Below are positions 1 to 64,000 of a stretch of 64,000 nt of DNA, one piece after another. A program made the translations under genes and the position numbers. The notes under the pieces are model-generated. The model ran no database searches. It was not told the origin of the DNA and saw only the letters and a program-made list of their open reading frames with translations. The stretch lies in the NCBI GenBank assembly GCA_045837725.1, contig JBEWZL010000232.1:124001-188000 (forward strand), in the 5' to 3' direction. Positions within the stretch are counted from its first letter, which is position 1. The number at the start of each line of letters is the position of its first letter. The stretch comes from Vermamoeba vermiformis. Its lineage: Eukaryota.

Positions 1-1218
1 CTATCTGTTGAAGCTCTAACAATCGCTCTGCTTCTTCTGAAGTCAAAAATCCATGGAACCATCTGTTATATACAAAATTAGATTCTTAATCATTAAATTA
101 AAGAGCCTTTAAGGTTTGATCTCGATCGAGATCAGGTAAAACTTATAAAGAAGATACGCACTTGTTATTGACGACATTGCGGAGCTATAATAAGACATAA
201 TAGTATTAGTAAAGTTGAAATGATATAAGTCAACGCTGGATCTTACATTTTGAATGGAATCTTTGAATGGACCGAAGGCTTTCAAAAACTCGTTAAATTT
301 CAATAGAGTGACTTCGCCTGTGCCCGAATTATCTATAATTATACGTTAATAATGCACCTAAAATATTACGACCATTGTGGCGTATGAGGCACCAGTATAA
401 GCCGAGTAAAACCACATCCTCATAAGAAAATTGGAATTCTCATTGTTCCATAGTAGTATAATGATTTAAAAATATAACGTGATTGCATATTGAGTAAAAT
501 GACCTTGTAACTTACCGAGTACATAACGAAGAGATAAAAGACCTTCCTCATCTATGTCAATTTTTCTTGCTAGAGCGGCTGTAAATTTATTCCATTCGAC
601 CATAACACCCTAAAATGGCAATTAATGAGTATAAATGACCATATACAAATTATAAATAAAAAAAACAAATTAAAATAATTAATTGGTTGGGCATCCACAA
701 AATTAATAGACACTAAAATCAGGTAGGCTTACCTCGTCTTCAAAATATTCTTCCCATAATTTACGGCCATCAATATCTTCTAGAATACTCGTGTAATTTC
801 TTTTTTTCTTTGGCTTCACATCTTTGTCTTTTTTCTTCTTGGTCGCGTTTAATTGCTCTATTTTTGCTACCATGCCTCGTACTAATCCATAAAGGGCTGT
901 ATTAAGGTGATCTAAATTTCGTCTAACACGAGTGGATTGCATATAGCGCTTTAACTTTTGCTCAGCGTGAATCTTGGTCAAGAAGGTATCATAATCGCCC
1001 AATACTTTGACTAGATCATCTACTGGATTTTTGCCGGTGTCTTCTATGATTCCTTTCACGTTTGAGGCCTGCAGCTCATTATCGATCCGCTCTATAACGT
1101 TTTTAATAGTGACCAGGAAATCCGCATCCACAATTGCTTTGTTTGTTTCAAGGATCTTTTCTATCTTCGTGGCATGCTCCTTGCATTTAGCCAGGTCCTT
1201 TTTTACTTTCGAAGACAT
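1..1218 (-). CDS. Cbl TKB-like protein: helical N-domain, EF-hand-like region and SH2 (runs off the window edge)
   Basis: Spliced translation reads ...GRKLWEEYFEDEGVMVEWNKFTAALARK...LDNSGTGEVTLLKFNEFLKAFGPFKDSIQNLRNVVNNKWFHGFLTSEEAERLL. This matches the Cbl EF-hand/SH2 pattern. It includes a 23-nt micro-exon at 162-184. Confidence 0.7.
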
Positions 1219-1603
1219 GTTGTATTCATTACGGCTCGGCGTCAAAATAAATTGAATTTCAGTTGGCTCAAAAATAACCGCAACTCGTGAGCAGCTCACA
1301 CAACGTAGGTAAGACTATCAATATCATGAATATACAGAAGAGAATCGGGGGAGCAATATCCGCCCTTATTTAAATTGTTTTGATTTTTTAAACAACAAAT
1401 CAATAGATCGTGCACGTACACAACACTGCAAAATGGCCGTTTGCCTAGTTTAATAGCCCCCTAGTGTTTCATATCGAGCGAGACTTATTATTACTGAAGA
1501 AGCACCACGTGGTGCTGATTTGTGAACCTCAAACCTGCGAGATTATTGCAGAAAAAACACAACGCATTTTAATCGATTTGACACAAGCTTCAAACACAGC
1601 GCA

Positions 1604-3585
1604 ATGTCGACTATCAAGGAAAGTAAGACTCTCGGAGACGTCTTGTCCTCCAAGAAAAAAGAGAAGAAGGACAAGGATGAGAAGAAGGACAAAGAAAAGG
1701 AGAAGGACAAAAAGAAAGAAAAAAGAAAGAGTGAGATGCGCACTTCATCTTCCACTCGTGAGCTGTCCTCTTCCTCCAAGGTAGACCGCAGAAAGAGTGA
1801 AAAGAGAATGCCGGAAGTTAAAAGGAACGCTAATATGGATGACGACCGGGACGAAGTTAGCATGACTGAAGAAGAGTCTGTGATTAAGGGTCACGAGTTT
1901 GATAAGGTTAGTTAATTTAACTAATTTTTTAGAATTAATTCGTTGCAATTTGAACGTAATTTTGAATCTGTATTTCGTTTCAATGCTAAACTCTTTATTT
2001 AATTCAGAAATTATGGCCTTATCGTCGTATTTCTGGCTATAAAGTCAAGGGCCAGAAAGAGGGCTTTTACAAACGAAAAATTGGCAACGGCAGATGGGCA
2101 CCTGTGTGGTTAGTCTTGTATTTGGATTATGTCTTGTGGTATAAGCCTGGCAGAGTATGTATTAGATTTAGAATATATTATTATGCATGTAGCAATAGTA
2201 ACACAAATCTACTGCTTCGCTGGCGAAATCTGATTCGCTTCGAGATTGAAAATTCAAAATTTCATATCATTATTTTCGCTGGCAATTTTGCTAATAATTT
2301 ATATAGGCCAAGACACCCTTCCTTACAGACTTACCCGTCGGTGCAGTCAAATTGGAAGTTATTAATGAAAGAACTATTGAAAACGCCGTTGATACTTACG
2401 ATTTGTCTGGTTTGATCCCTAAGACCATCCACTTTGACCACACCGTTCAATTCCAACTCGGAGGTACGTTCTTATTATCGAAAATAGCGAATTCAAACCG
2501 GATCTAATTCCTCCGTAAACAGACAAGGAAAAATTATGCTACCTTCAATTCGAAAGTGACGAAGAACGCGACGAATGGGCTGAAGCTATGAAATCTACTA
2601 TTAAGACCCTCAGATCAGCTCGCCCACGCGTCATTCCTAACGCTCTTGAGTTGACTGAACAGCTTATGAACCAGATCCCCAAAAATAGTACGGTTACTTT
2701 GCCACTATTAATACGCGGATATTTCCGACGGTGCTAATTAACGTCTATTATTAGATAACTTGGGCAAGGGACCATTCGCTGGCGAAGAAGAACGATGGAT
2801 CGCTGCTATGAAATTGTATTACCACACCCGTGAAAAGAATTTGGATGCCGTTAAGGTATTTATTCATTCTAGATTATATATGAATAACTTTAGCGAAATC
2901 TACGATTATTACGAATATTTGAGCACAGATCGTTAACCGGATTCTTCTTTCTGTAGAACTTTTCTTACTTCTCAGACTTCGTTCCTCCTACCAACGTTTC
3001 ATTCATTGAGTGGTTCTTGAACCCCGGAGGTCTTGCTGAAGGCACCAACACTAGCTTGGAAAAGGATCTGACCATCGCCGAAGACTTTGTCGTTGGCAAG
3101 TGGCGCGAAGAGTTGTTGAACATTCAAGCGACTGAAAAAGCTCTTTCTGAGCCTGAAATTGACGAGCGAACTGCTGCTAAGTACCGCCAAAAGGCTCAAG
3201 AAGTTCAACGCATGATCGATCTGTACCACAAATACCAGAAGGAGTTGTACAATAAGGAACCTCAATACGAATATGCCAAGAAGAAGTGGAAGGAGTTTGA
3301 AATCGAAGCTGATCGATTGGTCAACTTGAGAAAAGATCAACTGGAAAAGGCTCGACAGGAAGCTATTAACAAGGCCGAGGAAGCCGTAAGTATTATTATA
3401 TAGAGCCACCGTAGTGTATAAATGATAGCTAACGGCGGGTACTATAATAGGCTAAAGCTCAAGAAGAGAAGGCTCGCTTAGCATTCGAAGAGAAACAACG
3501 ACAAAAGGCCGATCCGTTCTACATTGGTCAAGATCCTGAAGACGACCCGTTCGCTGATATCAAGATCAAGACGTTGAGGCTATAA
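1604..3585 (+). CDS. PH-domain protein with Lys/Glu-rich N-terminus and C-terminal coiled coil
   Basis: Exons give KEGFYKRK..GRWAPVWLVLYLDYVLWYK and YLQFESDEERDEWAEAMKS, which are PH strand 1-2 and C-helix patterns. Stop TAA at 3583-3585. Confidence 0.65.
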
Positions 3586-3743
3586 AGATATAATATAATA
3601 TAATCCCCTACCTTGTAAGTCTTAGCCGAAATGCCAAATAATAAGCAATAAAATGTCAAAATTATGATATGCATTGCACTTGCAACCACAAAGGATATTT
3701 ATATTAACCGCAACTATATACATTTATTTATACGCCATTAAAA

Positions 3744-5550
3744 TTACATATTATAATAGTTTCGCTTTTTACCCGCTACCGATGGCTTTTCTTCAGTAAC
3801 AGGATCTTGGCCCGCACCTGCGGAATTTACCCGGTCATTTATTGAATCGCAAAAGTATACTGCGGTAGTACTTACCATTATTATTCGGCAGGAACGTGAA
3901 TGTAAGGTTTTCTTTCGCAGGGACGGCTTGATCGTCGAGCACATTACTGATCTCGACCGCTACTGTCAACTCTTTGGTCAGATCTTCGATGATCGGCGGC
4001 TGAACAATGATGAGGTTGGTTTCGCATTGCACGATTGTCGCCGGGATATTTCCGAACTTGACAACTAAATTCTTCTTGTTTTTCAGAAACTTCCGACCCC
4101 TGATCCAGACCTCATTTTGAGGTCCGCCAGTGACTAGGCTCTTGGGCATAATACCAAGAATCAATGGTCGGTCTGTCGTAAAATGTGTCAATTATTGCTG
4201 GTTCACAAAACTTATAAAGCGTACCTAGACTTTTCACTTTGTTCGACGCGACAATGAATGGATTGGATCGGATTACTTCCTCCTTGTAGAATGTTTCGCT
4301 CTTAGAGAGGTACCGCACCGTGAACTCTAGCAAATACTTGCTTTTCGAGCCAGTTGTTTTGTAAATATTCAAAGCGAAGGCAGCCTGCCATAAATAAACA
4401 ATTAGGATTTGCTGTCTTTGCAAGAATTTAACACTTGCCTGACATGTGTCTTTAGTCTCAAGAGGAATACTAATCTCTCCTCCAAGGATGCCTTCTCCCG
4501 CGGGTTCTGTCACGAAGTTATCGCCCTTTCCCTAAAAGGAAATTTTCGGTGAACAACGCACGCTTCCAAACATGGAAAAATTTTAACCCTTCATCGTGTA
4601 ATTACACAAGGCTGATATCTTACCGATTCATTACGAGTCATTATCAGAAGTTTCGCCGTCACGCGTCCTTCGATAATATCGCTCGCCCTAAATAGCCAAA
4701 ATAAGAAAGTTTAGATTTTAGTATGGATTGTCATCCACAAACGTTGGAACTTACTTCCCCGAGTACTGAATTCGCAGCGGATGCGGCAAAAGATGTCTAT
4801 TATCATCATTTAGTATTTATCGAATGATTGCGGTTAAATTCAACGAATTAAAATTTCAAATTTATCAGCTTACCTGTTTTCATTTTGATACGCTTTACGT
4901 TGTTTCTCTTGAGGCTGTTCGACCAAATAGAACTTGGTAGGACCAGTTGGTGCAGGTTGGGCCTTATTGGCCGATTTCGCTTCTTTGACAGATGGCGAGC
5001 CAAGATCTGCACTCTGCTGCACTGTCGCGTTATTTGCTGCGTATCCGTTGGGTTGGGACTCTCGTACATGCTCGTGAATGGGCCCATGGTTTTGATATCC
5101 ATTGAATTGAGGCAAATACGGCATTTTAAGTCCGTTCGTAAACGACTCAGCGTAATTATTACTCGAAATTGACGGAAGAGGTCCGTCTTCGTGGGCATAA
5201 TGATGTATTTCGCCATTGGTTGGATATTGAGGGATCGTCATATTATAATGTGGTGGATGGAAGTTGTCTGGCGGTGGGTGGTGCATATTATGGTGGTGGT
5301 CATTTAATGGCATCGAAACGAAATACGCTGCATAATTGGGAGGGCTAAATGCCGACGACCCTATCTCTAGTCTTCGTTTCTTAAATTCGCGTCCATCCTG
5401 TTTGCATTTTAAAAAATTAGAGTAAATCGTAGATCGCAGCATTAATTAACCGCAATAATATTATTCAACGTAATAAAACCGACATACCTCGTCGGCTAAT
5501 TTTAAACCCATTCCATCCGGTGTTGGACCGGAGTTGCTTTTTTGACTCAT
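3744..5550 (-). CDS. IPT/TIG-domain transcription factor (Rel/NFAT/SPT23-like DNA-binding region plus IPT)
   Basis: EQPQEKQRKAYQNENRHLLPHPL, then SNPFIVASNK, then an IPT-like PLILGIMPKS..GGPQNEVWIRGRKF...VKFG. The N-terminus is low-complexity His/Pro-rich. Confidence 0.65.
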
Positions 5551-6355
5551 TGTCGTGGTAACGATCCTAAATTTCTCGTTGCTGTTGGAGATCGGATCCA
5601 ATGTTTCGCGATAGCTTTTGAATGCCACGGTATTGTGTTCTCCTCAATAATGGTGATCAGAATGATTTCAATGACAGCGCTATAACATAATCTGGCGAGA
5701 TTCCTTGGAGGTTCAAACCTCTTAAATTTTCCTTATAAGGTCATCTTTTTTATATTTGGTAAGGACGTTTGGATTTTTTCGCAGGACATTGTTATGATAA
5801 TCCTTACCATATCACGAAGAATTGCTGAGGTATCGACTCCTACGAATCGGTAGGTTTTGAAATCCAGATTCGAGGCAAATTCAACGGTCGACTTCGCGTC
5901 CGAATTCGCAGGGAAGTATACTGAAGGCCCTATAATAAAATTTAACCTTCCAATGATACGAAGAAACAATCCGTAAGCGTTTTTCTTGTTTATTCACCAA
6001 TTAAGTAACAAACTCCTATCTCTAAAAATCTGAAGCTTAAAATTTGCCTTAAAAGCTGAATACAATTAGAATCGATATGCATCACCTGATATTAAGCCTT
6101 TTTTGGTTTCGTAAGTACTCGCGAAATGGCATCCGAGTAACGGCTTCGCGGAGATCACCCGAAACATGTTTCGCTGCCTAGCGCTGCTTTGCTTCTTGAA
6201 AAAACAATCACTAGCATAACGTATAAAATCCAATCAGCGAGACTAAGCGATTTGCTAACTGATTTGATTTATTTCTTTATTTTTAATTTTGATTATTATT
6301 ATCCATAAAATGAAAGCTTGCACAATAAGTAAATAAATATACGATCAATAGAATA

Positions 6356-8743
6356 ATGGACAGATTTATGAGCTGGCTCGCCAGGCACGATATAACCGTA
6401 GATGCCGTCGTGCCATTTGATTTTGAAGATACAGGGCGAGGAATGCGTGCCACAAGGGATATTGCCGTAAGATCATATTAAAAATGAATAGTACAAGGAT
6501 TAATAATCATAACCGTAAAGCCTGGAGAATTATTATTGAAGATCCCCGAGTATTTAATTATTTCGGCTAAAACAGCGTTAGATTCAGACATAGGACAGTC
6601 CTTTCGTGAGGTAATATTTATTTATAAATAAAATAATTATAACTAATAATTTTTAGGCTCGAATAAAAAATGGTGTAGATCTGATCTGTTTGTACCTTCT
6701 ATATGAAAAGAATAAGCCAGATTCAGCGTGGAAAGAATATATCGATATATTGCCAACATCGTTTAGTGATCTACTTCACTTTACCGACGACGAGCTTCAA
6801 GAACTACAGTGCAGCGTCAAAATAGGTACGTGGATCCGTATGTGCCTAATCCACTCTTACATGGTTATAGAGCGACTAAAAGCAAAGAAAAGAAGTCTTC
6901 AGAATAAACACCAAGCGTTGAAATCTTCGCTGGAGGTCAGTACAAAAAAAGCCCGCCAATTTCTCGTGTACGAATTCTGACGTAGTTTTTATTTGTACTG
7001 TTAGACTGTAATGAAGAAAGCGCTACCATGGCTCACATTCGATGAGTTCTTATGGGCCTGGTCTTGCGTAATGTCACGGTACGTCATCCAAACAGCGAGA
7101 TTCAACTGCGCTGTTGTTGCCTCTCCAACCCTTATAGCTTTATCTTAAATTACATTCATCAGTGGTATATTTTTAATTGTCCAAATTAATTAGGAGCTTC
7201 TACATCCCAGGCAGAAAACGGATGAACATTGAAAAAGATGAATACAACGTGATACCTTTCGCCGACATGTTCAATCACAGTTCTATGGTAGAGGTACGTT
7301 GACCAACCAACAAGCATTATCAATGGTGCGCTTCGATCTGGCGTACGGAAAGCTCGGCGATCGATCCGGATTTAATTCTTTTCTTCGGCCCGAAGCCTTA
7401 ATCGGTTACTTATTTAACTTCAAAGTCCCGAGGTGCATTCGGAGCGAACTCGGGAGCATACAAATTGTTCACTGACACTGCATACAAGAAGGGAGATCAG
7501 GTATGGCCATTCTTTCGCTAATTTTCGTCAAATATTGCTGATAAATAGACCTTCCCCTATTTAAATTTAATTTTAATTAGTTGGTTCGAGTTGATATTGC
7601 GTTAATACTTGCCAAGAAAAACTAACCGTTCCGGATTTCAGGTGTTTTTGTGTTACGGCCAGCACAGCAATGAAGTCTTATTGAAGTACTACGGCTTCGT
7701 CATAGACAACAATCGATATAACTCCATACGCTTCTACATTGACTGGAACACGTTTCCAACAACAAACCAAGCGGCGAAGTTGAGCTTGATCGGCGAGTAT
7801 CACGTTGCCGAAGGGTAATTATATTCTAGAACATTGAGATTACCATTATTGGTATTTTCAGACTTTCCATAAGCGAGGAAAATTAGAAATCAAAACGCTT
7901 CATTAAGTTTCAAGCCGGAATTGGATCCGAAGTTATTTTACATTGCGGTTCATTAAATATAATATACCAACTTACTTTTGCATCGTTAGCAAGTGCGTCG
8001 CTCTTGAAGAAGAATTCTCCTGGAATATGATGACTTGCCTGCGGATCATGCTTAGCGAGAGTACTCAGTACGAGGACTGGGCAAAAGCCATTTTGTAAGT
8101 CCGATTCTACGTTCACTAATATGAAATTTTATGTACACCGATTTCCAAAGCCCGTACCGGCAAAATGAGCCTCCGAGACTCACAAGAACAAATGAGGCTA
8201 TGTGTACTTTGTGATTTCGTTTTGTGAAATCGATTGATTTTAACTTGATAAGCACTCGCGTATCAAAGACATACCGACTGCACGTGCTTTAAAACCAGTT
8301 TAGTTTACTAATATGAACCTGACTGCAGGGAGGACGTAATATCTCGCGAGAACGAACTGAAAGTGTGGGATTATTTAAAAAATCTCCTACTAGATCGAGC
8401 TAAGGACAAAAAAACGACAGTTAAGGCAAGTCCCATTCGTTAATTAAAATTAATTCGAATAGCCTTCTTAGTGAAGGAGATACACGCGAGGCATAGCGGG
8501 AGAATCAATCTGCCCTTTTGTTCCACCGCTAGCTGTGCACAAACCCGATATGGCCTAGCGCCCTATTTATATCGTTATTTAACGCGAAGTTTTTTCTTAC
8601 CTTGTTTGGTTATACTATAGGAGGACATGGCATTATTAGAGAAAGAAACCAACTTCAACAAAAGAAATGCTTATACTCTACGCATAGGCGAGAAGAAGAT
8701 AATTGACTCACTTTTAAATCTATGCGCCGAAAGGCTTCGGTAA
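6356..8743 (+). CDS. SET-domain lysine methyltransferase, SETD3/4/6-Rubisco LSMT family
   Basis: Motifs TGRGMRATRDI, PFADMFNHS, CYGQHSNEVLLKYYGFV and C-terminal TTVKEDMALL...LRIGEKKII. About 11 exons. Confidence 0.85.
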
Positions 8744-8972
8744 CTTTGCCACAATTTCTGCAAAATAAAATTATTCCGATTCCTGATATGGTAATTCCTC
8801 TTCGGGTAAGAGATTCACCGGAATCTGGTATTTTTAGGTTTATATGAGAAAATGATATCTCGCTAACCTTGCGTCGGTTTCATTTTCTGAGTGCTGCATG
8901 ATTAAAATAAAGTAAGTGGGACAACGAAATAAGTCTCGATAAATTGTCCGCGGGTTTTATTTGTCTCAACCA

Positions 8973-10713
8973 CTAATTCTCCGCAGATCCCTGCAGTAGT
9001 TTAAGCGCTGCTTCTGTTTTATCGTTTTGCACCTATTAATTAATTTCCATTAATACTATCTTCAGGTAATGGATTTGCCACAGTTCAGTAATGGAGGCGC
9101 CTAAAATAGACCAAATATAAACTCTTACCAATATGAAGTCGTCATCAAACGTCGATAGATAGAATATGCTAATACCATTGAGCGCGAGAATATCCGACAC
9201 CTGAGTAACTGCTCCAAGCGTATTGCCGGCTAAAAAATGAGTTGAGACAAAGTCTAAAAATAGATGCGCCGTATCGCGATCCTGCGACTTCACGTAAATC
9301 AATTGAACTCCGGTCTGTTACTTACAGAAGCCCATCGGACCGGCTGAAATTTGAATAGCATTCCATGAGTTAGCGTTTCGCTCAACGCGGCTACAAAATT
9401 CATTCGGCAAACTGCTGAACGCCTTCTCTTCCATAACTAAAGATACTTCCTCGCTAGTAATGGTAATCGATAGGAAGCGGTCCTCTCTAAAAAGTTCGTT
9501 AGAGTCTACGGAGATGAGGATCTTAATTTCGGCAAAGGTATCCTGGATAACACCCAGACCGCCTTAACTCCGTGGAAAGGCACCAAAATTAAATTAAACT
9601 ATGCCAACATACCGCTCTGGAAATAGCAGCAGTTTTAACAGGGCGTGAGTTAGATGTGGAATGGATTCCCGAGCAAAGCAGGCTAATATTAGTCTCTGAG
9701 ACAATGGAGAGAGTTCCATTGACTTGATAACGTTATTGCTCTTTGACTTGAACGGTTCTGAAGACAAGCGATGCTCTTGCTGAGGGATCAAGATCGTGGG
9801 TAAATGTTTTTGAAGAATGGCATACGCCTGCTCGAGCCGCTCTTCTTCGACCTAAATATAGAGTATGACGCACTTGATATTTAATAAATCGTAGTCGGGT
9901 GGAAACGTACCAGCATGAGATCTGTGTAGTAAGTGCTGTAATAGATGATGCTAATACCAACTTGAGCCTAAACAATTCACGACTTCAGAAAATGGATACA
10001 TTAATCAATTATAATGTACTCACGATTGGTTGTGTAAATCGGCGAACAAGGCCGGGCTGATCTGAACGAGAAGTTAGAATCCGTTACACCAACGGCGATT
10101 ATAAACGCTTACTAATAGCGTCTGCGCCTTCGAATATCTGAATAGCTCTGTAATGTTGTTTGCTAACTACTAGATTGTCATCATTTCCACCAAGGCTCTG
10201 CACGGCATCTGAATCTACGATCTGGTACAGGTCAAGTCAAGGAGATAACAGATTTGGATAATATCCCGAATATATTCGTATTTAGGATACAAATGAGATA
10301 TCGCCTTCGGTTTCATTATATGAGAAGAACGGAGTGTTACTACAAATAGTAATCATCAGATCGGGATCGACCGATTACAAAATTGAACAAATGACGTGGA
10401 AAATAATTTAATAAAATTTTGCACCGCATTCTGTAATAGTAAATTTAAAATAATGGCCGAGAACGATTAAATCGAGCGGGATGTAACTCTTCAAAATTAA
10501 TTAGCTGTCATTCTTTCATTTTCTTGTCATTTAAGATTTGTAACGCACATACGCATTTACGTACCTATTGGGGAAAAATATTAATTTCACGATCTGCTTG
10601 ATCTTCCGCTCGAACGCTTCGTCACTTTTCGAGATCTTCAATAGGAACAGCTTGTGAGGCAAGATAGTTAACTTGCTCGCGTTGGAGTATGGGTTAAAAT
10701 CCAAGAAAGACAT
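8973..10713 (-). CDS. CASTOR/GATS-like tandem ACT-domain protein
   Basis: Two repeats: FFSYNETEGDISFIVD...GISIIYYSTYYTDLMLV and FLSITITSEEVSLVME...GISIFYLSTFDDDFILV. Confidence 0.8.
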
Positions 10714-10844
10714 TTTTAGTGTTGAATAGTTCTCCTCCAATGTCAATGACAAGCAAAAAAGTAAATCTGAAATTCTAAAGAACTACTATACATTTATATT
10801 ACACGGTTATATACAAAATTGGGAGTGCTTGCACTCTGGAAAAT

Positions 10845-11786
10845 TTAGTAATTATAGTATTGAGGGGCGTAGTCGTATTGAGGAGCCATGAAGCTTTGTT
10901 GTTGTTGTTTCGTGAAAGAAAGATCGAATCCCATGTCACCGTAGTAGTCAACTGCGTCGCTCTTGCCGTCGCTGTTGTAGTTGACATAGGGGGCATTGTA
11001 GTAGCTTTCGAATTGGACATCGCCAGCCTCCATGGCAACAAGAGGCTCCGAAGGAACGTCGGTCAAGCACATCCAGGAGTTGCGTCGGCCATTAGTGGGC
11101 ATTACGACTTGAGGTCTGTATTGAAACTGGGTTTCGGCGTCGGTGATGTAGTATTGTCGTGAAGAAGCGCGCTCTCGAGTTTCAAATCTGTTCTCAGGCA
11201 TTGTTTGAGGCAATTCCAAAGTCGGAAGTTGTTGCGTCGGAAGCTTAGACAAGTTTAAAGGAGTGACTTTAGCGCTAGGAGCAGGTTGAATGTGGTTCCT
11301 ATCCTCTTCGTGAAGGGAGCGCTGAATTTCTTTGCAACTCTGTACTGCCTGGAGTAAATCCTCGTCGTCGGGATTTTCGACTAGGGCGCTATCCATGTTT
11401 TGAGATACAATCCATTGAACCAGGCGTCTTTCGAAGGAAGCCCAACCCTTACTTCTTCTCTTTGCAGTAAAGTAAGCTGAGATGGTCGTCGCACTAAAAA
11501 CTTAAATTAGAAACTGAAAGCGAGGGCCAAAAATAGCCGATAGTTAATTTCTTAATGTTTAAAAGCTTGCTTACCTAACGTTTAATTCGAATGAAAGACT
11601 CTTTTGATTTTTTTGCAAGGTTCGCATGATTTCTTTTAGTTTTTGGAGTAGGGTCGGATCAGGCTCCGCCGTTTGTCCATTTTCGCTATCCTCTTCGCTG
11701 GAAAAGTTATCAGCTACTCTTCTCTTACTGAGCTTTTGTTGCTCTTCGAAGTACTTGTTGGAGGAGTGCTTGGGGAAGTGGCTCAT
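10845..11786 (-). CDS. Putative transcription factor with Cro/CI-type HTH-like domain (paralog A)
   Basis: Two coding exons give LQKNQKSLSFELNVSATTISAYFTAKRRSKGWASFERRLVQWI, followed by a Tyr/Gln-rich tail. Confidence 0.55.
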
Positions 11787-12324
11787 GGAGTTCCTGCAGA
11801 TCGACCAGGTTATAATCCATTAACGCATTAGCTTTGTTTGAGTACTTACATTTGTTAATGAAATGATATCTCTAACGAAGTCGGTTACGAGTTAGTCTCG
11901 TGTGGCCTTGTTTCAGATCGGTGGAGAAAACTGAATGGTCCAAAGTGAAAAAATGTCGCAATTTATCGTGCCCCGGGGCACTTTACTCCGCACACCGCAA
12001 TAGATAAAATTTCAAAGCAGTAGAAAAGTCGATTATAAAAGGAAAAAGTACTGGAGTGAAATTCGCGTTTTTCCGACGAGGTAGAATAATCTCCCAACAA
12101 GATTTGTCGGAGAACATTTGTTATCAAACGGTAAATATCTACTTTTAGCACCTCTGGATTAATCCCGTGAACCGTTCTGTTAATCGGAGAAGCTATGCGA
12201 CGTGCCTCTTAACCAAATTGGAAGTGCCGTAAGATAGTTAATTGGATCCGTTATTGAAAAATTTTATATACAGATTTTATTGACTAACGTCATAGTTTAC
12301 AGATTAGTGAATTCGCAGATTGGT

Positions 12325-14979
12325 TCACTTCTTAACAGAGTACCGGAAATTCATTATGTCTATTGAAGATTGGTAAGTGTTTTGGCCTCGTGACTCCTCC
12401 GAACCTTCAGATTTGGAGTGGAGAACCATGCTGGGGCTCTGAATTATCGGCGTGGCACTCCAATTATCAGAACTATAGTAGCCATAGCCCGGAGTATAAT
12501 AAGGGTAGCTATAGGCGTGAGTATAGGGACTCTGGTTGAATTCAATTTCCGGATTTGGTGCCTGGAGTTGGGGTTGGCGCCGTGCATCGAGAGGCTGTAT
12601 CTGAGTGTGCCATGTAGGGTACTTGTCCTGTTCGAGCATAACCTCGTCTTGCTGTTGAGCCATGTTGACGGGATTTATCGATACGAAGCGCGGAAGTACC
12701 GACACTGGATTTGGAATTGGTTTTGCTTCAGCGCGAACTGAATTGCTATGAAACATACCAAACTGAGTAGTAGAATCGCTGGTATTGTTTTTTCGATCAG
12801 CAGACGTCAAGTTGAAAGGATCTGGAACCGGAATCTGACGAGACCGAGCCCAAGTTTCAATCTTAGCCTGAATTTGATGCAACCGCTCGTTGTTCTTTTC
12901 GAAATCGGGCGGACTATGATCGCTACTACGCTGCAGCCTCTGCTTCAACAGCCAGGAGACCATTCTTCGCTCGAGCTTAGCCCATCCCTTGGCGCGAGTC
13001 TTAAGGGTGAGATACGCACTGACGGTAGTAGTACTATAAAGAGTAATTCGTTAGTAAGATTCTTTGGCATTAACTAAAGAGCCATATAAGGTATGAACAC
13101 ACTTTACGAAGTTAATTAAATTTCACGTGAGCAGGGTGGAAAAATTTCCGCCTTTAGCACGCGCACGGTAAAACATTGAAAGACAGAGCGGAGAGTCGAT
13201 TTGGTAATCGAAAATGTTAATATTCATGAATAACAGTAACGTGCTATGTTTTTCCATTTGTGTTTTTGTTTTGGTCCGTCTCATCCAATTCTTCGCTCAC
13301 CGGAGCCAGATGTGACACGAAGTGCACGGTAACGCACTTTTTATCCCTAGCACTAGCTTTGCAGCAAATTTCGTGTGCATGCACTAGAGACTAGTTTAAA
13401 CTGCGTATATCTGACCAATCTCCGAAAGCTGTCACACACTTCAATACCCCGAGCGATTTACCGGTAAATTGAATCACGAAATCACCGGCCAGAGTATGCC
13501 CGTTTGCCATGCACGCGGCACAACTACTGATTAGTACTTTCACGTCGAAGTACACGCGCAGACCTCGTAAATTGCAATATTGAAAAACGACTTGTCGTTG
13601 TAATTTTTCAAACGAAATTCATGTTCGCGGATAGCGATCACGTGAAAAGTGCCCATCGCATGGACTATGAAATTAAATTTGTGGAATTGCTCGGTTCTTA
13701 CGTTGGTACCACACAAAGAAGATCCGAACGTTCGTCATCGATATCGGTCTACGTGGTAATTGTTTTTTGTCAAGATTACCATGTTTTAAGTTACACATAT
13801 ATGGAACATATGATACTATCTCCGCAGCAGTTAAATATTGCAAACACAGATAGTTTAGATTTGGTAACGGGTAGTTAAAATTCTCTACATTTGGAAAAAT
13901 CGAGGATAATTTTAAAACATTAACTCAGCGCATAAAATATAGGAATTAAACGAATATTGGTGATTGGCTCTGCATCCGGAGATTTTTGAAAACGAAAGAA
14001 ATTATAGAAAATTCATATCATAACTATTAATTAATTACCTCATTTCTATGTCGGCAGCAAGATCTTTTTGGTTCTTTTGTAAAATAACCAGCGCTCCCTT
14101 AATGGCCGAAACTAACTCCGTGCTGCCAACAGTCTTGTTCATCTTCTCCTGAGGCTCAGGAAATAGGCTGGGTACCTCAGCAGGTACTACACCATGTGTT
14201 TGAGGCTGTCCACTTAAAGAGCTGTGAAGATTCTGTTGTTCAAACCGAGATTAGATTTGATCAAACTTGTACCAAGTAGATCGTACCTTTCTTTTACAGC
14301 TAATGCACAAAAACCGACGGGAATATCCCGTACCAGGTGCTTCAGCGTTTACATGGTGCCTTTAATAAGATTTATGTTACTTTAGTGCGAACAGAAAATA
14401 AAAGTCAAATTTTCGTGAGACAAGGTTTACGGGCCTTTAAAAGGAAAGTCGAGGATCCGGGTATATACTGTAATTTGTGCACCCATCTCCAACGGAGGTG
14501 GTTCATAATGATATAACGCGAAGATTTAATGACTTACCTGCAGAAGGACGTAGAACATTGAGCGCATCTTTCCAGATCCTTCTCATCTGTGACAACTTCG
14601 GGGCCGCACAAATGACAATAATGAAGCATGCATTTCCTTAACACAAAACGTTAATAATCCAAATTTCTTGACATTTCTTAGCCAGACTCCGATCCGGATC
14701 TGTTGCTTACCAGCTCGTATTGTGAGGTTGAACTTGCGTATTTAACGGCAAACAAAATAAATGATAATTGTTTTTGCACACAGAACATGATATTATAGAT
14801 TTTTGGTCGCGCTGATGGCAGATTGCGCAGGATGATTGCTGATCCATTGCTTGCCATGGAGAAAATTCGGACATATTGTTTTCGCCGGAGCCTACGAGGC
14901 CTTGCCGACCGCCATATATTTCGTGTGGGTGTGGGTACATCGGTAAAACTAAAACTTCCTCGCTGTTGTGGTAATACAT
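12325..14979 (-). CDS. PHD-finger plus HTH-like domain protein (paralog B); start approximate
   Basis: CAIC...CSVCKNNYHLFC and HYCHLC..RCAQCSTSFCRHH..FLCISC, then LQKNQKDLAADIEMSTTTVSAYLTLKTRAKGWAKLERRMVSWL across a 1005-nt intron. Confidence 0.6.
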
Positions 14980-16168
14980 CCGACTCGTAGCATTGTAATA
15001 CCACAAAAGAAAAGTGATCAGGGTAAATTAACTAACGTTCCACGTGATTCGATCTACTTAAAAGGTATTGTCAATACCATAACAGGACCAGCGATCGTTT
15101 ATTCGTTACGTCGGAACAGAGATCTCTGGGAGTTTTATGACCAAAAAGGGAATTCTTGCCTACTATGGCATAGGAGTTTGCTGACGGCTTCGCAACTCTT
15201 CTTCATGAAAGGTTCGCACGCACGATATATATAACTTATTCTGGTAAGAAACCAGGAAGATAAGCTACGGACAATTGACTCGGGCATTTTTTGCTTACAA
15301 ACGTGTCAAAGCATTCTAAAGCTGCTATTTAGCCGACGCTATAGCATCGCTTGTATAAATCCGCGGTAGTTTCGAAGATACGGTACCTCTAAGGTTCCTT
15401 TGGTTCAAGCTCGGGCGTAGAAAACTCCCCACCGGAAGTTCGTCCGTTTGGCCACTGGAAGGTTCTGTAATATCCGAAGTTGCTTGTCTGTTGCAATATT
15501 ATTAAATTAATTAGCGGGACATCTCGTCTCAGTCTCGAGACGCTTCTGGTAGAAACGCAAATTCCAAACGTGGATTTGGTCAAAAAAATGAGCTATAAAA
15601 CCGGTGATTCTTCCTGACAATTAATTATCCTAAGAATTTGATGAGAACAACACGAAGCAACATGAAGGGAAAGAACAATAAATTAGGTAAGCTGACCAAT
15701 TCAGATATTTTAGATAAAAATTAATGAAATCACGAAAATAATTATTTTTCAAGCCGCTTCAAATTGTTTAAATACCTTCAACTCGGTCATTTGTAATTAT
15801 CAATTATTAAAGCCTATATTAGTGAATTGGTCTGCTCCTTGTGACTAATGGCTAAACGGTATTCGCGGCTGATCTTGGTCGCGAATGCTGCGTTGGGTTC
15901 GGTTAACGTTCCCAAACGAAATAGGTAAACAACCAATCGAATTTTGTAATTCACAAGAAACTGCTGATGTGGTTATTCGAATGCTTAGTCATTCCGCATT
16001 ACTAAAATCCTGCGAAAAAAATCGGCCGAAAATTCGTGGGCCAAGAATTCAGATAAAAGCGACCGATTTTTTATGCGGCATTTTTCTAACTCTGTATAAA
16101 CTGTAAATAAGGCCACACCTCGCCTGTATATATTTGTTAATAGTTTCTTCTTGTACATAGTTGCCCCA

Positions 16169-17740
16169 ATGCAAGAAATGACTTCACACGATAAGAAATT
16201 ACCTACTACGTCGGCAGATTTGCTGATGTTGCTCGCCGAAGCAGCTATTCCTGAATTAGAATTCAACTCATGCAGCAAGAATGTACAATATATCGACGGC
16301 ACATCACAACCATACAATTCCAAACAACTGATCAAAGATTCGGAATCTTCATCCACCGGATTTTTCAGAGAAACTTCGAACCTGATTTGCCAACAGCCCA
16401 ACTTCTTCCACAATCTGAGAGATATAGTTCACTATATTGACGCAGATACAAATTTGCGACACAGAGTTTGGGCGGAGTTCCAGAATCGCATCAAGACCCT
16501 TCCCGATCGAGTGCAAAACAGCGTTCAAGTCGATGAAAATCTCCTGATACTTCCACAACTCGAATATTGGTTGCAGGACCATTCCAGTTTTTCACCTCTC
16601 ATCGATGCCCTAGCGTTTTCAATTTCGCACGCGACCAGTCGCGATGTGCCGATGGAGACCTCCTATTGGACTCAAACAACCCCCAACAATGTATATATCC
16701 CCTCCGCTACCAAGTCTGACCATTTCCCCAACGATGAAGCTCAAGAAACCGACGCCACTCTCTCGATTTCGCCGTTCGGAACGGATTACCTCGCTAACTT
16801 AGAGAAGCTCATTTGCGTAAGTACCTAAACTCAATACAAAATCTTCCAACATAGATTTGCCTATCAATAGCAGAGTAAATCTTTGTTCAGTTCACCCAAT
16901 TCAATTTAATTCAAACTCGGTGAAATTTCTTGAACTTCCGTAAATCCGCAAATTCAATCTTCTCTTTTATGCAATAATACTAACTCCGTTCCGTTTTAAT
17001 AGCTACAAACATGGGCTCCTACCCTGGACAAACTTGCTCCGTCCGACAAGATCGCCATCTGGAGAATTTGCCAACTGATCCCCGCCTTTGGCAACAACTT
17101 CGATTCGACTTCCTTCCGCAAGACGATTAACAAGTGGGTGCAAGACCCCATCAACAACATGATGGCAGTTAATTTGCTGTTCTCTGCAATTGGTTACTTG
17201 AAGCACCACGGCGTCTTGAAGCACGAGTTCTTCTATCCCAAGACACTCGTCCCTGTCTTCAAGACCGGCGATGAGCTCAACGACAAAAACGCCAAGCGAA
17301 GACGCCGAAGAAGAAAGAACAGCCAAGGTCCTGCTGATGCTAACATTCCAGTGGTTCCTTTGTCGATCAACAAGCGACCAAATCCACCCTTCAAGTTTGC
17401 CACTGCCCACAACTCTGCCTTCAATACTCCTTTGTTTGCTGCGCCCATGGAAGAGCACATGGACATTGACTCGCACTCCACTAGCGAAGACTACACCGCT
17501 CCTGTCTCTCACAAGAGGAGTTTCAGCGAGATGTCCCTTTCGGAAACTCAGGGTTCCCACGCCAACAAAGAGAATATGGACCCTTCTTTGAAGGCTATGC
17601 CTGGCGTGTGGCAGCAATCCCAAAAGCGAAGGAAGTTGGACACGAGCGGCGGTTTATTGAACTCGAAGACCGCTGGATCAAGCTCACCTTCCGCGGACAA
17701 TGACGGTGTGATGAAGATCTCTCACATACTGTGCCATTGA
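16169..17740 (+). CDS. Uncharacterised, probably nuclear protein
   Basis: Two exons (intron 16817-17002) join in frame. Contains KRRRRRRK (NLS-like), a KEN box and C-terminal MKISHIL. Confidence 0.6.
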
Positions 17741-18205
17741 CTAGCTTAAATTCTGACGACCCATTGTAAATACTCTCCTATTGGGTCGCTGGAAGCTTCG
17801 AGAAGGACGAGAGCAGATCTGGTTCATGTAACATAGAATGGAGTTGACTCCACTATTGTATATTTCAACGCTGTTAATGCTGTACATACAACGTTTTATT
17901 TATTTTCAATTGTAGAAATTGTAACTTGTATATTCAACACACTGTACAATGTAAAAAAGAATGTGTATTTGTTAATAATCGAATAAAAAGCGAATAGCCC
18001 GAAGAGGCTTACCCTCGAATCTTGTCTTCATCTTTCCTTGTCTAACATTCTTAAGTGTTGCACTGGCTCAAGATTGTTTCGTGCAAGAACTGTCAAGCTT
18101 TAAATTAACAAACGACAATCGTAAACAACACATTTGTGTGGTACAATCAAATGCACTTGTTGTTACTTTAGAAAGAATGCTACTATCAGTTACACTCTCG
18201 TAATC

Positions 18206-20628
18206 ATGTCGTCACATCCGGTAACATTTACGAGCGCATTAACGCTTCATCAACAAGAAAAAAGAAAATTAGATGGCGAAGAAAATGATACAAATAAGCC
18301 TACCAAGAAGCAGAAGGTAATTAAAGGGCCGAAATCCGTCGACGAAACTATATTAATTAATCAAATAAAATCCAAATAACATAAATATTAAGCTATAATT
18401 ACGTATACAGTTTATGGTTATATTAATTTAAATTAATAATTTTTTTTCGGCGCGAAATAGATCCACCACGAGTATTCGCCATTGTCAAAGGTCTGCTTCG
18501 GGGATAAGATTGAAAAGTATAATACGTATGGAATAGTCCTCAAATTTACGTCTATTGCACCAACAAAAGGCAAAGGTGAGTTTTCGAAGTATTTCGCAGA
18601 GGTTACTTTCGACTAACAGTACATAGATCATATGCGCATGGCATTCCTCGCCGACGAGTCATTGACATCCTTTCAAGTGCGCTTCTTCGCTTCTAAGGAC
18701 GAGCTGCCCTTATTCAATGCAGTTGGCGATATCATAAGGCTGCATCAGGTCATGGTACGCTGATAACAAAGGTTGGGTGTCAATCAATATGACTCACGTG
18801 CCCTTAGATTGATAGCTACAATAACACATATGGGCTAGTCCTCTTGCCTAACGTAAGTACACGATGAGCTCTTTTGCACTCAATGTTAACTGACTATCGC
18901 CTGTCAAGCACTCGTCTGTAGCTTTGTTCGATGGCTCTGAGAAACCCTGTGACGGCCACGCATATTGGAGCTCTATCAACACAGTAACCGACGAGAAGGA
19001 TGCGAAGCGGTAAGTCGATGTGAACACACTGTAGTTAGACTGACACGCGCAGGGTCGAGGAGTTGAAGAAGTGGTTCAAAGAGAACAAAGACCTCGCGCT
19101 TGGCTTCGATGCACCGACGCCGTTAGATGAGAACGCCGTTCAAGCTGTAAGGTCGCGGCCGAATTCTCCTGTAAAGCAGAACAGCGGCACAAACGTCAAG
19201 AGTTCCCCGACTAAATCAACCGCTCAAGTAAAGGGCGAGAGCACTACGGCCAATACAGGCCCTACCGCCAACGCGAAGAAGACCGGCGATACAATCCGTA
19301 CTGAAGTGCTGAACACAGTATTCATCGTGAAGAATAATACCAACACGGACGAGGCCGAGTCAACACCTCTCGGTTTCATTAAAAAAGAGGCGCCTCATTA
19401 TGGTAAGTGTTGCGTATGCACTCTTGCGTGTTCTAATGATGTTTTAGTACCATTGGGGCAACTAGATCCAAAGACAAAGCCGATGGTTGACTTGATTTGC
19501 AAGATCGAACTGATAGCACAGGAGACCAATTTCAAGAAAGTTTGGATTTGGGATGGCACGGGTAACCCACCAAAGCCAATGCTGTTGTTAGTTTGGAACA
19601 AGTCATTGCCTAATTTTGGAAATCCCCTCGACAAGTGGGTTCTGTTGACACGTGTCAAGATCAGTACGTCCTTTTACTTTGATGATTTTTCAATTGTTAA
19701 CAAGACCATAATAGAGACTTATCGCGACACGATTGATTTGGCGAGCACTGACAAATCTACAATGAGAGTGCTCGAAGACAATTCACCACTGATCGTTGCC
19801 GCGCTCAAGTACGAGGCGTTCATAAGCTTCGTTGGGTGATACTAACATTATTTGTTAGGGCAAATAACGTGTCGTATATCAACATCCCTAAGGCCAAGAA
19901 CAATAACACTAACAACAATAACAACAATAACAACAATAGTTCAGCCAAGAAAGTAGTCCACTCGCTGACAGTTATAAATACACCGAACAACGCGATCACG
20001 CCGCTTACATTTGTCGTCAATGACGTTGATGTGGGCAAGTACCGCATTGAAGGCACGGTCATTGACTATTGGCCCAAAGAGGTCGCTAAATTCACTAGCC
20101 CCGTGTGCTCGCAATGTGGCACGAAGTAAGTCACGTGTTATTACTAACGCGGCAATAAGCTTAATTCCTACTCGCATCGAATCGATATCTAATAACAATA
20201 CGACTATAGGGCCGAGTTGAAGGACAGACCGGAGTCCCTGGTTGATTGGAAGTGTCAGAAATGTTCCGCGCAAGTCAAGTACCGGTACAGATGTGCCATC
20301 AAGTTGCAAGATGAGAGCGAAGAGCTGCTAGTTACTATTGCAGATGATGGTGCTGTAAGTCGTTATTGGTCTACTCTTAAATAAGGAACAGCTGATCTAA
20401 CGCGCGATCCAGGACATGTTTTTCAAGGCAATACCGCCCACAGATCTCAGCTTGAGCAATGTATCTGTAAAGACATTAGAGTCCACTATGAAGAGCTTAA
20501 TCGGCATGAAAATAGAGCTCTGTGTAATGACGTACTACCCTCTGGATGCATCGGGATCAAAAACAAAGAAACGAGCACAAGTATTTGGGACGGAGCTAAA
20601 GAGCTTTCTGTTTAATAATGAAGATTAA
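18206..20628 (+). CDS. POT1: Protection of telomeres 1-like OB-fold protein
   Basis: YNTYGIVLKF..PTKGKD..LADESL..VRFFA..LP..VGDIIRLH (OB1) and C-terminal CSQC/CQKC with IKLQDESEELLV..DMFFKAIPP. Confidence 0.75.
19899..19937 (+). repeat. (AAC/AAT)n poly-Asn microsatellite within the POT1-like CDS
   Basis: aacaataacactaacaacaataacaacaataacaacaat. Confidence 0.8.
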
Positions 20629-20750
20629 TAAATATTATTGTATTATAGTTAATAATTACAAAAGCCACGTGCTGCCTCCTAAATTGCCGAACGGAAAAAA
20701 ATCAGAGCTCATTCTTGACTTGTTATTTGAACCCACAAGTGCCTCAAATC

Positions 20751-22747
20751 ATGAATCTATATAATATTTATATTTGTGTATCATTATTCGTACTTTCTAT
20801 TGGCCTAGTATCATTCGCGAATGCAGATCTCACTTGTTCGTCCTCTTTCGTGATGAGAAACGATTCCTCAATCGATCAGATTGCAGCTAAGGTACGAATT
20901 CATTATTTTTCATGATAGTAATGCTAAACTACCTGATAGGTGCCTTTTCTAATACAAACTATTTTTAAATTAAATGAAAAATCAAGATAAAATCAACTAA
21001 TACATGATTCCAAATAATAACGGCAGCGTTTCATAAATTAATGCTCGGATAACTTATCTAAGCTAATTCTGTCACAATAGGTCCGGTCAAACTTCCTCGC
21101 TACTCGTCCTCGCGCATTTGATCGCTTAGACTTTACAATTTTGATCGAGCAAGACGATGGAACTTGGATTCAAAGCAGCTACAATCCTTATCATCTCGCT
21201 TACCCCGCTAGGTTCGTTCACATCCACAGATCTACTGTACAACCGATACCAGAACCATGATTTTAATATGATATTACAGTTGCGTTAAATTGGCTTACAT
21301 GGCTTCTGCTGTTCATTTTTGCCACGAAAATGGTTTGAAGTACGACTGTTTGGACTCCTATGTTCGACCGATGATTGGCGTACGTCCAGTACTATTACAT
21401 AGACCCATCTATGAATAGGACTTTCTCAGTATCATATAGACGAGAGCTAAGTATTATTTTTGACTTCAGGTTTCGGATAATCTTCAGACAGGCATTGTAG
21501 TTGATTCCATAACAGGCGCACCCAACGTTGTAAACATGACCGCGTACGGCCCTCAATTCGATCAGTGGTATCACAAACGATTGTACACACATCGTTTCTT
21601 GGACAGCCACGGACTGTTAGGCAATCAAAGCATTTATCAAAAGACCTATCCTAGCAACAGTGGCCGTAAGTACCCTTGACACGTGTCACCACGTACATGT
21701 CACGGCTAACAAGATTAACTATAGAAACGCCCAATGGTGCTGAAAGCTTGGCTCTTCAACGCTACGGCAAAAATCAAATGTGTCCTCTTTGTGCTGCTTA
21801 TTTGATCCTCGAGGTCGTGTCTGGCAAGTTGATTCACGATGAACGCTCAGTTGAGTACATGACCGACCTGTTGGTGCACTTCAGGTGGACTGGCTACACC
21901 TCTTTTGGTTTTGGCTTGCCTCCTGGTACCATTATGAAGACTAAGATCGGCGATGCCTATGACACTGTTGAAGGTAAGGTGTCACCAAGATGACATGTCT
22001 CGTTAACATTGGTCAATAGAAATTGCTTACGTCACTCTGCCTAATGGAAAGAGATTCGTTTTGGCTGCTTTCTCGAACGGTATCGAATTGGAGTAAGTAT
22101 CAACGCGCTTTATTCGAAACATGTGCTGATCTGTCCTAGGCAACCTCCTCCTTATGACACTAGCTGTCTCGGTGTCTTCGCTGAAATGCTTATCGAAGCC
22201 TTGGGACTCACTGAAGGTAAGATGCGCGGCTAGATATAGGACATGTGTTCATCTTTTCCTAATTAGGCAATCCTGAGAAGATTGTTGCCACCAAGCCTGG
22301 CCCCTTGACAGGCAAATGGACACCGGCCAAAGACTTGCCAGACAAGTACGGCGACGTCTACTACGTGAACAGCGATGGCGGCACGTTCTCGTTCCAAGCC
22401 AATCTTCAAGGCGGGCTGTACGAAGTTGCCATTTGGAGTCCGCAAAGCAAAAACTTCTCTCGGGCCACAACTGTCACTATCAATCACAGCGATGGCACTG
22501 GTTCGACTACTCTCGATCAGACTCATTACGGAGGTCGGTGGTACAATCTCGGAGATTTCAGATTTGATGCTGGATTGCACACGGTAAGTCTGATGTTGGG
22601 CTGAAAAGTTGAATGGATACTTATTTTGGTTCTTTTTTACAGAATATAGTCACTGTCACTAACAACGGCGGCACTACTGTCGCCAATGCTGTCAAATTGA
22701 CGCGCTGGCCTGAGTGCAATGGAGTGCCTGGCGCTGTTTGTGCTTAA
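20751..22747 (+). CDS. Secreted class A beta-lactamase/PBP-fold serine hydrolase with C-terminal golvesin-like beta-sandwich
   Basis: Signal peptide, YPASCVK (SxxK), VSDN (SxN) and KTKIG (KTG-like). The C-terminal region reads GLYEVAIW..TLDQTHYGGRWYNLGDFRF..TVANAVKL. Confidence 0.75.
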
Positions 22748-23042
22748 GTCATTCTCTTTATTAAAATCCTAGTTTGCGGTTCCAAATCGACCTCAAAAAT
22801 CTGTTCGTCGTTTTCTTTTTGCATCTCGGAGTGCTTGCGTTTAGTTCCCTTAGAAGCTCGGCGTATTCGAGGATTGGCATCAACAAATTCAGGTTGTACT
22901 TTATCAGACTTTGGTTTGTGGTAGCGAGAAGTTGTTGTTCAAAAAAAATTGGATGCAAACCAAAATTTCTGCGTTTTCAAAACCGGAACAGAAATTCAAT
23001 TTTGTTTATCTACTTTTGCAACAACTGCACCACAACTCAAGT

Positions 23043-23735
23043 ATGTCTTCTATCATGGACTTACCGATCACAAAGCTCGAGAACATGCACATCTCTCCCA
23101 AGCAGAATGCAGCCGAATTACAGACTTCAATTATCTTGCCTCCACAAATCCAGCTCATGCAGCCAGGTTATGTTGATAGGGGAATTCCAGCCGTCGAAGA
23201 GCTTCATTATTTCAAGAAGGGATGCGTATACGATGAAGCTGCCACGGCAATTCAAACCTTGCATCCGCAGAATTATTCAATCGAATTTGGCAATACACTG
23301 GCAGTTATCTTTTGGTACAACAACATGCCTTCAATATATCCGCGACTATCGCCCGAGGAACTGCTCGAATGGGGAAGGCAACGACTTGCACATCTGAATG
23401 TGAAGCTGCCGGACTTGCGGTCGCTGACGAGCGCCATCAATGACTACGTGCTTCTCGATGATATCGATTATGCCGACGCCATCGATTTATTGCACGTGTA
23501 TTTGCTGCAGTTCAATTGGCTACGTCTCAAGAAAGACGCCAAACCTGGAAGGTACGTGGTTTCAAATCCAGACAGAATTCGGTAGTCGATCGCAATGAGA
23601 TCGAACGGAATATGTATAATGTATTGTATTTATATATTGTGAAGCTATAAAGATGGAGTTATTTTTTGCTTTCGCTTTGCCAAAGCTCGGCGGATTTGCA
23701 GTTGCAAACAAGCATCCTGTTGTAGATCGACTTAG
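23043..23735 (+). CDS. Hypothetical protein
   Basis: Long ORF with a GTACGT donor at 23552 and an in-frame Cys-rich last exon ending TAG at 23735. The start is uncertain. Confidence 0.45.
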
Positions 23736-23963
23736 AACGGCAACAACTACCTGGCATTGACCGAGCCTTTATTAATATTCGTTATAAAAGTACAAGGTCG
23801 AGAGGTACGGTCACGCGCCCCTCGCTACAGTTTTTTTTTCAGATGTGTCTTCTTTTTCTGATTGCAAGTTGATTTTGGCTTGTGTTATTTACAAATACAC
23901 TTCATACAACAGAGCTGCATAGAGTGATGCAGATCTGTGCTTATCTTTACAAAAAATTGAGGT

Positions 23964-26900
23964 CTAGTTGAAGCTAGCGTACGTGGACTGATTGGCCGCT
24001 GCTTCAATTTCAGCTGCGCGTTTAGCCGCACGTAGACTAGTGCACTCTTCAATAAGACCCTTCAACACGTCCTTGTTGACTGGAGTGAAGATCAACGGAT
24101 GCTAACAAAAAAAAAATCAGGATCCAACTCGAGGCAACGAAGGCAAAAAAAAGTTGAACAAAAAATGATCTAGCATCGTAAGTGAGGCCAGCACTAATGG
24201 CAATACTCGTGCTGACTTGTCTGCAATGCGTTGATTTGGCCAGGACGAAGGCAAAAAATATTGATAGCCCCCTGCGGGATTTGAACCCGCGACCTTTGGA
24301 TTCGAAGTCCAACGCTCTACCACTAAGCTAAGGGGGCTTTGTTGAGCGAGGTGCGCGACAAAATTAAGCCACACCCCTTCACGAGACAAAAATACCGCGT
24401 ACCTTCAAAAGATCCATTGCTGTTGGCCGTTGGTCGGGATCTAGAACCAAACATTTAGCCAAGAAATCGTTGAAATTGTCGGAGTAAGAGCTAGCGTTCT
24501 TCAATGTGGCCGGAGGTCGTTCAGCAAGTTGAGGAAGCATTTCGATGGAGCGGATGTCAGTGTTTGGTGGCCGGCCCTCGCACATCTCAATAATAGTAAT
24601 GCCAAGAGACCAGATGTCAGCCTTGCCGAGGTATCCAGTCTTCTTAATGACTTCAGGGGCCATGAAGAGAGGACTGCCAACATAGTCCGCGCCTTCTTTT
24701 CGGTGCGTGCTCAGTTGTTCAGAGACACCAAAATCAGCTACAAAATTGTTAATACAAACAGCCCTTGATAAGCACAGTAATATACGACGCACCTAGCTTG
24801 ACGGCTCCTTCTTCGTTGACAAGAATATTGGCTGATTTGACGTCCAAGTGCAGAATATTTTGACTGTGAAGGTAGACGAGGCCCTTGAGTGTCTGTTGAA
24901 TCACGTACGTCGCTTGTTGTTCGTTCAGCGTGTCTTTGCACGTCTGCATAATGTCTTTAATAGAACCAACGCCGCAGTAGTCCATCAAAATCTACGCATT
25001 AAAAATTAGCGTTGAAAATACGGATCAAAATTATAGCTATATTTGTAACGTACCCAAACTTCGTTGTCACGCAAAATAGTGCCAAAATAATTGACGACTA
25101 AGGGACTCTTGCATTTTTTCAAAATTTCTACTTCAGTTTGTAACGACTGTTGCAAAATCTTGTTGGTCTGTTGAATAATTTTGATCGCCAAGGGAAATTT
25201 CAACTCTTTGTGCACGGCCTTGATCACACGGCCCCACGCACTGTTCAGTGAACCGATTAATCACGTGACACGGTACAAATATTCATGAACCACGTACCCT
25301 TGTCCGAGCTTGTCTTGCAGCTCAAATATCTCTTCGGGATTCTTCTCGCCACTCCACTGAAAGTCAAAACTGACGTGTGACGTGTGCTGCACATTGAACG
25401 GCACGCCAATGCCATTGCTCGACATGTTCACTAGCGACAAACATTAACGTTAACATCACGTGCCTCTAGTATATGTTACAATCGCTGCTGTGACTACGTA
25501 CTGCTTGATTTGCGTTTGTTTCGTTTGCTCTCGGGTGTGCCACGCGGATCATCTTCGCCGTCAATTGATTTGTTCAACACTTGCGCACGAATAATTGTGC
25601 CCAGTACTTTCAAACAATCGACCCATTCTTCCATCTACACAACGCGTAAATTAATTAATTAGCAAAAACCGAATTATTTCTCGTAATTTTTGCGCGTTTT
25701 TGAAAAATATCAGCGGTGGCAACTTAATGCGAATAAATTTCAAAGTCCACTGATATTTCCCACGCTCTATAATAATCTACTCGTATTCTCGTGCCCACGT
25801 ACCTCTTCTTTAGTCTTTGCGTACATTAACAAGCGACGGTCAGTCGTAGTCAATGCAAATATGTAGCCTTTAGTTTTGCCCAATTTCTTAGCCTCATCGT
25901 CCGCTATTGGTGCTGCATCAATAAATTCTGCTAATTCTATCGAGCCTTTAGGCTTTTGATGCGACTATAATAGTGTTAATTCAATCGTTAATAAATTGCC
26001 GCTCAATATATGTGTCAATTAAAAAATAATAATTATTATTTTTTTTGTAACGTGCAGTATGAGAGTTATATTAAGGACTATACGTACTGTAAATGCGCGT
26101 TGGTTCTCGTAGTAATGCAATGAGCGCTTATCAGCCATAATCACAAAATAACGCTCTTTCCAAGATTTGTTACCGCCTTTCGATCCACCTTGCTTTTTTA
26201 ACGTTCCTTGCTTTGATAACGCTAAGAGCTGTATAATAATATTAATATAATATATTTTTGATGTTTATAGAGGTAAATTGAATAGTACACCAAACAATAA
26301 GCAGATGTCAATTCAATTAGGAATATATTTTCAATAATATGTTGTATATGAGTGATATTTAGCGAGCGTACCTGATTTTCGAGGTCATCAATAGGCGAAT
26401 AAACAATATTGATGTCTAAGACTTGATAATTCACAATGGGCTTCAAATAATTCGAATCAGCTCGCATAGGACTATCATTTGGTTCTGAAGGGCGTGTGCG
26501 CGGGGCATAGCGCAATTCTAATACGTCCTATTTGATAATAGCATAAATACAGGTAAATTCGAGAATTAAAAATAATCAACGGTAAGATCAAAAAAAATTA
26601 ATAAAATAAATATTATAATCAAATCTTACCTCTTGTTTGAGCTGATAATTCAAGAATCGCTTAGAAGGGTCTAATATGACATCAACTTTATCGCCTTCGA
26701 CTTCTTTGCTCGGTCGTACTGCGACGATCCTGAATTCGAATTGATCGGGCTTAACTGAGGGTAAAGCCCATTTAAGGATTTTGCGAACAACGTCCTTAGT
26801 TGTAGTATCCTCTCCTTCAATATATAACGATCCTTTTTCTGGATTTGCTTTCAATTTCAGTTCAACTTCTTTACCGCGTTTCAACTCGATGCAGTCCTGA

Positions 26901-27282
26901 AAATTAATAATAATTAATTAATAATTCGATAGTAAATATATTATATGCACTATACCATCTTCTTAAAGCCATAAGAGAGCAGCGTGCGGTCTTCATCAAC
27001 CAATCGCATTCCACTTGCGTGTAGGTGATAACGATTGCTTCTTAAATTAGGAGGCAGCATAGTATTAAGTCGGTCTATAATCTCCTTGACTGTAGAGTTG
27101 GATTTGAATAATCGTTGCGAATAGCCGCTCATCGAGGGGATTTGAACTTTTAATTGAATAGTCGTCTCGCCCGGTGCAAGCGTCAAGCCACTGCTCGCTG
27201 AGAACTGCTTCGTGAGCGAGGGTGGTTGAAACCCAGTTGATCTTGGGCCTTCGTCAGGCTGAGGAGCACTCACATCCGACAT
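23964..27282 (-). CDS. STE20/PAK-MST family kinase with ubiquitin-like domains, PH and CRIB
   Basis: Ubl-like LKVQIP..DEDRTLLSYG, PH GTLKKQGG..WKERYF, CRIB IGVPFNVQHTSHV, and kinase motifs HLDVKSANIL, DFG and GSPLFMAPE. Last exon HPLIF... at 23964-24101. Confidence 0.85.
24169..24239 (-). ncRNA. Candidate tRNA-linked hairpin RNA, copy 1
   Basis: 68/71 identical to 35715-35785. Forms a two-stem hairpin followed by AGA-TCA-TTTTTT. Confidence 0.45.
24266..24337 (-). tRNA. tRNA-Arg(UCG), copy 1 (intronic)
   Basis: GCCCCCTTAGCTTAGTGGTAGAGCGTTGGACTTCGAATCCAAAGGTCGCGGGTTCAAATCCCGCAGGGGGCT folds to a full cloverleaf with anticodon TCG and a downstream T6. Confidence 0.95.
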
Positions 27283-27750
27283 TTGTGCTGCTCAAATTAG
27301 TTTCAGACAAAAAAAGGGCGGATGTGAACTGCGAACTTAAACCACATGCTCGTGGTAATTATGGACATTTATGGAATTTCTTCTAAGGCTACTTTAGCGA
27401 GAGCAAGACAGGACTTGCGAAGAGGTCCCAATTGTGCTTTAAATTCAACACTCGTCCCGATCTGCTATTTAATGAGCAATGTTGCACTAGAAAGACCTTC
27501 TATCCATTGTATTATGATACACTGCGCTCGATACACCCTTCTACTGCTGAATCTTATTTGAATCAAATTCTCGCAAACACTGCGGGATCTGCTAACAATT
27601 TGACAGGTGAAGATTTCCCGAGCTCATTATAAGTATATGTTGCTAGGAGAATAATGAATAGCTCTTCAAAAGTAATTACCGCGGGATCCTGAAGCGAAAA
27701 ACTCGATCGAAGCTAGTAAATAATTTGTACCGGCGAGCAACGCTTGATTT

Positions 27751-29038
27751 TTATTTATTATTGCTACTCGTAGTATTTATATTGTTAATATAACCACTTC
27801 TATGTCTGTACAGCTCTTCAACCCACGAAACAATTTGTGGATGTTTAAACACGCCTTCAGTGCTCTTGAAAAACTCTTCTAAATTCTTTCCTTGTGCTAC
27901 AAAATTATAAAATATTAATAACATCATATTGTATGCAGCATTAAGTCTTCAATTCAATTGTTTAAAAAATTTTGTTCGTTACAAAGCGAGGCAGATGCGT
28001 TCAATTTCGGTTTGAGAGGAGTTTGCAAGACTGTAGTATCTTTAATACTACTCACCTTTCTCATATTCAGAGGCTTGTAATATCATTTCGAGCTTATCTA
28101 ACTGTTTAACAACTTTGCCTTCGGGAGTTGCGCCATCCTCGTACTCGCACCACAGATCAAAGATTTCTTTGCCTAAATAAGCCCATATTAACACTATATA
28201 CTAGTACTACCAATATTATAGATCATACCGATCGGTCCTCCTAGTGTTTCAAAGCACATTTTTTCAAACGCTTCCTACGCGATAAAAAGCTGCTTAGTAT
28301 TGGTCCCTATGGTCCTATATTCGCATAATATCCACTAAATATGTTTATATATATGAATAATATACCTTTTCCATGCGTTGCTTTTCTTCTTTCGAGATCG
28401 GATCGCTAGGTGTAATGTCGCCAACAATTGCTTCGCCCAAATCGTGTACTAGAGCCATTTTAACACATCTATGTTATTAATATATGTCAAATTGATATAA
28501 TACTACTTGATATTACGCGAAACAAAGCAAGTAATGAAAAATAATTGATTGTAGCAGATCTGCTAATTTTTTCGGATTAAAATTGAGCGTGAGACTTACC
28601 TTTCTCTGTTAATATTAGGATCATCTATTAAAAGTGATAATAACGATATGAAGCAGAGGTGATCAGCGATTGATTCGGGCAAAAGAATTTTGTTTCGAAC
28701 CCATCCAGTACGCTTTGTTGTCTAGTCATCAAAATTAGCATTTAATTTTTTTTATACCATGAAATATATTAGATGTTATTATCAGTATTAAGGATCGTTG
28801 ATTCATCTCGTAACAAATAAACCAATATTTAAAAATAAAAATTATTGGATCGAGACTTAATATTAATTCATAAAAGCGCCGTTGTTTTAACGATGCGAAT
28901 ATAGTATGTATTATATTAATTATAAATATCTAGGCATACCTTCAAATTATAACAGATTCGCATAAATTCTAACACCGAACTAGCGCTTGAATGCGGTGCA
29001 GTGGCATTATTTTGTTTAATTTCTGTATTTTCAGCCAT
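27751..29038 (-). CDS. HDDC2: HD-domain 5'-deoxynucleotidase, HDDC2/YGK1 family
   Basis: [33 protein letters not shown] and [17 protein letters not shown]. Confidence 0.9.
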
Positions 29039-29185
29039 ATTAAATAATCTATGCCTATAATGTTGTGTTTCACGTGTTTTGGCGTGATCTACTTTGGACA
29101 CCAAAAATTCAACATTTATTTTGGTTTTTCAATGATGAGCGAGACATTATATTAGTATTATTGTATTATATATCCCTATTGTATC

Positions 29186-31361
29186 ATGTGCAAATACGTA
29201 TTTAGTCTCGCTCTATTATTATTTATTTCGTATTTGCAATTTTCTTTTTGCGCGGATCAGTTCCCGATCCCAAGTTTGCCTTTACAGCGCGTATATGTAT
29301 TTTCAGACTATACTAGAAACATATATGGATTTAAGACTGATATGCAACCTGGATCTGCTTATGTATTTAAATTAAGGTAATCATAAATTAATTTTGATTT
29401 TAACTGCTAAACCAACGATTTTATTAATTAAAAATATCATATATTATATATTATGATACTAATAACCTATTTATACAGTCGATACTCATCTTCTTCGTCG
29501 TTAAATGATGTGGATCAGCTCAGCACTTTATTCTCTCCATTTGCGAGTGTTTCTCGCTTTAGAACCGATCGATTCGAGAAGAAAATTTATTTTAGACAAA
29601 ATGTAAGCAATATATTATTAATTTGCTATTCTTTTGAACTGATTCAAATTTCAATTTTCCGATCGAACCGACCAAATCCAAAACAAAATGTTCAAATCAA
29701 TCAAATTAACTAACTATATTTATAGAACCGTATTAGTCGTATGAATGCAGATGGTAGCACGCAAGAAGGCATTTATTTCTCTGAGTCACAGCTCATTGGC
29801 GACTTTGCGATCGACGACATTAATCGTTACTTGTTTATTTTGCGAGTAAGGACTAACTAAATACATCATATATTATCATATATTAATATACAATACTTAC
29901 CAGGTCTCTATCACATCGTACGAAGTTGAATTGGTTCGGATCTCACTCGATACGCTTCAGTACGTTACATCGCCTAATTTAATGTCCAAATTAGTAATAT
30001 TCATATTTCCTAATTAGTGAACACGTTCTCAAGCGAGGTTTGTCGTCGTGCTCAGCAATGCAAGTAGATCCAGTGAACAATTTGTTGTACGTTGTGCAAT
30101 CGAACGTGACAGCGGAAATTTATCGGAAATATCTCCTCGTAATCTCGACTGGAGGCTACGAACTCGATAAGATACCCTTATATGGTAATCTAATCATTGC
30201 ACTGATTTTTATTGGTCCTAACTGTCCCTCTCAGATGCGAACCACAACGCGTACTCGTGCGATGATTATACACTTGCCATAAATAGAAATAACGGCATCA
30301 TATATGTAGGGTACGTTGCCATAAAAGGAAATAAGATTAATTGCAATATAACAATTACGCAGAGTTTTACTTTGACACGCGTCAACACTGGAATGTGTCA
30401 TATTGACACTTTGACTGAATATTTCCTTTTATAGTAATACCTACACGCTCGAGTACATCGACTACATCAACGAGCAGCGCGGTGTCATCTTGTACCCCTC
30501 AGACTGGACCAATGCGTTTTATTCGAGCTCGTCGTACAGCGACTTGTTCTACGAGGAGAAGTAAGATCCGCTAACACATTGTGGGCCTAAAACAACCATT
30601 TTAATACTTACAATAGTGATGATACTATATTCACTTTATTAATATATTTATTTCTAGGAGCAATCTGTTGTACATGTTGAGATCCAGTGGCGAGTAAGTA
30701 ACACCATTGCAGTGCTATATACTATGCCTCTATTATAATAAAGGATTAGTATTGATGTCACATATTGACTATAACTCACTATGATTCTCACTACAGAGGC
30801 ATGTTCATTGATGTCTCAGGCACGCCACCACGGCCCACGACGATGACGGTCTTCTTCACCATTGACTCGCCGCTAGGGTTCGCGGTGTTCCCTTGCGAAG
30901 GTAATAAGACACTATTATATGAAACTATACAGTATTTGTGCATATCGGTGAAGTGGAGCAGATCCGCTCGCGATCCAAAAATTTTCAAAATTGCGAACAC
31001 GTGACTTTTTGACACTCCAGCCAATCACAGCAAATATATATGACAGTGCTAATATGTCTAATGTACTATAGGCGACTGCAAGTATGCCCAGTCATATGAC
31101 CTGACGACCCTATTGACGGTGCTGGGCTTCAGCATCTTGCCCATTGGTGGTCTGTTGTCGTGCATGATCATCATTTGTGTCAAAAACAGACGCGAGAGAT
31201 TAGCGCTGCAAGCACTACAAGCCAATGACGACGATGATGACAGCGATGACGAGGACGGGGATGATAATGACAATATTATGGGCGATGACGATGATGCGGA
31301 CAATAACGCGAATAACAACAATAATAATAACGAAGCGGATCCGCTCTTGCCCGTGAATTAG
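29186..31361 (+). CDS. Type I membrane protein, probable beta-propeller ectodomain, acidic/Asn-rich tail
   Basis: Signal peptide, repeats such as FAIDDINRYLFI and MQVDPVNNLLYV, TM segment VLGFSILPIGGLLSCMIIICV, and a D/N-rich tail. Confidence 0.6.
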
Positions 31362-31550
31362 TTGTACAGTTGCTCGATGGGGTACTTAACAAATGTAAAT
31401 AGTAATGAATGGTGTTAAAAACCAGCCCTTTTCCTTTAATTTAGTTATGATGAAGTTTTGGGATTTTATTGAACAATAAATACAATACTAACGACTACTA
31501 TTGATGAATAATACACAGATCGCAATTACAAGAGCATTGAATATGCTCTC

Positions 31551-34500
31551 TTACTTGACTTCTTTCTGCAAGAATTTACAAATGTCTTCGAACTCGGGTC
31601 GACTCTCAGGGTTTTGTTGCCAGCACATGTGCATCAGTTCGCGCAACACATCTGGGCAATCCTTGGGTATCTCGGGGGTGACACCTTGATCACGAATCAC
31701 CAGCGCGGCTTGAATGAGATCGATGCCCTCGAACGGTTCTTTGCGTGTAACAATCTCCCAGACTGTGATGCCGTAACTCCACACATCGGTCTTACGGCCA
31801 TAAATAGCCTCGCGCAAGGCCTCAGGAGCCATCCACTTGATAGGTCCGACGTATGATCGAGTCTGGCCTGTGTGCGAGACATCTTCTCCGAGGACACGTG
31901 ACATGCCAAAGTCCTGCAAAGGGGTTAGACCATTGACACTTTGACACTTTTGACACTTACTGAAATCTTTGGTTGGCCGTCCTTTGAGAGCAAAATGTTA
32001 CGAGCAGCCAAGTCACGATGAATGACGTTGTTCAAGTGCAAATGCAACATGCCACGAGCAATGCCGAGTGACAACTTGATCTTTTGCTCATCGCTGAGAG
32101 GCACTTGTGATTGCAACAGCGTGTCTAAACTGCCTGAAGGACAGAACTCGAGGACCATTTCCGGTGAACCACCGTCAACACTGACACCGAGCAGTTGTAC
32201 CACGTTAGGATGAGGTCGGATAGCCCTGTATTCTACTATTAGTAACGAATACGAAGTGCTACTAACACGGTACTCACATCATCAACTCGGCCTCTTGAAT
32301 GAACGAATCCATGTTCGAGATAACATTGGCGACTTTGACAGCGACTTCGCAGTGTTGCCAATCCTACAAAAGCATTATAATTTCGTCGTAGCTGCGAGTG
32401 TCGATCAATACTTACGCCCTTGTACACTTTGCCGAATGATCCAGAGCCAATCTCTTCAATGAATTTGATCTTCTCGTGCGGAATGTTCAATCGATCGCGC
32501 ATGGCCAAGTTCACTAAAGCTGCGATTAGTCTTTGAATGATTAATAATCAGAAAGGACTTACAAAGCTTGTCAACATTTCTGCTGGTCTCGTTGTTGCTA
32601 GCCACGACACGTTGCAAGGGAATGTTGGAGTAGCTCGTAGAACGGTTCTCGGCAAAGTTGGCGCGAGCAGATTCGACGTCATTGACGGGGTTCTCAATCG
32701 TGACAGCCTTCTTCTCCTCTTTAGGACCTTTCTTTCGTCGCTTCAACAACACGAGCAACACGATCAAGCCTACAGCCACGACGACAACAGGCACGACAAT
32801 GGCGGGCACAATCACTTCGACCTTCACGCCATCAGCAGGAGGTGTAACGTTGTTGTTGGCAGGTTCAATTGATGGGTTGCCGGCACCAGGTGCACTCGGT
32901 GTGCCAGGATATGAGGGACTAGTTATAGGAACGAGTGTGCCGTCAGGAGTGTAGACAGGGAATATGAACTCGAACTGCGACGTGCGATCAGGGAATGTCG
33001 CGAATGACAAGTTTGCAGCAACAGTGCCGAGTGTGCCAGTCATGACTTCCAAGGCTGCACCATTGTTGTCGTTCAACGGCGCATAAAGGAACGGATTGAG
33101 TGCGCTGACGAGTGCGTTCTTCGTCAAGTCGCCGGTGTAAAACACGTTGTTTCTGAGGCCTTTCCATATTTGGAAGTCAGAGATCAGGCCATCAAAGCCT
33201 GTGTAGGTGTTCCACGAAGCGGAAGGACGTCCAAGGTACACATTTACATTCGTGAGATCAACGTAGGTCTGTGTCAGGCCCGTGGTTTGATAAGAAGTAC
33301 CGTCCAGAATTGCAGTGACAGTGCCGGCATTAAAGTCAATTTTGACGACCAAACTCACTGTCTTGCTGGAGGGCATCTGGGTGATGGCATTGAACTTGGC
33401 CGGTAGTCCGCTGTTAAAACCAATGTTCAGACCAAGCGTGCCAGTCGTGTCAATCACCAATCCGAAGCCTGTGCCGGGGAAGTCACCAATGTTCGCAATC
33501 ACTGACGTAGCTGTCAATGTCGGAGCACGCCAGTAGATGTTCATGGCAAAGGTGAACTGTGTGTTCGTGCTTGCAGGCAAGTTCTGACCCGTAGCAAATG
33601 ACACGGTGTCACTGGGACTCAAGTTCAATGCATCTAAGAGACCGTTAGACTGCTGTAAGTACTCTATCATCTTCGCGTTTTGTAACGTACTCTCGGGAAT
33701 GGGCGTCCAAGTTATCTGGCCTGTGAGTTGACCTTGCGAAGGAGGCGTGTACCAATTGTAAATGGTGGTGCCGTTGGTCTCGCCAAGGTTATAATACGCA
33801 GCAAGAGAAGTATCACCGTTCGCTAAGTTGATGCGAGAGAATCCAACGCCCCAGACACTTGGAGTAATCGAAGCCCAGAGCTATGAATTGAGTTAGCATA
33901 GAGTGCATGAGGGACGACACTTTGCGTACCTGAATCGAGGCAATAGAAGCGCCTAATGCGCCGTAATGTCCACCACCAATAGTCATCGTGGGGACATTTG
34001 TGTCGCCAGGATAGCCGGTGTACACATCTTTTTGCACTTTGTTAACGAACAGCTTGACATAACCCGCACTGGATTCAACTTGGAATGCCACGTAGATCCA
34101 CGTGTTGAAAGGCACATCGTACTGAGTGAATGTGTATGTCGTCGTGTTCGCTGTAACACCAAATTTGTTGGCTAACGGGTCATAGAACGCTGTCAAATTG
34201 TTGAGCACAAACACGTCTGCCTTGTTTGCTGTGAATGCCTGGCCAATCTTGAGCCACATCGCAATCGTCACGTCGCCGCTGAATGTTGCAGGGACAGGCA
34301 AGGTGATAACAGAGCTCGCGTCGGTTAAGGCCAGTGAGTTCAAGAATCGCTGATGCCACGAGTGATCTCCTTGGATCGTGAGCGGACTACCAGTACCGGC
34401 ATGATTGTAGACTGTTGAGCCAGCACCTTCTCTGAATGGATAAGAGGCTAATAAATTATAGATCGTGTCGATCTTCCAATCAAAACTGAATTTGTAATCT

Positions 34501-35426
34501 TGAGACGCTGAAAATGCCTCCGTGTAGACCTGATTTTTTCAAAATTAAATTTGATTAGCAAATCTTTCTGTTATAACTAGTTATATTCCTACAAAATACA
34601 TTACCTGAACATTATTGATAAATCCAGTATATGTATCGTCACCCCAGCCTCCGACATAAATTCGTGCACTTTGTGTAACTTTGGCGGTGCTGAACGTGAC
34701 TTGTTGGTTTTGGAAGCTCGGCTGATATGCAAACGCACGAGCAGTTGTACTGCTAGCAAAAAATGAATAAGCTACACAAATCAAATTTGTGACACCTGGA
34801 GTGATAGCCAGGGACGTGGATGCGTTTCCAGCTCCGCCTTGCCAAACAACAATATTGAAGTTTTCGTCCAATCCAAAACCAAATCCATCACCGTTGGAAT
34901 AATTGCCAATATAAACAAGGTGCTGCGGACGGGGCGTCGCGAGTTGTACAGCGCGGATTGTCGCACAAAGAGTCGCCGCAGTGCTAATCGATGATGCATC
35001 GAGTGAGCCAGTAACATATCCGCCATTATATAGTACAAGCCATGGCACTAATAGTAAATTAATTAGTTAAATTGTACGGATTATTTTTATTTAGCGTAAT
35101 CTTTGTGACAGTTATGATGACATGGTGAATCAATTCAATATGATTAATTTTGCCATCAATAGTATTGAAGATTTGTATTAGTTTAAATCATGCCGATAAT
35201 GTATAAAAGAATTTACGCGGTAGGAATTTTTACTCGTGATCCAACCGAACACACAGAATTTATTTCTCCTGCAGTTCGTAGGGTTAAAATTACAATATTT
35301 AAAATTAAGGGTAGTAATAATTGTTTAAATCGGGCGATCAGAACCCTGATTCTTACAGTTTGGGCCGACTGGTTGACACGCAACCCATCCACAAACTAAC
35401 AACACCACCAGCCAAACTCGCAGCAT
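31551..35426 (-). CDS. Receptor tyrosine kinase-like protein with three LamG/ConA-like ectodomains
   Basis: Signal exon MLRVWLVVLLVCGWVAC (35426-35357), three GxIxxxQ(V/I) LamG-like repeats, a TM segment, GSGSFG, HRDLAARN and GPIKWMAPE. Confidence 0.85.
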
Positions 35427-35714
35427 ATCTGCCTGATGTTGACTTAGTTGTTGTTATTCGTGTGTTAAAAATATGCGTTTGAATTAATGGCGGGTGCACA
35501 AAAACAAACGACGGTTTTGACACGCGGACCGAAAATTGACTTGTTCGATGACCATTGTCCCGTTGCTGTTTGTCCATCAATTCATCAAACCACGAGCAAG
35601 TACTTTGTTGTTAGACATACCCGACGTTGAGTTGACAAGCGGTATGTCGCGTTCATTAGGGGCGGAACGACCACACTAATTAATCGCAAGCTATCAACGA
35701 AGGCAAAAAAGTAG

Positions 35715-35785
35715 TCTAGCATCGTAAGTGAGGCCAGCACTAATTGTAAAACTCGTGCTGACTTGTCTGCAATGCGTTGATTTGG
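35715..35785 (-). ncRNA. Candidate tRNA-linked hairpin RNA, copy 2
   Basis: Same hairpin as copy 1, followed by AGA-CTAC-TTTTTT. Confidence 0.45.
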
Positions 35786-35811
35786 AGAGACCAAAGGCAA
35801 AAAAAATTGAT

Positions 35812-35883
35812 AGCCCCCTGCGGGATTTGAACCCGCGACCTTTGGATTCGAAGTCCAACGCTCTACCACTAAGCTAAGGGGGC
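35812..35883 (-). tRNA. tRNA-Arg(UCG), copy 2
   Basis: Identical to 24266-24337. Confidence 0.95.
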
Positions 35884-35939
35884 TTTGATGAAGAGGGAAT
35901 TTCGCCGCTACAACACCCCATTACAAAAGAAAAGCGCGT

Positions 35940-37488
35940 TTAAATGTGGTTTGCCATTGTGTCTACACTCACAAATATGTCATCGGTTGCTGCATATGAA
36001 GGCACTGCTGGGCACGCGTTGTGTTGCGTGCGGTACTCGTACATGAAGAAGTGGTTGTAATAGTGCACCAAAGCTGCGGCAAGCACGAAGAAGTGCCAAA
36101 TGACGTGGCTGTTCAAGTGCAGGTCAAACTTGCCAGGGAAGAATCTCTCGGGTGCCTTATGCAAGTAGATCATAGCTCCTACAATGTACGTGAGACCCAT
36201 GAGTCCTAATCGCCACATGATAGGCGCCATGAACTCTGCGCCGTTCAGCCACTAACACAATTAGTAATGAACAACATTGCTAGTTTAAATGCACTTACGT
36301 AGCCGTGGACCAACGGGAAGGTGCCAAAAAAGCTGAGGCCGATGAACAGTGCAACACGTGTTCCTTCAAAGCCTGCATCACCAACATTGTGCGTTCGCCT
36401 GTTACATTCATTAATGCACAAGTCATAATCACTCGAGCTAGTCAACGTACCAGCAGAAGTAAATGCTGTATCCACCGAGCAACGAAATGATAGAAATGTA
36501 TAAGATGAATAGTGTCGGTTCGCAGTGGAAAATGTAATATAACGGGAAATAAATGCTGCCAGTGATCATTGTGCTAATGCCTACAGTTCATATTAGTATC
36601 GCTGCGATGAACGAAGGTAAGATTAAGACTTGTTGACGAACCTGAATAATCAAGCTTGGCCACGTGAGCACAAATTCCCGTATTACATGATAATGTATGA
36701 TATGTTACAGAGGATAAGAGCATGATTTGCGCGGCGATTAAATGGATCGCAAACCACAATCTGTCTCCGAAATCACCTATGTGACGAATGTGCGATTAGG
36801 CATATTAAGATTCCAGCAGTCATTATATTAAACATACCAGTAGTATTCAAAAATGCAATTCCGTCGACTAATAAATATACAAAGATGAAGAAACCTATCA
36901 GATCTGCGGCGGTTAAAGAGAAATTTGCGGGTAAAGTTCAGTATTTTAAATCAAGTAGCTATAATAGGTAAATAAGGATACGGCTCCAAATATTCCATGT
37001 TTCTATAATTATAAAAACAAGGTTAGTAACACGTGTCAGAGTACAGATATTTCGGATCGACAAAAATGTCAGAATTTATCAAATAATCCCATTGTCGATA
37101 AATTAAAACAATTGGGTATTTTTGTGGCATTAATATCGTAACCGACAAACGGTCGGAGTTTAAAAAATTTTTAATTACCGTTATGCAGGTGGAAAATCGA
37201 TTTAAAAGCTGTCCACGAATCCAAATGAGGCCTATAGTGATTTAATATCCACGGGTTGTGCTTAAACATTTCTGGCAAATGATTCCAGTGGAGAAGATCG
37301 TAATCTCGAGACAAAAAACTTCCGCTTTTTTTCAGGGGCCGGGCCTCTTTCATATTTTCATGGGCACTGTGATTATTTTCGTGTTTATGCGCTGCATGCC
37401 CATTTGTGTGGCCGTGATCGTGCGGATCTCGTTTTCTTAGATGGCTCCGAACTGCCGTCTCTTCCTGTTGCACAATGGTCCTTTCCAT
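35940..37488 (-). CDS. PAQR/adiponectin receptor family (HlyIII) membrane protein
   Basis: NPWILNHYR, SIFHLHNET, SVTYHTLSC, KLDYS and PERFFPGKFDLHLNSHVIWHFFV. Confidence 0.9.
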
Positions 37489-37927
37489 CCGATATATATG
37501 AATACTAATAATACAAATATACAACAACCGATAATGCAGGTTTGTTGCGCACTATCGAAAAAAAAATTACAACTGCCTTTTGGCGTTTCACAACGGCTTT
37601 GAGACCAAAAGTGGGACCAATACTATTTAGGTCTACCTTTATTGTAATTAAATCGTATTAAAGTCCCTACTTGCAGGAATGCCGTCATTGAAAGAATTGG
37701 ATCGTAGTGATCGGCGATCTTAATTTCCTAAATAACCGGGTACTAATTTCAGGACGTCAAATATTTGCACTGTACTACTTCGTGGACAGACAATAAATGT
37801 GACGAGAAATGTCACCGTAGGCGCGACCGCCTAATTTCAAATAAAAAAGGTTGAAACAAAATTCTCTTGCCAATTCTCAGCTCAAATAATAATATCTTAT
37901 TTATAACGCCATGTTAACCACACGACA

Positions 37928-39033
37928 ATGAGTCAAAGTCAAGACGATCACATCTGTTTTAATATTGGTGGAAAGCGATATGAAACCTGTAAATCAACGA
38001 TTCTGAAGTACCCCAATACTCTGTTGGCAACAATGTTGTCCGAGCGAAATAAAGATATGCTACAGAAAAATAGTAAAGGTAAAATAGCGCTTATTGCCAA
38101 TGAAAATTAATTACGGAACGAAAAATTAATTTAATTTGTCAAAATTGACATTATGCTCGCTGTATCTATCATATTATCACCATTCAATTATCATATGCCA
38201 GGCAATTTCAAAATAACACAAGAATTTTAAATTGTTATTGAATATTGGATCCAACTTACCGTATCTTCCAGCTAATTTGGACACTCGCTAATAACTCTTA
38301 ATATTAGGGGAGATTTTCATTGATAGAAATGGTCGGTTATTCGAATCCATACTTGACTTTTACCGCACTGGTCAACTTACAGTTTCGAGCGACACTCCGT
38401 TAGATGCGGTACTTAACGATCAAATTTACTGTCATTACATTGACACCCTATTAACTAATGTAATTAGATTGCTCGCGAGATCGATTACTATCAGCTTCCA
38501 GTGGAAATTCCTTATCCTGAATGGGAATACATCGGCTTTAATTGGGAGCAAGCCTATGGTCCCGGCCAGACTGACTATCAGTACCTCTATCTTATTACTA
38601 ACGATGGTATGAACACAATTAGCTAATTGAATTAAATATTTTATCTGACCATTCATTAGGCAAGCGAGAGTTAACGTGGATCAAAGGCAAATGGAACACT
38701 GAAGGCATCACTCGCATCAAGTTGTGCGCATTAATCACGTGGTTGAATAAGTTGGGCAAAGAAGGCTGGGAGCTCGTTGCCACTGACTCACAAAAGCCTG
38801 ACTTTTCATCGCGTAACGTAGTTTACATGAAACGACGCAAAATCACTGGCAGAACGAACAAGTCGATCATAGACGACGAAGTAAACATCAGTAGTCTCAC
38901 GCTTAAGCCTATTCGTCCGACATCACCGACAAATGTAACTGCTAATCCGCTCATTCAGCCAATCGTTGATAACGGAGTAATTAACCACGTCAATCTGCCC
39001 GATGTAAATCTTGTTAATAATAACCATAACTAG
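37928..39033 (+). CDS. KCTD-type BTB/POZ protein with DUF4177-like C-terminal module
   Basis: FNIGGKRYETCKSTILKYPNTLL and FIDRNGRLFESILDFYRTG, then WEYI...LNKLGKEGWELV. Confidence 0.8.
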
Positions 39034-39119
39034 CTTGTATGAATAAATGTAGATAGTTGAACTTCGCCAAAAAAGTAATTTTACAAATTTACAAAATTTA
39101 CAGACTAGTGGATCTCGTT

Positions 39120-40469
39120 CTAGTACGCTCGTTGTGGTGTCCACAGATCCAAGTTCTTTCCAGCCGCAGCAACCTAGACCACGACATTAGCTCGATAATG
39201 AGACTTGTGACACGCAGTCCTTACCAGCATCATCGTTGGATTCCATTTTACTGATGTTATCGCCGATTTCGATACGTCCCAAGATGCTACGTTTCTACCG
39301 GATAAACTGTCCCAAATAAGAACACGACCGTCGTCCGATCCTATTAGTAGCGTTAATAATCATATCTCATTCGCGAAATTACTCGACGGACATACCAGAT
39401 AAAACGAATTGGTCATCAGGGCTGAACGAAGCTTCAATGAATTGTTTCTCGTTATTAGATGTTGTGTATTCTTGCAATTTGTCGCCCTTGAACGCGTCGA
39501 AGAGATAAATAGATCCCTCGAGTGTTGATAATAACAGGTATTTGCCATTATTACTAAAGTTAATATTTCCCCAGTGGATAGCAGGACCGCCCAAATAAAA
39601 CGTTGAAAACGGGTTCTAAGATTAAATGTTATCGCGATGCTTCAAAAGGCGTGGCAAATACCTTATCGAAACTTCGAATGTCATACAGCTTGATTACGTT
39701 CGTGGCACTCGCAACAGCAAAACACGTGCCTGTTGGGTCGAATGAAACGACCGACCTTCCAGTCTTGTGTAACAATCCCTGCAAGTATATTAATGTCATA
39801 CAAGGCTATACCTCTTACGCACCATGCAGTCTTTGTAACGTGCATCCCAAAGTCTGACAGTGTCGTCAAGCGAAGAAGACATGAAGTACCTCGTTCCCGG
39901 ACAAACAGCCAACGAAACAACTCTGGCAAACATTAATGAATGTTTGATAAAAAGTGCGATATTACAACTATTACCTGTCTCTGTGACCTTTAAAATAGCG
40001 TTCGTACTTCTTTTCGGCGATCACGACCAATCGAATAGTTTCTAACGCTCAGTTAGATATTGAATAAATTAATCTAAGATAACATTACCATCCCACCCAT
40101 TCTTAGATGTGTGCAATGCTTTTTCTTTGTCGTTGGAGAGAAATTTTATCAGATCCACCCCGTACTTCTTAGTTGGAATAGATATTTTTCTAAATATCAC
40201 TATAATTAATAAAAATATTTCCCATTAATAATGCGTACTCAAATTCACGTTGATGTAACTTGTAAACGCGAATAGTTTCGTCATCGCTAGTAAACGCCAA
40301 CAGCGATCCATCGTACGAGTAATCTATTGAAGTGATAGGCGCTTGCTGTAAAAATATTAATTTATTGCTCATATAACGCAAATACGCTTACGTTCTCGTC
40401 GATCTTCTTGGATGGCCCCATCAGGGCGAGGGTTTTCTCCGACAAAACGAAAGAAGGTCCTGTATTCAT
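39120..40469 (-). CDS. WDR82: WD40 protein WDR82/Swd2 (COMPASS/CPF subunit)
   Basis: ITSIDYSYDG, KKYGVDLIKF, RYFKGHRD, FSNNGKYLLLST and EASFSPDDQFVLSGSDDG. Confidence 0.85.
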
Positions 40470-40610
40470 TTCAAGATCTTGAGACGCGATAATATGCCCG
40501 CGTGCTTATTCGGAGCTTCAGAATTGAGTTTCGCTGGGTAGGAGGAAATCTCAGAACACGATTCCTGATTGGTCCGAAAAAATTATCAATTTTAACAACC
40601 TGTTTTGTTG

Positions 40611-40627
40611 CTCTTTTCTTCCTTTCC
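40611..40627 (+). promoter_or_regulatory. 5'TOP-like pyrimidine tract upstream of the ribosomal protein gene
   Basis: ctcttttcttcctttcc lies about 60 nt before the RPL27A ATG. Confidence 0.4.
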
Positions 40628-40678
40628 TACAACTTCACTTTTGTCCGTTCTTGGCCCTAGAGTAACACTTAATTCAAT

Positions 40679-41496
40679 ATGGTACGTTAATCTCATAATC
40701 CTAGCGCATAATCATCGGTCATGAGTAACCCACGAACTTATGAGCTTGCATGACGAGATTCAGATGCAGATTTGATAATTATCGAAGAGAATAATTATTA
40801 ATTAAATTTTATTACAGCCTACTAGAGAAAGACAAACACGCAAAAAGCGTGGCCACATTATGATGGGTTATGGTCGCCGTGGTAAGTATTATTTTAATTT
40901 TTTGGATGATATTTTATAATTCAATTATTGGTTACCTGTCGACCACTAATGTTGTCCGAATATCAATATTAAAATTTATGTAAATAGGAAAGCATAGAAA
41001 GCACCCGGGAGGTCGTGGTAATGCTGGTGGTCAACATCATCACAGAACCTACTTCGACAAATAGTAAGTTGTTTGAAACCATTCACCAATCCTATATTAA
41101 AATCCAACGATTCGTACACGAAATGCGCCCAAGATACATTATTATAACGACAACCATAACCGTTTTACATTTTGCTGATCATCTTATTTCAGCCATCCTG
41201 GTTACTTCGGTAAGGTTGGTATGAGACACTTCCACTACTTGAAGAACAACTACCACTGCCCCACCGTCAACATCGATACTCTCTGGTCCCTCGTTAGCGA
41301 GCAAACTCGCAAGGCTTACACCGACCGTAAGGACGGCAAAATGCCCGTGATCGATGTTACTCGTGCTGGTTACTTCAAGGTTTTGGGCAAGGGCAAGCTT
41401 CCTTCCATCCCTGTCATTGTCAAGGCCAAGTTTTTCTCTAAGCAAGCCGAAGAAAAGATCAAGGCTGCCGGTGGTGTCTGCGAGCTGTCTGCTTAA
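40679..41496 (+). CDS. RPL27A: 60S ribosomal protein L27a (uL15)
   Basis: ATG-only first coding exon. [42 protein letters not shown]. Confidence 0.97.
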
Positions 41497-41622
41497 AAAA
41501 ATAAAAATAGGCGATTATAAATACTAATCCACGAGTCATTTGCTCTGGTAAACGCGATTTTATTTACAAATTTGCCCAGGAGGAGTACACCGCGGGAGGG
41601 TGTAGTCCCTTGCTGTACCGGA

Positions 41623-42260
41623 TCATCGGCCCTCTGGCACCTTGAAACTACTGCATTTCCTTTTGAATATTTTTGTTGTATGAGTTTGAACGATCTCTTC
41701 CACACCCAGTTCGTAGTCTAGCAAGTCTCTTTCGGCTGTAATTCGTTTTGATTTCACTTTTCTCTTTTCATCTCGTGGATCCAGTTTCAGATGTTCGATC
41801 TGTTCTTGATTGACCTGTTGACACGTTTTAATGCCTTCAATGCGTTCATTGTGGTTTAGAGTTAATGTTTTCCAAATATTCTCGCATTCTCCGACCTTGT
41901 TGTCTGCTTTGTTAAGTTGGATCTGGATGGTGTCGTCAAACTTTCTATCGCAAGCAAAAAATTGGTAATTGAAATAATTAATAGTAAATGAGTTAAATTT
42001 TTATTTGCACGAAATATTAGCCTGGTGTCACCTAGTGATATTACATAATAATTTTTAAAAATTTTATTACTCACCACTCCCTTTTTCTTGCGCAACGGTC
42101 GGTGTAACGCAGTTAAATATAATTATTTTGGCACAGAATTTGCGAGTAATAGGGGAAAGTGGTGAGGAAACAGTATTGTGACGTGGCACGTTTGTAATTA
42201 CCTCCTTTCCTTTAGCCATTGCATAAATGTACTTATATCGTTGCACAACGAGGTGTCCAT
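41623..42260 (-). CDS. MIX23: MIX23/CCDC58 (Cid2) mitochondrial intermembrane-space protein
   Basis: Two exons, not called by the ORF track: MDTSLCNDISTFMQWLKERRKFDDTIQIQLN..C..C..YELGVEEIVQTHTTKIFKRKC. Confidence 0.75.
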
Positions 42261-42785
42261 TATGTTGATAGTGGAAATTAAAGAAAATAGTGCAACAAAC
42301 AATCAAAGTTTTGAGTTGAGCTCACTTTGCATTCTCGCAGAACTTGCACGTGCACTGTTCACATTTCTAACTAGTGCTTAGTGATGTCCCGCTCTTCTTC
42401 TATGATGCCGCACTTAGGCTTGGTTCTGTCAGCTTTGGCGTTTAGCACGATTTTTATCTGAAAGGCAAGGCGAAATCCCGTCAAACTGCGAAAAGTGGTG
42501 ACGCGGCACTCGACAAAAGCCAGTCTTTGCTACCACAATCAAGGCAAAGCGATGCAACTTACGCGATAAAATGATCAATAGTGCTGCATAACGATTGAAG
42601 GTGCTCTCATGCTCACTCGTGTTCTCTTGTGATACAGTCCTTTGAACTCATACTATCGTTTCGGACTGTATCATGGAAGTTGGATCATTGGTATACGCAA
42701 GACTAATGTTTTGGTCCAACTTCTACATGAACACACGAGCTCAATCACCTTTTTATCCGCCGTTGGTTCGTAATTTTTCATTTAT

Positions 42786-43648
42786 CTAGTGGTGTTTCGG
42801 AACATATCCGTCTACAGCCATATTTCTAGTCGCTGATGGCAATTTAACTTTAACACCATCCAATTCTTTAGTAAGTTTGACTTGACAACCGAGACGTGAC
42901 CTTAAAATAGAAAAGTCAATTCGTGAACCGGTTCGTTAAACGGAATCATCGCGCATACGTTGAAGTTAGCCCAAAGGCGAGGTCTAGCATATCATTTTCT
43001 TCGTCTGAAGGTTCAGGAAGCGTGTCATAGACTGGAGGTTCTAAAATGACGTGACACGTTGAACATGCCAGTGAGCCTTCGCAGGCGCCTTCTAAATCGA
43101 TGTCTTTTTTGTGTGCTAATTCTAACAAGTTGAGGCCTACTTTGCCTCGCACGCTCTGTACAGTGCCGTCCTTCAAAACCCAGTTGACTGTAACACTGGA
43201 AAAATATTAATTACGAACGTATCTTGAAGCCGTTTCAAGGCACATTAAATGTATTGCTCGCTAGCGGTCAAGTGGTAGCTAACAGTGTTTTTAGAACGCG
43301 GGATCGCGTGCACTTTCAATTATAAAATTGTTTGATTACAGATCTCGGAATAATAATTATTATATTTATCCTAAATATAACTGGCAATTTACTTACTAGT
43401 CTGGCCCATTTTCGTCCTCTTTTTGCGATCTGAATTTTTTATTAAATTCATTTGCGCGAGTAGAACTGATCTGTATGACTTAGGACTTACTCTTTAATAA
43501 TGTTAGTGGTAATAAAGCTTCGTGTTGCTGTTTGGTGCAATGAAGTTTGACTGGCACGCGGAGCAAAAAGAGATCCGCTTCTCTTTCCAAGCGCTGGTGT
43601 TGCCTTGGACAGAGGGGAATATAAACGTAGTAGTGTTTGACGAAGCAT
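42786..43648 (-). CDS. Mitochondrial 2Fe-2S ferredoxin (adrenodoxin/Yah1/FDX2 type)
   Basis: Presequence, [32 protein letters not shown] and ATRNMAVDG. Confidence 0.93.
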
Positions 43649-43701
43649 AGTGAGTAAATTGATGCGAAATTGGCCGTCTACTGACATGAGCCGCTTCTTG
43701 T

Positions 43702-43734
43702 CACGTGCGTAACCACGTGCTCAAAGCCACGTGC
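43702..43734. promoter_or_regulatory. Triple CACGTG E-box cluster in a divergent promoter
   Basis: cacgtgcgtaaccacgtgctcaaagccacgtgc lies between the ferredoxin and epimerase starts. Confidence 0.5.
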
Positions 43735-43792
43735 GCTTTTTACTGAATTCGTATCTTCTCGAATTTCAATAACTACACTTAAAGAGAGAAAC

Positions 43793-44936
43793 ATGAGTGG
43801 TAAAGTATTTGTTGCTGGTGCAGGAGGCTACATTGGATTGGAGGTCGCCCTGAGCTTACGCAGAGCAGGTTACGAAGTCTACGGTCTCATCCGTCACGAG
43901 AAAAATAGAAAAGAGCTTGAAAAAAATGAAGTTACCGTTGTGTTAGGGTAAGATTAATTAAAGGATTCTGTTTCAGAGATTAACTGAAATTTATTTTTAG
44001 CGAGTTGTCGAATCCAGCTTCTTACTCCAATGTCCTTGGACAGTGCAGTGTTATTATCGACGCAATCGGTACGTATTTCACGTTGGTGCTTTTCCATTGT
44101 CCCCAAAAGGTACCTTACTAATGGATCTTCTGGAAGGCATGAACGAACATTCTACGACCTTTTTCAATGCAGTTGTGGAAGCGCACAAAAACAACTCCCC
44201 TGTATACAACTACAAACCTTTGTTTGTCTTTACTTCGGGTATCCTTATCTATGGTCCTGGTGTTGCGAACGTGGTGGTTGACGAGACGATGGTGCCAAAC
44301 CCTTTGCCCGAAGTCGTCCCTCGCAAGAAGTTTGAGGAGAAGGTCTTGCAAAGTGAGAGTGTGCGCGGTGTCGTGATTCGTCCTGGCTTCGTGTACGGCG
44401 GTTCTGGTAAGGTTTCACTGAAGACGTAACAGTAAGTACTAATCGATCAACAGGCGGCCATGTGGCTACTTCGAAGTACTTTGCGGTTCAACCTGGTCAA
44501 GATCTGAACATTCTTGGTTCACGTACTAAGCGATGGTCTTGGGTGCACATCAACGACTTGGGCGAGGCTTACGTAGCAGTGGCCAAAGCTGGACGCACTG
44601 TCGATGGTCAAGTGTTCAACATCGCTTCTTATCATGCTCCCTACCTTCGAAGAGTTGATGGTTGCGTAAGTATTTAACGATCATCTTGACTTGATTGGTG
44701 ACTAAGCAGAAATGTCTAGAGGTGCCAAGGCGACTGGCTGGACAGGCGACGTCAAGTATTTGGAGCTTCCTCCCAATAACGTAGTGCTCAAAATATACGA
44801 GTCTCATGTCGTAGTTAACCCACAGAAGGCTATCGATTTGCTGGGCTGGAGGCCAAAGCACAAAAGTCTGCTGGATGAGATCGACAAATACTACAAGTCT
44901 TGGAAGTTGCATCACGAAGATGGTACCGGACATTAG
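43793..44936 (+). CDS. NAD-dependent epimerase/dehydratase (atypical SDR)
   Basis: KVFVAGAGGYIG, FVFTSG, VIRPGFVYG, WSWVHINDL and LLGWRPKH. Confidence 0.85.
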
Positions 44937-45016
44937 ATGCGAAAGTTACGCGATGTCAATTTTGTATTCGTGTCAAATAAATCCTTGAGGAAGAGAAATA
45001 CCAGAGCCGAGATAAA

Positions 45017-45050
45017 TTTCGCGCCAAAAAAACGCAGGTCAAAATTTGAA
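45017..45050 (+). promoter_or_regulatory. E2F-like (TTTCGCGCC) and CHR-like (TTTGAA) elements upstream of separase
   Basis: Both motifs lie within 70 nt of the ATG. A similar pair occurs near the kinesin start. Confidence 0.45.
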
Positions 45051-45085
45051 TTTTGGTCTTCCATTCATTATTCAGAACGAGCGCG

Positions 45086-48000
45086 ATGGACAAGGCAAGA
45101 CTAAAAAAATTATTTGACGAATATAATGCCATCAATTCAGTTATCCGGGCACATAGAGTAAGTACGAGCTCCAAGCTCTCCATCCCAGAAACAAATTCTT
45201 TCTTTTTTTTATTATTTAATTAATTAACCTAAAAATATGCGCTAATATTTTACTCAGTACGCCGAGGCGCTAAGAGAGGTTAATATTCTATTGGATTCTT
45301 TGTCAGATTTTCAAAGAGAATACTTTCCGGCAAAGAGAACGCCTGAAAACAAAGAAAATACTAACCAAAATAATCGAGATGACTTATTACCGTCTCCTGG
45401 CTGCGATTCAAAACTTGCATTGGTTGTGGTCGGATCTTTACTTAACAAGCTTAGTTGCTTGACGGACACCAGCACTATTGCCGACGTAAAGGTACTTATT
45501 AATAGTCTATCAATGAAAATAACTTACACTATACTTGCTAGGACGTCGTCCAAACCATGGTACTGGCAGATGCTTGGATCAGCCACCTAACTACATCGCA
45601 ACAACCCGTTACACAATACGTTGATAGTCTTACTCGAGCAGTTTCTGCGATATGCGCTAAGATTGACAGCAAGATTCAGGGATCAGAAGCTGGCGTGCTT
45701 GAGAAACTCATTCAGCTGCGATCTGCCTCCCTAAAAATCCTTGAACGGGTTGTAAGAACCGCGCCCGAGATGTATTTTGATCACCTTCATCGTACACTCG
45801 TCATAATGCAGAAGTTTAATCCCGCTAAAGCCGTTGAGTTCGTGAAGAGCTATTTATCTTCAAATCAACAGGCAGCACTGTCATACGAGAGCCACATCGA
45901 CTCTTATTTGACTTGTTTATATACTATTGGTCGATGCTTGGAGAAGGTACGGGGGTTGTATTAAGAATTGAGTAACGTATTAATTACTTTATTGCAGGAG
46001 AATAAATTTGCGGATGCAGACAAAGAATACACGTACATTTGGGGCTACTTAGATACCCTGAAGAAGAAACATAAGATTGACGATATTATTTACGACGTGC
46101 ATAACGTTTGTGTTCTCTCGCACAAATGTTTACTGTGTTTAGTCGAACTGACCACGGCTACAAGTAAGCCGAGAAGCATAAATCAAGCGGCCGCTTTTTC
46201 CTTACTAACAAGTTCGGTAGAATCAAATGACGAGCGCATGGTATTGATGAAGAGCATCTTGAAGCACTCCGTCAAGTTTGTCGAGCTCATTCAAGAGCTC
46301 TTGCCAAAAATCAATGTAGATAAGAAAGATAGTACGTACACTTAAGGCAAGCAAAAGGCAGCGCTAATAACAACACGTTATTATTAGAGTCCGCAGCTAA
46401 ACGAACAACGACAATTTATGACACGATGTGCCGCATCAACACAGTCTTACGAGAAGTGAGAAGAGTTTTGTCATCTGACATTTGCAGTGTCGGCTCGGCG
46501 TCTGGTGCTAAGGTTACCTTGCCTGATAAGGTCCTCGAAGGGCTAGAACAGCTGATGGTTATCCACTCCGAAGTGGTTAGAAAAGGACTTGAATTGGACG
46601 CTCAACTCGATTCAAAGGTAATACTAGCTCGAAGCGATTGTAACAGCACTAACGCACACTGTAGAGCTCGTTAAAGTTTAAAGCTTGCGAACAGTATGAG
46701 TGGGAGGCAATCAGCAGCGCCGCTCTGCTAGTGTTCGAAAAGAATAAGAACGAGAGCAAATTAGCGTGCGAATATTTAGAAAAAGCAACGGAAATAATTC
46801 GCGCCAAAAACAAACTGTCAGAATTGAAATCCATTTCGTCATTGTAAGTAATTTCCTTCACACTAGACGTAAGTCTAACCTCATTCACTTCGCAGGTATT
46901 ATAATATTGGTATTCTCTTCTACAACAAAAAGAATTACAGTGGAGCCGCAGAGCCCTTATTGAAGTGCTGTGAGATCTACGAAGAGTGGGGCCAAACCAA
47001 TCCTATCGACGAGAAAACATTGGCGAAGAGAAAAGAATTGGTTTCCATTTGCCGTCAGAAGTCGAATGACGTCGATGTAAGTGCCTTGTGACCGTTGCAG
47101 CTCGTCCAAGTCATTAACCTGCAATCATAGGGAGCATTGAAAGAAATAGTAGACGGCATTTTGAAGACTATTACAGCCGCAAAGGGCGAAGTGGGTCCGT
47201 TAGTGATGAGATTCTGCGCCATCAAGCTTCAAACAGTGGCTTCTGCTACCAACAAGAGGTATTTGCTTTGGTAGATTGTCGTGCACTTGTGCTAACGAAA
47301 CTAACAGGGATTTTTCCGGATTCACACTAATGAAGGTACTCGAGAAGGCCAAAGTGACACCAAAGCAAAAGGGTCAAGTGCTTGAGGCTGAGTACGAGCT
47401 CTACGACAAATACGACAAGGAGGATTGGGCGCTTGAAGTCTTGAGTGGTCTGTTACAAGTGTACAAGGCAAAGGAGCACCCAGTCAGACGAGCTCGCATG
47501 CTGATTGAACAGGCAAAAATCGACCGCAAAAACCAAGATGCAGCTTCTGCCCTGAAAAACGTCGAAGAGGCTGTTGAGTTGTTGAAAGGCAATGTATGTC
47601 TAAGTTTCAATCCACGGTAGGTTATAACAAACGATTATAGGTGTACGAAGACGCAGACCTTCAGGAGGAGTTGTTGAACGACCTTGCAGTCGCGTATGCT
47701 TGGTTGGCCATCACGAGACGCGACAACGACGAGGACGTTGCTGAAAGCGAGCTCGACGGAGTTCTTTCGCTTGCTTTGCAAATGTGGACCACTATCATCA
47801 ACAACTTGTCAGCCCCTTCCAGTAAGTCGTGTTGTTTAACTGCCTTAAACTGAAGGCCTAACCTTGCCTACAGAACCCGAAGTTGTCGAATCTAACAAGA
47901 AGTACTTCGGTTCGCTGGAGAAGACTGAGGCTATTATGAGTACGTATCAACTAATGCATAAGATTGACCGCTGATTCCGTTACACAGGGCTGCTCGTTGA

Positions 48001-51000
48001 CTTTTTCGGATTGCTTGACGACAAGATGAAGGTCATTCACACTTACAAGCTTCTTATCCGATTCTATCGTTGCGTGTACACGACAAAAGAGTCTGAATAT
48101 GGTATGTGCTTCATTTACGCTCTTGATGATAGTATTAACGCTGAATGTTTAGAACGCATTCTCTTTTATGCCACGATTGGATCTATCTACCATTCGATAG
48201 GCTACACACGTTCTGCAGCTCGATACATCGGCAAGTCAAAGCTCTTACTGGACAACGAACCAGATCTGCCTGACAAGTACAAGGTGAACTGGATCTTGTT
48301 GACAGTGAATTATCTGCACGAGGTTGGTCAAATATCTAGTACCGAGGAGCTAGAGAAGATCGAGCAATCACAGCACGCTATAATTTATGAGCAAAAGAAG
48401 CGAACGAGGACGCATTACTTGGCTCTCGCCCAAACTATGTCAATCTTAGCAAATATGCTTTCTGAAAAGGTAAAGACATACCCTACTGGGCTTTATTAAC
48501 ACGTGTTAGGGCGACCTCGATGGTGCTTCTGCCAAGGCACAGGAGGCATTGCGATACCGTAGCCAGACTTTGCCTAAGCAGAACCTTGACGTGCTCAGGC
48601 GCGTGGAAGCGGAGGCTAACAAGAAGGATGACGATGATCCGAATAACGAGATTAGACGCGAAGACGAGGATATTGCCACCACTAGTGTCGACGAAGGAGA
48701 GGCATCAAGTGCTGAGAGTTTCTTCAACGAGAGCATGACATTCAACAAGTGGGGTACTTTGAAGGCGTTCGCAGAAAGCTTGTTTCAAACAGCAGCTCTT
48801 TTTGAACTCCAGGGCAATGTTTACTACGCGCAGTATTACTACTTGAAGGTATGTAGCACACGCAACTCGTCAACACCGTGTTAACACTTGTCAGGGCATG
48901 TGTTTGGCAAAGATTCTTAACGCACCGAGACTAAGAGCATCCTTTTTGTTGCGTCTCGCGAAAGTGTCTTTAGCACAAGAAAAGTGGGAGGAGTGGAACA
49001 ATCATATCAAGGAGTTCCAAGAGGCTCAACACAAGCATCAAGCAGTCCTTGAAGACGTCAACATTGACGACCGAGAACTAGCAGCTCCTAAAGACATTAG
49101 TGCCATCGAAGCTCGTGTTTACTTGGGCGATTTCAAGAGGTAATAATAAGACCATATCTTTAACACTATGCTAATTACGTGTCGATAGAAAACAAGCTTT
49201 CGATGTCACTGGCGCACTTGTGCACTATGACGAGGCAGAGAACTATCTGTTAGAATTGATGGACGGTGCAGTTACCACCGCAATCGATAACATACTTCTC
49301 TCCAACGTTGCCGAAACGCCACGAGTGAACAAGATGTTGTCTCGAATGAAGTCCAACAAAGAAAAGACCGAGAACAACGTGCGCTTGTCATTAGATCCCG
49401 TGACTGCACCAAAGCCTGCTGCTCGTGGTAAAAAGGCTACATCAAGTACATCGGCTCTGGCTGCCGTTGAGGATTGTTTGCCTATGAAGCGCATGAAGAC
49501 GCGCGTGCAGACTAAGAAGGCACGTGCATTGATGATGAAGGCTTTGGAGACTAACGACATGACTTTGTTGGCTGATGCTGAGCACATTCTCAAGCAGTGC
49601 CTTGATGAGCTCGAGCAGCTGAAAGAAGTTTCAACCAAGTCCAACAACATCGACAAAGCAATCGTCTTGTATCATCTTGGTCGGTTGTTTATGTTGCGCA
49701 GTGAATTGGAGGGTTCTAAAACATGTGCTAACTGGAACCAATCAGAGTGCGCTGTTGGAGCATCACCTTTTGGTAAGTTGAAACTAGTTTCGAGCACTAT
49801 TTCAAGGTACTAACGCCGCTTCAGTCACTAAGGGTCGTCGTGGACAAAAGAAGGGCGCAAAAACACCTGCTTCCAAGAGCTGGAGCGACGAGGCACGAAG
49901 CATGCTCGAACGTGCTTTGGACTACTGCACAAGTGTAGGGTCTATTCCCAAACTCACTCGAGACATATGTCAGAGTTTGGCACTGCTAGTTGGCAACTTT
50001 GAGCCTTGTCGAACAGCGTTCTTGTTGAACTATTCACTTGGCATCACTTTAAGACACGAGATGCTCAGTCTTATTGCCTCAAAGCTCATGATTCTCCGAC
50101 GCAAGAAGGTAGAGCTGCTTGGTGATGTTGAGCCTGATTATCTCGAAGAAAGTGACTCCGAAGAGAACGATGAAACAGCTTCACACCATAGCGGCGATAC
50201 TGTTGACTTGGAGGATCAAGACATGCTTGCTTCTGACGACGAAATTGCCTCGTTGACGAACAATTTGGAAGGGCTTGATCTTACGGGCTCGTCTAAGAGA
50301 AGACTCAACTTCAATGACGATGAGCAAGAGCAGGATGAAGATAGTGACGAAGAGCACATTACCACTGAGAATGTTAAGGTCAAGGCATTCAAGAGCTCCA
50401 AGAAGAAGACGACTTCTTCCAAAGAAGAGAACGCTTTGAAAGAGTCTCTAAGTCACGTGCGCAAGCTGTACAAGCTGTTCTCGTTTGATACGAACTACAA
50501 TCTGTCAGAGTTCCAGTCACAGTACATCGATAACTTGCCATCAAATTGGACAGTGTGCAGTCTTGCCATGACAGCTGACAAGCGAGATTTGCTCATTACG
50601 AGGGTGCAAGCACGCAAAATCCCCATTGTGGCACGCAAGATTTTTGCTGATGCCGTAACAACTACAAGTACCACCGCAGTAGCAAACGACACTGTGAGGA
50701 AGAGCACTACTTCAGTCAAGCCTGCTACAGTTAAGAAGGGTCTGTCTCGTACCAAATCAGAAATCTCAAAGCAAGCTCTGAAGACGGCAAAAGAAGACAG
50801 TGACAGCGATTCCACCGATGAGCCCAAGAAGCCATTGGCACGTGCAGGACTCAAGCGCTCAACTACGGCAGCAGCGCTCAAGCCCAAAAAGCCTGCGGCA
50901 AAACCATCCGTGTCCAAGTCCAGCGAAGTTATTCCTGAGGACGAATCAAGCAATAACAATACCGCTGAGTCCAATACCAACGAACGCTTGATTGATGTTA

Positions 51001-52661
51001 TTAAGAGGCAGTATGAAAAGATCTTGGAAGAAAATAAGAACACGACCACAGCTGGAACTCACACTAACAAGTAAGTTAAATTTTATGACATTAAATACAC
51101 AACACTAACGATGCATTAGGGACACACCTGAGGACCGTAACAAGTGGTGGACAGAACGGTTCAAGTTAGACGAGCAGTTGAAGGCTCTTGTCGACCACAA
51201 AATGCAGACCGAGTTGTTGGGCTTTTGGAAGTCACTTCTTGTTGGCACACCTTTTGACGACAAGCTGAGAGCACGCTTCAACAAGCTCGCTTATGATCTC
51301 AAAGAAAAGTTTGGCCAGCAATTCGACTTGGCTGAAAAGACTCGACTCGATCTCTACGAAGCCTTTGTCAACAGTTTCGAATTCTTAAGTGATATCGAAA
51401 TTAAGAACTGGGTAGTGTACCTTACTCATGGCGAGGCACCCGTGGACGATGAGGACGCGATTGATGCGGTATGAATAGTGTTTAAGAAACTTTGGCACGT
51501 ACTTACCCTATTGTGATTAGTTGGTTGAGCACGTCAAGTCCGAGTACGCGGCCCTTCAGATTGGAGACGCCAAGCCAGCTGCAGCGAAGAAAAAGGTCGG
51601 CACAAAAGAGCAAGAGGCACCAAAGATTACAATCCGTAGAAATCCAGTCATCTTTATTCTCGACAAGTCTCTTCAGTCCTTGCCTTGGGAGAGCATGGCC
51701 TGCCTTAGAACGACACCTATCACACGCATGCCTTCATTGAGTTTCATCAGAGCTCGCTTGGAGTTGGCAAAGGTCCTCCAAGGCAACGCCATTAAGTAAG
51801 TGTTCTTGTCCACAACGACTCTAACGAAATGATTAACGTTGTAACAGGCACGGCGTTGACGCTAGCAAGACGTTCTACATTCTGAATCCGAGCAAGGATT
51901 TAATATCCACCCAAGAGAGGTTCGAGCCGCTGTTCAAGAAGTACGGCTGGCGTGGTATTGCAGGCAAGACACCCTCTAGATATGACTTTGAAGAGGCGCT
52001 GTCAAGTCATGATCTTGTCATTTATTGCGGACACAACGCTGGCGAGCAATACATCTCACGCACTCACGTAGCCAATGTCAGTCACGTGCCTTCTGCGGGT
52101 CCTGTTCGACAAAACCTCGGCATTGTGAGGTCTAAGGAGACACTCAATGCTGACGGGGCCTCATTGGTGAATGCTTTTGTTGCTCAATTAGGCAAAAAGA
52201 GTACGAACACGTCACAATCCAAACCCGAACCAGTACCCGAATACAACGAACTGACATACTTGAACAACAATGCGGTGACCATGTTAATGGGCTGCAGCAG
52301 TGGCAAGCTCGTTGACAACGGTGATTTTGACCCTGATGGCCCTATTTTGGCTTATCTCCTCGCTGGCAGGTACGTAGCATGTGGCACTACTCTCTCGTTC
52401 TTGTACTAATCAGATCTGTATTTTAGTCCTGCGGTTATGGGCTGCCTCTGGATCGTCACAGCAACCGACACAGATCGCTTCACTGAGTGCGTTCTCACCA
52501 AGTGGTTCGATCAGTACGCAGATAGATCACTCTCGGAGATGATATTGATCGCACGAGAGGAGTGCAAGTTGAAGTACTTGAACGGCGCTGCTTTTATTTG
52601 CTATGGCTTGCCTGTATTTTTAGCAGAACACGTGCCTGATTATTATGCCAATCTCAAGTAA
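45086..52661 (+). CDS. ESP1: Separase (peptidase C50)
   Basis: Long helical N-region, KWWTERFKLD, ILDKSLQSLPWESM..ITRMPS, YILNPSKDL, catalytic YCGH and LMGCSSG, and LKYLNGAAFICYGLP. Confidence 0.92.
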
Positions 52662-52906
52662 AGAGCGAAACGTTTTTAAAGGAGAGTTCGAATCTGTACT
52701 GTCTTGGCTTACGTTACGTCATTGGAAAGATGAAAACAAATACGTATTTAAATACTTTCCCAACATGCCCTGTTCTTATTAATAATTATAATACGAAAAA
52801 CAGTAAACTATTTTCGGCTTTTTTGGTTCCTATCTTTTTGATGCACCTAAAAATTAAAAGCAATCCCTGAACGAGTCTTTTTTTGTTTCGATTGAACAAC
52901 GTAAGG

Positions 52907-55041
52907 ATGCAGCGCTCAGCAATATTAATTTTGATCTTTTTCGCTGTTCATTTGTGGATGTGCCTGGCACAGACAGTTCAATGGTCACCAAGCATAATTA
53001 CAGACTCAATTAAGCTACCAGCATCAAATAGCGCTCGATATTATTCCTCCCTATTACCAACCGCAGATTCTGAGACTCATTATTCATTTGCCTACGATTG
53101 TAAGTTGAATGAATTTAAAGCGTTTGTATTTAATTTGATTTTAGGTGATGGTATCTCGGTCACTTCGTTGGAGGCAACAAAATTGACCACAAACGTTACG
53201 ATCGAAGTTGATCTGAGCAGATTCGAGGCTGGTATCCAGTTATGCCACCTTGTTGCACATACCTCACAAGCGAGCGCTGAATTAACCTTAAAATTATCTG
53301 TGACGGTCGATGAAAGTCTGTTTGCCTTCGTAAGTCTTGATCTTGCCAGCGCTTTTCTCCTTTAACTCCGGTAATCCAGGCACCGAAGTATGCTCCTGTC
53401 GCCGCACCAAAAGCTTATGCTCCAGTAGCGGCACCTAAGTATTATACTCCAGTAGCGGCGCCAAAATATTACACTCCAGTAGCACCTCCTAAACCGAAAG
53501 CACCCGTATCACTGTGCACTCCAGACAGGTGCTCGAGACACGGCACTTGTCGCAAAGACGGTTCTTGCGATTGTTACACGGGCTATTATGGCACTTACTG
53601 CGAGTACAAGCGTTGTGGTACTTGTCCCACTCACTCTGAGTGTAACAAGAAGACAGGCGAGTGCGAGTGTCTGCCTGGCTATTACGGCTCTAGCTGTCAA
53701 TACAAGAAGTGTCCGTCATGTCCATTGCATTCAACGTGCAACAAAAACACCGGGGAATGTGAATGTGATACGGGCTATTACGGATCAAACTGTCAGTACA
53801 AGAAGTGCCCGTTATGTCCATTGCATGCAACCTGCAACAAAAACACTGGTCAATGCGAATGTGATGCTGGTTATTATGGCTCAGATTGCCAGTACAAAGA
53901 GTGCAAGAAATGTGCGACAAGTACTGCGTGGCCAACACCACGTGCTCAGGTCTAGGCACATGTGACCCGTCAAGTGGTAAATGCATTTGTGAGGAATACC
54001 ACTATGGCTTGGTAAGACATCAAATTCCTCAATCTCCAGCCACGCTAACAGTATCACTAGAACTGTACTATCTATTGCGATGCAGAGGTCAATTGCACGG
54101 CTCATGGCTCGTGCTCAAGATTCGGATCGTGTCGTTGCGACAATAATTATTATGGCAAGGTAATGTACAGATCTCCTGGGTGTGGCAAACTAACGCGTAC
54201 ATAGGATTGCAGTATCTTTTGCGATGAAGCCACGAACTGCTCGTCGCACGGCTTGTGCTCAGCTACTGGCTGTCAGTGCGACCCACTGTACTACGGCGAC
54301 AAGTGTCAGTTCAAGCAGTGTCCTCAATGTCCCTCCCGCAGCAAGTGCAACAACAGCACTGGTGTCTGTGAGTGCGATGCAAACTACTACGGCCCCGAGT
54401 GTGACATTTACTGCGACGGAAACACGTGTGGCGAGCACGGCACATGCAACGACAAGGGTGGCTGCACGTGTGATCCAAACTACTACGGCAACAAGTGCCA
54501 AGTCAAGTGCTCGAAGGACACGTGCCAGAATGGCTACTGCTCGGCAGATGGGTGCATGTGCTACTCCACGTACTATGGCCCAAAGTGTGACATCTATTGC
54601 TCCACCAGTCAATTCGGCAATTGCATGTACGCGAGTGGTTATTGCGCCAAGAACGGCACGTGCATCTGTTACGAGGGGTACTTTGGTCCCAGTTGCCAGG
54701 TCTCGTGTGATTCCAAGAACTGTGCCCATGGGTCGTGCAATCAAGCTGGTGAGTGCGTGTGCAACGAGAACTACTACACGGGCTCAAGGGGGTCGCAGTG
54801 TTTGGAGTTCTGCGAGGCCAGCACAACGTGCAATGGCAACGGGCAGTGCAACAACCGCGGTCAGTGCGAGTGCGATTCCATGCACTTTGGCACGAATTGC
54901 AGTTCAAACAAAGTAACTGTGGCCACGATTGTGATTGGCTCCGCACTCGGTGTCGCGGCGCTGATTGGTGGCATCGTGTGGCTCGTGAAAAAACGCAGAT
55001 CCAGATACGAAAACTATCAGCTGTTGAATACCGTTCAATAG
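52907..55041 (+). CDS. EGF/laminin-EGF repeat type I membrane protein
   Basis: Signal peptide, many CxCxxxYYGxxC repeats, TM segment IVIGSALGVAALIGGIVWLV and a short tail with YQLL. Confidence 0.85.
53605..53892 (+). repeat. Three tandem 96-nt Cys-rich coding repeats
   Basis: Units start TACAA at 53605, 53701 and 53797; a partial fourth starts at 53893. Confidence 0.8.
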
Positions 55042-55203
55042 AAATATGTATATTGGATTGAAGAATAAAGCTCACGTTTAGCGGTTTATTATTGAACGAG
55101 TGTGACCGGATCTATCTCATCCGCGAATGAGGTTTCAGATCCGTTTCGCTCTGTAGTCAAAATGACAAAAAAAAAGGGCTTTGCAAGCATATCTAGTAAA
55201 GTG

Positions 55204-56490
55204 TTAATTATCTACATCTTCGAGAAGTTCATGTTGTTCAATTTCAGTGAAATCCAAGATCCGCATATTTATCTCTTCAAAAGATTCGTTGAACTCAACA
55301 TCGTCGACATTAATTCGTTCTAATAATCGTTGTAAGGTGTTTTGTGTTTTCAATTGATCTATATTTGAGTGCCATAATTGGAAAATACTCTTAATTGAGG
55401 TATTATGAAGAGCTGCACAGACGGATCTCTCTTCCACCTTAAATAACTCGGAGTTTCTATTGTAATTATCCAATCCGACCTTAAATCCAGTCGGACACCA
55501 CGAGACAAATCGAATTTTTTTTGTTTCTTTGAGTTGCTGAACACTTTGACTGACCTCATGTCGAAACAGTCCTCGAATAAACATGTGAATTCTCATATAA
55601 TATCCAGCATTAAAATCTACATCGCACAATAGTGAACTATTTTGCACAGCATTTCCTATTAAAGACTGCGTTGACGGATCTATTTCGCAAGGCATGCTAA
55701 CTTCATCAAATGTAGTTACGAAGCTCGGTACGGTGAAGCTGATTCCGGGGTACGGATCAAAGTGAGAAATCTCGGAAAGTGAGATTCCAATTCCATTGAA
55801 TCTATCGGTTGCTGTAAAGCTTGACAGAGTTTTCGCTACGAATCTGTTTAGATCTACTTTGCTGTGTTGATTTTTCGAATGAACTTGTCTTTGAATAGCA
55901 GTGTCTTGATACATAATTCTTGATGGATTTGCTTGTGCAAATAAATCATACGAAAGAGTTGAATTGATCATTTGTTCGGCACTTGAAGTTCGATCTGCCA
56001 GCACTACGATGTCATGAATGTACTTTCTGCCGAGCCCGATATTCGCCAGGTCAATGTCATGTATAACAAAGCTGGTAGCTTCTGTCGAGTCTCGAATAAA
56101 TATGCATTGGGCAAGGGAGTCACACCTTTCGATTTGTTTTCTAATGGCTGACTCGATCTGGCTTAGCTCTTCATCGCATAGCTTGCCGGTATCAGAATCT
56201 CTATTATTCAACAGCACATGGTTTTGCTCAGGGTCATTGTAATCAGGATATTGCAAGAAGGGAGTATCAGCGAAGGTCGATCCTACATCTATGATAACGG
56301 ATCGAGGAATAATTTTGTTTTCATTTTGTTCGTGAAAGAACGATGCCCAGTTTTCGGGCTTTTGATTTGTAGACTCCTTCTGTGCAAAAGAATGATTTTC
56401 TAGTCCGTGCTCTGCTGAAATCTGACGCCAGAAGCTCGATCCAATATTAGCACCTCTATTGCCCAGTTGAATAACAATAGTTTCTCGCAT
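55204..56490 (-). CDS. Highly divergent, intronless tubulin-family protein
   Basis: MRETIVIQLG..FWRQISAEHGL, IPRSVIID, PYPGISF and FVSWCPTGFKVG are present. The GGGTGSG motif is absent. Confidence 0.85.
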   Translation of the reverse strand: MRETIVIQLGNRGANIGSSFWRQISAEHGLENHSFAQKESTNQKPENWASFFHEQNENKIIPRSVIIDVGSTFADTPFLQYPDYNDPEQNHVLLNNRDSDTGKLCDEELSQIESAIRKQIERCDSLAQCIFIRDSTEATSFVIHDIDLANIGLGRKYIHDIVVLADRTSSAEQMINSTLSYDLFAQANPSRIMYQDTAIQRQVHSKNQHSKVDLNRFVAKTLSSFTATDRFNGIGISLSEISHFDPYPGISFTVPSFVTTFDEVSMPCEIDPSTQSLIGNAVQNSSLLCDVDFNAGYYMRIHMFIRGLFRHEVSQSVQQLKETKKIRFVSWCPTGFKVGLDNYNRNSELFKVEERSVCAALHNTSIKSIFQLWHSNIDQLKTQNTLQRLLERINVDDVEFNESFEEINMRILDFTEIEQHELLEDVDN

Positions 56491-56828
56491 GTATGGCCTA
56501 CGCAAGATTATTTCAATTGATTTTTCAATTACATTACATTTTTAAGTTTATTCAAATGTCGCTCCAGCCTTACCGTTTAAGTAATATCTGCTCTCTTATA
56601 ATTTTGATGCATGTGGTCGTGTTTACCGTTGATTGTTGAGATCAAAGCAATTAAATATGAAAAAGCCGATTAATTTTGGAACGTCAAAAATCCAGGACTT
56701 TCCCTTTGCCATCAATTGTACAATGCAAGAGCCACATATATAACCCTAGATACATAATAAATGCATGCTTTGCGTAGCGTGAGTTAGTTTAGAAGGGTCT
56801 AGCTTTATTGCGAACACAAATTTTAGCT

Positions 56829-57120
56829 TCATCCACGTTGAGGCGCATATTTAACAATTCCCTGCTCGTCTACTCGAATTCTAACACGATCTGTGCGATA
56901 ATCCATGGTAACCATCATGTCTGGAGTCACGATCGGAGCAGTATTTTCTGGTCAATAAAAAATCAGACTTTGGCACTCCGCGATAAGCAATAGAATTTAA
57001 TTAAGGTGATTTAACTAATACTGGATATAAGTATTTACCATCGAAGCCGCGAGCAAATAATATTTGTTGCGCTTCTTGGCCGGTTTTGCCAACGAGGTCT
57101 GCGAATTCGTTTTGGTCCAT
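56829..57120 (-). CDS. Potato inhibitor I (I13) family serine protease inhibitor
   Basis: Exons 57120-57039 and 56947-56829 give MDQNEFADLVGKTGQEAQQILFARGFDENTAPIVTPDMMVTMDYRTDRVRIRVDEQGIVKYAPQRG. Confidence 0.88.
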
Positions 57121-57643
57121 AGTGAGTTATGTTCTGATAATCAGATTGGTGTGATGGACTTTTATCGTGTTGCAAAGTGCAAGTTCAAGAATACTTTTCA
57201 CCGAAAGCACGTGATGCTCGCATGTTCTTAGGAGCTCGCGAAGCGAAGTTCCTACGAACTTTGAAACAGTAAAAAACACCAGCTTCGTTCTGGTTGTGTA
57301 CACAGCACCCCTCCACTAATCCATCCACTTGTTTCAGCTGAAGGAAGCTCGGTGGGCTAAGTCTCATGTACCAAGTTGGTACCAAAAATAGCAACTTCGG
57401 AAGTTGCAAAAAAGTAAATTTTAGACTCTTTGTCTGCGGTGTTGTAATGTGGACCCACTGCACGAAGGTCCAAAAGTCACTTAAGAAGCTCAAATGTCAC
57501 GAGCACACTGTATTCGCGTTCGTTTGGTGAGACCGTGTCGGTAATTGTAGATTGGTAACGGCCCCCTTAATATTGGCATCAACCAAATGATCATAAACGA
57601 GGCTCTATAGTGAATGATGTATTTACAAGTTTCGAGGTTATAA

Positions 57644-58754
57644 TTACGTGTTTAAGCACCAGATCTTCTTTTCTTTCATTGCCGCTTCTTTGCCTTTAAC
57701 CGACACCCAATTTGCATGCACCAAAATAGGCTTATCTTCACCGACTTCTTGATCTTCGCGGAAATATTTGTATCCGTTAGCAAACAGCTTTTGATCTAAA
57801 ATCCTCCAGCTCAGCGTGTCAGATCTGAACAAACACACGTTGATAGCACTTTGATCGTTTCTATTGTAGTATATTTGGAAGTATAAGACTCTTCGCAAGA
57901 ACTTCTTCGTTGCTTCAGTTGGTCGCATAAAAATAAATCCTCCGTTTGCAAACGGGATCTCGAGCACTTTGTCAATCAATTCTACACCTGTGCTATCAGC
58001 CTGATATGACAATTAGCATGTATCGTTATGCCAATGAGTTCTATATTACCATAAACTGCAAGTCATAGCTGTTGTTGTCAGTCAAATGTGGCAAGGGTGT
58101 CGAGAAGAAGTGGATGTCGGAGTCAGCAAAAAGCACGTTGAATCCGCAGTCGAGCATTTGATAGACCAACACAGTGCGGAACAACATCAATTGGAAGTAC
58201 GATGTGGAGCCGTACCATACTTTGTCTTGATTGACTGTCCAATTCTGTGAGGCAAACTCGTCAAAAGATTTTGGATCTGTTTTGAGCAACAAGTTGCCGA
58301 GTGCTTCGTAATCGGCTGTGAGGCACACAAACTTCCAATTAGCATATGATGGGTTTTTTTGGATCAGTTTTAAATGTCGCTCGTGGAGTGCTGGGCAGGT
58401 GAGAGCATCGAATCCAACGACTAATACCGGTGAGACTGACACTGATGACGTCGAGCACAAAAAATTGAGCGTTAATTCGTTAAATCCAACTGAGCCAAAT
58501 GTGAGTGTAATCGTCTTGTCTTTAATGTCTAGTTCTTCGAGCTGCGACTTCAACTTTTGCGGGCATTTTGCTAAATGTTCTTCTGGTATTTGACTCTTCA
58601 TAATCACGCATCCTCCGACGCCTAATAGTGTCTTCTTATCATCAAGATATTTATACGCAATTATGAGGCCAATGACGGCTAGCACAAACGTGATGATGAA
58701 TGTCCACTTGAAACATTTGAAGAGAGACTTGATTATTCGAACCAATGTCGCCAT
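57644..58754 (-). CDS. Nucleotide-diphospho-sugar transferase (GT77-like), type II membrane protein
   Basis: N-terminal TM, GFNVLFADSD (DxD), NGGFIFMRPT, NDQSAIN and VHANW. Confidence 0.85.
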
Positions 58755-59063
58755 AATATATATAATAATATATAGATTACAAATAAATTATATTAATAAT
58801 AAATACGCAGTTCGGAATTATTTTCCAATCCAGATCCACCAGCGTAACAATGCAATAATCGAACAACAAATATAGTTATATATTACATAAAATAAACAAG
58901 TGGTTGTTCGTTTGTTACAAGTGACATAATCTAATGCTGACGTCGTTCCAAAAAAAGGACGGCAAAATTTGGTGTTTATTATTCTTATATAACAAAAACC
59001 AAGAAAAGGGTAATATACATGGGTTCGTCTGTAATGACGAAGGAGTAAAGGTGGACACATCTA

Positions 59064-61615
59064 TTACTTGGCACTCAAGTACAGTGTTTCAAAGATGTTA
59101 CGCTTGACAAAATTGACTACCATTCCCTCGCCAAAACCACATTCGACGAGTTGTTCGACCTGCATTATAATTGTAAGCAATTACTGCGGATCGTCCGAGT
59201 AAGATCAGGTTAGGTACTTACGTTTTTAATTCTTTGTTCAACGCGATAATTAATGATGTCTTGGGCGCGCTTCTTGCCAATAGTTTCGAGCTCTTGAATG
59301 GCTTTAATATCACCTTCATTCAAGATGCTCAAAACTTTCGCGAGAACAGTTTGGATCTTGTCGTCCGTTAGCGACGGCAATTGATTGCGAATGTTGCGCT
59401 TCATGGCCTCAAAATCTTTGCTTGATGATCGTCTCTTCTTTTTGGGATTTTCATCGTCCTATTAAGGCGTCAGTCATTTTCCAATATTACTTGGAAATGT
59501 GATTACGAGCACGTACCGACTCAGAATGCGACAACTTTCGCTTTGAGCCAACTTTAGAGTCCGCAGCTTGTTCGAGCAGCGCATTGAAGTTGGGCATGTT
59601 CTCTTTGTTCTTTGTCGCGGCAGGCTTGACCTTGCCCTCCAACTCTTTGATGCGTCGATCGAGCTTGTCCGTGATTTCTTCTGGTGAAAGCATGCTGCGT
59701 GCTACGAGCGGTGTTAGTCGTTTGCTTTATGGTGCTTTAAAGTACTCACCAATCTTATAGTACTCCAGCGCAGCAGTGTCGAGTCCTCGCTCATCAAACT
59801 CTTTTGCTTTGACAATCTTGCTCAACACTTTGCGCTTCTTGGTGGCAGGTGTGTAAAGCGGCATTTTAGCGTAGCCTTCGTTGTGGACCGAGGCGATTTG
59901 TTCTTCTTTTCGCTTCTTTTTGCTGTTGCAGGTGTTAACGCGAGATGATCTGACACGTGTCATCAAAAGTACTTACTATTGTGTGACAACTTCGTGTTCA
60001 AGTAACTCAAGACGTTCTTGATCTGCAGCGTCCAAGATACCTTTGTCTCGTAGCACGTGACTAGGCACCGTTAGAACCAAGATGCGTGAAAACAGTGTGT
60101 TACGTACCCAACGAGTTTGACTTGTTTTTCCTTCTCCAACTTTTCCAATCTCTTAGTAATCTCAGCGAACTTCTTTTCAGCCTCGTTGATGACTTGTGTA
60201 TTTACAACAGGAGCAACAGTAGCGACTGGCTTAGTCTCCTTGATTTTAACCTCGACGGGAGGAGGTCGAACTTCCTCTGTAAGAAGCATTTCAGTTAGAG
60301 TTCATCGCAGGTACCGATGTTAGTTGTCATTACCTTGAACATTAATGGTGGGATTATTGACGATCAATCTCGACTTGGCAGCGAAATTCAATGCGTTTTG
60401 TGTGTTGTTGTAGTGAGCGAGACCTGGGGCCACATTAGCAATCATAACTGAATAGCTGTTGCCACCCAATGAGTCCTAAAAGGTGCGTTAGTTTAATTCT
60501 TTCGGGTATTATGAATAGCCCTTACTTGTAGCAGTCGTGTCAACTTGGAGTCGCGATAAGGAATGCGTTTCTGTTGGTCGTTAAGAGCTGTCACAACTTT
60601 GCCGAGAACAAAGAGCGATGTGTTGATGTTAGTAGACTCGGTCATTCTATTATTAAACGTGTTAGCTTCGCATTTATGCACGCGTTGAAGTCGTACCTAA
60701 CGCCAGTGTTGTCTGTTCGACGGTTGTCTTCACTGCCAGCAAGATCGATCAAATGCAATTTGCCTGCAATCTTTTTGTTGCCGTCGACACGTTGTACTTT
60801 GATGGTTAAAATAGCATGACTACGCGATGATTGGTTATTGAGCTTAGTTGGACCAACGGATCTATTGCGACATCCTTGTTCGTAGAGCGTTTCGAAGTGC
60901 TTAAAATCTTTAATAGGGACCTGCATCGAGTTAGTACGTAAACTTTGTAAGAAATATATACTGAACATACATCAGCGAGGCCAGGAATAACGATATTTTT
61001 GTTCATATCTTCGCGGATCGGAAGATCTGTCTCTTTTGCTTCCAATAAGTCGTACAGCTTCTCGTTATAGATCTCATAATATGATACAGAGACTGTGTAC
61101 GGTAAGGCTTGACTTTTAGCTTTTTTGTCTCGCTCTTCGATGCTTTGTATCATTTTTAAAACTGTTTCTACGGATCTTGGAATAATACCAGGCTCTGCTG
61201 CTGTGCCTTGCATAGTATGTGTTTTACCTAATTTAAATTAGTATTTCGTTTACATAGAATTAATAGTTTAATTACCAGCGCCAGTCATGCCATAACAGAA
61301 AATAGACGTGTTAATGCCGTGCATCAAAGGTTTAAGCACAGGCTCAATTTCTTCATCAAAAATGGATGCTTGTTTCGCGTCGACATCAAAGCAGCGATCA
61401 AATCTATTATTATACAATTATTTATTTGTTTTTTGGATCGAAATAATTTTTTGGACTTACGAGTATCGAACTGCCTCTGTCTTGCTGGAATATACTAATT
61501 CTAATATTTTTGAATTTTTTGCATCAACGTAAACACATCTTTGCTTTGGTTCGTGTGATAAGAATGGTCTGATTCGAACAATAACTTTGACTTTTGATTT
61601 TTGAGGCTCCGCCAT
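59064..61615 (-). CDS. Kinesin-10/KIF22 (Kid)-like chromokinesin
   Basis: [25 protein letters not shown] and [13 protein letters not shown], plus a C-terminal HhH-like [20 protein letters not shown]. Confidence 0.88.
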
Positions 61616-61697
61616 TGTGATCAGCAGATCTGTAATCAAAAGTTGCTATACCTCTCGTTCCAATTACAAGTAGTTACAAAGTATGCGTAAAATGCAC

Positions 61698-61746
61698 TTG
61701 GCGGGTTTTGCAACGGCCAAACAAAATTTGAAATATTTTTGGCGGG
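61698..61746. promoter_or_regulatory. Two TTGGCGGG E2F-like sites flanking TTTGAA in the kinesin/HPS3 divergent promoter
   Basis: Sites at 61698-61705, 61727-61732 and 61739-61746. Confidence 0.45.
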
Positions 61747-61822
61747 ATTGAAATCATGACTTAACTGCCGCGTGACTTAATTTTGGAGACGGAAAAATCA
61801 TAGTGTATTTCAAGCATATTGA

Positions 61823-64000
61823 ATGGCAACCAAAGTATTGCCATTTAATTTATTCACGGGCGAGCAGAAAAATATATCTGCTAAAGATGAGCCCACTCAT
61901 ATCACAGCGGCCCCGGATGTGGTGTTGATCGCAACCAAGCAAGGTAATAATAGCTTAAAAAATTATTATAATTAATTTGCATCGTGAACCTTCCTAATGT
62001 ATTGTTAATTTAAACCTACGGCGTACTTATAATTAATTCCTAATTTTTTAAAGGTAAAATTCAGGTGTACGACAGAAACAATGATTCTCCGTTGTTATTT
62101 GAGTTCAATACAAGGAACTCGACGATTTACAGCCTACAGTACATGAATGAGAACGGATAGTACGTTATTTTACTGACAAAACGCTCAGCATTGACATTTC
62201 TTCAGTGTTTTAACAATCGAAAAAGAACGCGAGCAATCAGCAATTAATGTGATTCGAATTTACACTAACTGGAGAGATCTGCCACAACAATATGGTACGT
62301 TTAAAAGATCAACGTACGTGTCAGTTAATCGTCGAATTTTTGTAGACTTGGTCGATGCTACATCATCCATGACACCTGTCAAATCAGGAATGTCGTTGAA
62401 AGAAGTACAAAATATTGCACCTGAGGTATGACAAACAATTGAATGGTTGAATATGGACTAATGACTGACAGCGTCACAAACTTCTTGTGTACACATTACC
62501 ACTTCCGAGTTCAGTGCAAACAATGTCAGTTTGTCCTGTCAGCAGTTACATTGCCGCGTGCACGGATAAAGTGATATCGATATATTCAGCAAAGGCGAAT
62601 AGTCCGATAGAATGGGTCTTGGACATAAAGGCCGATGAAGTCAAAAAGGTCGTGTTGTATGATAGATATTTAGGTAAGTATACGAAGCTTCAAATATTAC
62701 ACGATACGATCTAATCGATGATTTTAGCGTATTACACCGAGAAAGAGGTGTTTGCATTGAAATTGAAGATTGAAAAAGTTAACGACAAACAGCCATCAGA
62801 TTTCACAGATTTGTGATGGCAAAAGAGATCGCTCAGCCTCAAGCACGAGATAGTGATACTATGCATAGTGTCGCATTTAAAAATATTGAAATAGCGTCGA
62901 GGAAGTTAACGCTGTCTCGTGCAAACAGTCAAACATTTAGTGCTGACGACAAGTCTGGTCAAAAGTATTCTTATTACGAAGAGGACGAGCAGTACATTGA
63001 GTGCGTGTTTGATGACTCACAAATCATTCCGTGGGTCAACATTAACGTCCCTAGTCTGGCACAAGTCAATGCCGCAACATTTGCAAGCATCAACACGCCC
63101 AAAGAGATCTTAGGGCCTATCAAAGACGTTCATATTGTGACAGTCAACGTAGAAGATAATTTCAGGCTACGATCCTCGTCTGTGATGTATTACAAGTACG
63201 TAGTATATTTTGCAACCCAACGAGTATTAACAAAGAGTATAGACGGTTGGCACAAAACGAATCGATTCAGCAGATCTGTTTGGTACCTGAATATGCTGAT
63301 CAAGCTGGCGCTAAGAACAAGTTGAGTGGCATGCGCTTGTTAGTGTCCACGACGCGTCAAGTGAGTACATTTATATCTTAATACGGCACATGATTAACGA
63401 CCGATTAGGGAGTGCTGTTCGATATTTCCAACAACACGCACCACATTATCACGTTCAACTACAGTGACGACATTATTGACTGTGTGGCCTCACCAATGTT
63501 CTTGTACTCGATCACTGATACTGGTACGACAATACCATGTTATTTCGGTGTTGTTTATACATTTACGTAGGGCTTGAAATCTTCGCCATGCGTGCCACGC
63601 GAAGTAGTTTTGACGACAACTCGATGCCAACAACTAAGCCGTGCATCATCGGCATTCAACCTTTCAATGGCCTCAAGACACTCGTAGTCGAAAAAGACAC
63701 GCTCGTATTGATGTGCTTGTAAGTGCTTTATTACTTGACATCCGTACCTCCATTAACCAACCATTATTCAGAATCTCCGAGGCTGCTCTGCTACGAAAAA
63801 TGTCGCAAAAGATTGACGTGAAGGGAATGACCAAATCACCGTCAAAGAAAGAAGATGTCATGGGCTGGAACATTTACACATTGAAGCACACCACGACCGC
63901 TGACATTTTCAACCAAATTTCACGCAAGGCAGAGACTTCGCGCGACAATCAAACCGTCGAATATCAATTGTTGCTCGAAGCACATGCCCTCGTGTCATCA
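61823..64000 (+). CDS. HPS3: BLOC-2 subunit HPS3-like (runs off the window edge)
   Basis: FNLFTGEQK..EP, GYVLTIEKE..IRIYTNWR and FLYSITDTGLEIFAMR resemble the HPS3 N-terminal propeller as I recall it. Confidence 0.65.

Follow-up and report, generated by a model that had tools for sequence, protein, structure and literature searches.

Plant dicistronic tRNA-snoRNA genes, reportedly described by Kruszka et al. in 2003, place a tRNA upstream of a small nucleolar-type RNA on the same strand and close with a Pol III T-tract, as does the locus studied here. Their snoRNAs are of the box C/D type, and a terminator between tRNA and snoRNA is not known in them. tRNA-5S rRNA gene pairs offer a second parallel, with a tRNA gene upstream of another Pol III product. 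H/ACA guides are stable small RNAs bound by Cbf5/dyskerin, Nop10, Gar1 and Nhp2, with an ANA box (ACA or AGA) immediately past the lower stem and 3 nt before the mature 3' end. Single-hairpin guides of the H/ACA-like class are the AGA-box snoRNAs of trypanosomatids and Euglena. The Psiscan authors describe millions of first-stage candidates under the structural rules of this class, and trypanosomes also possess 'AGA-like' RNAs of the same shape that are independent of Cbf5 (PMC2613932). In E. histolytica, H/ACA snoRNAs give single-hairpin forms on northern blots; they carry an ACA box, not AGA, and probably arise when longer precursors with two hairpins are processed (PMC3542256). These guides are without linkage to tRNA genes.

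The DNA analysed here (the window, 64 kb in all) comes from an amoebozoan-looking lineage, unlike the AGA-box RNAs of trypanosomatids and Euglena. It holds two cassettes, each made of a tRNA-Arg(UCG) gene and a conserved 71-nt block. We consider this block most likely, with a probability of roughly 0.55, to be the gene for a single-hairpin H/ACA-like AGA-box guide RNA of ~64-75 nt. The locus would probably represent an H/ACA-like guide gene in a form that is joined to a tRNA gene. In the proposed mechanism, base pairing of the two internal-loop strands with 18S rRNA would flank the first U in the GAUUUG of helix 36 and so offer this residue (yeast U1301, Arabidopsis U1302) to the pseudouridine synthase Cbf5/dyskerin. 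The candidate guide gene has its own T-tract and is kept as a unit with the tRNA-Arg(UCG) gene ~35 nt upstream. What the analysis shows is the anatomy, the way in which differences between the copies are constrained, and a complementarity to rRNA at a position equivalent to a known pseudouridine; expression, the polymerase, the protein partners and the modification itself are what we infer.

Two tRNA-Arg(UCG) cassettes and their genomic setting

ARAGORN found exactly two tRNA genes in the window, both tRNA-Arg (anticodon tcg) on the minus strand: copy A at 24265..24338 and copy B at 35811..35884. As the original prediction had it, the tRNA is duplicated identically (74/74 nt) and accompanied by a conserved 71-nt block (68/71 identical). 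Block A (24169..24239) and block B (35715..35785), also on the minus strand, each comprise a leader, a hairpin and an AGA, and read CCAAATCAAC...GCTAGA; the hairpin lies ~35 nt past the tRNA on the same strand in both cassettes. At <=3 mismatches the 21-mer GCATTGCAGACAAGTCAGCAC occurs twice in the window, and any match at all was obtained in 0/100 shuffles. Rfam returned the tRNAs (79.5 bits each) plus one reverse-strand artefact. The hairpin matched no family, either in a local search (E up to 10) or in a search of the whole window (E up to 0.5).

Between tRNA and block, spacer A (24240..24264, minus strand) consists of a 3' trailer, a T6 tract, GCCTTCG and an 8-nt variable patch. Spacer B (35786..35810, minus strand) has a 3' trailer, T8, GCCTTTG and a variable patch. 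The T-tract and the 6 spacer differences noted earlier are present, over 25 nt compared where 26 nt had been counted. On the 3' side of the block, tail A (24138..24168, minus strand) contains UCA, T6, GTTCAAC, T8 and GCCTTCG, the T-runs being candidate Pol III terminators, and tail B (35698..35714, minus strand) contains CUAC, T6 and GCCTTCG.

A gene of the plant dicistronic type was considered and set aside: the same-strand layout is present, but a T-tract, T6 in copy A and T8 in copy B, lies 6-7 nt 3' of the tRNA, and the putative downstream RNA is H/ACA-like. Because this tract stands between tRNA and hairpin, simple co-transcription is argued against, in contrast to tRNA-5S rRNA pairs, in which the downstream 5S rRNA is co-transcribed. 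The position after a tRNA gene and the terminal T-tract also differ from the trypanosomatid guides, whose genes lie in Pol II polycistronic clusters (PMC2613932). RNA polymerase III would be the maker of the hairpin RNA. Transcription could leak past the tRNA terminator, with RNase Z then cutting the product, or it could start separately ~25-30 nt 3' of the T-rich tract.

Cassette A lies wholly, and in sense orientation, within a 301-nt GT..AG intron (24102..24402, minus strand) of a PH + STE20-like kinase gene. The intron is delimited by an RNA-seq joint (24101->24403; 6 reads with 6 start positions), and the exons flanking it have Pkinase and PH domain matches. Cassette B starts 55 nt downstream of the stop codon of an HlyIII/PAQR-family gene on the same strand; the last exon of this gene, stop codon included (35940..36251, minus strand), was identified as an ORF with a Pfam HlyIII match (E = 1.1e-16, profile positions 169-224 of 224). 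In the one RNA run covered, a poly(A)-type cDNA library of a strain that is 90-95% alike, depth over the cassette was 0-1.

Location of copy A in a Pol II intron and of copy B just past a coding region, together with 2-3 T-tracts in a repeated GCCTTCG context 3' of the tRNA, would suit an element of the tRNA gene acting at the DNA level or co-transcriptionally. It could be a backup terminator, or a protein site for Pol III recycling or for Pol II host-gene shielding. We regard such an element as extremely unlikely: it leaves the stems, the pocket complementarity and the AGA spacing without reason, and a loose end in DNA run X1 shows a further copy of this tRNA, or of a close variant, that ends in a different flank with an ordinary T-run.

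Fold of the 71-nt block and comparison with AGA-box RNAs

Both copies adopted the same structure in MFE and centroid folds, with GCAUUG/CGAUGC as the lower stem, GUCAGCAC/GUGCUGGC as the upper stem and an internal loop between them. Block A, read on the minus strand, opens with the 10-nt leader CCAAAUCAAC (24230-24239). Stem I of 6 bp (24224-24229 paired with 24173-24178) encloses an internal loop of 7/8 nt, formed by the 5' pocket strand CAGACAA (24217-24223) and the 3' pocket strand CUCACUUA (24179-24186). Stem II of 8 bp (24209-24216 paired with 24187-24194) carries an apical loop of 14 nt (24195-24208). The AGA (24169-24171) stands 1 nt past stem I and is followed by 3-4 nt and T6 (copy A, U-AGA-UCA-T6; copy B, U-AGA-CUAC-T6). 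Counted from the upper stem, the AGA starts after 15 nt, a distance that becomes 14 nt when the unpaired C is not counted. The fold, the tail layout and the 15-nt spacing proposed earlier are thus borne out in both copies.

The MFE values were -19.1 and -19.6 kcal/mol. Relative to shuffled sequences, the two copies gave z = -1.86 and -2.66, with 10/200 and 2/200 shuffles folding at least as well. The structure signal is therefore modest. Canonical eukaryotic box H/ACA snoRNAs have two hairpins and, between them, an H box (ANANNA). Each cassette has a single hairpin, with ~35 nt between it and the tRNA; AAAUCA in the leader fits ANANNA, and the sole structures upstream of the hairpin are mini-hairpins of 3-6 bp that differ between the copies.

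The block was then compared, on sequence and predicted fold, with the trypanosomatid H/ACA-like consensus as given in PMC2613932. Stem I has 6 bp (consensus 5-8), 1 unpaired nt precedes the AGA (1-3), and the upstream side of the pocket measures 7 nt (5-11). The downstream side plus stem I and spacer amounts to 15 nt (13-16). Stem II, of 8 bp and adjoining the pocket, fits the consensus, as do the apical loop of 14 nt (minimum 5), the predicted size of ~64 nt (57-91) and the guide-target arms of 6+6 (3-9 each) (PMC2613932). As folded, the 71-nt block falls within every dimension of the trypanosomatid single-hairpin consensus. It resembles the AGA-box snoRNAs of trypanosomatids and Euglena in the AGA 1 nt after stem I, the 15 nt from pocket top to box and the size of ~64 nt, and differs in its invariant 10-nt 5' leader, a feature that the trypanosomatid guides do not have.

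Predicted target in 18S rRNA

A bipartite target scan with the pocket strands covered rRNAs of other eukaryotes: a complete SSU, an LSU and a 5.8S. The top site across them, GGAGUGA[U]U-UGUCUG, which is present by construction since the rRNAs were retrieved using the target motif itself, scored 10.5 against 7.0 for the runner-up. Controls scored as well in 24/1000 shuffled pockets and 69/1500 window-sampled pockets (2.4%-4.6%). The predicted pairing of 6+6 bp, with one G-U, flanks a U of 18S helix 36 and leaves one guide nt unpaired on each side at the pocket top. The SSU segment proposed in the original prediction is thus the best bipartite site in the scanned rRNAs. The pairing of its 5' arm is narrower than had been supposed: because AGUCA belongs to the upper stem, only CAGACA of the 5' strand pairs with UGUCUG. 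A second arm is added to it, UCACUU of the 3' strand pairing with GAGUGA. Against the guide reading count the target match, at p of only ~0.02-0.05, and the modest fold z-scores, as do the millions of first-stage Psiscan candidates, the ACA box of the E. histolytica guides, the 10-nt leader and a target site unmodified in yeast and human.

The E. histolytica guide ACA-Eh-SSU1315, whose target corresponds to yeast U1290 and human U1347 (PMC3542256), served as a positive control. Its pocket selected a U that lies 11 nt 5' of the predicted site. It paired there by 7+6 bp and in the geometry seen here, one guide nt being unpaired on each side. This places the predicted site at yeast U1301, human U1358 and Arabidopsis U1302, using the numbering offsets At U1192 = yeast U1191 = human U1248 and At U1311 = human U1367. 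In Arabidopsis 18S rRNA, a pseudouridine of helix 36 is reported as mapped at U1302 and is attributed to the H/ACA snoRNA snoR88; the equivalent site is described as unmodified in yeast and human (PMC8351944). By sequence numbering, the predicted target uridine is equivalent to this known Arabidopsis pseudouridine site. The block and snoR88 would share a target uridine through the same numbering chain, and they differ in setting, snoR88 being encoded in Pol II snoRNA clusters and the candidate following a tRNA gene. The E. histolytica H/ACA RNAs, a precedent from the amoebozoan supergroup to which the candidate's lineage appears to belong, are like it in their single hairpin and, for ACA-Eh-SSU1315, in pocket geometry; among the guides listed for that species (PMC3542256), none is for the SSU1326 equivalent.

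The earlier reading as a guide RNA gains from the AGA-box dimensions and from a best target that coincides with an Arabidopsis pseudouridine site, and its Pol III tRNA-guide unit we continue to infer. A structured tRNA-tethered small RNA with another function would be compatible with part of these data. It could be a Cbf5-independent 'AGA-like' RNA, such as the RNAs of the same shape in trypanosomes (PMC2613932), or a regulatory or chaperone-binding RNA made by Pol III. Any Pol III small RNA would suit the pattern of constraint and the closing T-tract, the invariant 10-nt leader is needless for a guide, and the hairpin is without an Rfam match. We consider another function rather unlikely, as it leaves unexplained both the match to conserved rRNA at the correct 14-15 nt from the AGA and the identity of the target with a mapped plant pseudouridine.

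Differences between copies and origin of the unit

The comparison included the two near-identical copies and one soil-metagenome contig that is 97% alike. All 3 block differences between the copies, at block positions 36, 39 and 41, fall within the 14-nt apical loop, as had been noted before, and 0 differences occur in the other 57 nt (leader, stems, pocket and UAGA). With tests defined after the data had been seen, the chance of 3/3 block changes landing in the loop was 0.0077, and the difference counts of spacer and block gave a Fisher p = 0.010. Over the whole unit there are 9 differences in ~170 nt (5%), confined to two small patches, one of 8 nt in the spacer and one of 6 nt in the loop. 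Outside the unit, alignability between the copies is gone within ~10 nt. No alignment of the two cassette flanks was found, and the score of the 5' flanks, previously described as diverged, was equalled by 168/2000 shuffles. The soil-metagenome contig, of 194 nt, contains tRNA and hairpin together with 6 differences over 180 nt; the tRNA-hairpin linkage, as read from this contig, is kept in the soil relative.

So few differences in two small patches, together with the modest folding z-scores, could also be expected of a functionless passenger, produced by recent duplication or gene conversion of the tRNA and its 3' flank. The clustering of differences would then reflect chance or two multi-base mutations. 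tRNA genes commonly evolve in concert, which counts for such a passenger. Its probability nevertheless appears low to us. Since alignment of the flanks is lost within ~10 nt, the unit is no ordinary segmental duplication, and a conversion tract over tRNA and hairpin should have wiped out the spacer differences too. A passenger would moreover have maintained its linkage in the soil relative, and both the fit to the H/ACA rule and the target match would be coincidental.

The motif TTTTTTGCCTTCG, said to recur after both the tRNA and the hairpin, was found at all four cassette positions with 0-1 mismatch, once after each tRNA (24246-24258 and 35792-35804) and once after each hairpin (24138-24150 and 35698-35710). 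A 13-nt direct repeat thus borders the module on both sides in both copies. The repeats TTTTTTGCCTTCG (or GCCTTCGT) could be target-site duplications around an insertion relic 3' of the tRNA gene, either a small-RNA retrocopy or a small mobile element inserted by retrotransposon machinery that targets tRNA genes; tRNA-targeting retroelements are known in Amoebozoa, dictyostelids among them (PMC5006619). We hold such a relic to be very unlikely, in that a poly(A) tail or other element hallmark is missing and the copy number appears low, the depth fitting ~3 variants, not hundreds. An origin of this kind would, besides, be compatible with a present function.

A SINE or other tRNA-derived repeat, of which many dispersed, degenerate copies would be expected, was likewise considered and is unlikely: there are 2 copies in 64 kb, the tRNA is intact (79.5 bits), and single-position depths in DNA run X1 fit ~3 variants (~2-3 copies). 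A fifth match to TTTTTTGCCTTCG, with 1 mismatch, lies on the plus strand at 23662-23674. At <=2 mismatches the motif gave 13 matches against a shuffle mean of 3.4, and 13 was reached in 0/100 shuffles.

Two tRNA-Arg cassettes with a common hairpin

The 64-kb window contains exactly two tRNA genes, both tRNA-Arg (anticodon tcg) and both on the minus strand, at 24265-24338 (copy A) and 35811-35884 (copy B). They are identical over all 74 nt. On its 3′ side each is followed by a spacer of 25-26 nt, carrying T6 in copy A or T8 in copy B, and directly 3′ of the spacer by a 71-nt block (CCAAATCAAC...GCTAGA) located at 24169-24239 and 35715-35785 (minus strand). The motif TTTTTTGCCTTCG is present 3′ of the tRNA and again 3′ of the hairpin in both cassettes. 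A 21-nt stretch of the block spanning stem and pocket occurs twice in the window, and shuffled sequence gave no match. The flanks of the two cassettes could not be aligned on either side of the unit; the 5′-flank homology was not significant, 168 of 2000 shuffles scoring equally well. The original prediction had described this layout from tRNA identity through spacer, block and loop changes to the repeated TTTTTTGCCTTCG and the flanks, and was borne out in all details checked. An Rfam match to the Plastid-ycf2 5′UTR on the plus strand of the tRNA genes (24265-24337 and 35811-35883; 32.3 bits vs a gathering score of 65.7) was discarded as an artefact, because the model apparently includes an antisense tRNA-like part and the match lies on the reverse strand of the genes.

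Both copies of the block adopt a common fold, with stem I (GCAUUG/CGAUGC), an internal loop or pocket with strands CAGACAA and CUCACUUA, stem II (GUCAGCAC/GUGCUGGC) and a 14-nt apical loop. The minimum free energies are -19.1 and -19.6 kcal/mol, and the z-scores of these two copies are modest (-1.86 and -2.66). The hairpin is kept when the spacer is added to the folded sequence. Stem I is followed by U, AGA, UCA or CUAC, and T6. Rfam recognised the tRNA half of the predicted unit (79.5 bits for each gene); the hairpin half matched no family at E up to 10 in a 351-nt region or at E up to 0.5 in the whole window.

Outside the tRNA the copies differ at nine positions, six in the spacer, where five lie within the final 8 nt, and three in the block (positions 36, 39 and 41), every one within the apical loop. 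The leader, stems, pocket strands and UAGA, 57 nt in all, show no difference. Fisher's test of spacer against block gave p = 0.010, and the chance that all three block changes fall in the loop is 0.0077, both tests being framed post hoc on two copies. Judged from these sequences, with a diverged patch between two invariant islands and with unalignable flanks, selection would account for the pattern of differences more readily than would one conversion tract or a recent duplication. We consider it unlikely that the block is a passenger of a duplicated tRNA locus.

Five of the six spacer differences (24240-24264 and 35786-35810, minus strand) alter a small 5′ hairpin that can form with the invariant leader CCAAA, the predicted pairing being UUU.GCC/GGC.AAA in copy A and UUUGG/CCAAA in copy B. 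The leader also contains AAAUCA, which matches the H-box pattern ANANNA. The small pairing may be a vestigial 5′ hairpin or may be due to chance.

Likeness to AGA-box guides and the predicted 18S target

The block was compared with the consensus of 100 trypanosomatid single-hairpin H/ACA-like RNAs, taken from the Psiscan paper (PMC2613932). Overall size is about 64 nt (published, 57-91 nt), stem I has 6 bp (5-8 bp), one unpaired nucleotide precedes the AGA (1-3) and the upstream side of the pocket has 7 nt (5-11 nt). The downstream side, stem I and spacer together make 15 nt (13-16 nt), a perfect stem II of 8 bp adjoins the pocket, as the consensus demands, and the apical loop has 14 nt (at least 5 nt). 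The predicted guide-target arms are 6+6 (3-9 nt each). An AGA is present; the published box lies 3 nt from the 3′ end. The block is alike to these guides in architecture and in predicted action, and we regard it as probably an amoebozoan gene for an H/ACA-like guide, coupled to a tRNA gene, with a probability of roughly 0.55. It lies outside the two-hairpin definition of canonical H/ACA snoRNAs, and the cassette lies outside that of plant dicistronic tRNA-snoRNA genes because a terminator separates tRNA and hairpin. Dictyostelid Class I RNAs, vault RNA, Y RNA, pre-miRNA and box C/D RNA were considered and set aside, their boxes, sizes or Rfam matches being missing. According to PMC2613932, structural rules alone yield huge numbers of false candidates, and "AGA-like" RNAs independent of Cbf5 exist. 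That the block is another kind of tRNA-tethered small RNA we hold improbable.

Ribosomal RNA sequences for the target scan came from eukaryotic contaminants in prokaryotic assemblies, fetched by a 16-nt 18S motif. Rfam confirmed a complete SSU (locus L067), a complete LSU with 5.8S (L025) and a partial SSU (L055). In the scan, the bases 5′ of a candidate U had to pair with the 3′ pocket strand and those 3′ of the U-N with the 5′ pocket strand, at most one unpaired guide nucleotide per side being allowed at the pocket top. In these rRNAs from other eukaryotes a single site stood out, GGAGUGA[U]U-UGUCUG. It pairs over 6+6 bp, one of them a G-U, and scores 10.5, compared with 7.0 for the runner-up in any rRNA. 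Its presence in the fetched loci is by construction, because the fetching motif selected those loci. A score of 10.5 was reached by 24 of 1000 shuffled pockets and by 69 of 1500 pocket pairs drawn from the window, controls that measure only the rate at which random pockets hit a site this good at any position. No site for the pocket was found in the tRNA-Arg itself.

As a positive control, the 5′-hairpin pocket of ACA-Eh-SSU1315, whose target is equated with yeast 18S U1290 and human U1347 in the E. histolytica H/ACA paper (PMC3542256), was run through the same script. It matched a U 11 nt upstream of the predicted site with 7+6 bp, in a like geometry with one unpaired nucleotide, which validates the orientation and register of the scan. 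The 11-nt offset places the predicted site at yeast U1301 and human U1358. In PMC8351944, Arabidopsis U1192 corresponds to yeast U1191 and human U1248, and Arabidopsis U1311 to human U1367, so that the predicted site becomes Arabidopsis U1302. The paper also reports a helix 36 pseudouridine mapped at U1302 (snoR88) and absent in yeast and human. Yeast pseudouridine 1290 (snR83) was rejected as the target, since the control puts that site 11 nt upstream. Measured from the bracketed uridine in GAC[U]CAACACGGG, taken here as the m1acp3-pseudouridine site, the distance to the predicted site is 110 nt in eight of the ten rDNA loci with both motifs, in agreement with the numbering chain. The Drosophila snoRNA gene Psi18S-1389 may target the U neighbouring the predicted site.

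Genomic setting, copy number and possible expression routes

RNA-seq reads filed under the same species label (run X24), most of them only 90-95% alike to the window, define a minus-strand splice joint, 24101->24403, across which 301 nt bounded by GT..AG are removed (six reads, six start positions). The exons on either side encode Pkinase and PH domains. The kinase exon adjoining copy A matches a metagenome protein at 97% identity; its best named relatives are from the amoebozoans Planoprotostelium fungivorum and Arcella intermedia (65-67% identity), which points to a probable amoebozoan lacking close relatives among sequenced species. From the splice joint and the domain-bearing exons, cassette A is wholly intronic and in sense orientation. 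The spliced intron of this PH and STE20-like kinase gene (24102-24402, minus strand) thus encloses a complete tRNA gene of high score together with that gene's terminators, so that a Pol III unit is nested within an intron of a Pol II gene. Cassette B begins 55 nt 3′ of the stop codon of an HlyIII/PAQR-family gene on the same strand. Over 23700-24800, X24 shows mostly 90-95% identity, with small indels and numerous fixed differences in the region of the 3′ exon, so the species label spans a clearly different strain or species. In this cDNA run, from a strain 90-95% alike, RNA depth across the cassette is 0-1. An element acting at the DNA level we find highly improbable.

In a DNA run (X1) depth increases across tRNA and hairpin. 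Single-position depths are consistent with about three hairpin variants, not the hundreds of copies by which the original prediction had proposed to recognise a SINE. An estimate of 5-6 copies from bin depths was rejected, since the sums were inflated by overlapping short contigs. Loose ends in X1 show this tRNA, or one much like it, in other flanking contexts. A 194-nt soil-metagenome contig contains tRNA and hairpin with six differences in 180 nt. The pocket pattern found one further metagenome locus (L001), a chance match within apparent coding sequence and without a tRNA, and had no match in viral contigs. Two origins are conceivable for the repeated TTTTTTGCCTTCG: a terminator context used again, or a target-site duplication left when the module inserted long ago. 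The latter would suit an insertion relic, which, set beside the low number of variants, we judge very unlikely.

In both copies a T-tract follows the AGA after 3-4 nt; this and the tRNA partner point to Pol III as the polymerase of the block. Three routes of expression could be envisaged. Transcription might pass the tRNA T-tract by leaky termination, followed by RNase Z cleavage of the dicistronic precursor; leakiness would be needed because T6 or T8 directly 3′ of the tRNA should stop most Pol III. Alternatively, Pol III might start afresh, the invariant leader CCAAAUCAAC possibly marking the start; the distance from the T-rich tract to stem I, downstream of it, is about 24-32 nt. Finally, the hairpin might be processed out of Pol II transcripts. 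At both loci the block is in sense orientation to the Pol II gene, intronic in A and just past the stop codon in B, with a one-in-four probability by chance.

That tRNA genes serve in this amoebozoan lineage as Pol III launch pads for single-hairpin AGA-box pseudouridylation guides is a tentative idea, and we lean against it. If true, this would be the first case of an H/ACA-class guide in a Pol III unit linked to a tRNA, it would extend the single-hairpin AGA form beyond Euglenozoa, and the guide would install a helix-36 pseudouridine hitherto reported in plants. A narrow search, covering parts of the literature, found no tRNA-linked H/ACA gene. Hardly any H/ACA guide RNAs are known from Amoebozoa: one has been cloned in Dictyostelium, and those of Entamoeba (PMC3542256) are mostly computational predictions. 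The single-hairpin AGA-box form has been regarded as peculiar to trypanosomes and Euglena (PMC2613932). An amoeba guide of this form would broaden the known routes of making modification guides and bear on the ancestry of the one-hairpin form. The features that matter are the coupling to a tRNA gene, the Pol III terminator end and, in one copy, the placement in a Pol II intron.

Other features of the fetched loci and the window

Eukaryotic rDNA was found in contigs filed under bacterial or archaeal MAGs or isolates (L025, L055, L067 and other short-contig loci among L002-L075). One of them, L025, belongs to a Saccharibacteria MAG and carries an entire eukaryotic LSU, 5.8S, a partial SSU and a 5S gene. 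Contamination of public assemblies seems to be the cause.

Within the window, three consecutive ORFs lie downstream of cassette B (32456-35066, minus strand), two of them with Laminin_G_3 / concanavalin-A-like domains; they may form one multi-exon gene or a tandem family. A single-exon tubulin-family ORF of 433 aa (55204-56505, minus strand) has closest database relatives at 51-58% identity, alpha-tubulin-family proteins coming next in the list at 22-28%; by sequence comparison it is a divergent tubulin paralogue. The G+C content is 32% at 28001-30000, compared with about 40-45% elsewhere in the window.
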